DNA from: Gallionellaceae bacterium | Lineage (GTDB): Bacteria > Pseudomonadota > Gammaproteobacteria > Burkholderiales > Thiobacillaceae | NCBI GenBank assembly: GCA_028695325.1 | Contig: JAQVJE010000003.1 | Span: 1 to 54,163 of the forward strand | DNA: 54,163 nt | Direction of reading: 5' to 3' | Shown here: positions 1-54,163 of the stretch, one piece after another | Layout of the letters: the number at the start of each line of letters is the position of its first letter | Numbering within the stretch: position 1 is the first letter of the stretch | Position numbers and translations under genes: made by a program | The notes under the pieces: generated by a model | Seen by the model: only the letters and a program-made list of their open reading frames with translations | Database searches by the model: none | Told to the model about the DNA's origin: nothing

Positions 1-500
1 AGCGCCCGGAACAGGTCGCCCTTCTCGATATCCAGGTAGTGGCGCAGGATGGTGCAGCCGTAGCGCAGGTTGGTGCGCAGGTTGAACAGGTTGTGCTCGG
101 TGGTGCCGATGAGGTCGACCCAGAACGGCATCACCTGCATGAAGCCGCGGGCGCCGGCCGAGGATACGGCGTATTTGCGGAAGCCGCTCTCCACCTCCAT
201 CAGGCCCATGACCAGATCAGGCTCGAGGCCGGCCCGGCTGGCCTCGTAGTAGACGGTGCCGAGCAGGTCGGCGCGGAACTCGGCGTCCGGCACCTTGCGG
301 GCCAGGCGGCGCGACATCTCGGCGATCCAGGCGCGGGCGGCCGGGGTGGCCAGGAAACCGGAATCGGCGGCGCGGTCGGCGATGGCCCTGGACAGGCTGG
401 CCTGCACGCTGGCCGACAGGGGCTCATACTTCTGCGCCCCGGCCCAGGCCGGGGCGGCGCAGAGCAGGATCAGCCAAATGAGATGCTTCAGCTTCGGCAT
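1..500 (-). CDS. Lytic transglycosylase (SLT-domain) protein, 3' end outside window
   Basis: Manual translation from ATG at 500: [27 protein letters not shown]...[27 protein letters not shown]...[14 protein letters not shown]. Signal peptide plus SLT motifs (ES, GxMQ). Overlaps the proS stop. Confidence 0.9.
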
Positions 501-2212
501 GCCTCGATGCGTTCCTTCACGAATCGCGCCGCATCGGCCTGGGCGATCTTGCCTGCCTGGGCGTCGGTGCGCGCCTGGTATTCGAGCTGGCCCTCCTTGA
601 GGCCGCGCTCGCTGACCACTAGACGGTGGGCGACGCCGATCAGTTCCATGTCGGCGAACATTACGCCCGGCCGTTCGTCGCGGTCGTCCAGCACCACGTC
701 GATGCCGGCCGCCGCCAGTTCGGCATAGAGGGCGTCGGCGACGGCCCGGACCTCTTCGTTGCGGCCGTAGCCAAGCGGCACGATGGCCAGTTCGAATGGG
801 GCGATGGCCAGGGGGAAGACGATGCCGCGCTCATCAAAGCCCTGCTCGATGGCGGCGCCGACGATGCGGGAGACGCCGATGCCGTAGCAGCCCATGATGA
901 CGGTGCGGGCCTTGCCCTGCTCGTCCAGCACGGTGGCGGCGAGGGCCTCGGAATACTTGGTGCCGAGCTTGAATATGTGGCCCACCTCGATGCCGCGGCA
1001 CAGGTCCAGGCTGCCCTTCCCGTCCGGGCTGGGGTCGCCGGCCACCACGTTGCGGATGTCGGCGACGAGGTCCGGCTCGGGCAGGTCGCGGCCCCAGTTG
1101 ACGCCGGTGGTGTGGAATTTCGGTTTGTTCGCGCCGCACACGAAGTCGGCCATCGCTGCCACGGTGCGGTCGGCGATGACGCGTATCTTGGTGCGGTCGA
1201 GGCCGACGGGCCCGAGGAAGCCGGGCGGGCAGTCAAAGGCGGCACGGATCTCCTCGTCGGTGGCGAAGCGGAAGTCCGACAGGCCGTCGATCTTGGCGGC
1301 CTTGACCTCGTTGAGGGTGTGGTCGCCGCGGATCAGGAGGACGTGGAGTTTCTCACCAGCCATCACGGCGATCAGCTTGACGGTGCGCTGCAGGGGGATC
1401 CCCAGCAGGGCGGCGACGTCCTCGCAGGTGGTCTGCTTCGGGGTGTCGACGTCGCGCATCGTTTCCGTGGCGGCCGGGCGCGTCGTGACGGGGGCCAGGC
1501 CCTCCGCCATCTCGACGTTGGCGGCGTAGTCGGAGTCCGGGCAGAAGGCGATGGCGTCCTCGCCCGAGTCGGCCAGGACGTGGAACTCGTGCGAGCCTGA
1601 GCCGCCGATGGCGCCGGTGTCGGCGGCGACGGCGCGGAACTTCAGGCCCAGGCGGGTGAAGATGCGCGAGTAGGCCGCGTGCATGGCCTGGTAGGTCGCG
1701 TCCAGGCTGTCCTCGGTCAGGTGGAAGGAATAGGCGTCCTTCATCAGGAATTCGCGCGCCCGCATGACCCCGAAGCGCGGCCGGATCTCGTCGCGGAACT
1801 TGGTCTGCACCTGGTAGAAGTTGACCGGCAGCTGCTTGTAGCTCCTGAGTTCCTTGCGCGCCAGGTCGGTGATGACTTCCTCGTGGGTGGGGCCGAACAG
1901 GAAGTCGCGCTGGTGGCGGTCCTTGATCTTCAGCATCTGCGGCCCGAACACGTCCCAGCGGCCGGATTCCTGCCACAGCTCGGCGGGGATCACCGCCGGC
2001 ATCAGCAGCTCGATGGCGCCGGCGCGGTTCATCTCCTCGCGCACGATGGTCTCCACCTTGCGCAGGATGCGCAGGCCGAGGGGCATCCAGGTGTAGAGGC
2101 CGGAGCCCAGGCGCTTGATCAGGCCGGCGCGGAGCATCAGCTTGTGGGAGACCAGTTCGGCCTCGGACGGGGCTTCCTTGCTGGTGGAGAGGAAAAATCG
2201 GGAGGTGCGCAT
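488..2212 (-). CDS. proS: Proline--tRNA ligase
   Basis: [10 protein letters not shown]...[62 protein letters not shown]. True start is inside the longer track ORF. Confidence 0.98.
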
Positions 2213-2251
2213 GGTAGGCTTGGCAGTTTGGCAAAAGATGAATTCTACCCA

Positions 2252-3031
2252 ATGCGTCCGTTCGGCAGACAACGACATAAAACCACCCACGATCCGGTCG
2301 AGATCAGCGAGCAGCGCGGCGTCCGCTACCTGCACCTGGGCGGCCCGGCCGTGCAGAGCGCCATGCGCATCAAGGACCCCTACGCCCTGGAACTGGAGTA
2401 CACCCGCGCCATGATGGCCTTCCTGCTGTTCCAGGAGGCGCCGCGCGAGATCGGCCTCATCGGCCTGGGCGGCGCCTCGATCGCCAAGTACATCCACCGC
2501 CACCTGCTTGAAACCCGCCTCACCGCGGTGGAGATCAACCCGGAGGTGGTGGCGGCGGCGCGCGGCTTCTTCCTGCTGCCGGACGACGACGTTCGCCTGT
2601 CGGTGCGGATCGGCGACGGCGCCGCCTACGTGCATGAGCAGTCCGGCAGCCTGGACGTGCTGCTGGTGGACGGCTATGACGCCCACCGCATCGTCGACGC
2701 CCTCGCCTCGGAGGACTTCTATGCCGCCTGCCTGCACGCCCTGGCGCCGGGCGGGGTGGCGGTGTTCAACCTGTGGGGCTCGGACCGCTACTTCGACATC
2801 TATTTCGACCGCGTGGCGCGGGTATTCGACGACCACACCCTCATCCTGCCGGCCGAGAAGAAGGGCAACATCCAGCTGTTCGCCTTCAAGCCGCCCCTGC
2901 CTGACGTCCGCCTCGCCACCCTGGGTGATCGCGCGCGCGCGCTGGAGACGGGCTTGGGCCTGGAGATGCCGGTGTTCGTCGAGCGCATGAAGGCCTATAA
3001 CGCGATCGCCTCTGCCGCGCTGAGGCTGTGA
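2252..3031 (+). CDS. Spermidine synthase-like SAM-dependent transferase
   Basis: [33 protein letters not shown]-binding loop, [16 protein letters not shown]. Confidence 0.85.
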
Positions 3032-3105
3032 CTGGCGTCCGGCTTTGCAAGGCGGGCGAAGGATGGGAGAATCGGTCGCAGTTAAAGAATTGTTGAGGTA
3101 CGGCC

Positions 3106-3627
3106 ATGATCGACAAGGACGGTTACCGGCCGAACGTGGGTATTGTCCTTTGCAATGCCCGGAACCAGGTGTTCTGGGGCAAGCGGGTCCGCCAGGACTC
3201 CTGGCAGTTCCCCCAGGGTGGCATCAAGCATGGCGAGACGCCCGAGCTGGCGATGTTCCGCGAACTCAGGGAGGAGGTCGGCCTGCGTCCCGAGCACGTC
3301 CGTATACTCGGCCGCACGCGCGAGTGGATGCGCTACGACGTGCCCAGGGAATGGGTGCGGCGGGAGTGGCGCGGCCATTACCGCGGCCAGAAGCAGATAT
3401 GGTTCCTGCTCCGCCTGATCGGGCGCGACATCGACGTCAGCCTGCGCGCTACCGAGCACCCCGAATTCGACGCCTGGCGCTGGAACGAATACTGGGACCC
3501 CGTCCAGGCCGTGGTGGAGTTCAAGCAGGAGGTGTACCGCCTCGCCCTGGCCGAGCTTGAGCATTTTCTGCAGATCGATCGCCACGAGCGCCCGCGTCCC
3601 CGCCATTACGGCATGAAGGCCCTTTGA
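3106..3627 (+). CDS. rppH: RNA pyrophosphohydrolase (Nudix)
   Basis: [20 protein letters not shown], Nudix box [25 protein letters not shown]. Confidence 0.97.
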
Positions 3628-3640
3628 TAGGAGATAAATA

Positions 3641-4231
3641 ATGAGCCCCGCCTATCGCATGTTGCCCGCCACGCCCCTGCAAAAGGGCGCCGGCTACACC
3701 AAGCCCCGCCAGCAGGTGGTTGAGTCGGTCACCATGGACCAGCCGGCCCTGGCGGTGATGACCGACTTCGCCGTGGTCACGGCGCAGACCGTTCCACCCC
3801 TGGAGAGCATTGAGTCGGCGCGCACCCGCATGATCCATCACGGCGTTCGCCTGCTCCTGGTCACCGACGACCAGAACCAGATACTGGGCCTCGTCACCGC
3901 CTCCGACCTCACCAGCGAGCGGCCCATGCAGATCATCCAGGCCCAGGGCATCCGCCACGCCGATGTCCTGGTCAAGGACATCATGACCCCGCGCGAGCGG
4001 CTGGAGGTGATCTGCATGGATGACCTGCAGACCGCCAAGGTCGGCGACGTGGTCGCCACCTTGCAGGGCCAGGGCCGCCAGCACGCACTCGTGGTGGAAC
4101 GCCAGGCCGACCGCAGCCAGATACTGCGCGGCATGTTCTCCACCTCGCAGATCGGCCGCCAGCTCGGCACCCCCATCCATACCGTGCCGGTGGCGCGCAG
4201 CTTCGCCGACATTGCCCAGATGGGCGGCTGA
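3641..4231 (+). CDS. CBS-domain protein
   Basis: AVMTD...MIHHGVRLLLV...ILGLVTASDL...VKDIMTP CBS pair. GGAG RBS upstream. Confidence 0.85.
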   Translation: MSPAYRMLPATPLQKGAGYTKPRQQVVESVTMDQPALAVMTDFAVVTAQTVPPLESIESARTRMIHHGVRLLLVTDDQNQILGLVTASDLTSERPMQIIQAQGIRHADVLVKDIMTPRERLEVICMDDLQTAKVGDVVATLQGQGRQHALVVERQADRSQILRGMFSTSQIGRQLGTPIHTVPVARSFADIAQMGG

Positions 4232-4372
4232 AGCGGGCCGCCGCCCCGCGGAGGCATGACAGCGCCGGCAATAATCGAGTAAAATTATCGACTATTGCCC
4301 CGTGGCTTGAATATCCGGCCGGTGCCCATATCTGCCCGGCAGCCCCTTCACTTCTCACCTCCGAGGTTCACC

Positions 4373-5461
4373 ATGTCGGTTTCCGAACAGCAAGTACAGG
4401 CCGCTCTCAAGGAGCTGGTCGACCCCAACACCCAGAAGGATTTCATCTCCAGCAAGTCGGCCAGGAACATCAAGGTCGACGGCGGCAAGGTCAGCCTGGA
4501 CGTGGTGCTGCCCTATCCGGCCAAGATGGTGATGAACCAGATCAAGGCCCTGGTCGAGGACAAGATCAAGACCGTGCCCGGCGTCGAATCTGCGGCTGCC
4601 AACATCTCCTGGAAGATCGTCGCACACAGCGTGCAGCGCGGCGTCAAGCTGGTCCCCGGCGTGAAGAACATCATCGCCGTCGCCTCCGGCAAGGGTGGCG
4701 TCGGCAAGTCCACCACCGCCGTCAACCTGGCCCTGGCCCTGGCCGCCGAGGGTGCTTCGGTGGGCGTGCTGGACGCCGACATCTACGGCCCCTCGCAGCC
4801 CACCATGCTGGGTATTGTCGGCCGTCCGGTGTCCGAGGATGGCCAGTCGCTGGAGCCGATGATCGGCCACGGCCTTCAGGCCATGTCGATCGGTTTCCTG
4901 ATCGACGTTGACACCCCCATGGTCTGGCGCGGGCCGATGGTGACGCAGGCCCTGGAACAGTTGCTCAACCAGACCAAGTGGAAGGAACTCGACTACCTGG
5001 TGGTCGACCTGCCGCCGGGCACCGGCGACATCCAGCTCACCCTGGCGCAGCGCGTGCCGGTCACCGGTGCGGTGATCGTCACCACGCCGCAGGACATCGC
5101 CCTCATCGACGCTCGCAAGGGCCTCAAAATGTTCGAGAAGGTGGGCGTGCCCATTCTTGGCGTGGTGGAGAACATGTCGCTGCACATCTGCTCGAAGTGC
5201 GGCAACGAGGAGCCCATCTTCGGCACCGGCGGCGGCAAGAAGATGTGCGAGGACTACGGCGCCGAGTTCCTCGGTGGCCTGCCGCTCGACATGCGTATCC
5301 GCGAGGAGACCGATGCCGGCAAGCCCACCGTGGTGGCCGAGCCGGAGTCGCGCATCGCCGAGATCTACCGCGCCATCGCCCGCCGCGTCGCGGTCAAGGT
5401 GGGCGACCTGGCCGTGGACCACAGCGCCAAGTTCCCCAGCATCGTGATTCAGAACACGTAA
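4373..5461 (+). CDS. apbC: Mrp/ApbC Fe-S cluster carrier ATPase
   Basis: VASGKGGVGKST, DADIYGPS, PMVWRGPM, DLPPGTGD, ENMS..CSKC. Confidence 0.96.
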   Translation: MSVSEQQVQAALKELVDPNTQKDFISSKSARNIKVDGGKVSLDVVLPYPAKMVMNQIKALVEDKIKTVPGVESAAANISWKIVAHSVQRGVKLVPGVKNIIAVASGKGGVGKSTTAVNLALALAAEGASVGVLDADIYGPSQPTMLGIVGRPVSEDGQSLEPMIGHGLQAMSIGFLIDVDTPMVWRGPMVTQALEQLLNQTKWKELDYLVVDLPPGTGDIQLTLAQRVPVTGAVIVTTPQDIALIDARKGLKMFEKVGVPILGVVENMSLHICSKCGNEEPIFGTGGGKKMCEDYGAEFLGGLPLDMRIREETDAGKPTVVAEPESRIAEIYRAIARRVAVKVGDLAVDHSAKFPSIVIQNT

Positions 5462-5466
5462 AGCCG

Positions 5467-5540
5467 GTGACAAAGTGACAAAGTGACGAGTGACGGGTGA
5501 CAATGCCGGCCTTGTCACTTCGTTACTCGTAACTGGTCAC
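5467..5540. repeat. GTGAC/GTCAC short-tandem-repeat inverted array (7-8 bp period), copy 1
   Basis: GTGAC at 5467, 5475, 5483, 5490, 5497, then GTCAC/GTTAC/GTAAC/GTCAC at 5514, 5522, 5529, 5536. Confidence 0.85.
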
Positions 5541-5543
5541 TGT

Positions 5544-6110
5544 ATGTCTATCAAATCCGACAAGTGGATCCGCCGCATGGCGCGGGACCACGGCATGATC
5601 GAGCCCTTCGAGGCTGGCCAGGTCAAGGAGGTGAACGGCCACCGCATCGTCTCCTACGGCACTTCGAGTTATGGCTACGATGTACGCTGCTCGAACGAAT
5701 TCAAGCTGTTCACCGACATCAACACCACCATCGTCGACCCCAAGAACTTCGACCCCAACTCATTCGTCGAGGTGAAGGGCGACTCCTGCATCATCCCGCC
5801 CAACTCCTTCGCCCTGGCGCGCACGGTGGAGTACTTCCGCATCCCGCGCAATGTCCTGGTGGTCTGCCTGGGCAAGAGCACCTACGCGCGCTGCGGCATC
5901 ATCGTCAACGTGACGCCGCTGGAACCGGAATGGGAGGGCCACGTGACCCTGGAGTTCTCCAACACCACCCCCTTGCCGGCGCGCATCTACGCCAACGAGG
6001 GCGTCGCCCAGATGCTGTTCTACGAGTCCGACGAGGTGTGCGAGACCTCCTACAAGGACCGCGGTGGCAAGTACCAGGGCCAGACCGGCGTCACCCTGCC
6101 TAAAATTTAA
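5544..6110 (+). CDS. dcd: dCTP deaminase
   Basis: [40 protein letters not shown]. Confidence 0.97.
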
Positions 6111-6112
6111 TC

Positions 6113-6138
6113 TTGCAGCGGCGCGCAGTTCGTATAAT
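6113..6138 (+). promoter_or_regulatory. Possible sigma70 promoter for the decarboxylase gene
   Basis: Perfect TATAAT at 6133-6138 in GC-rich DNA. The upstream TTGCAG is only 14 nt away, so the -35 is uncertain. Confidence 0.4.
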
Positions 6139-6179
6139 CGCGCGCTTCTCCATTTCATCCGTCCAGCGAGGACAGGGCC

Positions 6180-8414
6180 ATGCGCTTCCATTTTCCGGTC
6201 ATCATCATCGACGAGGACTTCCGCTCCGAGAACGTCTCTGGCCTGGGTATCCGCTCGCTGGCCAAGGCGCTGGAGGAGGAGAGCATGGAGGTGCTGGGGG
6301 TGACCAGCTACGGCGACCTGTCCTCCTTCGCCCAGCAGCAGTCGCGTGCCTCGGCCTTCATCCTGTCGGTTGACGACGAGGAATTTGCCGGCGAGAAGGC
6401 CGACCAGACCATCGCCGAACTGCGCACCTTCGTGCAGGAGATCCGCAACCGCAACGCCGACATCCCCATCTTCCTCTACGGCGAGACGCGTACCACCCGC
6501 CACATACCCAACGACGTCCTGCGCGAGCTGCACGGCTTCCTGCACATGTTCGAGGACACGCCCGAGTTCATGGCCCGCTACATCGTGCGCGAGGCTCGCG
6601 CCTACCTGGATTCCCTGCCGCCGCCCTTCTTTCGCGCGCTCACCCATTACGCCGCCGACGGCTCCTACTCCTGGCACTGCCCCGGCCACTCGGGCGGCGT
6701 TGCCTTCCTGAAGTCGCCGGTCGGCCAGATGTTCCACCAGTTCTTCGGCGAGAACATGCTGCGCGCCGACGTCTGCAACGCGGTCGAGGAGCTCGGCCAG
6801 CTGCTCGACCACACCGGCCCGGTCGCCGCCTCGGAGCGCAACGCGGCGCGCATCTTCCAGGCTGACCACCTGTTCTTCGTCACCAACGGCACCTCGACCT
6901 CGAACAAGATCGTCTGGCACTCCACCGTCGCCCCTGGCGACGTGGTGGTGGTCGACCGCAACTGCCACAAGTCGGTGCTGCACGCCATCATCATGACCGG
7001 CGCGGTGCCGGTGTTCCTGATGCCTACGCGCAACCATTACGGCATCATCGGGCCGATCCCGAAGTCCGAGTTCGAGTGGAAGAACATCAAGAAGAAGATC
7101 GCCGCCCACCCCTTCGCCGACAAGAACGCCAAGCCGCGCGTCCTGACCATCACCCAGTCCACCTACGACGGCATCCTCTACAACGTGGAGGAGATCAAGG
7201 AGATGCTGGACGGCCGGATCGACACCCTGCACTTCGATGAGGCCTGGCTGCCCCACGCCGCCTTCCACGACTTCTACGGCGACTACCACGCCATCGGTGC
7301 CGACCGGCCGCGCTGCAAGGACTCCATGGTGTTCTCCACCCAGTCCACCCACAAGCTGCTGGCGGGCCTCTCGCAGGCCTCGCAGATCCTGGTGCAGGAC
7401 TCCGAGACCCGCAAGCTGGACCAGGACGTCTTCAACGAGGCATTCCTGATGCATACCTCCACCTCGCCGCAGTACGCCATCATCGCCTCCTGCGACGTCG
7501 CCGCCGCGATGATGGAAGAACCGGGTGGCCGCGCCTTGGTGGAGGAGTCGATCGCTGAGGCGCTCGACTTCCGCCGCGCCATGCGCAAGGTGGAGGCAGA
7601 ATTGGGCAGCGACTGGTGGTTCAAGGTATGGGGGCCGAAGGACCTCTCCGAGGAAGGCATCGAGGAACGCGCCGCCTGGACCCTGAAGGCAGGCGACAAG
7701 TGGCATGGCTTCGGCAAGTTGGCGGCCGGCTTCAACCTGCTCGACCCCATCAAGGCCACCGTCATCACCCCCGGCCTCGATGTCGACGGCGACTTCGCCG
7801 ACAGCGGCATTCCGGCCAACGTGCTGACCAAGTACCTGGCCGAGCACGGCGTCATCGTCGAGAAAACCGGCCTCTATTCGTTCTTCATCATGTTCACCAT
7901 CGGCATCACCAAGGGGCGCTGGAACACTATGGTGACCGAGTTGCAGCAGTTCAAGGACGATTACGACCGCAACCAGCCGCTCTGGCGCCTGATGCCCGAC
8001 TTCGTCGCCAAGTTTCCGCGCTACGAGCGGGTCGGCCTCAAGGATCTGTGCTGCGAGATCCACCACGTCTACCGGGCACACGACGTGGCGCGCTTGACCA
8101 CCGAGATGTACCTTTCCGACATGGTGCCGGCCATGCGCCCGGCCGACGCTTTCGCCAAGATGGCGCACCGCGAGATCGAGCGGGTCGAGATCGACGACCT
8201 GGAGGGGCGCATCACCTCCACCCTGCTCACCCCCTATCCGCCCGGCATCCCGCTCCTGATCCCGGGTGAGCGCTTCAATGCCACCATCGTGCGCTACCTG
8301 AAGTTCACCCGCGAGTTCAACGAAAAGTTCCCCGGCTTCGAGACCGACGTACACGGCCTGGTCAAGGACCGCCGTAACGGTCGCACCCGCTACTACGTCG
8401 ACTGCGTGGCCTGA
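6180..8414 (+). CDS. Arginine/lysine/ornithine decarboxylase (fold-type I PLP, wing domain)
   Basis: WHCPGHSGG, VTNGTSTSNK, DRNCHKS, HFDEAW, QSTHKLL (PLP lysine), HTSTSPQY, PYPPGIP. Confidence 0.95.
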   Translation: MRFHFPVIIIDEDFRSENVSGLGIRSLAKALEEESMEVLGVTSYGDLSSFAQQQSRASAFILSVDDEEFAGEKADQTIAELRTFVQEIRNRNADIPIFLYGETRTTRHIPNDVLRELHGFLHMFEDTPEFMARYIVREARAYLDSLPPPFFRALTHYAADGSYSWHCPGHSGGVAFLKSPVGQMFHQFFGENMLRADVCNAVEELGQLLDHTGPVAASERNAARIFQADHLFFVTNGTSTSNKIVWHSTVAPGDVVVVDRNCHKSVLHAIIMTGAVPVFLMPTRNHYGIIGPIPKSEFEWKNIKKKIAAHPFADKNAKPRVLTITQSTYDGILYNVEEIKEMLDGRIDTLHFDEAWLPHAAFHDFYGDYHAIGADRPRCKDSMVFSTQSTHKLLAGLSQASQILVQDSETRKLDQDVFNEAFLMHTSTSPQYAIIASCDVAAAMMEEPGGRALVEESIAEALDFRRAMRKVEAELGSDWWFKVWGPKDLSEEGIEERAAWTLKAGDKWHGFGKLAAGFNLLDPIKATVITPGLDVDGDFADSGIPANVLTKYLAEHGVIVEKTGLYSFFIMFTIGITKGRWNTMVTELQQFKDDYDRNQPLWRLMPDFVAKFPRYERVGLKDLCCEIHHVYRAHDVARLTTEMYLSDMVPAMRPADAFAKMAHREIERVEIDDLEGRITSTLLTPYPPGIPLLIPGERFNATIVRYLKFTREFNEKFPGFETDVHGLVKDRRNGRTRYYVDCVA

Positions 8415-9340
8415 TCCTGTTCGACCGCCTTGGCGGCGGCCAGGCCCTGGGCGATGGCGGTTGGTACCGAGGGCTGGATGCAGTCGGTGACGTCGCCGGC
8501 GGCGTAGACGCCGGCCACCGTGGTGCGCTGGCCGCGCCCGACGTGGATGTGGCCGCTGTCGGCCAGGGCCGGCCGGATGGCCGGCGCGAAGCGTTCCAGC
8601 ACCCCAGTGTTGGGTTCATAGCCGTACATCACCAGCAGCCAGTCGTAGTCCTCCGTTATGCCGTCCAGGCTGGCCTTGATGGTGTCCGTCCGGAGGGACA
8701 GGGCAGACGGCAGGCAGTCGCGCCGCAACTCGATCTCCGGTCGCCCGGCGCAGGCAGCCTGGAACTGCCGGCGGGCGGCGAAGTCGCGCCGCGCGCACAC
8801 CGTGACCCAGTTGCCGCGCTCGGCCAGGTAGAGCGCATGGTCGAGGGCGTTGTCGCCGCCGCCCAGGATCAGCACCCTGCCGGAGTGGATGCCGTCGCGT
8901 ATGGTCTCCGACAGTGGGCCGACGATGACACAACGGCTTTGCTCGGCCAGGGCGGTCAGTTCCGGCGTCGTGCGCGGACGGCTGCCGGTGGCGAGCACCA
9001 CGGCGGCGGCGGCCAATTCCTGCTCGCCCGCAGCCGTCGCCAGGCGCAGGTGGAAACCGCCGTCATGACGTGCGACGGCCAGCACCTCGGCGCGCAGGTG
9101 GGTGGTGATGGGGAGGTCGAAATAGTGGCTGGCCAGGCGCTCGGTGATACCGGTGCCGGTCTCGCCCGGCATGCCCAGCATCCACAGGTTGGGATGGAAA
9201 TTGGCGCGCTGGATACCGCCGACATGGTCACTGCGCTCGAACACCACCGGTTCGAGACCGAAGCTGAGCAGCGCGTTGGCGCACGACATGCCGGCCGGGC
9301 CGGCGCCGATGACGGCAACCACCTTGGCCGCGATATTCAT
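8393..9340 (-). CDS. Thioredoxin-reductase-like FAD/NAD(P) oxidoreductase
   Basis: IGAGPAG, LATG, LGGGDNALD, GVYAAGDVT. No CxxC visible. Confidence 0.85.
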   Translation of the reverse strand: MNIAAKVVAVIGAGPAGMSCANALLSFGLEPVVFERSDHVGGIQRANFHPNLWMLGMPGETGTGITERLASHYFDLPITTHLRAEVLAVARHDGGFHLRLATAAGEQELAAAAVVLATGSRPRTTPELTALAEQSRCVIVGPLSETIRDGIHSGRVLILGGGDNALDHALYLAERGNWVTVCARRDFAARRQFQAACAGRPEIELRRDCLPSALSLRTDTIKASLDGITEDYDWLLVMYGYEPNTGVLERFAPAIRPALADSGHIHVGRGQRTTVAGVYAAGDVTDCIQPSVPTAIAQGLAAAKAVEQDQATQST

Positions 9341-9783
9341 GTGCGGTGCGGGCGCGGCTCGTAGTGGACCACCGCGCGCATGATCTCGGAATAGGGAAAG
9401 CGGTCGATGCCGCCGTACTGCGTCATGCCGGCGTCGATCAGGCTGGCGATGTCAGCCGACTGGTCGGCGGGGCTGCCGAGGGCCTCCGCCAGGCCACGCA
9501 CGCCGCCGCACTGGGCGCAGATCTCCTTGCCGAACGGCCAGGGCTGGTGCGGCTCGACGTGCAAGGAGAAGCGTGCGTTGTCGTGCAGGGCGGCGTGGAA
9601 GGCCTGGCAGCGCGCGCTGGCCGCCTCCTCGGTGCAACTGATCGCCTCGCGCTCGGCGAGCAGCAGCTTGCGGGCCTTGAAGCAGGCGGCACAGCGCGCC
9701 AGCAGGGCGCGTTCGAACGGGCATGCGAGGGCGATGGCCGACTGGCGCGCTTCCCGGTAGGCGTCTTCGTTGTATCCCGACAT
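9337..9783 (-). CDS. Cys-rich hypothetical protein
   Basis: 148 aa, seven Cys including CAAC and CAQC. ATGA overlap with the oxidoreductase gene. Confidence 0.75.
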   Translation of the reverse strand: MSGYNEDAYREARQSAIALACPFERALLARCAACFKARKLLLAEREAISCTEEAASARCQAFHAALHDNARFSLHVEPHQPWPFGKEICAQCGGVRGLAEALGSPADQSADIASLIDAGMTQYGGIDRFPYSEIMRAVVHYEPRPHRT

Positions 9784-9795
9784 CGGCGGGCGATC

Positions 9796-9978
9796 TCAGA
9801 GAGCGGTCAATATGTAGATCTTGGCTGCGCAGATGAAGTCGCTTTGGCTGCGGCTTTGCCACTTAACGTTCGCTGCGCGCACGTTAGCCTCCGCCGAAGC
9901 GACTTCATCCAGTACCTTCGACATGGGCTTACAGGCCGGTGAGCACATCGATCTTGGCTGCGCAGATGAAGTCGCTTT
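9796..9978. repeat. Duplicated phhB 3' end (29-bp exact direct repeat) with hairpin
   Basis: GATCTTGGCTGCGCAGATGAAGTCGCTTT at 9817-9845 and 9950-9978. Inverted copy AAGCGACTTCATC at 9897-9909. Confidence 0.85.
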
Positions 9979-10270
9979 CAGACAGGCCGCCGATGGCGTG
10001 GGTGATGTATTCCACCCGGCAGGTGTTGTAGCCCACCGCCAGGTCCGGGTGGTGGCCCTGCTGGTGGGAGATCCAGGCCACGGCGTTGACGAAGGTCATG
10101 GTGACGTAGTGGTCGGGGAACTTGAAATCCTTGCGCAGCTTGCCGTCGACCACCTGCCAGCCCTGCAGGTCCTTCAGGTTGGCGGCGATGGCGTCGGCGC
10201 CGAGGGGTGGCACGCCGCCCTCGCAGGGCTTGCACTTGCCCTTGGCCAGGTCGCAGAAGGTCTCGCTCAT
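9929..10270 (-). CDS. phhB: Pterin-4-alpha-carbinolamine dehydratase
   Basis: CKPCEGG, HHPDLAVGY, THAIGGLSESDFICAAKID. Confidence 0.95.
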   Translation of the reverse strand: MSETFCDLAKGKCKPCEGGVPPLGADAIAANLKDLQGWQVVDGKLRKDFKFPDHYVTMTFVNAVAWISHQQGHHPDLAVGYNTCRVEYITHAIGGLSESDFICAAKIDVLTGL

Positions 10271-10307
10271 GGTGTCCTCCTCATGTGTGCCGCGCCGGCG
10301 GCGAGAA

Positions 10308-10535
10308 TCAGTAGTCGTCGCCGGCCAGCGAGGGGTCGAGCTCGCGCGGCTGCGACAGGGTGTCCTCGGCCAGCAGTTCGTTGTCGGCGAAGATCATCTT
10401 GATCTGGGTGCCGGCGGCGGGATCCAGGCCACGGCGCAGCTCGTTGGCCGCCGCCTTGGCCTCCTTGAAGGTGGCCGCCTCGCCGCGCTTGTTCAGGACG
10501 CTGAGGGGGCCGATCTGGTAGATGAAGTAGGGCAT
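10308..10535 (-). CDS. Small hypothetical protein
   Basis: MPYFIYQI...FKEAK...IKMIFADNELLAEDTL. GGAG RBS upstream, coding-like codon usage. Confidence 0.75.
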   Translation of the reverse strand: MPYFIYQIGPLSVLNKRGEAATFKEAKAAANELRRGLDPAAGTQIKMIFADNELLAEDTLSQPRELDPSLAGDDY

Positions 10536-10601
10536 CGGATCGCTCCGTATATAGTTGACCAATATTGTCGACTAAACGGCGACCGAACTCAAGCCGCCGC
10601 T

Positions 10602-10961
10602 TCAGTTTTGTGCGATGGCGCGTTTGTGACCCTGGTCGTCGAGACAGACGAAGGTCACGGTGGTGGCGAACACGGCATCCTCGGCGCCGCTGTCGATGTC
10701 GTCGCAGTACACCGTGACGTGGTAGCGCACCGAGCTGTTGCCCATCTCGCCGCGGTTGACCGAGAAGCGCAGTATGGCGCCCTGGCGCACGCTCTTCCTG
10801 AACTCCACCCGGTCCATCGCCACGGTGACGAACTTGCAGCCTGGGAACTCCCGGCTGGCGGCGATCCAGGACACCTCGTCCGTCCACCTCAGCATGTTGC
10901 CGCCGAACAGGTAGCCGTAGTGGTTGAGGTGTTCGGGAAGGACGAGTTTGTAGCTTTCCAT
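10602..10961 (-). CDS. Acyl-CoA thioesterase (hotdog fold)
   Basis: VLPEHLNHYGYLFGGNMLRWTDE, VTVAMDRVEF. Confidence 0.9.
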   Translation of the reverse strand: MESYKLVLPEHLNHYGYLFGGNMLRWTDEVSWIAASREFPGCKFVTVAMDRVEFRKSVRQGAILRFSVNRGEMGNSSVRYHVTVYCDDIDSGAEDAVFATTVTFVCLDDQGHKRAIAQN

Positions 10962-10971
10962 GGCGGACGGA

Positions 10972-13707
<2,736 letters not shown>

Positions 13708-13784
13708 GGAGATTAAGTTACCGTCAGGATTAAGGAAAATCGCTCAATGTTACCATAGCGGCCATTACCATCTCCTTCGCAGCC

Positions 13785-14210
13785 ATGGCTTTCCAGTCGA
13801 CCCTACGGCGCGTGCGCGCGCTTATCGGCCAGGACCGCACCCTGGCCGCGCTGCTGCCCGAGGCAGCACGGCTCAACGAGCTGAACGGCCACCTGGCCCG
13901 GCTGCTGCCCAAGGCCGTGGCGCGCGCCTGCCAGGTGGTGGCGACGAGCAGCGGCGAGGCGCTGATCTACTGCGGCAACGGCGCGGCCGCCGCGCGGGTG
14001 CGCAGCCAGGCCGCCAGCCTGGCGCGCGCGCTGGCGGTGGACAGCGTCAGGGTGCGCGTGCAGGCTGGCTGGGCGCGCCCGGACCGTCCGGCCAAGGCCG
14101 GCCTTGGCCGGCGCGCCCTGGCGGCCTGGGACGAACTGGAACACGAACTGCCGGAGGGCGACCTCAAGAGCGCCATCGACCGCCTGATCGCGCATCACGG
14201 CAGGCGCTGA
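13785..14210 (+). CDS. dciA: DciA/DUF721-family protein
   Basis: Divergent from secA (usual position). ~140 aa with NGAAAARVR pattern. Confidence 0.7.
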   Translation: MAFQSTLRRVRALIGQDRTLAALLPEAARLNELNGHLARLLPKAVARACQVVATSSGEALIYCGNGAAAARVRSQAASLARALAVDSVRVRVQAGWARPDRPAKAGLGRRALAAWDELEHELPEGDLKSAIDRLIAHHGRR

Positions 14211-14227
14211 TCACGTAAAATCAGGCC

Positions 14228-14842
14228 ATGATCCCGAGCGACAACCTATTCCTGATCGGTCTGATGGGGGCGGGCAAGACCACCATCGGCCGCATGCTGG
14301 CCAGGCACAAGGACATGCAGTTCCTCGATTCCGACCACGAGATCGAGGCCCGCTGCGGCGTCTCCATCCCGACCATCTTCGAGATCGAGGGCGAGGAGGG
14401 TTTCCGCCGCCGCGAGGTGTGCATGATCGACGAGCTGACCCGTCGCCACGGCATCGTCCTCGGCACCGGCGGCGGCGCCGTGCTCAACCCGCTCAACCGC
14501 GAGCGCCTGAAGGCGCGCGGCGTGGTGATCTACCTGCGCTGCCAGCCCCAGGAGCTGTACCAGCGCACCCGGCACGACCGCAATCGCCCGCTGCTGCAGA
14601 CCGAAGACCCGCTGGCCAGGCTGCAGGCCCTGTACGAGCAGCGCCACCCGCTCTACATGCAGACCGCCGACATCGTCCTCGATACCGGCCGCCAGAGCGT
14701 GCACTGCCTGGTGCGCAAGCTGGAGGGCGTGCTCGACCTGTCCGGCGGCGAGCCGGCGGCCGGACGGGTGGAGGAGGCGCTAGACGCGAGCTGCGCGGAC
14801 CTGGCGCTCGACCAGATAGGCGAGCGCCAGCCACGGCCATAG
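14228..14842 (+). CDS. aroK: Shikimate kinase
   Basis: LIGLMGAGKTTIG, DSDHEIE, EGEEGFRRRE, GTGGGAV, RPLL. Confidence 0.95.
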   Translation: MIPSDNLFLIGLMGAGKTTIGRMLARHKDMQFLDSDHEIEARCGVSIPTIFEIEGEEGFRRREVCMIDELTRRHGIVLGTGGGAVLNPLNRERLKARGVVIYLRCQPQELYQRTRHDRNRPLLQTEDPLARLQALYEQRHPLYMQTADIVLDTGRQSVHCLVRKLEGVLDLSGGEPAAGRVEEALDASCADLALDQIGERQPRP

Positions 14843-15814
14843 CGCCGCCAGGTGGCGGGCGAGGCCGACCAGGTTGAGCAGGCTGCCGGACGGCCACAGG
14901 GGCGACGGCACGTACCACAGGCGGCCGGCCACGACCACCGCAAGCAGGCCGATGGCGACGACATGGCGGTGGCGCGACACCGACGGCAACAGCAGCAGCC
15001 AGAGCGCCAGCACATAGGCGGCCAGGGTCTCCAGCGACAGTATGCCGCCCAGCACGCGCAGCTTGAGCAGCACCGCCGCCACCACCAGCTTGAGGGCGAA
15101 GCTGGCCAGCAGGGTCAGAAGGATCGCGCTGGCATAGCGTCCGGGGCGCAGCAGGCAGCCCACGAAGGCGCCGAGCACGGTGATCTCCAGAAACATGGCG
15201 ACGAACCAGGGCAGGTTGATCTGGTCGATGCGGGCCGGCGGGCTGTCGACCGGCCGCAGGTGCAGGTCCAGCCAGCCGACGCCGGGCTGCGGCAGCAAGG
15301 CGAACTGGCTCAACAACCAGACCAGCAGCAGCCAGAGGCCGAGCGTAGCGACGCCGTGCGGCAGGAACCAGCCGGCGCGCCAGCGCCGCAGCGCCCGCCA
15401 GGCACGCAACCAGCGTGCATGATGCAGGGCCAGCAGCCCGCCAGTCAGGGCGCCCAGGCTGTTGAGGAAGACGTCCAGGTTGGAGTCGATGCGACTCGGC
15501 AGGTGGGCCTGCACGCCCTCCAGGGCGACGCTGAGCAGGCTGCCGGCCAGCCAGGCCAGGGCGATGGCGACGCCACGCCGGCCTGGCCGCGACAGGCGCA
15601 GAGCCAGCAGGTAGCCGAACGGCAGGTAGGCCAGCAGGTTGGTACTGATGTCGTTGCGGGTGAGGTAGCGCGGCAGCGGTGCGGACAGGAAGTCGAAGGA
15701 GGTGGACAGCGGACCATGCCAGCCGACAAATGGGTACAGGCTGGCGACGACGATCAGGGTGCCATAGGCGGCCAGGACGTAGTCGAGGGTGCGCGGTCGG
15801 GTGGTTGTGTCCAT
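14780..15814 (-). CDS. VanZ-family membrane protein
   Basis: SLYPF, NLLAYLPFG, LS..LE..Q..LPSR...D...NSLG, multiple TM segments. Confidence 0.85.
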   Translation of the reverse strand: MDTTTRPRTLDYVLAAYGTLIVVASLYPFVGWHGPLSTSFDFLSAPLPRYLTRNDISTNLLAYLPFGYLLALRLSRPGRRGVAIALAWLAGSLLSVALEGVQAHLPSRIDSNLDVFLNSLGALTGGLLALHHARWLRAWRALRRWRAGWFLPHGVATLGLWLLLVWLLSQFALLPQPGVGWLDLHLRPVDSPPARIDQINLPWFVAMFLEITVLGAFVGCLLRPGRYASAILLTLLASFALKLVVAAVLLKLRVLGGILSLETLAAYVLALWLLLLPSVSRHRHVVAIGLLAVVVAGRLWYVPSPLWPSGSLLNLVGLARHLAALWPWLALAYLVERQVRAARV

Positions 15815-15879
15815 GGCGGACAGTTGGTTACTCTCGGCCGATGATGGCACGAGGGTGCCCAATTCGAGGAGAAATAACA

Positions 15880-16839
15880 ATGGATTTCGACGTCTTCAAC
15901 GGCGATGCCGACGGCATCTGCGCCCTGCACCAGCTGCGCCTGGCGGAACCGCGGGAGGCCGAACTGGTGACCGGGGTCAAGCGCGACCTCGCCCTGCTCA
16001 AGCGGGTAGCCGCCCATTCCGGCGACCGCGTCACCGTGTGCGACATCACGGTGGAGAAGAACGCCGCGCCGCTCGCCGCCCTGCTCGCCGATGGCGTGCG
16101 GGTGACCTGGTTCGACCACCACAACCCGGGCGAGATGCCGGCGCATGCCAATTTCGACGCCCACATCGATACCGCGGCCGAGGTCTGCACCGGCCTCCTG
16201 GTCGACCGCTACCTGGGCGGCCGTTACCGGGCCTGGGCGGTGGCGGCGGCTTTCGGCGACAACCTGCACCAGGCGGCGCGCGCGGCGGCGGCGCCGCTCG
16301 GCCTCGTCGAAGCCCGGCTCGCGGCCCTGCGCGAACTGGGCGAGTGCCTCAACTACAACGGCTACGGCGACAGCGTCGACGACCTGCACTTCCATCCCGC
16401 CGAGCTTTACCGGCGCCTGCACGGCTATGCCGACCCCTTCGCCTTTGTCGCCGAGGCGCCCGAGTTCGCCGCCCTGAAGGCGGGCTACCAGGCCGACATG
16501 GCCCTGGCTGCGGCGCTGCAGCCGCACGAGGCGCGGCCTTCGGGGGCGATCTACCTGCTGCCCGACGCCGCCTGGGCGCGCCGGGTGTCGGGCGTCTACG
16601 CCAACGACCTGGCCACCCGCCACCCCGACCGCGCCCATGCCCTGGTGACCCGCTCGCCCAGGGGCCACTACGTGGTCAGCGTGCGCGCCCCGCTCAGTAA
16701 CCGGGTCGGCGCCGACACCCTGTGCATGCGTTTCCCCAGCGGCGGCGGCCGCAAGGCTGCGGCCGGCATCAACGACCTGCCGGAGACCGGCCTGGACGCG
16801 TTCGCGCAGGCCTTCTTCGAGACCTGGCCGGGCGCCTGA
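15880..16839 (+). CDS. DHH-family phosphoesterase-like protein
   Basis: FNGDADG, FDHH, C-terminal GGGRKAAAG. GAGGAG RBS. Confidence 0.85.
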   Translation: MDFDVFNGDADGICALHQLRLAEPREAELVTGVKRDLALLKRVAAHSGDRVTVCDITVEKNAAPLAALLADGVRVTWFDHHNPGEMPAHANFDAHIDTAAEVCTGLLVDRYLGGRYRAWAVAAAFGDNLHQAARAAAAPLGLVEARLAALRELGECLNYNGYGDSVDDLHFHPAELYRRLHGYADPFAFVAEAPEFAALKAGYQADMALAAALQPHEARPSGAIYLLPDAAWARRVSGVYANDLATRHPDRAHALVTRSPRGHYVVSVRAPLSNRVGADTLCMRFPSGGGRKAAAGINDLPETGLDAFAQAFFETWPGA

Positions 16840-16891
16840 GCGGCCTTCCTGCGCTGGGGCAGGCCGCGTCGCCGGGCATGTTCGGCCCGCC

Positions 16892-18307
16892 TCAGGGGGT
16901 CGCGGCCAGGATGGTGTTCGGGCGCTGGAAGTACTGCGCCGCCGCCACCACGGCGTCGCGCATGCGGATCGGCGACCCGCGCAGCATCGGCTCGACCAGG
17001 CTGCGCACGGCCTGGCGGTGGTTCCAGTATTCCGCGTAGGCGCGCGGCTGGCGGTCCGGGTAGTTGCGGTCGTAGTCCTGCCGGTACTGTTGCTCGGTCA
17101 TGCCGTAGTGGGTCAGGATGTCGAGCAGGGCAAACGGGAACATGCTCGAGGTGAGGCGGCCGGCGCTTTGCGCCGCGCGCCCCTCGGCGGTGCCGGCGAA
17201 GCGTTCCATCTCCAGGGCCAGGCGGTTGATCTCGTTGGTCAGGTAGCGCTTGCGTCGTTCCTGCCAGAGGCCGCCGAGGGCGGTGTTGATCATCGCCAGG
17301 GCCTCGTCCTGGTTGTCGTTGACCTGGCGCCAGAAATACATGTGGAAGCCGGTCGAGGTGCTTTCCGAGAACAGCAGGTACCAGCCGGGCACGTCCCACC
17401 AGCGGTAGCGACGCCAGACGTAGCTGCCGGTGCGCTGCTCGGGCGGCAGCTCGCTCAGGCTGCGCCGTTCCTCGGTGTGCGGCGCGTTCCACATCTCCGC
17501 GGTGCCGGCCAGGAAGGAGCGGCTCTCGATCAGGTAGCGCACGTCGTTGCGCGACCAGAAGCGGTTGAGGTCCTCCCAGCCGGCCGGCGTGTTGTGCATC
17601 TGGCCGAAGAAGGTGCCGAGGCCCTCCTCCAGCGGCAGTTCCTGCTCGGCCATCAGTTCGGACACGTAGTGGTCGCCGTCGCCGCCGTAGACGATGCTGA
17701 TTGAGCCCCACTTGGTCTTTTCGCCGACGAACTGGGTGTGGAAGGTCTCGTGCAGGATGGTGCCCTCCCAGGCCAGCCAGCCGCCCGGCCGGCCCTGGAT
17801 CTGGCCGCTGGCCAGCTCGCCCAGGCGGATGACGCCGCGGTAGCGGTCGCCGGTGGCGGGCGCCACCGAGGCCGCTGGCCAGACCGCCGTCTTGCCGCCG
17901 ATGCTGGAGGTCGAGAAGATGCCATTGTTGGTGAGACCGGTGCGGTCGTCGACCAGCAGGTAGATCTCGTCGGTCTTGCCGCCGTTGATCTGGGTGACCT
18001 GGTCGACCCGCCTGCGCAGGGCCTGGCCGCTCTGCAGGACGTCGTAGGTGCGCAACATGTTGGCCGGTGCCTGGGCCCGGAAGGTGGCCCGGTTGGCGGC
18101 GGTGATCTCCACCCCCTTGTAGCCGGTGGCCAGGCCCTCGAAATGGGTGGCGCCCGGGAAGGCGGCCTCGATGGTGGCGGAGGGCGCGACGAAGACGAAT
18201 TGCATCGTCACCGCCGCCCAGGCCTGGCCGGCCAGGAGCAGGCCGGCGGCCAGGAGGCCGGCCCATGCCGGGCGGGCGCTCGATTGCCAGGTTGATGTCG
18301 TGCGCAT
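16892..18307 (-). CDS. Secreted putative zinc metallopeptidase (operon gene 7)
   Basis: Signal peptide ending AWA, ILHETFH (HExxH, 17738-17752), downstream EEGLGTF. AGGAG RBS. Confidence 0.75.
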   Translation of the reverse strand: MRTTSTWQSSARPAWAGLLAAGLLLAGQAWAAVTMQFVFVAPSATIEAAFPGATHFEGLATGYKGVEITAANRATFRAQAPANMLRTYDVLQSGQALRRRVDQVTQINGGKTDEIYLLVDDRTGLTNNGIFSTSSIGGKTAVWPAASVAPATGDRYRGVIRLGELASGQIQGRPGGWLAWEGTILHETFHTQFVGEKTKWGSISIVYGGDGDHYVSELMAEQELPLEEGLGTFFGQMHNTPAGWEDLNRFWSRNDVRYLIESRSFLAGTAEMWNAPHTEERRSLSELPPEQRTGSYVWRRYRWWDVPGWYLLFSESTSTGFHMYFWRQVNDNQDEALAMINTALGGLWQERRKRYLTNEINRLALEMERFAGTAEGRAAQSAGRLTSSMFPFALLDILTHYGMTEQQYRQDYDRNYPDRQPRAYAEYWNHRQAVRSLVEPMLRGSPIRMRDAVVAAAQYFQRPNTILAATP

Positions 18308-18318
18308 GGTGGGTCTCC

Positions 18319-20409
18319 TTAGGGCAGTTCGTCGACGAACAGGATGGCGTCGCTGGTGGTCTTGCGCCCCGAGGACACCGTCTTGTTGCCGGGCAGGCGC
18401 CAGCTGATCTCGTAGCCGTAGTCGTACTGGTTGGCGGGCAGCATGAACTCGACCCGCTCGGACAACTGGCCCTTGGCCGGGTTGAGGCTGACCGTGCGCG
18501 ACTGCTCGACGCCGCCCAGGCTGTAGTACAGCTTCACCGTGATGGCGCGCACCCCGGCCTGGCCGATCAGGGCCGGGTCGGCCTGCAGTTCCACCGTGCG
18601 GCGCTGGTAGGGCGGCGCCAGGTTGATGGCGCCGGTGCTGGCGCGCTGCCAATCGCCCTCGATGGCGTTGCCGCCGAAGAAGCTCCAGGCGGTCTTGTAC
18701 TCGTAGTCCATCCAGCGGCGGCGGTCATTGTCGCCCTTCCAGCCGTACAGAAGCTTGAAGTTGTTGCCCTCCTTGTTGAAGTTGTTGCGGTCGATGCGCA
18801 CCTCGTCATCGGTGATCTGGCCGCCCTGGTGGGTCTTGCGCAGGCGCACGTTGACGAAGTTGACATACTGGCCGAAGTCCTGCGCGTTGAGGCCGTCGAC
18901 GAAGGCGACGATCTCGCGCTGGCGGAACAGCGGGTCGTCCAGGTTGACCTCGCGGAAGTGGGCGGCATCGCCCTTCAGGCTCCTGAGGTCGCCGATGTTC
19001 TCGTCGAAGCGCAGGGTGAGGGTGTCGCTGTTGTACTTGTTGAGGTCGATGCGGAAGATGCCGCGCTGCCGCACCTTCTTCATCTCGTAGGCGGCGACGA
19101 TGGCGAAGGCGGGCTTCGCCACCTCTTCCTTGCGTGGGGCCCGGCGGTCCGGGTCGGGGTCGCCGACGGCGCGGCTGACCGGGGCCTGGCTGGTCTCCTG
19201 GGGCGGCTGCACGGTCTGCCGGGCCTGGGCCGGCACCGCCGGTCCGGCCTGCTCGGCGGGCACCTGCTGGGCGGCCGAGATGTCCCTGGAGTCGCTGCGG
19301 CCGCCGGGCTGGGCGGTGGCGGCGGGTGGCGTCGGCTGGGTGGCGGTGGCGGTAGCGGTAGCGGGCGGCGGGGTGGTACGGGTCGCCGCGGCGCGTTCGT
19401 CGGCGGCGCGGTTCTCGGCCCGGATGCGGGCGTTCTCCTGGTCGGCCTCCTGGCGTGCGCGCTGCAGCTGGGTGCTGGCGCGGTCGAGCAGGCTGCCCTG
19501 GCCGCCGGCGGCGCCGGCCAGGCTGGTGAGGTCCGGCGTGCCGGTGCCGCCCATGGGGGCGAACATCATGTCGGCGATCTTGTTGTAGGCGGTGGTGATG
19601 AGGGCATCGAGCTTCTCGTCGGCGCCGACCTGGGTGAGCTTGATGGCGCCCTTGCGGGTGAGGTCGTCGAAGGCGGTCTTGATCTCGGCCGACAGGTAGC
19701 TGCTGGCCAGACCGGCGCCGAAGGCCTGGTGCTCGTAGATCTGGTCGAAGTCGGCCTCGATGACGGCGCGGTGCGGCGAGCGGAAGCCGGTCATATCCAT
19801 CTCGAAGGAGAACGAGATGTCCGGCGTCGGGGTGTTGAACGACTCCCACAGCACCTTGGCGCCCTGCTTGGTCAGCTGCATCGACACCGCGGCCTTTTCG
19901 CCGTCCAGGATGGGGGCGTTGCCCAGCCCCACCACCTGGGTGGTGAAGCCGCCCTGGGGATCCTTGAACGAGGAAACCAGTCCGAACTTGCCGGACTTGA
20001 ACACCACCGGCCCCTCGATGCGGGCGCCCGGCCTGACCCGTTGCAGTTCACGGCGGGCGTCGCCGAGCTGTTCCGGGCTGACCGCGAGTGCCACCACGGC
20101 GTGCACGATGCCGCCGCCCTCGCCCTCGCGCGCCTCGGGCTGGTCGGCGCCGGAGCGCACGTTGTCGACGTAGCGCAGGAAGGAAAACTGCGGCCGGCCG
20201 TTGGCGTCGGTGGCCAGGCGCGGCTTGTCGGACACGTAGTAGTAGACCTTGTCGTCGTTGAGGTCCGGGAACAGGGTCAGCTCGCCGGCCTTGACCGGCT
20301 TGTCGAGCAGTATCTGCTGTGCCCACGCCGGCAGCGTCGCCGCCAGCATGGCCAGGGCCAGGCCGCGCAGAGCCAGGCCCTGCATCAGTTTCGTCTTGGT
20401 GCGCATCAT
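18319..20409 (-). CDS. Secreted hypothetical protein, paralogue family member with Pro/Ala/Thr-rich insert (operon gene 6)
   Basis: Signal peptide, YYYVSDKPRLATDANGRPQFSFLRY, FREVNLDDPLFRQREI, C-terminal LFVDELP. Confidence 0.85.
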   Translation of the reverse strand: MMRTKTKLMQGLALRGLALAMLAATLPAWAQQILLDKPVKAGELTLFPDLNDDKVYYYVSDKPRLATDANGRPQFSFLRYVDNVRSGADQPEAREGEGGGIVHAVVALAVSPEQLGDARRELQRVRPGARIEGPVVFKSGKFGLVSSFKDPQGGFTTQVVGLGNAPILDGEKAAVSMQLTKQGAKVLWESFNTPTPDISFSFEMDMTGFRSPHRAVIEADFDQIYEHQAFGAGLASSYLSAEIKTAFDDLTRKGAIKLTQVGADEKLDALITTAYNKIADMMFAPMGGTGTPDLTSLAGAAGGQGSLLDRASTQLQRARQEADQENARIRAENRAADERAAATRTTPPPATATATATQPTPPAATAQPGGRSDSRDISAAQQVPAEQAGPAVPAQARQTVQPPQETSQAPVSRAVGDPDPDRRAPRKEEVAKPAFAIVAAYEMKKVRQRGIFRIDLNKYNSDTLTLRFDENIGDLRSLKGDAAHFREVNLDDPLFRQREIVAFVDGLNAQDFGQYVNFVNVRLRKTHQGGQITDDEVRIDRNNFNKEGNNFKLLYGWKGDNDRRRWMDYEYKTAWSFFGGNAIEGDWQRASTGAINLAPPYQRRTVELQADPALIGQAGVRAITVKLYYSLGGVEQSRTVSLNPAKGQLSERVEFMLPANQYDYGYEISWRLPGNKTVSSGRKTTSDAILFVDELP

Positions 20410-22355
20410 TGGCCTCCGCCGATCACGTCCTTGAAGCGGTCGAGCACCTTCTCGGTGGTGCCGGTGACCGCGGCCCTGGCCGCCTCCTTGGCGGCCTCCT
20501 TGACCGCCACCTCGGCCAGCAGTTCGGCCGGGATGGCGGCGTAGATGTAGTCGTCGCCGACCTGGGCGCTCCAGGGCAGGGCCAGCTTGCCCTCGGTCTT
20601 GTGGTTGACCACCAGGCGGTAGGCATAGCCCTTGGCGCCGCGGTCGGTGAATATCCGCTTGCTCACCAGGGGCTGGCCCTGGGCCGGCGAGAGGTGGATG
20701 TTCTCCTCCACCTCCTGGCCGAAGCGCGGGTAGTGCACCTGCACGGTGACCCGGGTGATGCCCGACTCCTGCATGGCCTGGAGGTCACCCTCCACCTCGA
20801 GGGTGCGCGGCACCACCGGCGGCGCCAGGGTGACGCCCTCCCAGCTGCCCTTTTCCCAGGCCGGGTTGGCCGGCCACACGTTGCCGCCCTTCAGGCTCCA
20901 CTGCGCCTGGTACTCGTACAGGTCGGGGTTGCGGTCGTCGCCGCGCGCGTAGGTGACCGTGGCGTTGATGCCCTTTTCCTTCAGGTAGCGGGCGTCCAGG
21001 GTGACGCGATCCTCGAAGGCCCGGCCGCTGCTGCGGTTCTTGCGCACGTTGACGGTGACGTAGTTGATCGCCTCGTCGAAGATCTCCTTGGCGTCGAGGT
21101 CGAGGATGAAGTTGATGTCGCGGTGTTGGAAGAAGGGGTCGTTGAGGTTGACGCTGGCGACGCACTTCGGGTTGTCGCGCACGCCGTTGTACCAGGAGGC
21201 CAGGTTGCCGACCAGCTGGTAGGGCCGCTTCACCGCGATGCGGTAGTTGAGGTCGAACACCTGGGTCTTGCGCGCGAAGGCCTTCTTGAACGACGAGGTC
21301 TTGTAGGTGTACTTGTCGCCGGTGCGGATGTTCGGCTTCTCTTCCTTGGCCTTGTCGTCCTGCGCCGGCGGCACCTGGGCCTCGGGCTGCTCGGGCTGCG
21401 CCATGGTGTTGAGGAAGAACTGCAGGAAGGCATCGCGTATCTTGCTCACCCGCTCGTCCGACAGGGTCTCCTGGAACTCGAACTTGACCACCTGCTTCTC
21501 CTGCAGGAATTTCCACTGCTCGGCGGTCTCCTCGTAGCTGTACGAGTAGGTCGCCGAACTGGAACTGGCGCAGAAGATCAGGAAGCAGGATTTCTTCGAC
21601 TGGGTGCCGGTGCGCTTGCGCTCGTATTCGGCGGCGAAGGTCTGGCCCTCCTTCTCCAGCTTGGACCAGTCGAAGGTGATGCGGCCCTTGGCGGCCGGGG
21701 TGAGGGTCTGGTAGCCGAAGTTGAGGGCGATCGACAGGTCGGTGATGGAGCGCGCCTTCTCGAAGGTGGCGGCCATCAGCTGGGCACCCTCGGCGGTCAG
21801 GCGGGAGGCGGTGGCGACCTTGCCGCCGGGCACCAGGGGGGCCTTGCCGGAGGTCACCACGGAGGGCGCCAGGCCCTTGTCGGTGAGGGTGGCGGAGACG
21901 ATCTGGAAGCTGGCCGCCTCGCCGCCCTCGCTTTCCATGGGCACCGCGCCCTTGAGCTGGGCGTTGCGGTTCTGCTGCTTGAGCTTGGCGGCCAGGTCGG
22001 CCTCCTGGGCCGGGGTGAGGCCCCACTCCATGAGGAAGTGCATCAGGGCGCCGCTGATGCCGCCCTGGGCGGCGCTCTGCTCGGTGGTGAACTTGAGGAA
22101 CAGGAACTCCGGCGTGCGGTCCGGCCGCTGCGACAGGCGCAGGTTGACCGGCAGGTAGTAGTAGTTGGCGCTCTTGATGCCGCGCGTCGCACCGGCCTCG
22201 CCGTACAGGGTCACCTGGGTGCCGTCGGACAGGGTGACGTCGAGGCGGTTGTCGTCGTCCAGCACCACCGCGGCGGCGCCACCAGCCCAGGACAGGACGG
22301 CGGCGGCCAGCAGGGAGCGGAACAGCGTGTGCAGCGATCTTTGTGTGTTTGTCAT
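20406..22355 (-). CDS. Secreted hypothetical protein, paralogue family member (operon gene 5)
   Basis: Signal peptide, YYYLPVNLRL...PEFLFLKF, SGKAPLVPG, VNLNDPFFQHRDI. ATGA overlap with gene 6. Confidence 0.85.
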   Translation of the reverse strand: MTNTQRSLHTLFRSLLAAAVLSWAGGAAAVVLDDDNRLDVTLSDGTQVTLYGEAGATRGIKSANYYYLPVNLRLSQRPDRTPEFLFLKFTTEQSAAQGGISGALMHFLMEWGLTPAQEADLAAKLKQQNRNAQLKGAVPMESEGGEAASFQIVSATLTDKGLAPSVVTSGKAPLVPGGKVATASRLTAEGAQLMAATFEKARSITDLSIALNFGYQTLTPAAKGRITFDWSKLEKEGQTFAAEYERKRTGTQSKKSCFLIFCASSSSATYSYSYEETAEQWKFLQEKQVVKFEFQETLSDERVSKIRDAFLQFFLNTMAQPEQPEAQVPPAQDDKAKEEKPNIRTGDKYTYKTSSFKKAFARKTQVFDLNYRIAVKRPYQLVGNLASWYNGVRDNPKCVASVNLNDPFFQHRDINFILDLDAKEIFDEAINYVTVNVRKNRSSGRAFEDRVTLDARYLKEKGINATVTYARGDDRNPDLYEYQAQWSLKGGNVWPANPAWEKGSWEGVTLAPPVVPRTLEVEGDLQAMQESGITRVTVQVHYPRFGQEVEENIHLSPAQGQPLVSKRIFTDRGAKGYAYRLVVNHKTEGKLALPWSAQVGDDYIYAAIPAELLAEVAVKEAAKEAARAAVTGTTEKVLDRFKDVIGGGQ

Positions 22356-22382
22356 GGTGCCATCCTTCCTGGGGTTGCGCAT

Positions 22383-24134
22383 TCAGGGGCCGGGGCGCGC
22401 GGGCTCCGGCAGTTCGTCGATGAATATCAGGCCGCTGGAGTCGCGTCCGCCGCGGTTCAGGCGCTGGTTGCCCTCCAGCTGCCAGGTGATGCCGTAGTCG
22501 TAGTTGTACTGGTTGAGCGGCAGGGTGATCTCCAGCTGCTGCTCGTCGATCGGCCGGTCCGGCCGCGCCACCAGCTGCTGGCGCCGCTTGCCGGTGAAGA
22601 AGGGGTATTCCACCTGCACCACGACGGCGCGCACGCCCTGCCGCCGGAGCGCCTCGGTGTCGCCCAGCAGTTGCACCGTGCGCCGCTCGTAGGGCGCGAA
22701 GAGATCGATCATGGCCTTGTCGTCGCGCACCCAGTCGCTGGCGTAGGTGCCGCCGCCCTTGAAGTTCCAGCGCGTGCGCCAGTCGTAGGCGAGCCAGGCC
22801 AGGCGGTCGGCGTCGCCGCTCCAGCCGTACACCAGGCGCAGGTCGTTGCCGGCCTTCTTCACCGTCTCGCGGTCGATCACCAGCTCGCGCAGCGTCTCGC
22901 GGCCGTCCTGGTGCTGCTTGCGCAGGGTGACGGTGACGCTGTTGACGAAGCGGTCGAACTCCGGCAGCAGGGCGCCGTCGACACCGACGTGGATCTCGCG
23001 CTGCTGGAAGGTCGGGTCGTCCAGGTTGACGGCGCGGAAGTAGTTGGGGTCGCTGCCGTAGCGCTTGTGGAAGTCGCCGATGTTGAAGGTGATGAAGCTG
23101 TGCCGCTCCACCGTGGCGCGGTGGTTGAAGTTGAGCGTCGAGGTGCCGGAGGAGCGCATGTCCTTGAGCTGGAAGCCGGCGTGCAGGCCGAAGCCGGTGG
23201 TCTTGCCACTGGATAGCAGGCCTCCCTTCTGGTTGATGAGGGCGCCGATGGCGTCGCTCAGGCCGCCGCGCTGGTCGGCCGGCACCCGTTCCGGCTCGAC
23301 GCGGCGGAACATCAGCTCGAGCAGCTTGCCGTAGACGTTGTTGAGCAGGCCCTCCATGGCCGCGTCGCTGCCGGAGGAGCGCAGCCGGATGGCGTTGTTG
23401 CGCAGCATGTCGTCGAACATCGCCTCCACCTCGGCGCTGACGAAATAGACGCTGCCGCCGGCCGAGAAGCCCTTGCTCTTGCGCACCTCCGACCAGTCGA
23501 TGAACAGCTCGGCGTCGTAGGCGTCGGAGAGTCCCTGGAAGGACATGTCGAACACCAGGGAGACGTCCGGGGTGGCCATCCGGAAGCTCTCCATGAGCAG
23601 GCTGGCCTCCTCCGGCCGCAGCTCGAACGACAGGGCCAGGCGGTCGCCCTCCAGCACCGGGGCTCGGCCGCTGGCGAGCAGCCTGCGTTCGGGCGGGCCG
23701 CCCGCCGGGTTGAGGACGGAGGAGACCAGGGCGTAGCGGCCGTCGGCGAACACCACCGGGCCGCGCAGGACGATCTCGTCGTCCTTAAAGTGCTGGCGCA
23801 GCGCCTTCTGGGCCGCCTCGACCTGCCCGGCCGGGGTCTCGTAGAGGACCAGGAAGTGCAGCACGCCGCCGCCGCCGGCCGCGGTGACGGTGGCGCTGCC
23901 GGCCTCGGCGGCCGGCCGGTTGACCACGTAGCGCACGAAGGAGAACTGCGGCCGGCCGTCCTCGTCGGTGGCCAGACGGGCCTGGTTGGGCAGGTAGACG
24001 TACTGGCGCGGGTTGTCGGCGAGGGGGAAGCACCACAGGCCGCCGATGCGCATGCCCTGGTCGATGGCGAGCGGCTGTGCCGCCGCCGGCAGGACGAGCA
24101 CCAGGGCGAACAGCAGGGCGGCCAGGCGGGTCAT
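22383..24134 (-). CDS. Secreted hypothetical protein, paralogue family member (operon gene 4)
   Basis: MTRLAALLFALVLVLPAAA signal, YVYLPNQARLATDEDGRPQFSFVRY, FRAVNLDDPTFQQREI, IFIDELP. Confidence 0.85.
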   Translation of the reverse strand: MTRLAALLFALVLVLPAAAQPLAIDQGMRIGGLWCFPLADNPRQYVYLPNQARLATDEDGRPQFSFVRYVVNRPAAEAGSATVTAAGGGGVLHFLVLYETPAGQVEAAQKALRQHFKDDEIVLRGPVVFADGRYALVSSVLNPAGGPPERRLLASGRAPVLEGDRLALSFELRPEEASLLMESFRMATPDVSLVFDMSFQGLSDAYDAELFIDWSEVRKSKGFSAGGSVYFVSAEVEAMFDDMLRNNAIRLRSSGSDAAMEGLLNNVYGKLLELMFRRVEPERVPADQRGGLSDAIGALINQKGGLLSSGKTTGFGLHAGFQLKDMRSSGTSTLNFNHRATVERHSFITFNIGDFHKRYGSDPNYFRAVNLDDPTFQQREIHVGVDGALLPEFDRFVNSVTVTLRKQHQDGRETLRELVIDRETVKKAGNDLRLVYGWSGDADRLAWLAYDWRTRWNFKGGGTYASDWVRDDKAMIDLFAPYERRTVQLLGDTEALRRQGVRAVVVQVEYPFFTGKRRQQLVARPDRPIDEQQLEITLPLNQYNYDYGITWQLEGNQRLNRGGRDSSGLIFIDELPEPARPGP

Positions 24135-25927
24135 GGCTGGGCGGCCTCGGGCGGGACCAGGAACAGGTAGTCGGTGTCGAGCAGGAGCAGGCCGCCCTTG
24201 ACCGTGCGGCTGGGCGAGAACCAGGAGGCGCGGTAGCCGATCGGGGTGTCGCGGTCGTGGTAGAGGGCGACCAGGCTGGTGGTCTGGGCGTCGCCGGCGC
24301 GCAGGGTGGCCTTCCTCTGCAGGCGGTTCTTGTTGCCCAGCGCGGTGGCGAACTCGACCACCGCGGTGGCCATGCCGGCCTGGCCGAACAGGCTGCGGTC
24401 GGCGTCGATCTCCACCACCCGCTTCTCGAACGGCGGCGTCAGCGACACCGCGGCGTCCTTCGACTTCAGCCATTGCTCCTCCCTGGCCGGCACCGCCAGG
24501 GTGGGGCCGTCGCGCACGCTCCAGCGCACCTGGTACTCGTACTCGGTCCAGTCGGCGCCGCTCTCACCCAGGCGCGGGAAGGCCACCTCCTGCACGGTGC
24601 GGCCGGCCTTCACGTCGGCGTGCGAGAAGCGCAGCGAGCGGGTGAAGTCGGGCTTGTCCGGGTAGCGCTTGCGCACGTTGACGGAGACGAAGTTGATGGT
24701 GTCCTGGAAGGCGTCGATGTATTCGCCATCGACCTGGAAGTGGACCTGGCGGAACTCGAAGGCGGGGTCGGCCAGGTTGACCACCCGGAAGTAGCGCGGG
24801 TCGTCCGCCATGGCCTTGTAGAGGCCGCCCAGGTTGCCGGCGGTGTCGACCGGCACCTTGATGGTGGAGCTCTTCGACAGGGTGACGTTGAACACGTTGC
24901 GGCGGATGTCGGTGCGTTTCTTGAGGACGAACTGGTCGTCGGTGAAGTACTTGGTGTCCTGGGCGCCGCCGAACACGCGCGAGAACCAGCCGCGTTCCTG
25001 GCGGCCCTGGATCTGGTTGGCCTCGACGGCGGTCTCGCGCGGCGGGTCGGCGGCCCAGCCGCTGGTGTGGTCGAACATCAGCTCGGTGAGCTTGTCGGTG
25101 ACCACCTGCAGGATGCCCTCCATGTCGCTGGCCTTGAGGCCCAGCCCGGCGGTGCGGTCGAGCACCTCGATCTTCAGGGTGCCGTTGCGCTGCAGGTCGT
25201 CCATGACCTTGCGCAGCTGGCGCTTGGTGTAGCCCTTCTGCACGTTGGAGATGCGGCTGAAGTGCTCGTAGACGCTCGACACCTCGGCGCTGACGCGGGC
25301 GTTGTAGCCCTTCACGGCGGCCTCGTAGTAGGCGTGGATGGCTACCGAGACATCGGAGGTGGGGCCGGTGAGCGAGTCCCACAGCAGGGTGGCGCCCTGC
25401 TGGTTGAGCAGGGCCGCCACCACGGCGCGCGAGCCGGGGATCAGGGGCGCCTTGCCGGAGCTGATGAGTGAACGGGTGAAGCCGCCGGCCGCGCGGTCGG
25501 ACAGGATGGCGGAGACGATCTGGAACGAACCCTGGCCTTCCTCGCCGTTGTCGACCGCCTGCATGAGGGGCACGGGGCCGACGATGCGGGCGCCGGCCTG
25601 GGTCTTCTTGAGCTCCTTCTCCACCTCCTCGACCACGTCGGGCGGCAGGGTGAACTCGACCAGGGCGTGGAACAGGCCGCCGCTGGCGCCGCCATTGGCG
25701 TCGACGTACTTCAGGCAGAGCAGTTCCAGGCTGCCGTCCTCCTTGGTGGCCAGGCGCGGGTACTGGGGCAGGTAGTAGTAGGCACCGGGGTCGCTGGCGT
25801 CCTGCAGCAGCTGGATGCCCTTCACGGTGCGCTGGCCCTCGTCGAAGTTGACCAGGGCAGTCGCCGTGCCGGGGCCGAGCAGGCAGGCCAGGGCGATGAG
25901 CAGGCGGCCGAACAGGGTGGCTTTCAT
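24131..25927 (-). CDS. Secreted hypothetical protein, paralogue family member (operon gene 3)
   Basis: Signal peptide, YYYLPQYPRLATKEDG, SGKAPLIPG, FRVVNLADPAFEFRQV. ATGA overlaps at both ends. Confidence 0.85.
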   Translation of the reverse strand: MKATLFGRLLIALACLLGPGTATALVNFDEGQRTVKGIQLLQDASDPGAYYYLPQYPRLATKEDGSLELLCLKYVDANGGASGGLFHALVEFTLPPDVVEEVEKELKKTQAGARIVGPVPLMQAVDNGEEGQGSFQIVSAILSDRAAGGFTRSLISSGKAPLIPGSRAVVAALLNQQGATLLWDSLTGPTSDVSVAIHAYYEAAVKGYNARVSAEVSSVYEHFSRISNVQKGYTKRQLRKVMDDLQRNGTLKIEVLDRTAGLGLKASDMEGILQVVTDKLTELMFDHTSGWAADPPRETAVEANQIQGRQERGWFSRVFGGAQDTKYFTDDQFVLKKRTDIRRNVFNVTLSKSSTIKVPVDTAGNLGGLYKAMADDPRYFRVVNLADPAFEFRQVHFQVDGEYIDAFQDTINFVSVNVRKRYPDKPDFTRSLRFSHADVKAGRTVQEVAFPRLGESGADWTEYEYQVRWSVRDGPTLAVPAREEQWLKSKDAAVSLTPPFEKRVVEIDADRSLFGQAGMATAVVEFATALGNKNRLQRKATLRAGDAQTTSLVALYHDRDTPIGYRASWFSPSRTVKGGLLLLDTDYLFLVPPEAAQP

Positions 25928-27057
25928 CGGGTTTCCTCCGGTGGGTTTGGCGCCGAGGTGACGTCGAGCAGCGCGCTCCAGGACGGGCGCTCGCGCCAGG
26001 GCGACGTGAGGCTGCTGCCGTCCTTCATCACCTCGGTGACGCGGTAGCGGTAGGGGCGATCTAGGCGCACGGCGAGCGGGAAGCGCAGGCCGCGGGCGTA
26101 GAGGTCGGGCTGGTCCTGGCGGAACAGCGTGGCCAGGCGGATGCGCTGGCCGCCAACCCCCTCGGCCTCGATGTCGACCTCTTTCTCGGCCAGGTCCGGG
26201 CGCAGCTGGTCGCTGAAGTCGTAGCAGTAGACGTCGAGGGCGGCATAGCCGGGCGGCACGGCCTCGTTGACGTCGACCTGGCGCAAGAGCTCGGGCCAGC
26301 GCCTGGCATCGATGCGGATGGCGGTGGCGCCGGCGCGCACCAGGGCGGCGCCGTTGGCCGGCCGGGCGGCAGCCTGTTCACGCAGGGCGGCGAGCAGTCT
26401 GGGGCTGCCGCACAGCTCGGCCAGGGGTTCGCCGGGCGGGATGCCGTCGGCGTGGAAGGCGTAGCCGAGCGAGATCACCACCTGGCCCTTTTGCAGGGCG
26501 TCGCGGAACAGCTGCGAGGTGGCGTTGTCCAGGCCCAGGGTGTAGTCGCGCTCGCGCCAGTAGGCCGAGGCGGTGCTGCGGCCTTCGGCCTCGGCCTCGA
26601 AGTGGCCGCCGGGCAGGGTCTCTTCCTCGCCGGCCGCGCCGGCGTCGGTGGCGGCGGCATAGACCAGGGCGGTGTCCAGGCGGCGGATCGGCAGCGGTCG
26701 CAGCTCGGCGCGGCCGCCGCCCAGGGCGGCGCGCGCCGCCCGGACTTCATCGGCACCGGGTCCGGCCAGGCGGACCTTGAACGACAGGACGCTGCGGAAC
26801 AGGGCGGTGCCGCGGTCGGCCGACACCACGCTGCCGGTGTAGCGCATCTGCAGCAGGTGCAGTTCGGGGCGGCCGTCCGGCGCGCTGGCCAGGACGATTT
26901 CGCCGGGCGGGTAGTAGTAGAGGTCGGCACGGCGATCGTCCGGATAGACGACCAGGGGGCCGGCCGGCTTGCCCAGGCGCAGGTCCGGCCGCGCCATCGC
27001 GGGTGCCGCCAGGGCGACCAGGCAGGCGACGAGCAGCAGCCGCTTCATGCGACGCAC
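25924..27057 (-). CDS. Secreted hypothetical protein, shorter family relative (operon gene 2)
   Basis: Signal ending AMA, YPDDRRADLYYYPPGEIVLASAPDGRPEL matches the family N-terminal motif. Alternative ATG at 27048. Confidence 0.8.
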   Translation of the reverse strand: MRRMKRLLLVACLVALAAPAMARPDLRLGKPAGPLVVYPDDRRADLYYYPPGEIVLASAPDGRPELHLLQMRYTGSVVSADRGTALFRSVLSFKVRLAGPGADEVRAARAALGGGRAELRPLPIRRLDTALVYAAATDAGAAGEEETLPGGHFEAEAEGRSTASAYWRERDYTLGLDNATSQLFRDALQKGQVVISLGYAFHADGIPPGEPLAELCGSPRLLAALREQAAARPANGAALVRAGATAIRIDARRWPELLRQVDVNEAVPPGYAALDVYCYDFSDQLRPDLAEKEVDIEAEGVGGQRIRLATLFRQDQPDLYARGLRFPLAVRLDRPYRYRVTEVMKDGSSLTSPWRERPSWSALLDVTSAPNPPEETR

Positions 27058-27061
27058 CCCG

Positions 27062-29398
27062 TCACTCGCCGGGCAGGCGGCCGATGGATTGTCTGATCTG
27101 GGAGGTGCCGATCACCACCCGGAGGCGGTCGGCGGCCACCCAGTTGGCGCCGTTGTAGGTGGTGCCGTCCTTCATCACCAGCTCGATCTGGTACTCGAAC
27201 AGCGCCCCCTCGGCCTGCGGGTCCTGGTAGAGCGGTCCGATGCTGAAGTCCTCGCCGTCGGCCTTCAGCACCAGCGGCCCCTTGGTCTGTACCTCGCGGC
27301 TGTGCGGGTCGAAGTAGCGCGAGCGCACCATGACCGACATCTCGGCCGCGTTGAGGTCGGCCAGCGGGGTGAGGGTGTGGAAGGTGATCGGCGCCGCGCC
27401 CAGGGTGGAGACGCCACCGGTGATCGCGGCCACCACCTCGCGGTCGCAGGCCGCGCAGTCGCGTTCCACAGCGTAGTCGAGCCACATGCGCTTGGCCTTG
27501 CCGTCCAGCCAGGCCGGCACCCGGGCGCTGTCGAACTCGGCCTGCGCCCGCGGCGGCACGGTGACGTCGTCGAGCTTCCACGAGTAGACGATGGGCAGGT
27601 CGTTCTCGAACAGCAGTGCGTGCATGTAGCGCAGGCGGAGCGGATAGGGGGTGACGTTGCGCCACTTGGCGCCGCGCTGCCAGCGGATGTCGCCGAAGGT
27701 GGTGCGGTCGGCCAGCTTGATCTCGACCGGGATGCGCTGCGGCGGCAGGGCGCCGCCGGCTGGGCTGAAGGTCAGGCTGCCATTGATGCCGATGTCCTCC
27801 ACCAGGGCGATCTGCAGGTTCTCCTTGGTCACGCTGTCGGTGGCCCACTGGATGTCGATCTGGCCGAGGGCGTCGGAGATGGCGTTGATGGCGATCTTGT
27901 CGGCCGGGATGCTGTAGACCTGCTGCAGGCCGCCGGCCAGGCTGATCTCGGGCGGCTTGTCGATGGGCAGGCGGCGCAGTTCGGTGAACACGCTGCCAGG
28001 ATTGCGCTTCTGCCAGGCGCGCAGGAGGTCGCCGACGAAGGCGATGTCGCCGCTGTCGACGCCGGCGTCCAGGCGCGCCGCCATCACCACGGCGCCGGCC
28101 TGGTCGCTGCCGGCGGCGGCGCCGTAGAGCATGCGCAGGCCGTAGCCCTCGGCCGGGTCCCAGAGCAGGTGGTAGGCCTTGGGCATGAAGTAGAAGATGC
28201 CGGAGGCCGGGTTGCGGTCCTGGTAGACCTGCGGCCAGATGCGCATCACCTCGGCCGGATCCTGGCCGGCCTCGAAGCCGATCTGCGACACCAGGTCGAT
28301 GGGCAGGGCACCCGGCCCCCTGGCGCCCTTGCCGAGGTTCTCGGCGGGCAAACCGAACTTGAAGCGCGACACCTCGAGCATCGGCTTGGCGGAGACGGCG
28401 AGCGGCTTGATCACAGTGGTCGCCGGCGGAGCGGCGGCCGGCCGGGCGGTGGCCAGCGTCAGGGGGCGTGCGGCCAGCGTGGCCACGGCGGCGCCTCGCA
28501 CCGTCGTGGCGGCGGCGCCCTCGGCCGGCTTGGCCTTCACGCCGGAGACGCAGCAGCTGTCGCGCCGGGCGGCGGGCACGCCGGTCTTCAGCCAGCAGCG
28601 CGCGCTGCTGCCCTGCACGCCGGGCTTGACGTAGGTGAAGGACTGGCAGCGCGCCTCCCGCTCGCAGGCCTGCTGGCACAGCCTGGGATCGGCGCTGGCC
28701 AGGTTGAAGCTGGTGTAGTCCATGCCGGGGCGGTTGCTGTCCTGCTCCAGCGTGGCGGTGACGGCGACCGCCGTGGCCGCCACCACCGGGGTGGCCAGCC
28801 TCACCGTCTGCAGCCTGGGCATGACCAGGATGGGCTGCTCGCGCAGGCGTGCCGCGGCGCCCTCGGGCTGCATGACGACCTTCAGCACCAGGTTCTCGGC
28901 GCTGATGGCACGCGACCATTTCTTCGGCAACTGGAACATGCGCTCGGTCTCGGCGGCGCTCTTGCCGGGCTTGTGGACGCGCAGGCGCAGGTAGGCGGAG
29001 CGCAGCTCGGTGCCCTCCGGCGCGGCGGCATCCAGGTCCAGGGTGAGGTCGCCCTCGTCGGCCTCAGGCAGGGTGACGCGGGCGGCGGGCACTTCGCGCT
29101 GTACCGCCTTCTGGCCATCCAGCACCTCGGCGCGCACCTCCTTGCCGGCCAGCCGCTTGCCGCTGACATGGACGACCAGGCGGCGTTCGCTGTCCTCGCC
29201 CACGGTGACCTTGTCGAGGGTCGCCGCCTTGTCGTTCATCAGGCCGCGCAGCAGGCCGCCGATGAGGGCCTGCTCGTCGACGAATGGCTGCAGCTCACGG
29301 CCCTGCAGGTCGCTGTAGCCGTCCGCGCAAGCCGGACTGGCAGCGCCAAGGAAAAGGATTATCGATATTGCGATTGCATGCCGGCGCGCGCTGCCCAT
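27062..29398 (-). CDS. Secreted PAN/Apple-domain protein with family-like C-terminal part (operon gene 1)
   Basis: Signal peptide. NRPGMDY...CQQACEREARCQSFTYVKPG...CWLK...CCVSGVK PAN/Apple pattern. YQDRNPASGIFYFMP resembles the family motif. Confidence 0.8.
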   Translation of the reverse strand: MGSARRHAIAISIILFLGAASPACADGYSDLQGRELQPFVDEQALIGGLLRGLMNDKAATLDKVTVGEDSERRLVVHVSGKRLAGKEVRAEVLDGQKAVQREVPAARVTLPEADEGDLTLDLDAAAPEGTELRSAYLRLRVHKPGKSAAETERMFQLPKKWSRAISAENLVLKVVMQPEGAAARLREQPILVMPRLQTVRLATPVVAATAVAVTATLEQDSNRPGMDYTSFNLASADPRLCQQACEREARCQSFTYVKPGVQGSSARCWLKTGVPAARRDSCCVSGVKAKPAEGAAATTVRGAAVATLAARPLTLATARPAAAPPATTVIKPLAVSAKPMLEVSRFKFGLPAENLGKGARGPGALPIDLVSQIGFEAGQDPAEVMRIWPQVYQDRNPASGIFYFMPKAYHLLWDPAEGYGLRMLYGAAAGSDQAGAVVMAARLDAGVDSGDIAFVGDLLRAWQKRNPGSVFTELRRLPIDKPPEISLAGGLQQVYSIPADKIAINAISDALGQIDIQWATDSVTKENLQIALVEDIGINGSLTFSPAGGALPPQRIPVEIKLADRTTFGDIRWQRGAKWRNVTPYPLRLRYMHALLFENDLPIVYSWKLDDVTVPPRAQAEFDSARVPAWLDGKAKRMWLDYAVERDCAACDREVVAAITGGVSTLGAAPITFHTLTPLADLNAAEMSVMVRSRYFDPHSREVQTKGPLVLKADGEDFSIGPLYQDPQAEGALFEYQIELVMKDGTTYNGANWVAADRLRVVIGTSQIRQSIGRLPGE

Positions 29399-29480
29399 CT
29401 TGCCTTCCCCTTCCCTAGTTGCATGCATGGCGCGCCCACTGGCGCCATGACTGGGGTCGTTTTGTACTACCCACCCACCC

Positions 29481-29508
29481 ATGATAGGAGTGGCCCCTGC
29501 GGCGTCAA
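29481..29508 (-). promoter_or_regulatory. Candidate sigma70 promoter of the seven-gene operon
   Basis: Minus strand TTGACG-N16-TATCAT, about 80 nt upstream of the ATG at 29398. Confidence 0.55.
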
Positions 29509-29533
29509 GACAAAACCATGCCAGCAGTATGGG

Positions 29534-30979
29534 TTAGGCGGCGGCCTCCTCCTTGCGCCGGCGGCGATCGCCCAGCGAGCCCGCCAGCATGCCGACGATG
29601 GCCATCAGGAAACCGGCGAACTGGGGCGGGATGGGGCCGTCGCCCTCGGGCAGCCAGACCTCCATGGGGATCCAGGTCGCCATGCCGAGGGCGATGGCCC
29701 AATGGGCCCCCCGGGTGGTGGCGCGCCGCCAGTAAAGGCCGGCCACCAGGGGCACGAAGGCAAGCACCAGGGTGACCTTGTAGGCGTTCTCCACCATCTG
29801 GTGGATGCCGGTCTCCTGCTCCAGCGACCAGAGCGAATACAGGGTCACCAGGACGGTGAACACCACCACCACCCAGCGGGTGATGACCAGCAGCTGGTGG
29901 TCGGGCAGGTGGCGGCGCCAGGTGATGAAGTCCTTGATGACGTTCTCCGAGAGGGTCACCGAAGGGGCCAGCAGGGTGCCCGAGGCGGTCGACATGATGA
30001 CCGACAGCAGGGCGCCGTAGAAGACCACCTGGGCGAACAGGGGCAGGTGGCCCTTGACCAGTTCAGGCAGCAGCTTCTGGCTGTCCTCGGCGAGCCACCG
30101 GGCGGCCAGGGCGGGGTCGATCAGGTTGGCGGAGTAGGCCAGGAACAGCGGCACGGCGGCGAACAGGAAATAGGCCACGCCGCCCGCCACGGTGCCCCAC
30201 ACGGCGACCTTCTCATTCTTCGACGAGTTGGCGCGCTGGAACACGTCCTGCTGCGGGATGGAGCCGAAACCCATGGTCAGCAGCCCAGAGATGAACGCGA
30301 CCATGGCCACCGCGTTGAGCTCCGGCCAGAAGTGGAACTTGGCGTTGCCGGCGGCGTGCTCGATCACCGGGGCGACGCCGCCGGTCATGCCGCTGACCAG
30401 CCAGGCGATGTAGAGGAGGCCGATGACGATGACGATCATCTGGAAGAAAGTGGTGAGCGCCACCGACCACATGCCGCCGTACAGGGTGTACATGAGCACC
30501 ACGGCGGCGCCGATCAGGATGCCCTGCTGCTGGGTGATCTGGCCATCGGAGAGGACGTTGAACACCAGGCCCAGCGCGGTGACCTGGGCCGACACCCAGC
30601 CGAGATACGACAGCGCGATGGCGATGCCGGTGATGACCTCGACATTGCGGCCGAACCTTTCCCGGTAGAAGTCGCCGATGGTGAGCAGGTTCATCCGGTA
30701 CAGCCTGCGGGCGAAGAAGAGGCCGAACAGGATGAGACACAGCGAGGCGCCGAACGGGTCGGAGATCAGACCGCCCAGGTCCTCCTCCATGAAGGTGGCC
30801 GGGATGCCCAGCACGGTCTCGGCGCCGAACCAGGTTGCGAACACCATGGCCATGACGATGTAGAGGGGCAGGGAGCGGCCGGCGGCGATGTAGTCCTTGG
30901 CGTTGTGGACCTTGGTGGCGGCGTAGAAGCCGATGCCGAGGGAAACCACCAGGTACAGGATGACGAAGCCAAGCAGCAT
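29534..30979 (-). CDS. Sodium:solute symporter family protein
   Basis: DYIAAGRSLP, ATWFGAET, YTLYGGMWSVALT, QQDVFQR, IMSTAS. Many TM helices. Confidence 0.92.
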   Translation of the reverse strand: MLLGFVILYLVVSLGIGFYAATKVHNAKDYIAAGRSLPLYIVMAMVFATWFGAETVLGIPATFMEEDLGGLISDPFGASLCLILFGLFFARRLYRMNLLTIGDFYRERFGRNVEVITGIAIALSYLGWVSAQVTALGLVFNVLSDGQITQQQGILIGAAVVLMYTLYGGMWSVALTTFFQMIVIVIGLLYIAWLVSGMTGGVAPVIEHAAGNAKFHFWPELNAVAMVAFISGLLTMGFGSIPQQDVFQRANSSKNEKVAVWGTVAGGVAYFLFAAVPLFLAYSANLIDPALAARWLAEDSQKLLPELVKGHLPLFAQVVFYGALLSVIMSTASGTLLAPSVTLSENVIKDFITWRRHLPDHQLLVITRWVVVVFTVLVTLYSLWSLEQETGIHQMVENAYKVTLVLAFVPLVAGLYWRRATTRGAHWAIALGMATWIPMEVWLPEGDGPIPPQFAGFLMAIVGMLAGSLGDRRRRKEEAAA

Positions 30980-31005
30980 GGGCGGGGACCTTCCTAATCC
31001 AGGTT

Positions 31006-31035
31006 CCGTCGCGCCCGCCTGCGCGGGAATGACGG
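31006..31035. repeat. REP/dRS3-like palindrome, single copy
   Basis: Minus strand CCGTCATTCCCGCGCAGGCGGGCGCGACGG. Hairpin resembling ATTCCC-N8-GGGAAT-type repeats. Confidence 0.55.
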
Positions 31036-31036
31036 T

Positions 31037-32089
31037 TCAGCGCAGTTTGATCTCGGTCCAGATGCGGTTGAGCACGCGGCGGCTCCGGCGGTCGAGGTCG
31101 CGCAGCATCTGCAGGCGCCCGAACGTCGCCGCATCGGGAAAAACCGCGCGATTATCTGCGATTTCGGGGGCGATGTGGGCCATGGCGGCGCGGTTCGGGT
31201 TGCCGGAGCCGATCAGGTTGGTGAGCTCGGCCGAATTCTCGCCCGCCAGCATGAAGTCGATGAAGCGATGGGCCAGTTCGGGGTGGCGGCCGGTCCGGTG
31301 CAGGACCATGGAGTCGAGCGCCAGGACGGCGCCCTCCTTCGGCGTGGCATAGGCGATCTCGAACGGCCGCCCGGCGGCGCGGGCGTCCTGGCGGGCCTGG
31401 AACATGTCGTTGGAATAGCCGTGCGCGACCCAGATGTTGCCGACGGTCAGTTCCTTGATGTAGCTGGAGGCGTTGAACGCCGCCCAGTAGGGCTTGGCAC
31501 GCAGGATCAGGTCGCGCGCCTGTTTCCACTTCGCCTCGTCGGTGTCGTTGATGGCATGGCCCAGGTAGAGCATGGCGGCCGCCATCAGCTCGCGCTGCGA
31601 GTCCAGCACGGTGACCCGGCCGCGGATCTTCTCCAGGTGCCTGGGCTCGAAGATCAGCGCCCAGGTGTCGGTGGGTAGATCGAGGGCCTCGATGCGCTGC
31701 CGGTTGTAGCCGACCAGGGTGACCGTGTAGGCGTAGGGGACCGAGTAGCGGTTGCCGGGGTCGAAGGCGGTGCCCATGAACTCCGGCTTGATGTTGCCCA
31801 GGTTGGCCAGGCGCGCCTTGTCGAGCGGGCGCAGCTGGCCGGAACGGACCAGCGCCTCGACGGCGTTGCCGGTGGGCACGATGAGGTCGTAGCCGGTGGC
31901 GCCGGCGGCGAGCTTGGCCAGCATCTCCTCGTTGTCGGAGTAGTAGTCCTGCACGACACGGCAGCCGCACTGCGCCTCGAAGCGGGCGACGGTGCGGTCG
32001 GAGATGTAGTTGTTCCAGTTGTACAGGTAGAGGGTGTCGGCGGCGTGGGCCGGGAGGGCCAGCAGCCATGCCAGCAGCAGCCGCCTCAT
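31037..32089 (-). CDS. potD: Polyamine ABC transporter substrate-binding protein
   Basis: LYLYNWNNYI, SDNEEMLAKL, GYDLIVP, YSVPY, PKEGA. Confidence 0.9.
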   Translation of the reverse strand: MRRLLLAWLLALPAHAADTLYLYNWNNYISDRTVARFEAQCGCRVVQDYYSDNEEMLAKLAAGATGYDLIVPTGNAVEALVRSGQLRPLDKARLANLGNIKPEFMGTAFDPGNRYSVPYAYTVTLVGYNRQRIEALDLPTDTWALIFEPRHLEKIRGRVTVLDSQRELMAAAMLYLGHAINDTDEAKWKQARDLILRAKPYWAAFNASSYIKELTVGNIWVAHGYSNDMFQARQDARAAGRPFEIAYATPKEGAVLALDSMVLHRTGRHPELAHRFIDFMLAGENSAELTNLIGSGNPNRAAMAHIAPEIADNRAVFPDAATFGRLQMLRDLDRRSRRVLNRIWTEIKLR

Positions 32090-32865
32090 GTGCCGCCCCG
32101 CATGAATGACTTGTCCAGCCGCGCCGCCAACAGGACCATGACCAGGGTGAGCAGCATCAGCAGGGTCGACACCGCGTTCACCTCCGGGGTGACGGCGATC
32201 TTGATCATCGAGTAGATCTGCAGGGGCAGGGTGGACACGCCCACCCCGGCGGTGAAGAAGGTGATGACGAAGTCGTCGATGGACAGGGTGAAGGCCATCA
32301 CCCCGCCGGCCACCACGGCGGGCAGGATGAGCGGCAGGGTGACGAGGCGGAAGGTCTGCCAGGGGGTGGCGCCGAGGTCGCGAGCGGCCTCGAACAGGCT
32401 CTCGTCCATGCCGGCCAGGCGCGCCCGCACGACGATGGCGACGAAGCCGATGGAGAAGGTTATGTGGGCCAGCACCACCGACAGCAGGCCCAGGGTCAGG
32501 TGCAGGACCTGGATGAAGAACACCAGCAGCGACACCCCGAGCAGGATCTCCGGCATCGCCACCGGGGTGATCACCAGGAAGGGCAGCCAGGGGAAGCGCC
32601 AGCGGTGCATGGCGAGCCCGGCCAGGGTGCCGAGCACGGTGGCGGCCAGGCTGGACACCAGCGCGATCAGCAGCGAGTTGCGCGCCGCCAGCAGCATCTC
32701 CTCGTCCTGGAACAGCAGGCGATACCAGTCCAGGGTGAAGCCCACCCACTCGGCGTTGAGGCGCGAGTCGTTGAAGGAATAGGCCACCACCACGGCGAGC
32801 GGCACGTACAGGAAGGCGTAGGTGGCCAGGGCGGCCAGGACGAGGGACAGCGGCAGCCTACGCAT
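32086..32865 (-). CDS. potC: Polyamine ABC transporter permease
   Basis: FLYVP...YSFN, EAARDLGA, FTLSIDDFVIT, TPEVNA. Confidence 0.92.
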   Translation of the reverse strand: MRRLPLSLVLAALATYAFLYVPLAVVVAYSFNDSRLNAEWVGFTLDWYRLLFQDEEMLLAARNSLLIALVSSLAATVLGTLAGLAMHRWRFPWLPFLVITPVAMPEILLGVSLLVFFIQVLHLTLGLLSVVLAHITFSIGFVAIVVRARLAGMDESLFEAARDLGATPWQTFRLVTLPLILPAVVAGGVMAFTLSIDDFVITFFTAGVGVSTLPLQIYSMIKIAVTPEVNAVSTLLMLLTLVMVLLAARLDKSFMRGGT

Positions 32866-33754
32866 ACTGCCCCCTGGGCCGCGCCGCCCACGCCGCCAGC
32901 CCGGCCAGGGCCAGCACCGCCAGGGTCAGGACGATGGCCAGCACGCTGCCGAACGGCCAGTCGCGGACGCCGAGGAACTGGTCCTTGATCAGGTTGCCGA
33001 TCAGCATGTCGCGGGTGCCGCCCAGTATGTCGGGCACCGCGAACATGCCCAGCACCGGGATGAACACCAGGGCGGCGCCCGCGAACACGCCGGGCAGCGA
33101 CAGCGGCCAGGTCACCCGCCAGAAGCGCTGCCACCCGTTGGCGCCGAGGTCCTGGGCGGTGTCGATGAGGGCCGGGTCGTGCTTCTCCAGGTTGGTGTAG
33201 AGGGGCAGGATCATGAACGGCAGGTGCACATAGACCATGCCGACCAGGACCGCGAAGGGCGAGAACAGGAGGTTCACCGGCCCGGCGCCGAACAGGGCGA
33301 GGAAGCCGTTCACCGCCTGGGCGAGCCCCGCCTGCGGCCCCAGTATGATCATCCAGGCGTACACCCGCACCAGGAAGTTGCTGGCGAAGGGCAGGATCAC
33401 CAGCAGCACCAGGAGGTCGCGGTGGTGCCTGGGGCTGCGGGCGATCAGCCAGGCCACCGGATAGGCCATGACGAGGCAGATCAGGGTCGCGGCGGCGGCG
33501 ACCAGGAAGGAGCGCAGCAGTATCTCGGCGAACAGCCAGTCGCTGAAGAAGAAGGCGTAGTTCTCCAGGGTGAGACCGTGCTCGCGGCCGTCGCCGGGGT
33601 CGGCCAGCGGCGCCAGGCCGCCGAACTCGCCGGGATACTGGAAGCCGGCCAGCAGCACGATCAGGGCCGGCGCGACGAAGAACAGCAGCAGGAACAGGGT
33701 GGGTGGCGCGGTGACCGACCACTTCGCCAGGCGGCCTTCCCTAGTCGCGGACAT
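32858..33754 (-). CDS. potB: Polyamine ABC transporter permease
   Basis: NFLVRVYAW, LPFMILPLY, AQDLGA, RDWPFGS. Confidence 0.92.
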   Translation of the reverse strand: MSATREGRLAKWSVTAPPTLFLLLFFVAPALIVLLAGFQYPGEFGGLAPLADPGDGREHGLTLENYAFFFSDWLFAEILLRSFLVAAAATLICLVMAYPVAWLIARSPRHHRDLLVLLVILPFASNFLVRVYAWMIILGPQAGLAQAVNGFLALFGAGPVNLLFSPFAVLVGMVYVHLPFMILPLYTNLEKHDPALIDTAQDLGANGWQRFWRVTWPLSLPGVFAGAALVFIPVLGMFAVPDILGGTRDMLIGNLIKDQFLGVRDWPFGSVLAIVLTLAVLALAGLAAWAARPRGQYA

Positions 33755-34819
33755 AATGCCCCGCCTCCTTCGGCCAGCCCACCTCGACCCGGTCGCCGAT
33801 CTCGAAGAAACGCGCCCGGCCCGGTGCCTGGTTGGGCAGCAGGGCCTCGATGAGGCGGCCGTTGTCGAGTTCGACCTTGTAGGTGGTGACGTCGCCGACA
33901 TAGAGGAAATCGCGCACCGTGCCGGGGAAGCGGTTGGCCAGGGCGAGGCCGCCTGCGGCAATGCGCACCTGCTCCGGGCGCAGGGCGAGCACCCCCTGGT
34001 CGCCCACCCCGGACTGCCCGTCGGCCGGCGCCAGGATCTCGCCGAGGCCCGCCGCCGCCAGGCGCAGGCCGCCGTCCGCGACCGCCGCCACCGCGGCCTC
34101 GATCAGGTTGCAGTTGCCGATGAAGTCGGCCACGAAGCGGTTCTTCGGGAAACCGTAGATTCGCGACGGCTCGTCCAGCTGCTCGACGACACCGTCGCGC
34201 ATCACGGCGATGCGGTGCGACAGGGCCAGGGCCTCCGGCTGGGCATGGGTGACGAAGACGAAGGTGATGCCCACCTCGCGCTGCAGGCGGATCAGCTCCA
34301 CCTGCATCGCCTCCCGGAGCTTGAGGTCCAGCGCACCGAGCGGCTCGTCGAGCAGGAGCAGGCGCGGCCGGTTGACCAGGCCGCGCGCCAGGGCGACGCG
34401 CTGCTTCTGGCCGCCGGAGATCTCGTGCGGGTAGTGGCCGGCGAGGTCGCGCAGGTGCACGAGGTCGAGGGTCTCGGCGGTGCGCGCCCTGGCCTCGGCG
34501 GCCGGGCGGCCGGCCATGCGCAGGGGAAAGGCGACGTTCTCCGCCACGGTGAGGTGGGGGAACAGGGCGTAGCTCTGGAACACGGTATGGATGGGGCGAC
34601 GCTCCGCCGGGGTGTCGGCGAGGTCCTGGCCGTCGAGCAGGATGCGGCCGGCGTCGGGCAGGTCGAAGCCGGCGATCATCCGGAGTATGGTGGTCTTGCC
34701 ACAGCCGGACGGCCCCAGCAGGGTGAAGAACTCACCCCCTCGACCGCGAAGCTGACCCGCTTCACCGCCTCGAAGGCGCCGAAGCGGCGGGTGACGTCGC
34801 GCAGTTCCAGCAGGGGCAT
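33741..34819 (-). pseudogene. potA: Polyamine ABC transporter ATPase, frameshifted near the N-terminus (or sequencing error)
   Basis: MPLLELRDVTRRFGAFEAVKRVSFAVE from 34819 is out of frame with GEFFTLLGPSGCGKTT...SGGQKQR...LLDEP. Span is 1079 nt; the shift lies at the G5 run at 34735-34739. Confidence 0.85.
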
Positions 34820-34983
34820 GGCCGGCCTTCCCGACAGGGGGTATTCCATTCTAGTGCCAGTCCCTGTCGGTGACGTGGACCATCAATGCATTTTCTGGGG
34901 GCATCAGAATATTGATCTATGCAGATTTTCTGATTGGCTACCATCCCAGCAGTCCTGCAAGCCAGAAAGCCAGAAAGCACATC

Positions 34984-36267
34984 ATGCCCCGATTCCCCGC
35001 CCAGACGGCGACCGCCGCCGCCCTGTCCTGCCTGGCCTGTGCCGCCCACGCCACCAACGGCATGAACCTGGAGGGCTACGGCCCCCTGGCGATGAGCATG
35101 GGCGGCGCCTCCATGGCCTACGACAGCGGCATGGCCGCGATGATGAACAACCCGGCCACCCTTGCCCTCACGGTGCCGGGCCAGCAGTTGGCCCTGGCCC
35201 TGCACCACCTGGGCCCCGACGTTGCCGTGCAGGGGGTGGCCGGCTCCGGCGGCGATTCCTACTTCATGCCGGCCATCGGCTGGGGCCGCAAGGACGGTCG
35301 CCTGACCTACGGGGTCGGCATGTTCGCCCAGGGCGGCATGGGCACCGAATACGGCCGCGACACGATGTTCTCCATGGGCACCGGCCAGGAGGTGCGTTCC
35401 GAACTGGGCGTGGGCCGCCTCATCCTGCCGCTCGCCTACGAGGTCACCCCCGACCTCGCGCTGGGCGGCTCGCTTGACTACGTCTGGGCCATGCTGGACG
35501 TCGGCATGGTGGCGACCCGCGACCAGGTCCTCGGCATGACCGGTGGCGCGGCGGAGATCGGCCCCGGCAACAACGCCTACATCGGCTTCTCGGACGACAA
35601 CGACTTCACCGGCAAGGCCAAGGGCACCGGCTGGGCCGGCAAGCTCGGCCTGACCTACAAGTTCAGCCCGGTGCTGACGGTGGGGGCGTCCTACCACAGC
35701 AAGACCCGCCTGAGCGACATGAAGACCTCGGCCGAGGGCGCCGAGATGGCCGTCTACGACGGCAGCGGCGCCCTCGTGCCGGGCAGTGCCTCGACCGGCA
35801 AGCTCGCCGTGATCGACTTCCAGTGGCCGGAGACCTGGGCCGTCGGCCTGGCCTGGCAGGCCACCCCGAAGCTGATGCTGGCGGCCGACGTACGGCGGCT
35901 CAACTGGTCCGACGCCATGCAGAACTTCCGCATGGCCTACAACGGCATGACGATGACCATGCCGCAGCAGTGGGACGATCAGACGGTCTATGCCATCGGC
36001 CTGCAATACCGGCCCACCGACCGCCTGGGCCTGCGCGCCGGCCTCAACTACGGCAAGAACCCGGTGCCGGATGCCTGGCTGCATCCGCTCTTCCCCGCCA
36101 CCGTGGAGCGGCACTACACCGCCGGCTTCGACTACCGGCTGAGCGATGCCGGCTGCATCGCCGGCGCCGTCTCCTTCGCCCCGGAGGTCTCCGACGTGAA
36201 TGGCATGGGCATGGCCGTCACGCACGGCCAGGTGTCGGCCATGATCGGCTACAACCACCACTTCTGA
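34984..36267 (+). CDS. OmpP1/FadL-family outer membrane transporter
   Basis: Signal AHA, TNGMNLEGYG...MGGA...NNPA hatch motif, beta-barrel pattern, C-terminal Phe. Confidence 0.9.
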   Translation: MPRFPAQTATAAALSCLACAAHATNGMNLEGYGPLAMSMGGASMAYDSGMAAMMNNPATLALTVPGQQLALALHHLGPDVAVQGVAGSGGDSYFMPAIGWGRKDGRLTYGVGMFAQGGMGTEYGRDTMFSMGTGQEVRSELGVGRLILPLAYEVTPDLALGGSLDYVWAMLDVGMVATRDQVLGMTGGAAEIGPGNNAYIGFSDDNDFTGKAKGTGWAGKLGLTYKFSPVLTVGASYHSKTRLSDMKTSAEGAEMAVYDGSGALVPGSASTGKLAVIDFQWPETWAVGLAWQATPKLMLAADVRRLNWSDAMQNFRMAYNGMTMTMPQQWDDQTVYAIGLQYRPTDRLGLRAGLNYGKNPVPDAWLHPLFPATVERHYTAGFDYRLSDAGCIAGAVSFAPEVSDVNGMGMAVTHGQVSAMIGYNHHF

Positions 36268-36367
36268 CTCGGCCGCGACCGGCGCCCACGGCGTCGGCTG
36301 CCAGTCCGGGGTGGCGTTGGCGCGTGTCAGGGGTTAAAAACATCTTATTTGCCGCGCTTCCCCCGCC

Positions 36368-38482
36368 ATGACCCTGCCGCTCTTTCCCCGCACCCCCCCG
36401 TTGACCGGTGACGACGCCGAGGCGACGCGCCGGGAGATCCGTGCCTGCTTCCACGCCACCCAGGAGCGCTACGAACAACTGTTCGAGACCCTGGCCGGTG
36501 ACGCGGCCTACTATGTCAAGCCCATCCCGCTGCGCCACCCGCTGATCTTCTACTACGGCCACACGGCCACCTTCTTCGTCAACAAGCTGGTCCTGGCCGG
36601 GCTGCTGGACGAGCGCATCGACCCCCGGCTGGAGTCCATCTGCGCCGTCGGCGTCGACGAGATGAGTTGGGACGACCTCGACGACAGCCACTACGACTGG
36701 CCGACGGTGGCGGCAGTACGCGCTTACCGCCGGCGCCTGCGGGAGACGGTGGATGCCCTGATGACGAGGCTGCCCATCGCCCTGCCGATAACCTGGGACA
36801 GCCCCTGGTGGCCGATCCTGATGGGGATCGAGCACGAGCGCATCCACCTGGAGACCTCGTCGGTGCTGATCCGCCAGCACGACCTCCGCCACGTCCGCCC
36901 GCATCCGGCCTGGCCACCCTGCCGGGAGTCCGGCGAGCCGCCTGCCAACGACCTGGTGGCGGTGGTGGCCGGCACGGTGCGCCTCGGCAAGGAGCGGGTG
37001 GCTGACCCGCACTACGGCTGGGACAACGAATACGGCTGCCACGTCGCCGACGTGCCGGCCTTCCGGGCTAGCCGGCGCCTGGTGTCGAACCGCGAGTTCC
37101 TCGCCTTCGTCGAGGCCGGCGGCTATGCCGACGACGCCTGGTGGAGCGAGGAGGGCAGGGCCTGGCGTACCTATGCCGGGGCAGCCTGGCCGACCTTCTG
37201 GCGCCGCGATGGCGGCAGCTGGCGCCTGCGCCTGATGCTGGAAGAGGTGGCCATGCCCTGGGACTGGCCGGTGGAGGTCAACCAGCACGAGGCCAAGGCG
37301 TACTGTGACTGGCTGGCGGCACAGACCGGCGAGGCGGTGCGCCTGCCGACGGAGGACGAGTGGTACCGCCTGTACGAGGCCGCCGGGCTGGCCGAGGTGC
37401 CGGCCGAGCGGCCTGCCCCGGCCAATCTCCATCTCGACCACTGGGCCTCGGCCTGCCCGGTGACCCGCTTTCCCCAGGGCGACTTCTGCGATGTCGCCGG
37501 CAATGTCTGGCAGTGGACCGAGACGCCCATCTACCCCTTCGAGGGTTTCCAGGTACATCCGCTCTACGACGACTTCACCACCCCCACCTTCGACGGCCGT
37601 CACAACCTGATCAAGGGTGGTTCCTGGATATCCTGCGGCAACGAGAGCCTGCACGCGGCGCGCTATGCCTTCCGGCGCCACTTCTTCCAGCACGCCGGCT
37701 TCCGCTACGTGGTGGGCGCGCCGGCCCAGGCAGCGCCGGCGTCCAACTACGAGAGTGATCGCCTGCTGGCGGAATACGCCGAGTTCCACTACGGCGATGA
37801 ATACTTCGGCGTCGCCAACTTCCCCAAGGCGATGGCCGACCTGGCCGTGCGCGCCATGGCCGGCCGGCCCCTGCGGCGCGCCCTCGACCTCGGCTGCGCG
37901 GCAGGGCGGGCGAGCTTTGAGCTGGCGCGCCACTTCGACCACGTCACCGGACTCGACTTCTCGGCGCGCTTCATCAACCTGGGCGTCGCCCTGGCCGAGA
38001 CCGGCGTGCTGCGCTACACCCTGGTGGAGGAGGGCGAATTGGTGAGCTACCGGGAACGCCGGCTGGCCGACCTCGGCCTGGCCGAAACACGCGGCCGGGT
38101 GGCGTTCCAGCAGGCCGACGCCTGCAACCTGAAGCCCATCCACACCGGCTATGACCTCATCCTGGCGGCCAACCTGATCGACCGCCTGTACAGCCCGGCC
38201 CGCTTCCTGGACGCGGTGCACGAGCGCCTCAACCCCGGCGGCCTCCTGGTGCTCGCCTCGCCCTACACCTGGCTGGCCGAGCACACCCCGCGCGAGGAGT
38301 GGCTGGGCGGCTACAAGCGGGACGGCGAGAGCCATGCCACCCTGGACGGGCTGAAGGAGCATCTGGGCCGGCATTTCCGCCTGATGGACGGCCCCCTGGA
38401 GGTGCCCTTCGTGATCCGCGAGACCCGCCGCAAGCACCAGCACACCTTGTCAGAGGTGACCATCTGGGAACGCCTGGACTGA
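36368..38482 (+). CDS. ovoA: 5-histidylcysteine sulfoxide synthase / methyltransferase
   Basis: LRHPLIFYYGHT, GVDEMSWDD, HERIHLE (HX3HXE), FGE-like GNVWQW, FRRHFFQHAGFRY, C-terminal SAM domain DLGCAAGR. Confidence 0.93.
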   Translation: MTLPLFPRTPPLTGDDAEATRREIRACFHATQERYEQLFETLAGDAAYYVKPIPLRHPLIFYYGHTATFFVNKLVLAGLLDERIDPRLESICAVGVDEMSWDDLDDSHYDWPTVAAVRAYRRRLRETVDALMTRLPIALPITWDSPWWPILMGIEHERIHLETSSVLIRQHDLRHVRPHPAWPPCRESGEPPANDLVAVVAGTVRLGKERVADPHYGWDNEYGCHVADVPAFRASRRLVSNREFLAFVEAGGYADDAWWSEEGRAWRTYAGAAWPTFWRRDGGSWRLRLMLEEVAMPWDWPVEVNQHEAKAYCDWLAAQTGEAVRLPTEDEWYRLYEAAGLAEVPAERPAPANLHLDHWASACPVTRFPQGDFCDVAGNVWQWTETPIYPFEGFQVHPLYDDFTTPTFDGRHNLIKGGSWISCGNESLHAARYAFRRHFFQHAGFRYVVGAPAQAAPASNYESDRLLAEYAEFHYGDEYFGVANFPKAMADLAVRAMAGRPLRRALDLGCAAGRASFELARHFDHVTGLDFSARFINLGVALAETGVLRYTLVEEGELVSYRERRLADLGLAETRGRVAFQQADACNLKPIHTGYDLILAANLIDRLYSPARFLDAVHERLNPGGLLVLASPYTWLAEHTPREEWLGGYKRDGESHATLDGLKEHLGRHFRLMDGPLEVPFVIRETRRKHQHTLSEVTIWERLD

Positions 38483-38483
38483 G

Positions 38484-39650
38484 ATGAGCTGGGACTTCGA
38501 CCGCATCATCCCGCGCGCCGGCACCGGCGCACTGAAGTGGGACGAGCGTCGCGCCCGCTTCGGCGCCGACGACGTTCTGCCCATGTGGGTGGCCGACATG
38601 GACTTCGCCGCCCCCGCGGCGGTGACCCGCGCCCTGGTGGAGCGGGCGCAACACCCGGTGTACGGCTACACCCGTCACCCAGACGCGCTCTACGAGTCCC
38701 TGGCGGACTGGTTGCGCACGCGGCACGGCTGGGTCATCGAGCGCGACTGGGTGGTCTGGGTGCCCGGCGTGGTGCCCGGCCTGTATGCCGCCGTGCGCGC
38801 CTTCGCGGCGCCGGGCGAGGGGGTGATCGTGCAGCCGCCGGTCTATCCGCCCTTCTTCTCGGCCGTCACCGACAACGGCCGCTGCCTGTTGGAGAACCCG
38901 CTGGTCGAGACCGACGGCGGCCATGCCATGGACCTGGCGGGCCTGGACCGGGCGGCGGCGGATGCCCGCCTGCTGCTGCTCTGCTCGCCCCACAACCCGG
39001 TCGGCCGGGTGTGGCGCACGGACGAACTCGCCGCCATGCTGGCCATCGCCCGCCGGCATGGCCTGGTGGTGCTGAGCGACGAGATCCACCACGACCTCGT
39101 CTACCCCGGCGGCCGCCACACGCCTCTGGCCGGCCTGGCCGGCGACGGCCTCAACGTGGTGACCGCGGTGGCGCCCAGCAAGACCTTCAATATCCCGGGC
39201 CTGGGCCTGTCGGCCCTGATCGCCCCGAACCCCGCCCACCGGGCGGCCCTGCGCCGGGTGCTGGGCGAGCTTCACGTGGGGACCGGCAACCCCTTCGCCA
39301 TCGCCGCCTTCATCGCCGCCTACCGGGAGGGTGCCGCCTGGCTGGACGCGCTGCTGGACTACCTGGCCGGCAACCGGGACTACGCCCTCGATTTCGTCGC
39401 CCGCCGGCTGCCCGGCATCCGCGCGGTGGCGCCGGAAGGGACCTATCTGCTCTGGCTGGACTGCCGCGGCCTGGGACTGGACGATGCCGACCTGCAGGCA
39501 TTCTTTGCCCGCCGGGCACGCGTGGGGCTCAATCCCGGGCTCAGCTTCGGCAGCGGCGGTAGCGGCTGCATGCGCTTCAACCTGGGCGCGCCCCGCTTCC
39601 TGGTCGCCGAGGCACTGGAGCGGATCGCCGCGGCGCTGGCCTCAGCGTGA
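38484..39650 (+). CDS. PatB/MalY-family PLP-dependent C-S lyase (candidate OvoB role)
   Basis: [41 protein letters not shown]. Starts 1 nt after the ovoA stop. Confidence 0.9.
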
Positions 39651-41156
39651 CAGGGCGAGCAGCAGGGAGGTGGCCAGCAGCAGGGCGATGGCGGCCAACC
39701 AGCGGTTGCGCGCCTGCTGCTGGCGCAGCATCAGCTCCATGCCCTTCTCCAGCCGTTCCAGGCGGTCGGTTTTCAGGGCCTGGTGGGCCAGGCGGGGCAG
39801 CTGCGGGATCAGCATGCCCCAGTAGGGTGCCTCTTCCCTGAGGGTACGGGTCCAGCCGCGCCAGCCCAGCTGCTCGCTCATCCAGCGTTCCAGGAAGGGC
39901 TTTGCGGTGGCCCAGAGGTCGAGTTCCGGGTCGAGCTGGCGGCCCAGGCCCTCGATGTTGAGCAGGGTCTTCTGCAGCATCACCAGCTGCGGCTGGATCT
40001 CCATGCCGAAGCGGCGCGAGGTCTGGAACAGGCGCAGGAGCACCTTGCCGAAGGCGATCTCCTTCAAGGGCCGGTCGAACACCGGCTCGCATACCGCCCG
40101 GATGGCGGCCTCGAACTCGTCGACGCGGGTGTCCGGCGAGATCCAGCCGGAGTCGAGGTGGGTCTGCGCCACCCGCTTGTAGTCGCGCCGGAAGAAGGCG
40201 AGGAAGTTCTGCGCCAGGTAGTTCTTGTCGACGTCGTTGAGCGTCCCCATGATGCCGAAGTCGAGCGCCACGTACTTGCCGTCGTCGGTGACCAGGATGT
40301 TGCCGGGGTGCATGTCGGCGTGGAAGTAGCCGTCCCGGAACACCTGGGTGAAGAAGATCTCCACCCCGGCGCGGGCCAGCCGCTTGTGGTCGATGCCGCG
40401 CGTCACCAGTTCTTCCCGGCGGGCGATGGGGGTGCCGTCCATCCAGGACATCACCATCACCTCGGCGCTGCAGTAGTCCCAGTGCACCTCGGGTACGGCG
40501 AGGAGCGGCGAGCCCTCGAAGTTGCGTCGGAGCTGCGAGCAGTTGGCCGCCTCGCGCACCATGTCCAGTTCGTCGGCCAGGTGCTTGGCGAACTCGGCCA
40601 CCACTTCGCGCGGCTTCAGGCGCTTGCCGTCCGACCACAGGGTCTCCAGCAGGCCGGCCAGGCTGTCGAGCAGGCGGATGTCGCTGGCGATGACCGGCTC
40701 GATGCCGGGGCGCAGCACCTTCACCGCCACCGCCTCGCCGGTCTTCAGGCGGGCGCGGTGCACCTGGGCCACCGAGGCGGAGGCCACCGGCACCGGGTCG
40801 AACTCGGCGAACACCTCGTTGGCGTCGCGCCCGTAGGCCCGCCGCAGCACCGCCAGGGCCTGCGCGGAGGGAAAGGGCGGCACGCGGTCCTGCAACTTGG
40901 CCAGTTCGTCGGCGATGTCGTTGGGCAGCATGTCGCGCCGGGTGGAGAGGACCTGGCCGAACTTGACGAAGATCGGTCCCAGTGACTCCAGTGCCCGGCG
41001 CAGGCGCACCGCGCGCGGCTCCCTGAGCGGCCGCCAGAAGAACAGGACGTTGACCAGCCAGCGCAGGGCCTGGATGCGTTCGTGGCCGAGGAGAAACTCG
41101 TCGAGGCCGTAGCGGGCGCCGGTGAACAGGATGCGGGTGAGACGCAGGGCTCTCAT
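39642..41156 (-). CDS. ubiB: Ubiquinone biosynthesis kinase-like protein
   Basis: [49 protein letters not shown]. Confidence 0.97.
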
Positions 41157-41731
41157 CGCCGCCGTTCCAGGATGGCCAGGCGCGCCTCCAGGCGGGCGAC
41201 GTCGTCGCGCAGGCCGTCCACCTCGGCGACGAAGCGGCGCACGGCGTGCTTGTCGGCCACCAGGCCGGCCTCGAAGGTGGCGTATTCGGCCAGGGTCAGG
41301 CCCACCGACTCGTGCGCCTGCGCGCGCCAGCGGCCGAAGCCGGCGACGGCCTGGGCGGCGCGCGCGGCCAGCATGTCGCCGACATAGGGGCGCAGGGCCA
41401 GTGCCCAGTCGAAGCGGTCCAGGGCGGCCGCGAGGTCGGCGGCCAGGACGCCGTCGCCGGCCACGGCGGCACGCCTGATGGCGTCGCGGTCGCCGAGGGC
41501 GAGGGCGGCCAGGCCGTCGGGCGCCACCGTGATCTCGGTGTCGATGGCCGTTTCGGTGACGGGGTCGGCGGCCTCGATGCCGCCATCCCCGGCAATGCGG
41601 AAATCCAGGGTGACCAGCGGCAGGCGCAGGCGCGCCTGCTTGCCGGCATGGCGGGCCAGGGCGGCGCGCACGCCGGGCTGGCGGATCAACTGGCGGTCGA
41701 GTAGGGCGAGCAGGGTGGCGGCGGAGAACAT
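41153..41731 (-). CDS. ubiJ: Ubiquinone biosynthesis accessory factor (SCP2 domain)
   Basis: Coupled upstream of ubiB. C-terminal [15 protein letters not shown] coiled coil. Confidence 0.85.
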
Positions 41732-41766
41732 GGGCGGATTGTATTTCATTGCGGGATAATCCCGGC

Positions 41767-42843
41767 ATGAACGTTGACGGCCAACCCACCCGCACCATCG
41801 CCGCGCTGCCCGGGCAAGGCGGTGTCAGCATCATCGACCAGACCCGCCTGCCCTTCCGCTACGAGCGGGTGGTGCTGCGCGGCCTGGCCGACGCCGCCCG
41901 TGCCATCACCGACATGCAGGTGCGCGGCGCACCGCTGATCGGCGCCACCGCCGCCTATGGTGTTGCCCTGGCCCTGGACGAGGGCGTCGACCTCGCGTGG
42001 GCCTGCGCCACCCTGGCGGCCACCCGGCCGACGGCGGTCAACCTGGCCTGGGCGCTCGCCCGCATGCAGTCGGCCCTGCTTCCGCTGCCGGCCGCCGAAC
42101 GGTGCGCCGCCGCCTGGGCCGAGGCGGCGGCGATCTGCGACGAGGATGTCGAGATCAACCAGGCCATCGGCCGCCATGGCGCCGCCTTGCTGCAGGCCGT
42201 GGCGGCGCGGAAGGCCGGCCCGGTCAACGTGCTCACCCACTGCAACGCCGGCTGGCTGGCCACGGTGGACTGGGGCACCGCCCTGGCGCCGGTCTACGCC
42301 GCCTTCGACGCCGGCGTGCCGGTCCACGTCTGGGTCGACGAGACGCGGCCGCGCAACCAGGGCGCCTCCCTCACCGCCTGGGAACTGCAGCAGCACGGCG
42401 TGCCGCACACCGTGATCGCCGACAACGCCGGTGGCCACCTGATGCAGCACGGCCGCGTCGACCTGTGCATCGTCGGCAGCGACCGCACCGCCGCCAACGG
42501 CGACGTCGCCAACAAGATCGGCACTTACCTCAAGGCACTGGCTGCGTTCGACAACGGGGTGCCGTTCTACGTCGCCCTGCCCGGCTCCACCATCGACTGG
42601 TCGCTCGCCGACGGCCGCGCCATCCCCATCGAGGAGCGCCGGCCCGACGAGGTGACCTGCATCACCGGCGAGACGACGGCCGGCGAGGTGGTCACGGTGC
42701 GCGTCGCGCCGGCCGGCAGCGCGGCCGCCAACCCGGCCTTCGACGTCACCCCGGCGCGCCTGGTCAGCGGCCTCGTCACCGAGCGCGGTATCTGTCCGGC
42801 CAGCCGCGCCGGCCTTGCCGGTCTCTACCCGGAGCGGGTGTGA
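41767..42843 (+). CDS. mtnA: S-methyl-5-thioribose-1-phosphate isomerase
   Basis: [49 protein letters not shown]. Confidence 0.96.
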
Positions 42844-43517
42844 TGGCGGCCCTGCGCCAGCTGGTCCTCAACATCCGGCCGGAGGCGGCGCCGCGCTTCG
42901 ACAACTTCATGCCGGGCGACAACCTGGAGCTATTGCTCGCCCTCGACGCCCTGGCGCGCGGCGAACTGCCCGAGTCCGTGGTGTACCTGTGGGGGGCCGC
43001 CGGCAGCGGTCGCAGCCACCTGCTGCGCGCCACCGTCGCCGAAGCGGCCGCGCACGGCTGCGTGGCCCGCCACGCCGGCAGCGGCGCCGATCTGCCCGAC
43101 GAGCTCGATGGCCTTCTGGCGGTTGACGATGTCGAATGCCTCGACGCGGACGCCCAGGTGCGCCTGTTCTCCCTCATCAACCAGGCCCGCGAGGGCAGCG
43201 GCACGGTGCTCGCCGCCGGCCCGGCGGCGCCGGGGCTGCTGGGCCTGCGCGCCGACCTCGCCACCCGCCTGTCCTGGGGCCTGGTGTTCGGCCTGCGCCC
43301 GCTCAACGAGGCCGACCGCGCCACCGCCGTGCGCGAGCGTGCCCTCGCCCTCGGCCTGCAACTGCCCGAGGAGGTGGTGCGCTACCTGCTGAGCCACGGC
43401 CGCCGCGACCTGCCCAGCCTGCTCGCCTCGGTGGACGCCCTGGACGCCTATTCGCTCAGCCTGAAGCGGCCGGTCACGGTGCCGCTGGTGCGGGACTGGT
43501 TGAGTGACAAGGCATGA
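42843..43517 (+). CDS. hda: DnaA regulatory inactivator Hda
   Basis: QLVLNI clamp-binding-like motif, FDNF..G.N, YLWGAAGSGRSHLL, DLATRLSWGL. Confidence 0.92.
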   Translation: MAALRQLVLNIRPEAAPRFDNFMPGDNLELLLALDALARGELPESVVYLWGAAGSGRSHLLRATVAEAAAHGCVARHAGSGADLPDELDGLLAVDDVECLDADAQVRLFSLINQAREGSGTVLAAGPAAPGLLGLRADLATRLSWGLVFGLRPLNEADRATAVRERALALGLQLPEEVVRYLLSHGRRDLPSLLASVDALDAYSLSLKRPVTVPLVRDWLSDKA

Positions 43518-43616
43518 CGGAGAGGCGTGACGCAAATGCGTGACCTGGACGGCGTGACGAAGATGCGCCTTTGCGTCACCCGTCACGCCTCATTTGTCAC
43601 GCCTTTGCGTCACGCC
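43504..43616. repeat. GGCGTGAC/GTCACGCC tandem-repeat inverted array (~13-14 bp period), copy 2
   Basis: GCGTGAC-type units at 43511-43558, followed by GTCAC(GCC) at 43575, 43582, 43596, 43609. Confidence 0.85.
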
Positions 43617-43624
43617 TTTTCCCC

Positions 43625-44692
43625 ATGAAGCTCTACGTCGCCATCAGCCACCACGGCCTCGGCCACCTGGCGCAGACCGCGTCGGTTCTCGGCGCGCTGC
43701 ATGCCCTGGAACCTGAGGTCGGCCTCGTCGTCCGCACCGCCCTGCCGCGCGCCAGCCTGGCGCTGCGTCTCGCCATGCCGTTCGAGTACATCGCCGCGGC
43801 GTCCGACTGCAACCTGGTCATGCAGGACGCCATCCGCGTCGATGTGCCGGCCAGCCTGGCGGCCTACCGCGCCTTCCACCACGACTGGCCGCGCCAGGTC
43901 GAGGCCGAGGCGCGCCGGCTCGACGACCTGGGCGTCGAGGCCGTGTTCAGCAACGTTGGCTACCTGCCCCTGGCGGCCGCCCGCCTGGCGGGCATCCCGT
44001 GCGCCGCGTTGTGTTCGCTCAACTGGGCCGACATCTTCCGCCACTACCTGGGCGATGCGCCCGGCGCCGGCGTCATGCTCGACCAGATGGTCGGCGCCTA
44101 CGCCGGTGCCGACCTGTTCATGCGCCCCGAGCCCGCCATGCCGATGGCTGACCTCGGCAACGCCGTGGCCATCCCGCCAGTGGCGCAGATCGGCCGCAAC
44201 CGGCGGGACGAACTCGTTGACCGCCTCGGTATCGACCCGGCCAGCCGCCTGGTCCTGGTCGGTATGGGTGGCATCCCCTACCGGCCGCCGGTGGAGGCCT
44301 GGCCGTGCCGCGCCGGCCTCGTCTTCCTGGTGCCGGACGACTGGCGTGCCGGGCATCCCTGCACGCGGACGCTGCGCGACACCGGCATGGTGTTCCGCGA
44401 CGTCCTCGCCTCCAGTGACGCACTCGTCACCAAGCCCGGCTACGGCAGCTACGCCGAGGCCGCCGCCGCCGGCGTGCCGGTGCTCGCCATCCCCCGGCCC
44501 GACTGGCCGGAGGCGCCCTACCTCAACGCCTGGCTGAGGCAGTACGGCCGTCTGCTGGAGATCGGCGAGGAGCGGTTGCTGGGCGGTGATCTGGCCGCGC
44601 CCCTGGCGGCCCTGTGGGAACAACCGGCGCCACCGCCGGTGGCGGCCGTGGGCATGGATGTGGCGGCGCGGCGACTGCTGGCATTGCGCTGA
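43625..44692 (+). CDS. GT-B fold glycosyltransferase-like protein
   Basis: ISHHGLGH N-terminal motif, VTKPGYGSYAEA, PRPDWPE. Confidence 0.8.
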   Translation: MKLYVAISHHGLGHLAQTASVLGALHALEPEVGLVVRTALPRASLALRLAMPFEYIAAASDCNLVMQDAIRVDVPASLAAYRAFHHDWPRQVEAEARRLDDLGVEAVFSNVGYLPLAAARLAGIPCAALCSLNWADIFRHYLGDAPGAGVMLDQMVGAYAGADLFMRPEPAMPMADLGNAVAIPPVAQIGRNRRDELVDRLGIDPASRLVLVGMGGIPYRPPVEAWPCRAGLVFLVPDDWRAGHPCTRTLRDTGMVFRDVLASSDALVTKPGYGSYAEAAAAGVPVLAIPRPDWPEAPYLNAWLRQYGRLLEIGEERLLGGDLAAPLAALWEQPAPPPVAAVGMDVAARRLLALR

Positions 44693-44698
44693 GCCGCC

Positions 44699-45103
44699 AT
44701 GCGTCCCCGCATCGCCATCCCGCCCGGCGAAGTCGAGATCACCGCGATCCGCGCCCAGGGTGCCGGCGGCCAGAACGTCAACAAGGTCGCCAACGCCGTG
44801 CACCTGCGCTTCGACATCGCCGCCTCGTCGCTGCCCGAGGTGGTGCGCATGCGCCTGCTCGGGCTGGGCGATCGCCGCATCAGCAAGGAAGGCGTGGTGG
44901 TCATCAAGGCACAGGCATTCCGCAGCCTGGAGAAGAACCGCGCCGAGGCGCTGCGCCGCCTGGAGGACCTGATCGCCGGCGCCGCGGAGCCGCCGGTGCC
45001 GCGCTGGCCGACCCGACCGTCCCGTGCCTCGGTGAAGAAGCGGCTGGCGGACAAGGCGAGGCGCGCGGCGCTGAAGCTCGGGCGGGCCAGGGTCGACGAT
45101 TAG
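44699..45103 (+). CDS. arfB: Alternative ribosome rescue factor ArfB
   Basis: GAGGQNVNKV, basic tail PTRPSRASVKKRL..K. Confidence 0.95.
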   Translation: MRPRIAIPPGEVEITAIRAQGAGGQNVNKVANAVHLRFDIAASSLPEVVRMRLLGLGDRRISKEGVVVIKAQAFRSLEKNRAEALRRLEDLIAGAAEPPVPRWPTRPSRASVKKRLADKARRAALKLGRARVDD

Positions 45104-45269
45104 ACGGCCGCGGCCTATTAATCGCCAGGCGGCACGCTTATGCGCCTATACTGGCCCGGTAGTCCGGCGTCCAACAGTGCAGAACCGGGCGGACCACTCG
45201 GCCAGGGGTCCTGTATTCCATGCCATTGCTCCTCGGGCGTCCCATCAAACTTGATCAGGAGCAGACACC

Positions 45270-45401
45270 ATGTCCAAGTCACAGCATTCCAACAAGGAAG
45301 CCAGAAAGCCGGCACTGCTGAGTGCGAAGGAAAAGAAGGCGGCCAAGCAGGCCAGGAAGCATGCCGGCGACGCCGTGCCGCTCATCGTCAAGGGCGCCTG
45401 A
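45270..45401 (+). CDS. Small basic protein (43 aa), absent from the ORF track
   Basis: AGGAG RBS then MSKSQHSNKEARKPALLSAKEKKAAKQARKHAGDAVPLIVKGA*. Confidence 0.7.
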   Translation: MSKSQHSNKEARKPALLSAKEKKAAKQARKHAGDAVPLIVKGA

Positions 45402-45716
45402 ATGCGGGCCACGATCGGGGTGACGGACCAGACGGCCGAATTCGAACTCGGCAAACCGGCGATCCCTGTAGAAGAAATCCTGCAGTACCTCAAGGACCAC
45501 GGCGACCGCCTCGACAGCGAGATCGTCACGGGCACCGGGATCGCACTGGAAAACGTCTGCCTCTGCCTGGCCAAGCTGTCGGACCGGGGCGATGTAGTCA
45601 TGTGCCGGACGACCCGCTACTCGGAGGGCAGGCAGGTGGAGGGCATGCTGTGCCGGGTGTCGGGCTATTTCCCGCGCGCGGCGCCAGGCCGGAAACCCGG
45701 GGCGCCGACCTCCTAG
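45402..45716 (+). CDS. Small winged-helix-like putative DNA-binding protein
   Basis: ILQYLKDHGDRLDSEIVTGTGIALENVCLCLAKLSDRGDV resembles a wHTH. Start uncertain. Confidence 0.65.
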   Translation: MRATIGVTDQTAEFELGKPAIPVEEILQYLKDHGDRLDSEIVTGTGIALENVCLCLAKLSDRGDVVMCRTTRYSEGRQVEGMLCRVSGYFPRAAPGRKPGAPTS

Positions 45717-45806
45717 GCGGCGACACGCCCGGCATCCCGCCGGGCATCCCGCCGGCCCGCGGTTGCGGCAGTCCGGCGGGCAACACAGCATGCAGCGGGA
45801 GGCTCA

Positions 45807-46073
45807 ATGGATATATTCGTCGGCAACCTGGCGCCGCAGACCTCGGAAGAGGAACTGTTGGTGCTGTTCAAGGCCTTTGGCGAGGTGCGCTCGGTGCAGA
45901 TCAAGCGCGACCTGTTCAGCGGCGTCTCCAAGGGCTTCGGCTTCATCGAGATGCCGGGCCGACAGCATTCGCTCAATGCCATCGCCGGCCTCAGCGGCAA
46001 GGACCTCAATGGCAAGCCGCTGACCGTCAACGAGTCGCAGCCGCGCCAGGGTGGCGGCCACCGGCGCCGCTGA
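45807..46073 (+). CDS. RRM-domain RNA-binding protein
   Basis: RNP2 IFVGNL, RNP1 KGFGFIEM, Gly/Arg tail. GGAGG RBS. Confidence 0.93.
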   Translation: MDIFVGNLAPQTSEEELLVLFKAFGEVRSVQIKRDLFSGVSKGFGFIEMPGRQHSLNAIAGLSGKDLNGKPLTVNESQPRQGGGHRRR

Positions 46074-46078
46074 GCGGC

Positions 46079-46615
46079 TCAGGTCCGCCGGGTCGGCTCG
46101 ATGTGGGCGGTGTGGGTGCCGTCGGTGAGCCAGACCTGGCCATCCTGCAGGGTGCATTGCAGGCGCATGGTGCGGCTGGCCAGCGCGGTCAGGGCCGCGC
46201 CGGCCTCCTCGGGCAGGCGCAGCACGGTGAGCTTGTCCATGCGGGCGAGGGCATTCCTGTTCTGTTCCCACCAGACATCGGTGGCGCGGCCGCCGTAGTT
46301 GACCAGCACCACCTGCTCGGCGCGGTTGCAGGCCTTGCGTAGCCATTTCTCGTCCGGCAGGCCGACATCGATCCAGAGCCGGATGGCGCCGGTGAGGTCC
46401 TTCTGCCACAGGTCGGGCTCGTCGTCGACGCACAGCCCCTTGCCGAAGGTGAGTCCTTCGCGGGCATGGAGCACGAAGGCGAGCAGGCGCACCATCATGC
46501 GCTCGTCGGTCTCCGAGGGGTGGCGGGCGAGGGTGATCGAATGGTCCGCGTAGTAGTTGCGGTCCAGGTCGGCGATCGCAAGATCGGCCTTGTAGATAGT
46601 GGCCTTTAGTGCCAT
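46079..46615 (-). CDS. yaeQ: YaeQ-family protein
   Basis: MALKATIYKA, ARHPSETDERMMVRLLA, DEPDLW. Confidence 0.95.
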   Translation of the reverse strand: MALKATIYKADLAIADLDRNYYADHSITLARHPSETDERMMVRLLAFVLHAREGLTFGKGLCVDDEPDLWQKDLTGAIRLWIDVGLPDEKWLRKACNRAEQVVLVNYGGRATDVWWEQNRNALARMDKLTVLRLPEEAGAALTALASRTMRLQCTLQDGQVWLTDGTHTAHIEPTRRT

Positions 46616-47373
46616 GGATGTTCCTGCAGTAGTTGGGACCAGCCCAGTCGCCGGATGCAGTCGGCGAAGTCGGGCGCGGGCGGGGCGGAGATTGCCACCG
46701 GCCGGCCGTCGTCGGGGTGGGCGAAGGCCAGGCGCACCGCCGCGAGGAGCAGGCGATGGCAGCCGAGACGCTCCTGGAACAGGCGGTTGTGGCGGCCCTT
46801 GCCATGGGTGGCGTCGCCGACGATGGGGTGGGCGATGTGTTTCATGTGCCGGCGCAGCTGGTGCCGGCGGCCGCTCAACGGCGTGAGTTCGACCAGGGCG
46901 TAGCGGCTGCTCGGGTAGCGGTCGACCCGCCAGGGCAACTCGACGGTGGCGAGGCGCCGGTAACGGGTGACGGCGGGCTGTGGGAGGTCGTGTGCGCCGC
47001 GGTAGCCGTATTCGTCCGCCATGCGGCGCAGCGGGTGGTCGATCACGCCGGCCTCGGGCGGATAGCCGCGCACCACCGCCCAGTAGGACTTGGCCACCGT
47101 GCCGCGCTCGAACTGGCCGGCCAGGGCGGCGGCGGCCTCGGGGTCGAGTGCGAACAGCAGCACGCCAGAAGTGCCCTTGTCGAGCCGGTGCACCGGCCAC
47201 ACCGGGCGGCCGATCTGGTCGCGCAGCCTTTGCACGGCGAAGCGGGTGGCGTGGCGGTCGAGGTCGCTGCGGTGGACCAGGAGGCCGGCCGGCTTGTCGA
47301 TGGCGACCAGGCGGTCGTCGCGGTAGACGACGGCGAGGTCATCCCCACACGTCGGAGCGAGCGGCGTGCTCAG
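46606..47373 (-). CDS. truC: tRNA pseudouridine synthase C (RluA family), start codon unclear
   Basis: DKPAGLLVH, HRLDKGTSG, GRRHQLRRHMKHIAHPIVGD..HG.GRHN. Confidence 0.85.
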   Translation of the reverse strand: MSTPLAPTCGDDLAVVYRDDRLVAIDKPAGLLVHRSDLDRHATRFAVQRLRDQIGRPVWPVHRLDKGTSGVLLFALDPEAAAALAGQFERGTVAKSYWAVVRGYPPEAGVIDHPLRRMADEYGYRGAHDLPQPAVTRYRRLATVELPWRVDRYPSSRYALVELTPLSGRRHQLRRHMKHIAHPIVGDATHGKGRHNRLFQERLGCHRLLLAAVRLAFAHPDDGRPVAISAPPAPDFADCIRRLGWSQLLQEHPWH

Positions 47374-47741
47374 GCCTGCTGGTCCTCTTGCTTGGCGAGT
47401 TCGGCGTGCACCTGGGCCATGTCGACCTCGCCGGCGCGGGCGACCAGGTCGTCGAAGGCGCCGGCCGGCAGGGCGCCGGGCTGGGCGTAGATGATGACCT
47501 TCTCGCGGAAGATCATCAGGGTGGGGATGGAACGGATCTGGAACTGAGCGGCGATGCCTTGCTGTTCCTCGGTGTTGACCTTGGCGAAGGTGATGCCGGG
47601 GTTCTTCTCGGCGGCCGCCTCGAACACCGGCGCGAAACCGCGGCAGGGGCCGCACCAGGGTGCCCAGAAGTCGACGACGACGAAATCGTTGCTGAGGATG
47701 GTGGATTCGAAGTTGTCTTCGGTGAGGTCGATCACGGGCAT
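47370..47741 (-). CDS. trxA: Thioredoxin
   Basis: VDFWAPWCGPC, IRSIPTL. Confidence 0.92.
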   Translation of the reverse strand: MPVIDLTEDNFESTILSNDFVVVDFWAPWCGPCRGFAPVFEAAAEKNPGITFAKVNTEEQQGIAAQFQIRSIPTLMIFREKVIIYAQPGALPAGAFDDLVARAGEVDMAQVHAELAKQEDQQA

Positions 47742-47820
47742 GGGGGGTACTCCAGGATGGGGATATAAGCCAGCCGCCACCTTAACACGGCGGCCGCCGC
47801 GAGCCTATATCAGGATTTGC

Positions 47821-50800
47821 TTACATAGCAGCCAGTCCATGCCGGCTGGGGGCCAGGCGCTCCAGATAGAGGTAGATCACCGGCGTGATGTACAGGGTGA
47901 GTATCTGCGACAGCACCAGGCCGCCCACCACGGCCAGCCCGAGGGGCTGGCGGATCTCGCCGCCGGCGCCGTAGGCGAGGGCGATGGGCAGGGTGCCGGC
48001 CAGAGCGGCGAAGGTGGTCATCATGATCGGCCGGAAGCGGATCAGGCAGGCCTGGCGGATCGCCGTGGCTGCCGCCATGCCGTGCCGGCGCTGATGGTCG
48101 AGGGCGAAGTCGATCATCATGATGGCGTTCTTCTTGACGATGCCGACCAGCATGATGATGCCGACGAAGGCATAGAGCGACAGGTCGACCTTGAACAGCC
48201 ACAGGGTGAGGAGGGCACCGAGGCCGGCAGAGGGCAGGCCGGACAGGATGGTGAGGGGGTGGATGAAACTCTCGTAGAGGATGCCGAGCACGATGTAGAC
48301 CACCAGCACGGCCACCAGGAGCAGGATGCCGAGGCCTTTCTGGGAGTCCTCGAATGCCTTGGCGGTGCCTTCCAGTTGGGTGGCGATGGTGGCCGGCAGG
48401 CCCAGCTCGCGCTCCACGCCACGGATGCTGGCCACCGCCTCGCCCAGCGAGTGGCCGGGCTCCAGATTGAAGGACAGGGTGACCGAGGGCAGCTGGCCAA
48501 GGTGGTTGACCGTCAGGGCCTGGTTGCCGCGTTGCAGGCGTGCGACGCTGTCGAGCGGCACTAGCTGGCCGGAACTGGAACGCACATGCAGGCGCGCCAA
48601 CATGCCGGGGTCGGCCTGGAATTGCGGGTCCAGTTCCAGGATCACCTGATAGTCGTTGCTGGCGCCATAGATGGTGGATACTTGGCGGCTGCCGAAGGCG
48701 GACTGCAGGGCGTCCTCCACCTGGCCGTAGGTGAGGCCGAGGGGGGCGAGGCGATCGCGCTCGATGGCCAGGCTGACGGTGGGGCTCTTGTTGTTCAGGT
48801 TGCTGTTGACGTCGACGAAGCCGGGCAGCTTGCGGACACGCGCCAGCATGGTCTCGCTCCACGCGTACAACTCGTCCAGGTCCTGGCCCTGCAGGGTGTA
48901 CTGGTACTGGGCCGTGGTCAGGCGACCGGCCAGGCGGATGGGCGGCGGGTTCTGCAGGGAGACCTTGAGGCCGGGCACTACGGACAGCTTGGGTCGCAGG
49001 GCCTGCACCAGTTCCTCGGCCGAGTGCTGGCGCTGCTCGCGCGGCTTCAGCTTGAACAGCATCATGCCCGAGTTGGTGCCGGCGCGGGAACCGCCGGCCC
49101 CGACCACCGACATGAACGTCTCGATGTCCGGCTCGCGGGCGGCGATGGCGGCTGCCTGGCGCTGTTTTTCGGCCATGGCCTGGAAGGACACGTCAGGTGC
49201 CGCTTCGGTGAAGGCGATGATCTGGCCTGAGTCGCCGCTGGGCAGGAAGTCCTTGGGCGTGACCACGTACAGCCAGGCGCTCGCCGCGGCGGTGAGGAAG
49301 AACACCGCCATGACCAGGCGAGGTCGCGCCAGTGCCCAGTCGAGGCTGACCCGGTAGGCCTCGCGCAGCGCCTCGAAACCATGCTCCAGGGCATTCCAGA
49401 CCCGTCCGTGGCGGCCCTGGTCGGCCTTCAGGTAACGGCTCGCCAGCATCGGTGTCAGGGTCAGAGAGACAAGGCCGGAGACCAGGATGGCGGCGGCGAT
49501 GGTGAGGGCGAACTCGTGCAGCAGGCGGCCGATGACGCCGCCCATGAACATCACCGGGATGAATACCGCCACCAGGGACAGGGTCATGGAGACGATGGTG
49601 AAGCCGATCTCGCGGGCGCCCTTGATCGCCGCCTGATAGGGCGGTTCGCCGGCCTCGATATGGCGGTGGATGTTCTCCAACATCACGATCGCGTCATCGA
49701 CCACGAACCCCACGGAGAGCGTCAGCGCCAGCAGCGACAGGTTGTCGAGGCTGAAGCCGAGTGCGTACATGCCGGCGAAGGTGCCGATCACCGACAAGGG
49801 CAGGGCGAGGGCCGGGATGACGGTGGCGGACAGGTTGCGCAGGAAGAGCAGGATCACCAGCACCACCAGGCTGGCGGCCAGGACCAGGGTGAACTGGACG
49901 TCGTGGATGGACTCCCGGATCGACACGCTGCGGTCGTACAGCACCGACAGCTCGACGGAGGCCGGCAGGCGCTCCTGGAAGCTGGGCAGGATGGCCTGGA
50001 TGGCGGCCACCGTATTGGGCGTGTTGGCGCCTGGCTGGCGCTGGACGGCGAGCACGATGGCGCGCTTGTCTACCAGCCAGTTGGCGCGCTTGTTGGCCTC
50101 GACGTCGTCGATGACGGTGGCCAGCTCCTCCAGGCGCACCGGGGCGCCGTTGCGGTAGGTGACGATGAGAGGCCGGTAGGCGGCGGCGCTCTCCAGCTGG
50201 CCGTCGGTCTTGATGGCGAAGGTCTGCTTGGGGCCGTCCAGGCTGCCGGTCGGCAGGTTGACGTTGCCGCCCTGGATGGCCTGGGCCAGCTCGTCGAGGC
50301 CGATGCCGCGCGCCGCCAGGCGGTCGGGGTCGGCCTGGATGCGCACGGCGTGCTTCTGCGATCCGTAGACGTTGACCTGGGCGACGCCGGGGATGGTGGA
50401 GATGCGTTGCGCCAGCTGCGTCTCGGCGTACTCGTTGACCACCGGCATGGGCAGGCTGTCCGAGCGCATGGCGATGTAGAAGATCGGCAGGTCGGCCGGG
50501 TTGACCTTGCGGAAGGACGGCGGCGACGGCATGTCGGTGGGCAGCTTGCGCTGCGCAGCGGCGATGGCCGACTGCACGTCCTGGGCGGCGGCATCGATGT
50601 CGCGGTCGAGGTCGAACTGCAGGGTGATGGAGGTGCTGCCCTGTGCGCTGGTCGAGGTCATCGAGGTGATCCCGGCGATGGTGGAGAACTGTGCCTCCAG
50701 CGGCGTCGCCACCGCCGAGGCCATGGTCTCCGGCGTGGCGCCCGGCAGCGCGGCCGACACCGAGATGGTGGGGAAGTCGACATTGGGCAGCTCGGACACC

Positions 50801-50898
50801 GGCAGGGCGCGGTAGGCGATGAGGCCGAAGACCAGGAACGCCGCCATCAGCAGCGTCGTCATCACGGGCCGGCGGATGCAAAGTTCGGGCAGCTGCAT
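47821..50898 (-). CDS. RND efflux permease (MdtB/MdtC-like)
   Basis: IRRPV, PNVDFPTI, GFVVDDAIVMLEN, GIVKKNAIMMID, RFRPIMMTT. Confidence 0.95.
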   Translation of the reverse strand: MQLPELCIRRPVMTTLLMAAFLVFGLIAYRALPVSELPNVDFPTISVSAALPGATPETMASAVATPLEAQFSTIAGITSMTSTSAQGSTSITLQFDLDRDIDAAAQDVQSAIAAAQRKLPTDMPSPPSFRKVNPADLPIFYIAMRSDSLPMPVVNEYAETQLAQRISTIPGVAQVNVYGSQKHAVRIQADPDRLAARGIGLDELAQAIQGGNVNLPTGSLDGPKQTFAIKTDGQLESAAAYRPLIVTYRNGAPVRLEELATVIDDVEANKRANWLVDKRAIVLAVQRQPGANTPNTVAAIQAILPSFQERLPASVELSVLYDRSVSIRESIHDVQFTLVLAASLVVLVILLFLRNLSATVIPALALPLSVIGTFAGMYALGFSLDNLSLLALTLSVGFVVDDAIVMLENIHRHIEAGEPPYQAAIKGAREIGFTIVSMTLSLVAVFIPVMFMGGVIGRLLHEFALTIAAAILVSGLVSLTLTPMLASRYLKADQGRHGRVWNALEHGFEALREAYRVSLDWALARPRLVMAVFFLTAAASAWLYVVTPKDFLPSGDSGQIIAFTEAAPDVSFQAMAEKQRQAAAIAAREPDIETFMSVVGAGGSRAGTNSGMMLFKLKPREQRQHSAEELVQALRPKLSVVPGLKVSLQNPPPIRLAGRLTTAQYQYTLQGQDLDELYAWSETMLARVRKLPGFVDVNSNLNNKSPTVSLAIERDRLAPLGLTYGQVEDALQSAFGSRQVSTIYGASNDYQVILELDPQFQADPGMLARLHVRSSSGQLVPLDSVARLQRGNQALTVNHLGQLPSVTLSFNLEPGHSLGEAVASIRGVERELGLPATIATQLEGTAKAFEDSQKGLGILLLVAVLVVYIVLGILYESFIHPLTILSGLPSAGLGALLTLWLFKVDLSLYAFVGIIMLVGIVKKNAIMMIDFALDHQRRHGMAAATAIRQACLIRFRPIMMTTFAALAGTLPIALAYGAGGEIRQPLGLAVVGGLVLSQILTLYITPVIYLYLERLAPSRHGLAAM

Positions 50899-50905
50899 GA
50901 ATTCA

Positions 50906-50992
50906 GTGAGAGGGTAACAGAGTGACGAGGGACGGGGAGACGGCGGCAAGTGGGCGGGTTTTTGTCACTATGTCACCTTGTCACTTCGTCAC
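50906..50992. repeat. GTGAC/GTCAC tandem-repeat inverted array (7-8 bp period), copy 3
   Basis: Degenerate GTGAG/GTAAC/GTGAC/GGGAC/GAGAC units, then GTCAC at 50964, 50972, 50980, 50988. Confidence 0.8.
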
Positions 50993-52078
50993 CAGTTCTA
51001 CAGTCGACTTCGGTGTCAGGCGCAGGTGGCCGTCGGTCACCACCGTCGTCCCCGCGGTGATGCCGGCCAGCGCCACCTGGCCGGCCCGCTCGGCGAGTAT
51101 CTGCACCGGCTCGATGGCGATGCCCCGAGCCGCCGTCACCCGGTATACGACTGGGCCGTGCGGACCCTGCTGGATCGCCTCGGCAGGCACCGTCACGGCG
51201 TCCTTCAGGGTGTGCAGCACCAGTTCGACGCGCAGGTACTGGCCGGGCAGGAAGGGCGAGTCGTCGAGGCGCGCCTTGACCAGCAGGGTGCCGGTGGCGG
51301 GGTCGACCGCGTGGTCGACGAAATGGATGCGGCCGTCGTGGGTGCGGCCGTCCGCGTCCGGTGCCCGCACCGTCACTGCCACCGGTCCCCTGGCCAGGGC
51401 GGCGCGCAGCGCCCCGGCATGGCGCTCGGGCAGGGCGAAGGCGACCAGCAGCGGGCGCATCCGGTTGACCGTCGCCAGCACGGTGTCGTTGGTCTTTACC
51501 GCCGTGCCGGGGAACACCAGGCGGGCACCGACCAGGCCGGCGAAGGGGGCGCGAACCGAGGTGTAGGAGAACTGCAGGCGGGCCAGCTCGACGGCGGCGC
51601 GGTCGGCCGCCACGGTGGCCTCGGCGGCGGCGGCGGCGGCGTCCAGGTCGGCCAGCCGCTCGGCCGACACGAAGCCCTGCTCGCGCAGGGCCCGGTAGCG
51701 CGCCACGTCGGCGCGCGCCTTGGCGAGCAGGGCCTGGTCGCGCGCCAGGGCGGCCTCGGCCTGGCGCAGGCGGGCGGCGAAGTCGGCCGGGTCGAGGCGC
51801 ACCAGCACCTCGCCGGCGGCGACCGACTCGCCCTCGCGGAACAGTACCGCCTGGACCTGGCCGTCGATGCGCGCCTTGAGTGCGACCGACTCATAGGCCT
51901 CGCCGCGCCCGACCAGGTCGACCGCGACGGGAAAGTTGCGCGCCGCCGCCGGGACAGCCCGGACCGGCACCGGCGCGTTATCCTTCTTCGTCTCATCCTT
52001 GCCGCCCGGGCGCAGGTACAGCCAGGCGCCGCCGGCCAGGATCAGGATGACGATGAACAACTTGAGTACTACACGCAT
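50981..52078 (-). CDS. RND membrane fusion (periplasmic adaptor) protein
   Basis: N-terminal TM, ARIDG...FREGESV, VRAPFAG, VDPATGT, VVTDG. Confidence 0.93.
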   Translation of the reverse strand: MRVVLKLFIVILILAGGAWLYLRPGGKDETKKDNAPVPVRAVPAAARNFPVAVDLVGRGEAYESVALKARIDGQVQAVLFREGESVAAGEVLVRLDPADFAARLRQAEAALARDQALLAKARADVARYRALREQGFVSAERLADLDAAAAAAEATVAADRAAVELARLQFSYTSVRAPFAGLVGARLVFPGTAVKTNDTVLATVNRMRPLLVAFALPERHAGALRAALARGPVAVTVRAPDADGRTHDGRIHFVDHAVDPATGTLLVKARLDDSPFLPGQYLRVELVLHTLKDAVTVPAEAIQQGPHGPVVYRVTAARGIAIEPVQILAERAGQVALAGITAGTTVVTDGHLRLTPKSTVELVTK

Positions 52079-52169
52079 GCAAGGCCTCGCAGGAATTATT
52101 TCGGTGCCCGGGTGTCAGGTCTTCATGGCTGCGACGACCAATGGATGACCGACACAGGAGAGCGACATC

Positions 52170-53084
<915 letters not shown>

Positions 53085-53087
53085 GCA

Positions 53088-53209
53088 GCGTGACAAGAAA
53101 GGCGTGACGAATGAGGCGTGACGACGACAGCGTGACAGGGGGCGGGACGAGGATTTTGCGTCAGGCCTTTCTGGTCACGCCGTTCACGTCACGTTTTTCC
53201 CGTCACGCC
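53088..53209. repeat. GGCGTGAC/GTCACGCC tandem-repeat inverted array (~14 bp period), copy 4
   Basis: GCGTGAC units from 53088 to ~53148, followed by GTCAGGCC/GTCACGCC/GTCACG/GTCACGCC up to 53209. Confidence 0.85.
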
Positions 53210-53779
53210 GTTTTCCTCCTCTGCCTGCTGCCCCTGGCGCGCCTGATCGTGCTTGGCTTCAGTGGCGGCCTGGGCGCCAACCCGATCGAGTTCGTTACCC
53301 GCTCGCTGGGTACCTGGACGCTGAGCTTCCTGCTTATCACCTTGACCATCACCCCGTTGCGCCGCCTGACCGGCCAGGGCCACTGGCTGCGCTACCGGCG
53401 CATGCTCGGTCTGTTCGCCTTTTTCTACGGCGTCCTGCACCTCACCAGCTACCTGTGGCTGGACCAGTTCTTCGACTGGATGGAGATATTGAAGGACATC
53501 TACAAACGGCCTTTCATCACCGTTGGCATGACAGCCTTCCTGCTCCTGGTGCCCCTGGCGGCGACCTCGAACGACCGCGCCGTGCGGGCGCTGAAGCGCA
53601 ACTGGAAGCGCCTGCACCGCCTGGTCTACCTGGCCGCCATCCTCGGTGTGCTGCACTACTGGTGGTTGGTCAAGCTGGACGTCACCCAGCCGGCCGTCTA
53701 TGCCGCGGTGTTGGTCGTGCTGCTCGGCTTGCGGCTGTGGTGGCGGTGGCAGGTGGGCCATCCGCGCGGCAGGGGATGA
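53111..53779 (+). CDS. msrQ: Protein-methionine-sulfoxide reductase heme-binding membrane subunit
   Basis: LGANPIE, TLTITPLR, RRMLGLFAFFY..LH, KRPFITVG, WKRLHRLVY. Start uncertain. Confidence 0.93.
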   Translation: MRRDDDSVTGGGTRILRQAFLVTPFTSRFSRHAVFLLCLLPLARLIVLGFSGGLGANPIEFVTRSLGTWTLSFLLITLTITPLRRLTGQGHWLRYRRMLGLFAFFYGVLHLTSYLWLDQFFDWMEILKDIYKRPFITVGMTAFLLLVPLAATSNDRAVRALKRNWKRLHRLVYLAAILGVLHYWWLVKLDVTQPAVYAAVLVVLLGLRLWWRWQVGHPRGRG

Positions 53780-54034
53780 AACAATTGGTGGCGGTGGCCT
53801 CCATCCCCATGGCGGCCGCTGCCCCCGCCGCGCGCCGTGACCGTAGAACGGGAAGGTGAACTCGTTCGCGGTCCGGAAGGCGAAACGCGGCAGAGGCAGG
53901 TCTCTTCCATCACGGTGGCAAAGGCCTGGTCGAGGTGCCCGATGGTTGGTCGCTTCATGGCGCAGGAGCAGCGCTGCAGCGGCCGGGCGGGCCAGGCACC
54001 ATGAGGGTGCGGCGGCCCGCCGGCGACGGCAACG

Positions 54035-54066
54035 AAAAAAGCCCGACCGGTGAGGGACGGGCTTTT
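54035..54066 (-). terminator. Intrinsic terminator, possibly bidirectional
   Basis: AAAAAAGCCCG...CGGGCTTTT stem-loop. U6 tail on the minus strand downstream of the last gene. Confidence 0.8.
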
Positions 54067-54088
54067 CAATGCAACGTGAGCGTGGTGC

Positions 54089-54163
54089 TCAGGCCTTCTT
54101 CGCGGCGGCGGCCTTGGGAGCAGCGGCCTTCTTGGCGGCGGGTTTGGCGGCGGTGGCCTTGGG
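54089..54163 (-). CDS. C-terminus of an Ala/Lys/Pro-rich-tailed protein (partial)
   Basis: PKATAAKPAAKKAAAPKAAAAKKA* followed by a terminator. Confidence 0.7.
   Translation of the reverse strand, partial: PKATAAKPAAKKAAAPKAAAAKKA

Follow-up and report, generated by a model that had tools for sequence, protein, structure and literature searches.

What kind of machine is encoded by seven adjacent bacterial genes, most of them related to one another and all apparently exported? The question was raised by an operon found in a 54,163-nucleotide stretch of DNA from a Gallionellaceae bacterium (contig JAQVJE010000003.1), denoted here as the window. An earlier note, made from the letters alone, had suggested a hetero-oligomer, perhaps a pore former. 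The features on which the present analysis relies are listed in Table 1.

Table 1. Features of the seven-gene operon (positions in the window).
Feature	Positions	Strand	Description
Promoter candidate	29481..29508	-	sigma-70-like, upstream of g1, 10/12 matches
g1, 778 aa	27062..29398	-	N-terminal binding modules that vary (PAN_4 here), followed by a family Ig-like module without hairpin domain
PAN/Apple domain of g1, residues 222-271	28586..28735	-	PAN_4, E 8.6e-18
g2, 374 aa	25924..27048	-	family N-terminal sandwich and C-terminal beta-rich part; no hairpin domain
g3, 598 aa	24131..25927	-	core paralogue; fixed-length hairpin, same covariation register, both faces polar
g4, 583 aa	22383..24134	-	core paralogue; D1 24-202 + 341-353, inserted D2 203-340, D3 377-481, D4 482-578
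g4 putative switchable hairpin, residues 206-254	23373..23519	-	model helices 214-220 and 233-245; covaries as antiparallel hairpin
g4 putative third strand, residues 313-339	23118..23198	-	amphipathic 315-323
g5, 649 aa	20406..22355	-	core paralogue; longer polar hairpin, hydrophobic cysteine-flanked tip 256-264
g6, 696 aa	18319..20409	-	core paralogue, most similar to g4; hairpin and third strand both amphipathic
g7, 471 aa	16892..18307	-	secreted HExxH zinc-metallopeptidase-like, unnamed family, accompanies type A loci

Operon layout and distribution of the family

All seven genes lie on the minus strand, and their intergenic gaps of 13, -4, -4, 27, -4 and 11 nt agree with the initial description of co-directional genes separated by less than 30 nt or overlapping. 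The Sec-type N-termini reported for all seven were likewise found, since each protein has a hydrophobic start (best 19-residue KD 1.57-2.24) and, by eye, an AxA-like site; the genome also encodes GspD. The promoter candidate upstream of g1 is weak, because one was found against 0.6 expected by chance. The order g1-g6 is kept in 66 of 82 related loci, and 81 of them contain at least two family genes, the sole exception being a 1.2 kb contig inside g4; the homologues are thus clustered and not scattered singletons. The operon sits between two genes that adjoin each other in three of five congeners tested (an empty site) and was not found in any of the 60 relatives examined; it is an island-like insertion of patchy distribution.

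At 50% identity, the family falls into 2001 clusters (E up to 0.001), spread over many phyla and unannotated. The named hosts observed for loci of types A and B are Bacteroidota, Gemmatimonadota, Acidobacteriota, Armatimonadota, Eisenbacteria and the Pseudomonadota-like window; the named groups are diderm. Type C relatives occur in Amycolatopsis, Arachnia and Anaerolineales, and none of 120 type C proteins has a hydrophobic start, that is, they lack signal peptides; therefore, the notion of a secreted weapon cannot cover the whole superfamily unchanged. Some family members are fused to a lipase or to a caspase (P0154), and a type C cluster adjoins trypsin-EAD1-NTPase and phospholipase D genes.

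The core paralogues

Along their full length, g3-g6 are paralogous to one another (24-39% identity in the best local matches; blastp E from 1e-12 to 1e-57), and the motifs previously listed as common to them correspond to invariant alignment columns. No named family had been recognized for this core and, indeed, the family libraries gave no match to a characterized family, PAN_4 of g1 being the exception. The g4 model consists of an Ig-like sandwich (D1) with an inserted alpha/beta domain (D2), plus two C-terminal sandwiches, and fold searches with it returned generic Ig-type matches only. Conservation extends to both faces of D1 in each of the four core classes.

The four proteins differ in the hairpin carried by the inserted domain. 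The putative g4 hairpin covaries along i+j=461; its turn would fall at Y230-F231, and residues 223-240 carry a hydrophobic belt. By covariation, the third strand would run antiparallel to hairpin strand one (542/544) and parallel, with an offset of 85, to strand two. In g6, a helical, Pro/Ala/Thr-rich segment of 158 residues separates the hairpin from the third strand. Hairpins of 36 residues are the rule in g3 (79/80), g4 (207/213) and g6 (101/125). Hydrophobic residues point outward and polar ones inward in all 213 g4 sequences and in 124 of 125 from g6 (outward/inward KD of 2.55/-1.25 and 2.42/-1.08, respectively), a split absent in g3 (-0.85) and g5 (-0.9). Similarly, alternate hydrophobic residues mark the third strand in g4 (173/209) and g6 (86/124), compared with 0/85 in g3 and 9/77 in g5. 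Only g4 and g6 thus present a belt of bilayer width, aligned over the three strands, with aromatic edges and an inner face of small or acidic residues. A hydrophobic patch was found in 55 of 70 g5 hairpins, 46 of them with the patch close to the middle of the hairpin. Consequently, g4 and g6 are predicted to be membrane-spanning subunits, the g3 hairpin, from its sequence, would not span the membrane, and g5 is likely, by analogy, to be a membrane anchor.

Covariation between the strands

Covariation was evaluated by a mean-field analysis of modest depth (effective 110-360 sequences, related to one another). Register 461, which runs through the model helices, reached a mean z of 1.76 in g4 and g6 combined (339 sequences), which not one of the 6052 other windows reached; among the neighboring registers, 459/463 form side peaks and 460/462 troughs. 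Taken separately, g4, g6 and g3 (0/6052 for g3) each show the same peak, and the block-swap null did not exceed 0.07 vs 2.14 (25 shuffles). The g5 hairpin gave a weaker signal (5/6052 windows reach its peak), and in type C alone the hairpin peak was not significant (158/5383 windows). Residues 233-245 also display i,i+4 helical coupling (1.13 vs 1.15 for a true helix), which, alongside the hairpin register, fits two states; in the monomer models, the extended hairpin is absent and 214-248 is partly helical.

For the third strand, the parallel offset 85 scored 1.18 (0/1593 windows), exceeding the within-subunit offset 83, and it did so in seven of eight half-samples; for g6 alone, 24/1593 windows reach it, so that it is not significant in every subset. 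Of the antiparallel registers in g4 and g6, 544 was reached by 68/2185 windows and 542 by only four. The same +2 shift (185 vs 183), and the same belt, were found in 120 distant type C proteins. As far as sequences can tell, offset 85 would fit the pairing of this strand with the next subunit. Covariation and the amphipathic belts of g4 and g6 thereby lend the pore-forming hypothesis a sequence support that it had previously lacked.

A predicted contact between subunits

The proposal of a hetero-oligomer was also strengthened by modeling. In a g3/g5/g4 complex model, the g4-g5 contact, which was the one scored, is predicted to be head-to-tail, with a value of 0.70 (best of three controls, 0.00); at least 77% of the contacts agree between runs, and the partner pLDDT is 69. 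Of 157 solved complexes, 116 reach the mark used for this score, as do 2 of 215 mismatched pairs; the mark is roughly applicable here. At the modeled interface, the g5 equivalents of 253-256 lie on g4 338-341, which corresponds to offset 85 between subunits. The model is not independent of the covariation, because the alignments were drawn from the same sequences.

The accessory proteins g1, g2 and g7

Both g1 and g2 had been said to carry a version of the core N-terminal motif. This is so, at the N-terminus in g2, which has about 200 residues in common with the core (hhalign 99.2%), and internally in g1, downstream of PAN (93.2% to g2; directly to the core only 47%, in the C-terminal part). 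The PAN/Apple domain noted in g1 is present but not constant: only 1 of 37 g1 orthologues carries PAN_4 and, on this sequence comparison, it is a swappable module. By analogy, g1 is likely the targeting or initiating subunit, and g2 is likely an adaptor.

The metallopeptidase attributed to the operon is g7, with HExxH at 186-190 and EEG downstream at 227; H186, E187, H190, E228 and G229 are invariant across seven aligned orthologues. HExxH occurs in 91 of 93 g7 homologues (the two exceptions are partial sequences) and the downstream (E/N)EG motif, as a strict pattern, in 58 of 93. A g7-like peptidase was present at 17 of the 19 type A loci and, within the flank covered, at none of seven type B loci. 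Gluzincins are defined by HExxH plus a downstream glutamate ligand; g7 appears from its sequence to possess both but, unlike them, has no Pfam, NCBIfam or PDB sequence match.

Comparison with known systems

Ordered paralogues ending in a beta-barrel pore are known from MACPF/CDC proteins (PMC11952106, PMC6294249). According to the former, the MACPF/CDC core is a twisted sheet with two helical bundles that become two transmembrane hairpins per subunit. The helix-to-hairpin switch and amphipathic belt predicted for g4 and g6, from covariation and face hydrophobicity, resemble this behavior. However, the model and the covariation here give one helix-flanked hairpin and one extra strand, and the segment at the would-be fourth-strand position varies from 29 to 735 residues. 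Consistent with the absence of a canonical signature remarked on earlier, the MACPF and Thiol_cytolysin profiles did not match (whole proteins, E up to 1; D2 regions, E up to 10), nor did a PDB sequence search retrieve MACPF/CDC proteins.

In the complement MAC (C5b-C6-C7-C8-C9), short C6/C7 hairpins touch the outer leaflet and C8/C9 span the bilayer (PMC6294249). The graded hairpins of the core (g3 polar, g5 tipped, g4 and g6 with a belt) are reminiscent of this arrangement, as are the predicted non-spanning and spanning subunits, g1 and g2 lacking the hairpin domain. In contrast to the MAC, there is no MACPF profile match, a third strand takes the place of the second hairpin, the modeled oligomer contact would involve the Ig-like sandwich, and a single bacterial operon includes its own binding module and peptidase. 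The operon resembles the CDCL of Bacteroidota and the CDCs in encoding a heteromeric bacterial system that is secreted, in the predicted unfolding of helices to form a transmembrane beta-hairpin, and in having a protease nearby (here g7); CDCL activation is by proteolysis (PMC11952106).

Like the aerolysin, alpha-hemolysin and protective-antigen types, the spanning subunits would have one amphipathic hairpin each, with small outward residues and an aromatic turn. Here, however, there is no sequence match to these families in Pfam, fold searches give Ig-type matches only, the hairpin is kept in helical form, a third strand with parallel inter-subunit pairing is predicted, and non-inserting paralogues are present. 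Mce heterohexamers are also encoded by about six paralogues, one-for-one in order, but the proteins studied here do not match MlaD, have signal-peptide-like starts in place of retained anchors and lack a helical tunnel, the g4 model being beta-rich, with three sandwiches and a small alpha/beta domain. Type V pilins carry a lipoprotein signal, whereas no lipobox was found in six proteins, and the match in g2 (residues 6-9) is too early and absent from the orthologue consensus.

A proposed mechanism and its alternatives

These observations lead us to favor, by a narrow measure, a model in which g1-g7 form a secreted, complement-like beta-barrel pore former, outside MACPF/CDC, in which each subunit contributes three strands and not four. 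By analogy, export would proceed through Sec and then perhaps type II secretion; g1 would choose the target through its swappable binding module and, together with g2 and the polar g3, build a platform, with the hydrophobic tip of g5 as anchor. Subunits would stack through opposite D1 faces (g5 on g4), and g4 and g6 would insert, one or both possibly repeating to close the ring. Helices 214-248 would unfold into the hairpin, strand 313-339 would extend alongside, and the second hairpin strand would join the third strand of the adjacent subunit in a parallel pairing with a two-residue shift. The resulting barrel would be some 75 A in height, and its belt would measure roughly 28 A. The peptidase g7 may activate subunits or clear the target surface. 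The absence from the relatives, the empty site, the lipase and caspase fusions and the type C neighbors are signs of a use in conflict.

The same barrel could be placed in the outer membrane of the producer, where it would assemble by itself into a channel for export or uptake, much as a secretin or CsgG serves, with g1 catching a glycan or protein substrate. The barrel evidence is compatible with either membrane, Sec-type signals lead first to the periplasm, the named type A and B hosts are diderm, and no immunity gene was found within the seven-gene operon. We nevertheless consider this unlikely, given that type C proteins with the same belt lack signal peptides, that there is no lipid anchor, nor a conserved transporter or inner-membrane partner by neighborhood clustering, that the distribution is patchy, and that hairpins graded from polar to tipped to spanning fit a stepwise attack better than housekeeping. 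The missing immunity gene would also suit a triggered defense pore, as suicide requires none; periplasmic subunits (cytoplasmic in type C) would assemble on the invader or the own membrane after sensing of a phage or predator by g1 and a peptidase cut. The island-like insertion, the P0154 caspase fusion and the type C cluster beside trypsin, EAD1 and STAND-type NTPase genes, parts described in conflict systems (PMC7159879), point in this direction. Against it, PADLOC gave no convincing match (two weak partial ones, g4 only), EAD1 neighbors one locus only, and neighborhood clustering revealed no recurrent sensor or NTPase gene adjoining type A or B loci, and we rate the prospect as quite improbable.

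A surface filament or lattice had been the alternative of the earlier note. In such a non-membrane polymer (pilus, lattice or tube), the amphipathic strands would pack on other protein, g1 would be the adhesin at the tip, and g7 would act as a maturase. A paralogue operon with a protease and a tip lectin is also the logic of pili, the predicted head-to-tail interface is open-ended, and the Ig-rich subunits gave adhesin-like matches, including the Bacteroides putative adhesin 5cag (E 1.1e-3, TM 0.28). This alternative was weakened, to the point that we give it only a slim chance, by the belt restricted to g4 and g6, by the absence of lipoboxes and by the constant +2 shift per subunit, a property of barrels (PMC4318580).

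Significance

A broader version of the pore model, possible although doubtful in our view, is that of a widespread, undescribed hetero-oligomeric three-strand barrel with parallel seams that delivers its own cargo, a bacterial complement with an origin independent of MACPF/CDC and gasdermin. In g6-class proteins, a segment of 33 to 735 residues separates the lumen-side helix from the third strand and contains TPR arrays, a GDSL lipase or low-complexity linkers; it would be drawn across the lumen to the far side, and the secreted types A and B, together with cytoplasmic type C, would constitute this complement. We know of no membrane barrel in which each subunit contributes three strands and the seams are parallel. 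The model makes predictions at the residue level, namely the turn at Y230-F231 and the registers 461, 542/544 and 85. If true, it would define a new pore-forming superfamily and provide a function for thousands of hypothetical proteins, in a family that appears to have arrived at a complement-like strategy through another fold and through a barrel geometry that is, as far as we know, unprecedented.

An operon of probably secreted paralogues

The tight, co-directional packing that the earlier note had described for seven genes is real: g1 to g7 succeed one another on the minus strand (29398 to 16892) with gaps of 13, -4, -4, 27, -4 and 11 nt. Each product begins with a hydrophobic leader, in line with the signal peptides claimed, and g3 to g6 (the core) are full-length paralogues, as their collinear motifs had implied. 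The N-terminal module ascribed to g1 and g2 was recovered by profile comparison (99.2% for g2 and, via g2, 93.2% for g1). No named family was found for the core either: the sole family match among g1-g7 was PAN in g1. This supposed binding module is present but not constant, since PAN occurs in 1 of 37 g1 orthologues, with DUF7910 in another one and a pilin Ig in a third. The metallopeptidase reading of g7 fits its HExxH motif, which is retained in 91/93 homologues and is followed in g7 by an EEG.

A predicted hairpin hidden in the inserted domain

In the model of g4 (whose numbering is used here), the Ig-like D1 carries an inserted domain, D2, in which strands 206-213 and 249-254 pair in the antiparallel register i+j=461, and the 35 residues between them are modelled as two helices and a loop. 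By mean-field covariation on 505 collected sequences, register 461 runs on through these helices. For g4 and g6 together (339 sequences), the mean z over 214-226 was 1.76, a value that none of 6052 other windows attained; the 459/461/463 pattern typical of antiparallel strands was seen as well. The signal was found again in g4, g6 and g3 taken separately, reached 1.33-1.79 in random halves of the sequences and was lost on swapping the second strand among sequences (maximum 0.07, n=25), a null that destroys the relatedness retained by the window backgrounds. Helical coupling is still present at 233-245 and, together with the hairpin register, makes both states of the 214-248 region seem selected.

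Placing the turn at Y230-F231 gives the hairpin a hydrophobic face and a polar one in 213/213 g4 and 124/125 g6 sequences, g6 being the fairer test because the faces were defined on g4. The g5 hairpin is longer, with a hydrophobic patch at its centre, and that of g3 has the same length and register but is polar. The lumen-facing positions of g3 (220, 222, 226, 228, 235, 237 and 241) are polar and 81-100% conserved, which suggests a specific binding surface.

Helix 257-275 covaries with Y206, A208, L210, N247, I249 and L251. If the strands are bulge-free, these positions face away from the belt (the membrane-width hydrophobic band); the helix would then line the lumen, and the chain beyond it would have to reach the tip end of a third strand; we infer that this segment threads through the pore. 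In the g6 class it measures 33-735 residues (over 100 in 84 of 124). Among 42 proteins scanned, TPR arrays occurred in this segment in 8 long g6-class representatives checked, one protein had a GDSL lipase there, and one g5-class protein had a C-terminal caspase domain.

The third strand and a predicted seam between subunits

Strand 331-338 runs antiparallel to 206-213, with a signal reaching back to about 314. With all 486 sequences kept, no window of 2185 was as high as register 544; with g4 and g6 only, register 542 was reached by 4/2185 and register 544 by 68/2185. At 315-323, in line with the belt of the hairpin, every other residue is hydrophobic in g4 and g6, a pattern not found in g3 or g5. 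The second hairpin strand couples in parallel to the third at offset 85 (0/1593 windows), two above the 83 expected within one subunit. The distant type C proteins repeat the +2 shift (185 versus 183), with a strong antiparallel peak and the same belt; their hairpin peak by itself is not significant (158/5383 windows).

An inter-subunit contact of the kind expected of a hetero-oligomer was indeed predicted. In a complex model of the N-halves of g3, g5 and g4, g4-g5 binding scored 0.70 against 0.00 for the best control (contact agreement at least 77%, partner pLDDT 69); the mark used, roughly applicable here, was reached by 116/157 solved and 2/215 mismatched pairs. One D1 face of g5 packs against the opposite D1 face of g4, and both faces are conserved in every core class. 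The g5 residue equivalent to 253 contacts g4 338-341, which puts offset 85 between subunits, although model and covariation draw on the same sequences. Excerpts of PMC4318580 give pleurotolysin the same shift, two residues per subunit (S 26, 13 subunits). With that shear, three strands would tilt by about 26 degrees, the belt would measure some 28 Å and the barrel some 74 Å.

Predicted function

The most likely reading, held with little more than even confidence, is a secreted attack complex. In this prediction g1 would bind the target through its swappable module, g1-g3 would make a platform, g5 would anchor and g4/g6 would insert; a type II secretin encoded in the genome would permit export of the subunits. 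That the complex is instead a channel in the membrane of the producer is unlikely, and a triggered defence pore is rather more so. As both share the barrel with the attack complex, a membrane barrel serving one purpose or another is quite probable; a non-membrane polymer is the least probable reading.

Distribution and variants

Searching with a profile built from the four core proteins gave 2001 clusters at 50% identity (E up to 0.001). Among named hosts are Bacteroidota, Gemmatimonadota, Acidobacteriota, Armatimonadota and Eisenbacteria. The gene set proved conserved for g1-g6: among 82 loci fetched around g4-like genes by a scan seeded with g4 patterns, some being near-duplicates, the order 1-2-3-4-5-6 (type A) fits 66, many clipped by contig ends, 1-2-6long-3-5 (type B) fits 13, and 3 are rearranged. 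A g7-like peptidase follows in 17/19 type A loci with at least 1.5 kb of downstream sequence and in 0/7 type B loci examined. A ~230-aa protein encoded beside g4 elsewhere, absent from the window, is a candidate accessory or immunity protein, and the NPCBM-like neighbour in type B looks as if the binding module had split off from g1.

Type C comprises distant clusters of several paralogues, carried on plasmids of Pararhizobium and Paracoccus and by two genomes of the phylum; Cyanobacteria, Anaerolineales and Actinomycetota have homologues. Hydrophobic leaders occur in 0/120 type C proteins versus 245/269 for types A/B. Trypsin, EAD1, NTPase, phospholipase D and tyrosinase genes flank the Paracoccus cluster.

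The operon was found in none of 60 relatives, and distant matches occurred in 2/400 other genomes of the phylum. Since the flanking DHH and symporter genes adjoin each other in 3/5 congeners tested, the operon was either inserted at an otherwise empty site or lost in relatives. The symporter may have arrived with the island, judging by its divergence.

Coordinates of the features observed in the window and at related loci
Feature	Location	Observation
g3	window 24131-25927	conserved polar hairpin positions
Sodium:solute symporter	window 29534-30979	58-61% identity to congener copies, versus 75-83% for the DHH gene
DHH and symporter pair	G005:C2:167344-169539 (congener)	second, broken copy
Type C cluster, Pararhizobium plasmid NZ_CP119567	L097:5317-22381	signal-less distant paralogues annotated hypothetical
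Type C cluster, Paracoccus plasmid NZ_CP102356	L098:5120-30453	signal-less distant paralogues annotated hypothetical
Conserved ~230-aa gene	L029, L032, L055, L057 (3117-3803), L058, L064, L065, L068	8 loci; no Pfam match; 3' of g4 (before g5 where present)
Shorter g1 and separate neighbour gene, type B	L070, L071 (6049-7386), L073, L074, L076, L077, L081, L082	weak match of the neighbour to NPCBM, a carbohydrate-binding domain (E 0.004)
Second, distant HExxH peptidase family	L002:11589-13112, L020, L024, L039, L042, L056, L063, L068	after g6, replacing or accompanying g7
Two g4-like genes	L040:6256-9818	belt-bearing subunit duplicated in tandem
Two g6-like genes	L033:4203-8425	belt-bearing subunit duplicated in tandem

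Comparison with known systems

The earlier note had likened the operon to the MAC and CDC-like toxins (CDCL), and the analogy stands for the predicted way of working. PMC6294249 describes MAC hairpins that are short in C6/C7, where they touch the outer leaflet, and bilayer-spanning in C8/C9, a division of labour paralleling the roles proposed for g1-g6. Membership of the MACPF/CDC superfamily is not supported: g1-g7 have no profile match, and the predicted inserting element is one hairpin plus a strand, not the two helical bundles that PMC11952106 gives as the shared topology. A literature search found no description of the family, whose function is predicted here from sequences and models.
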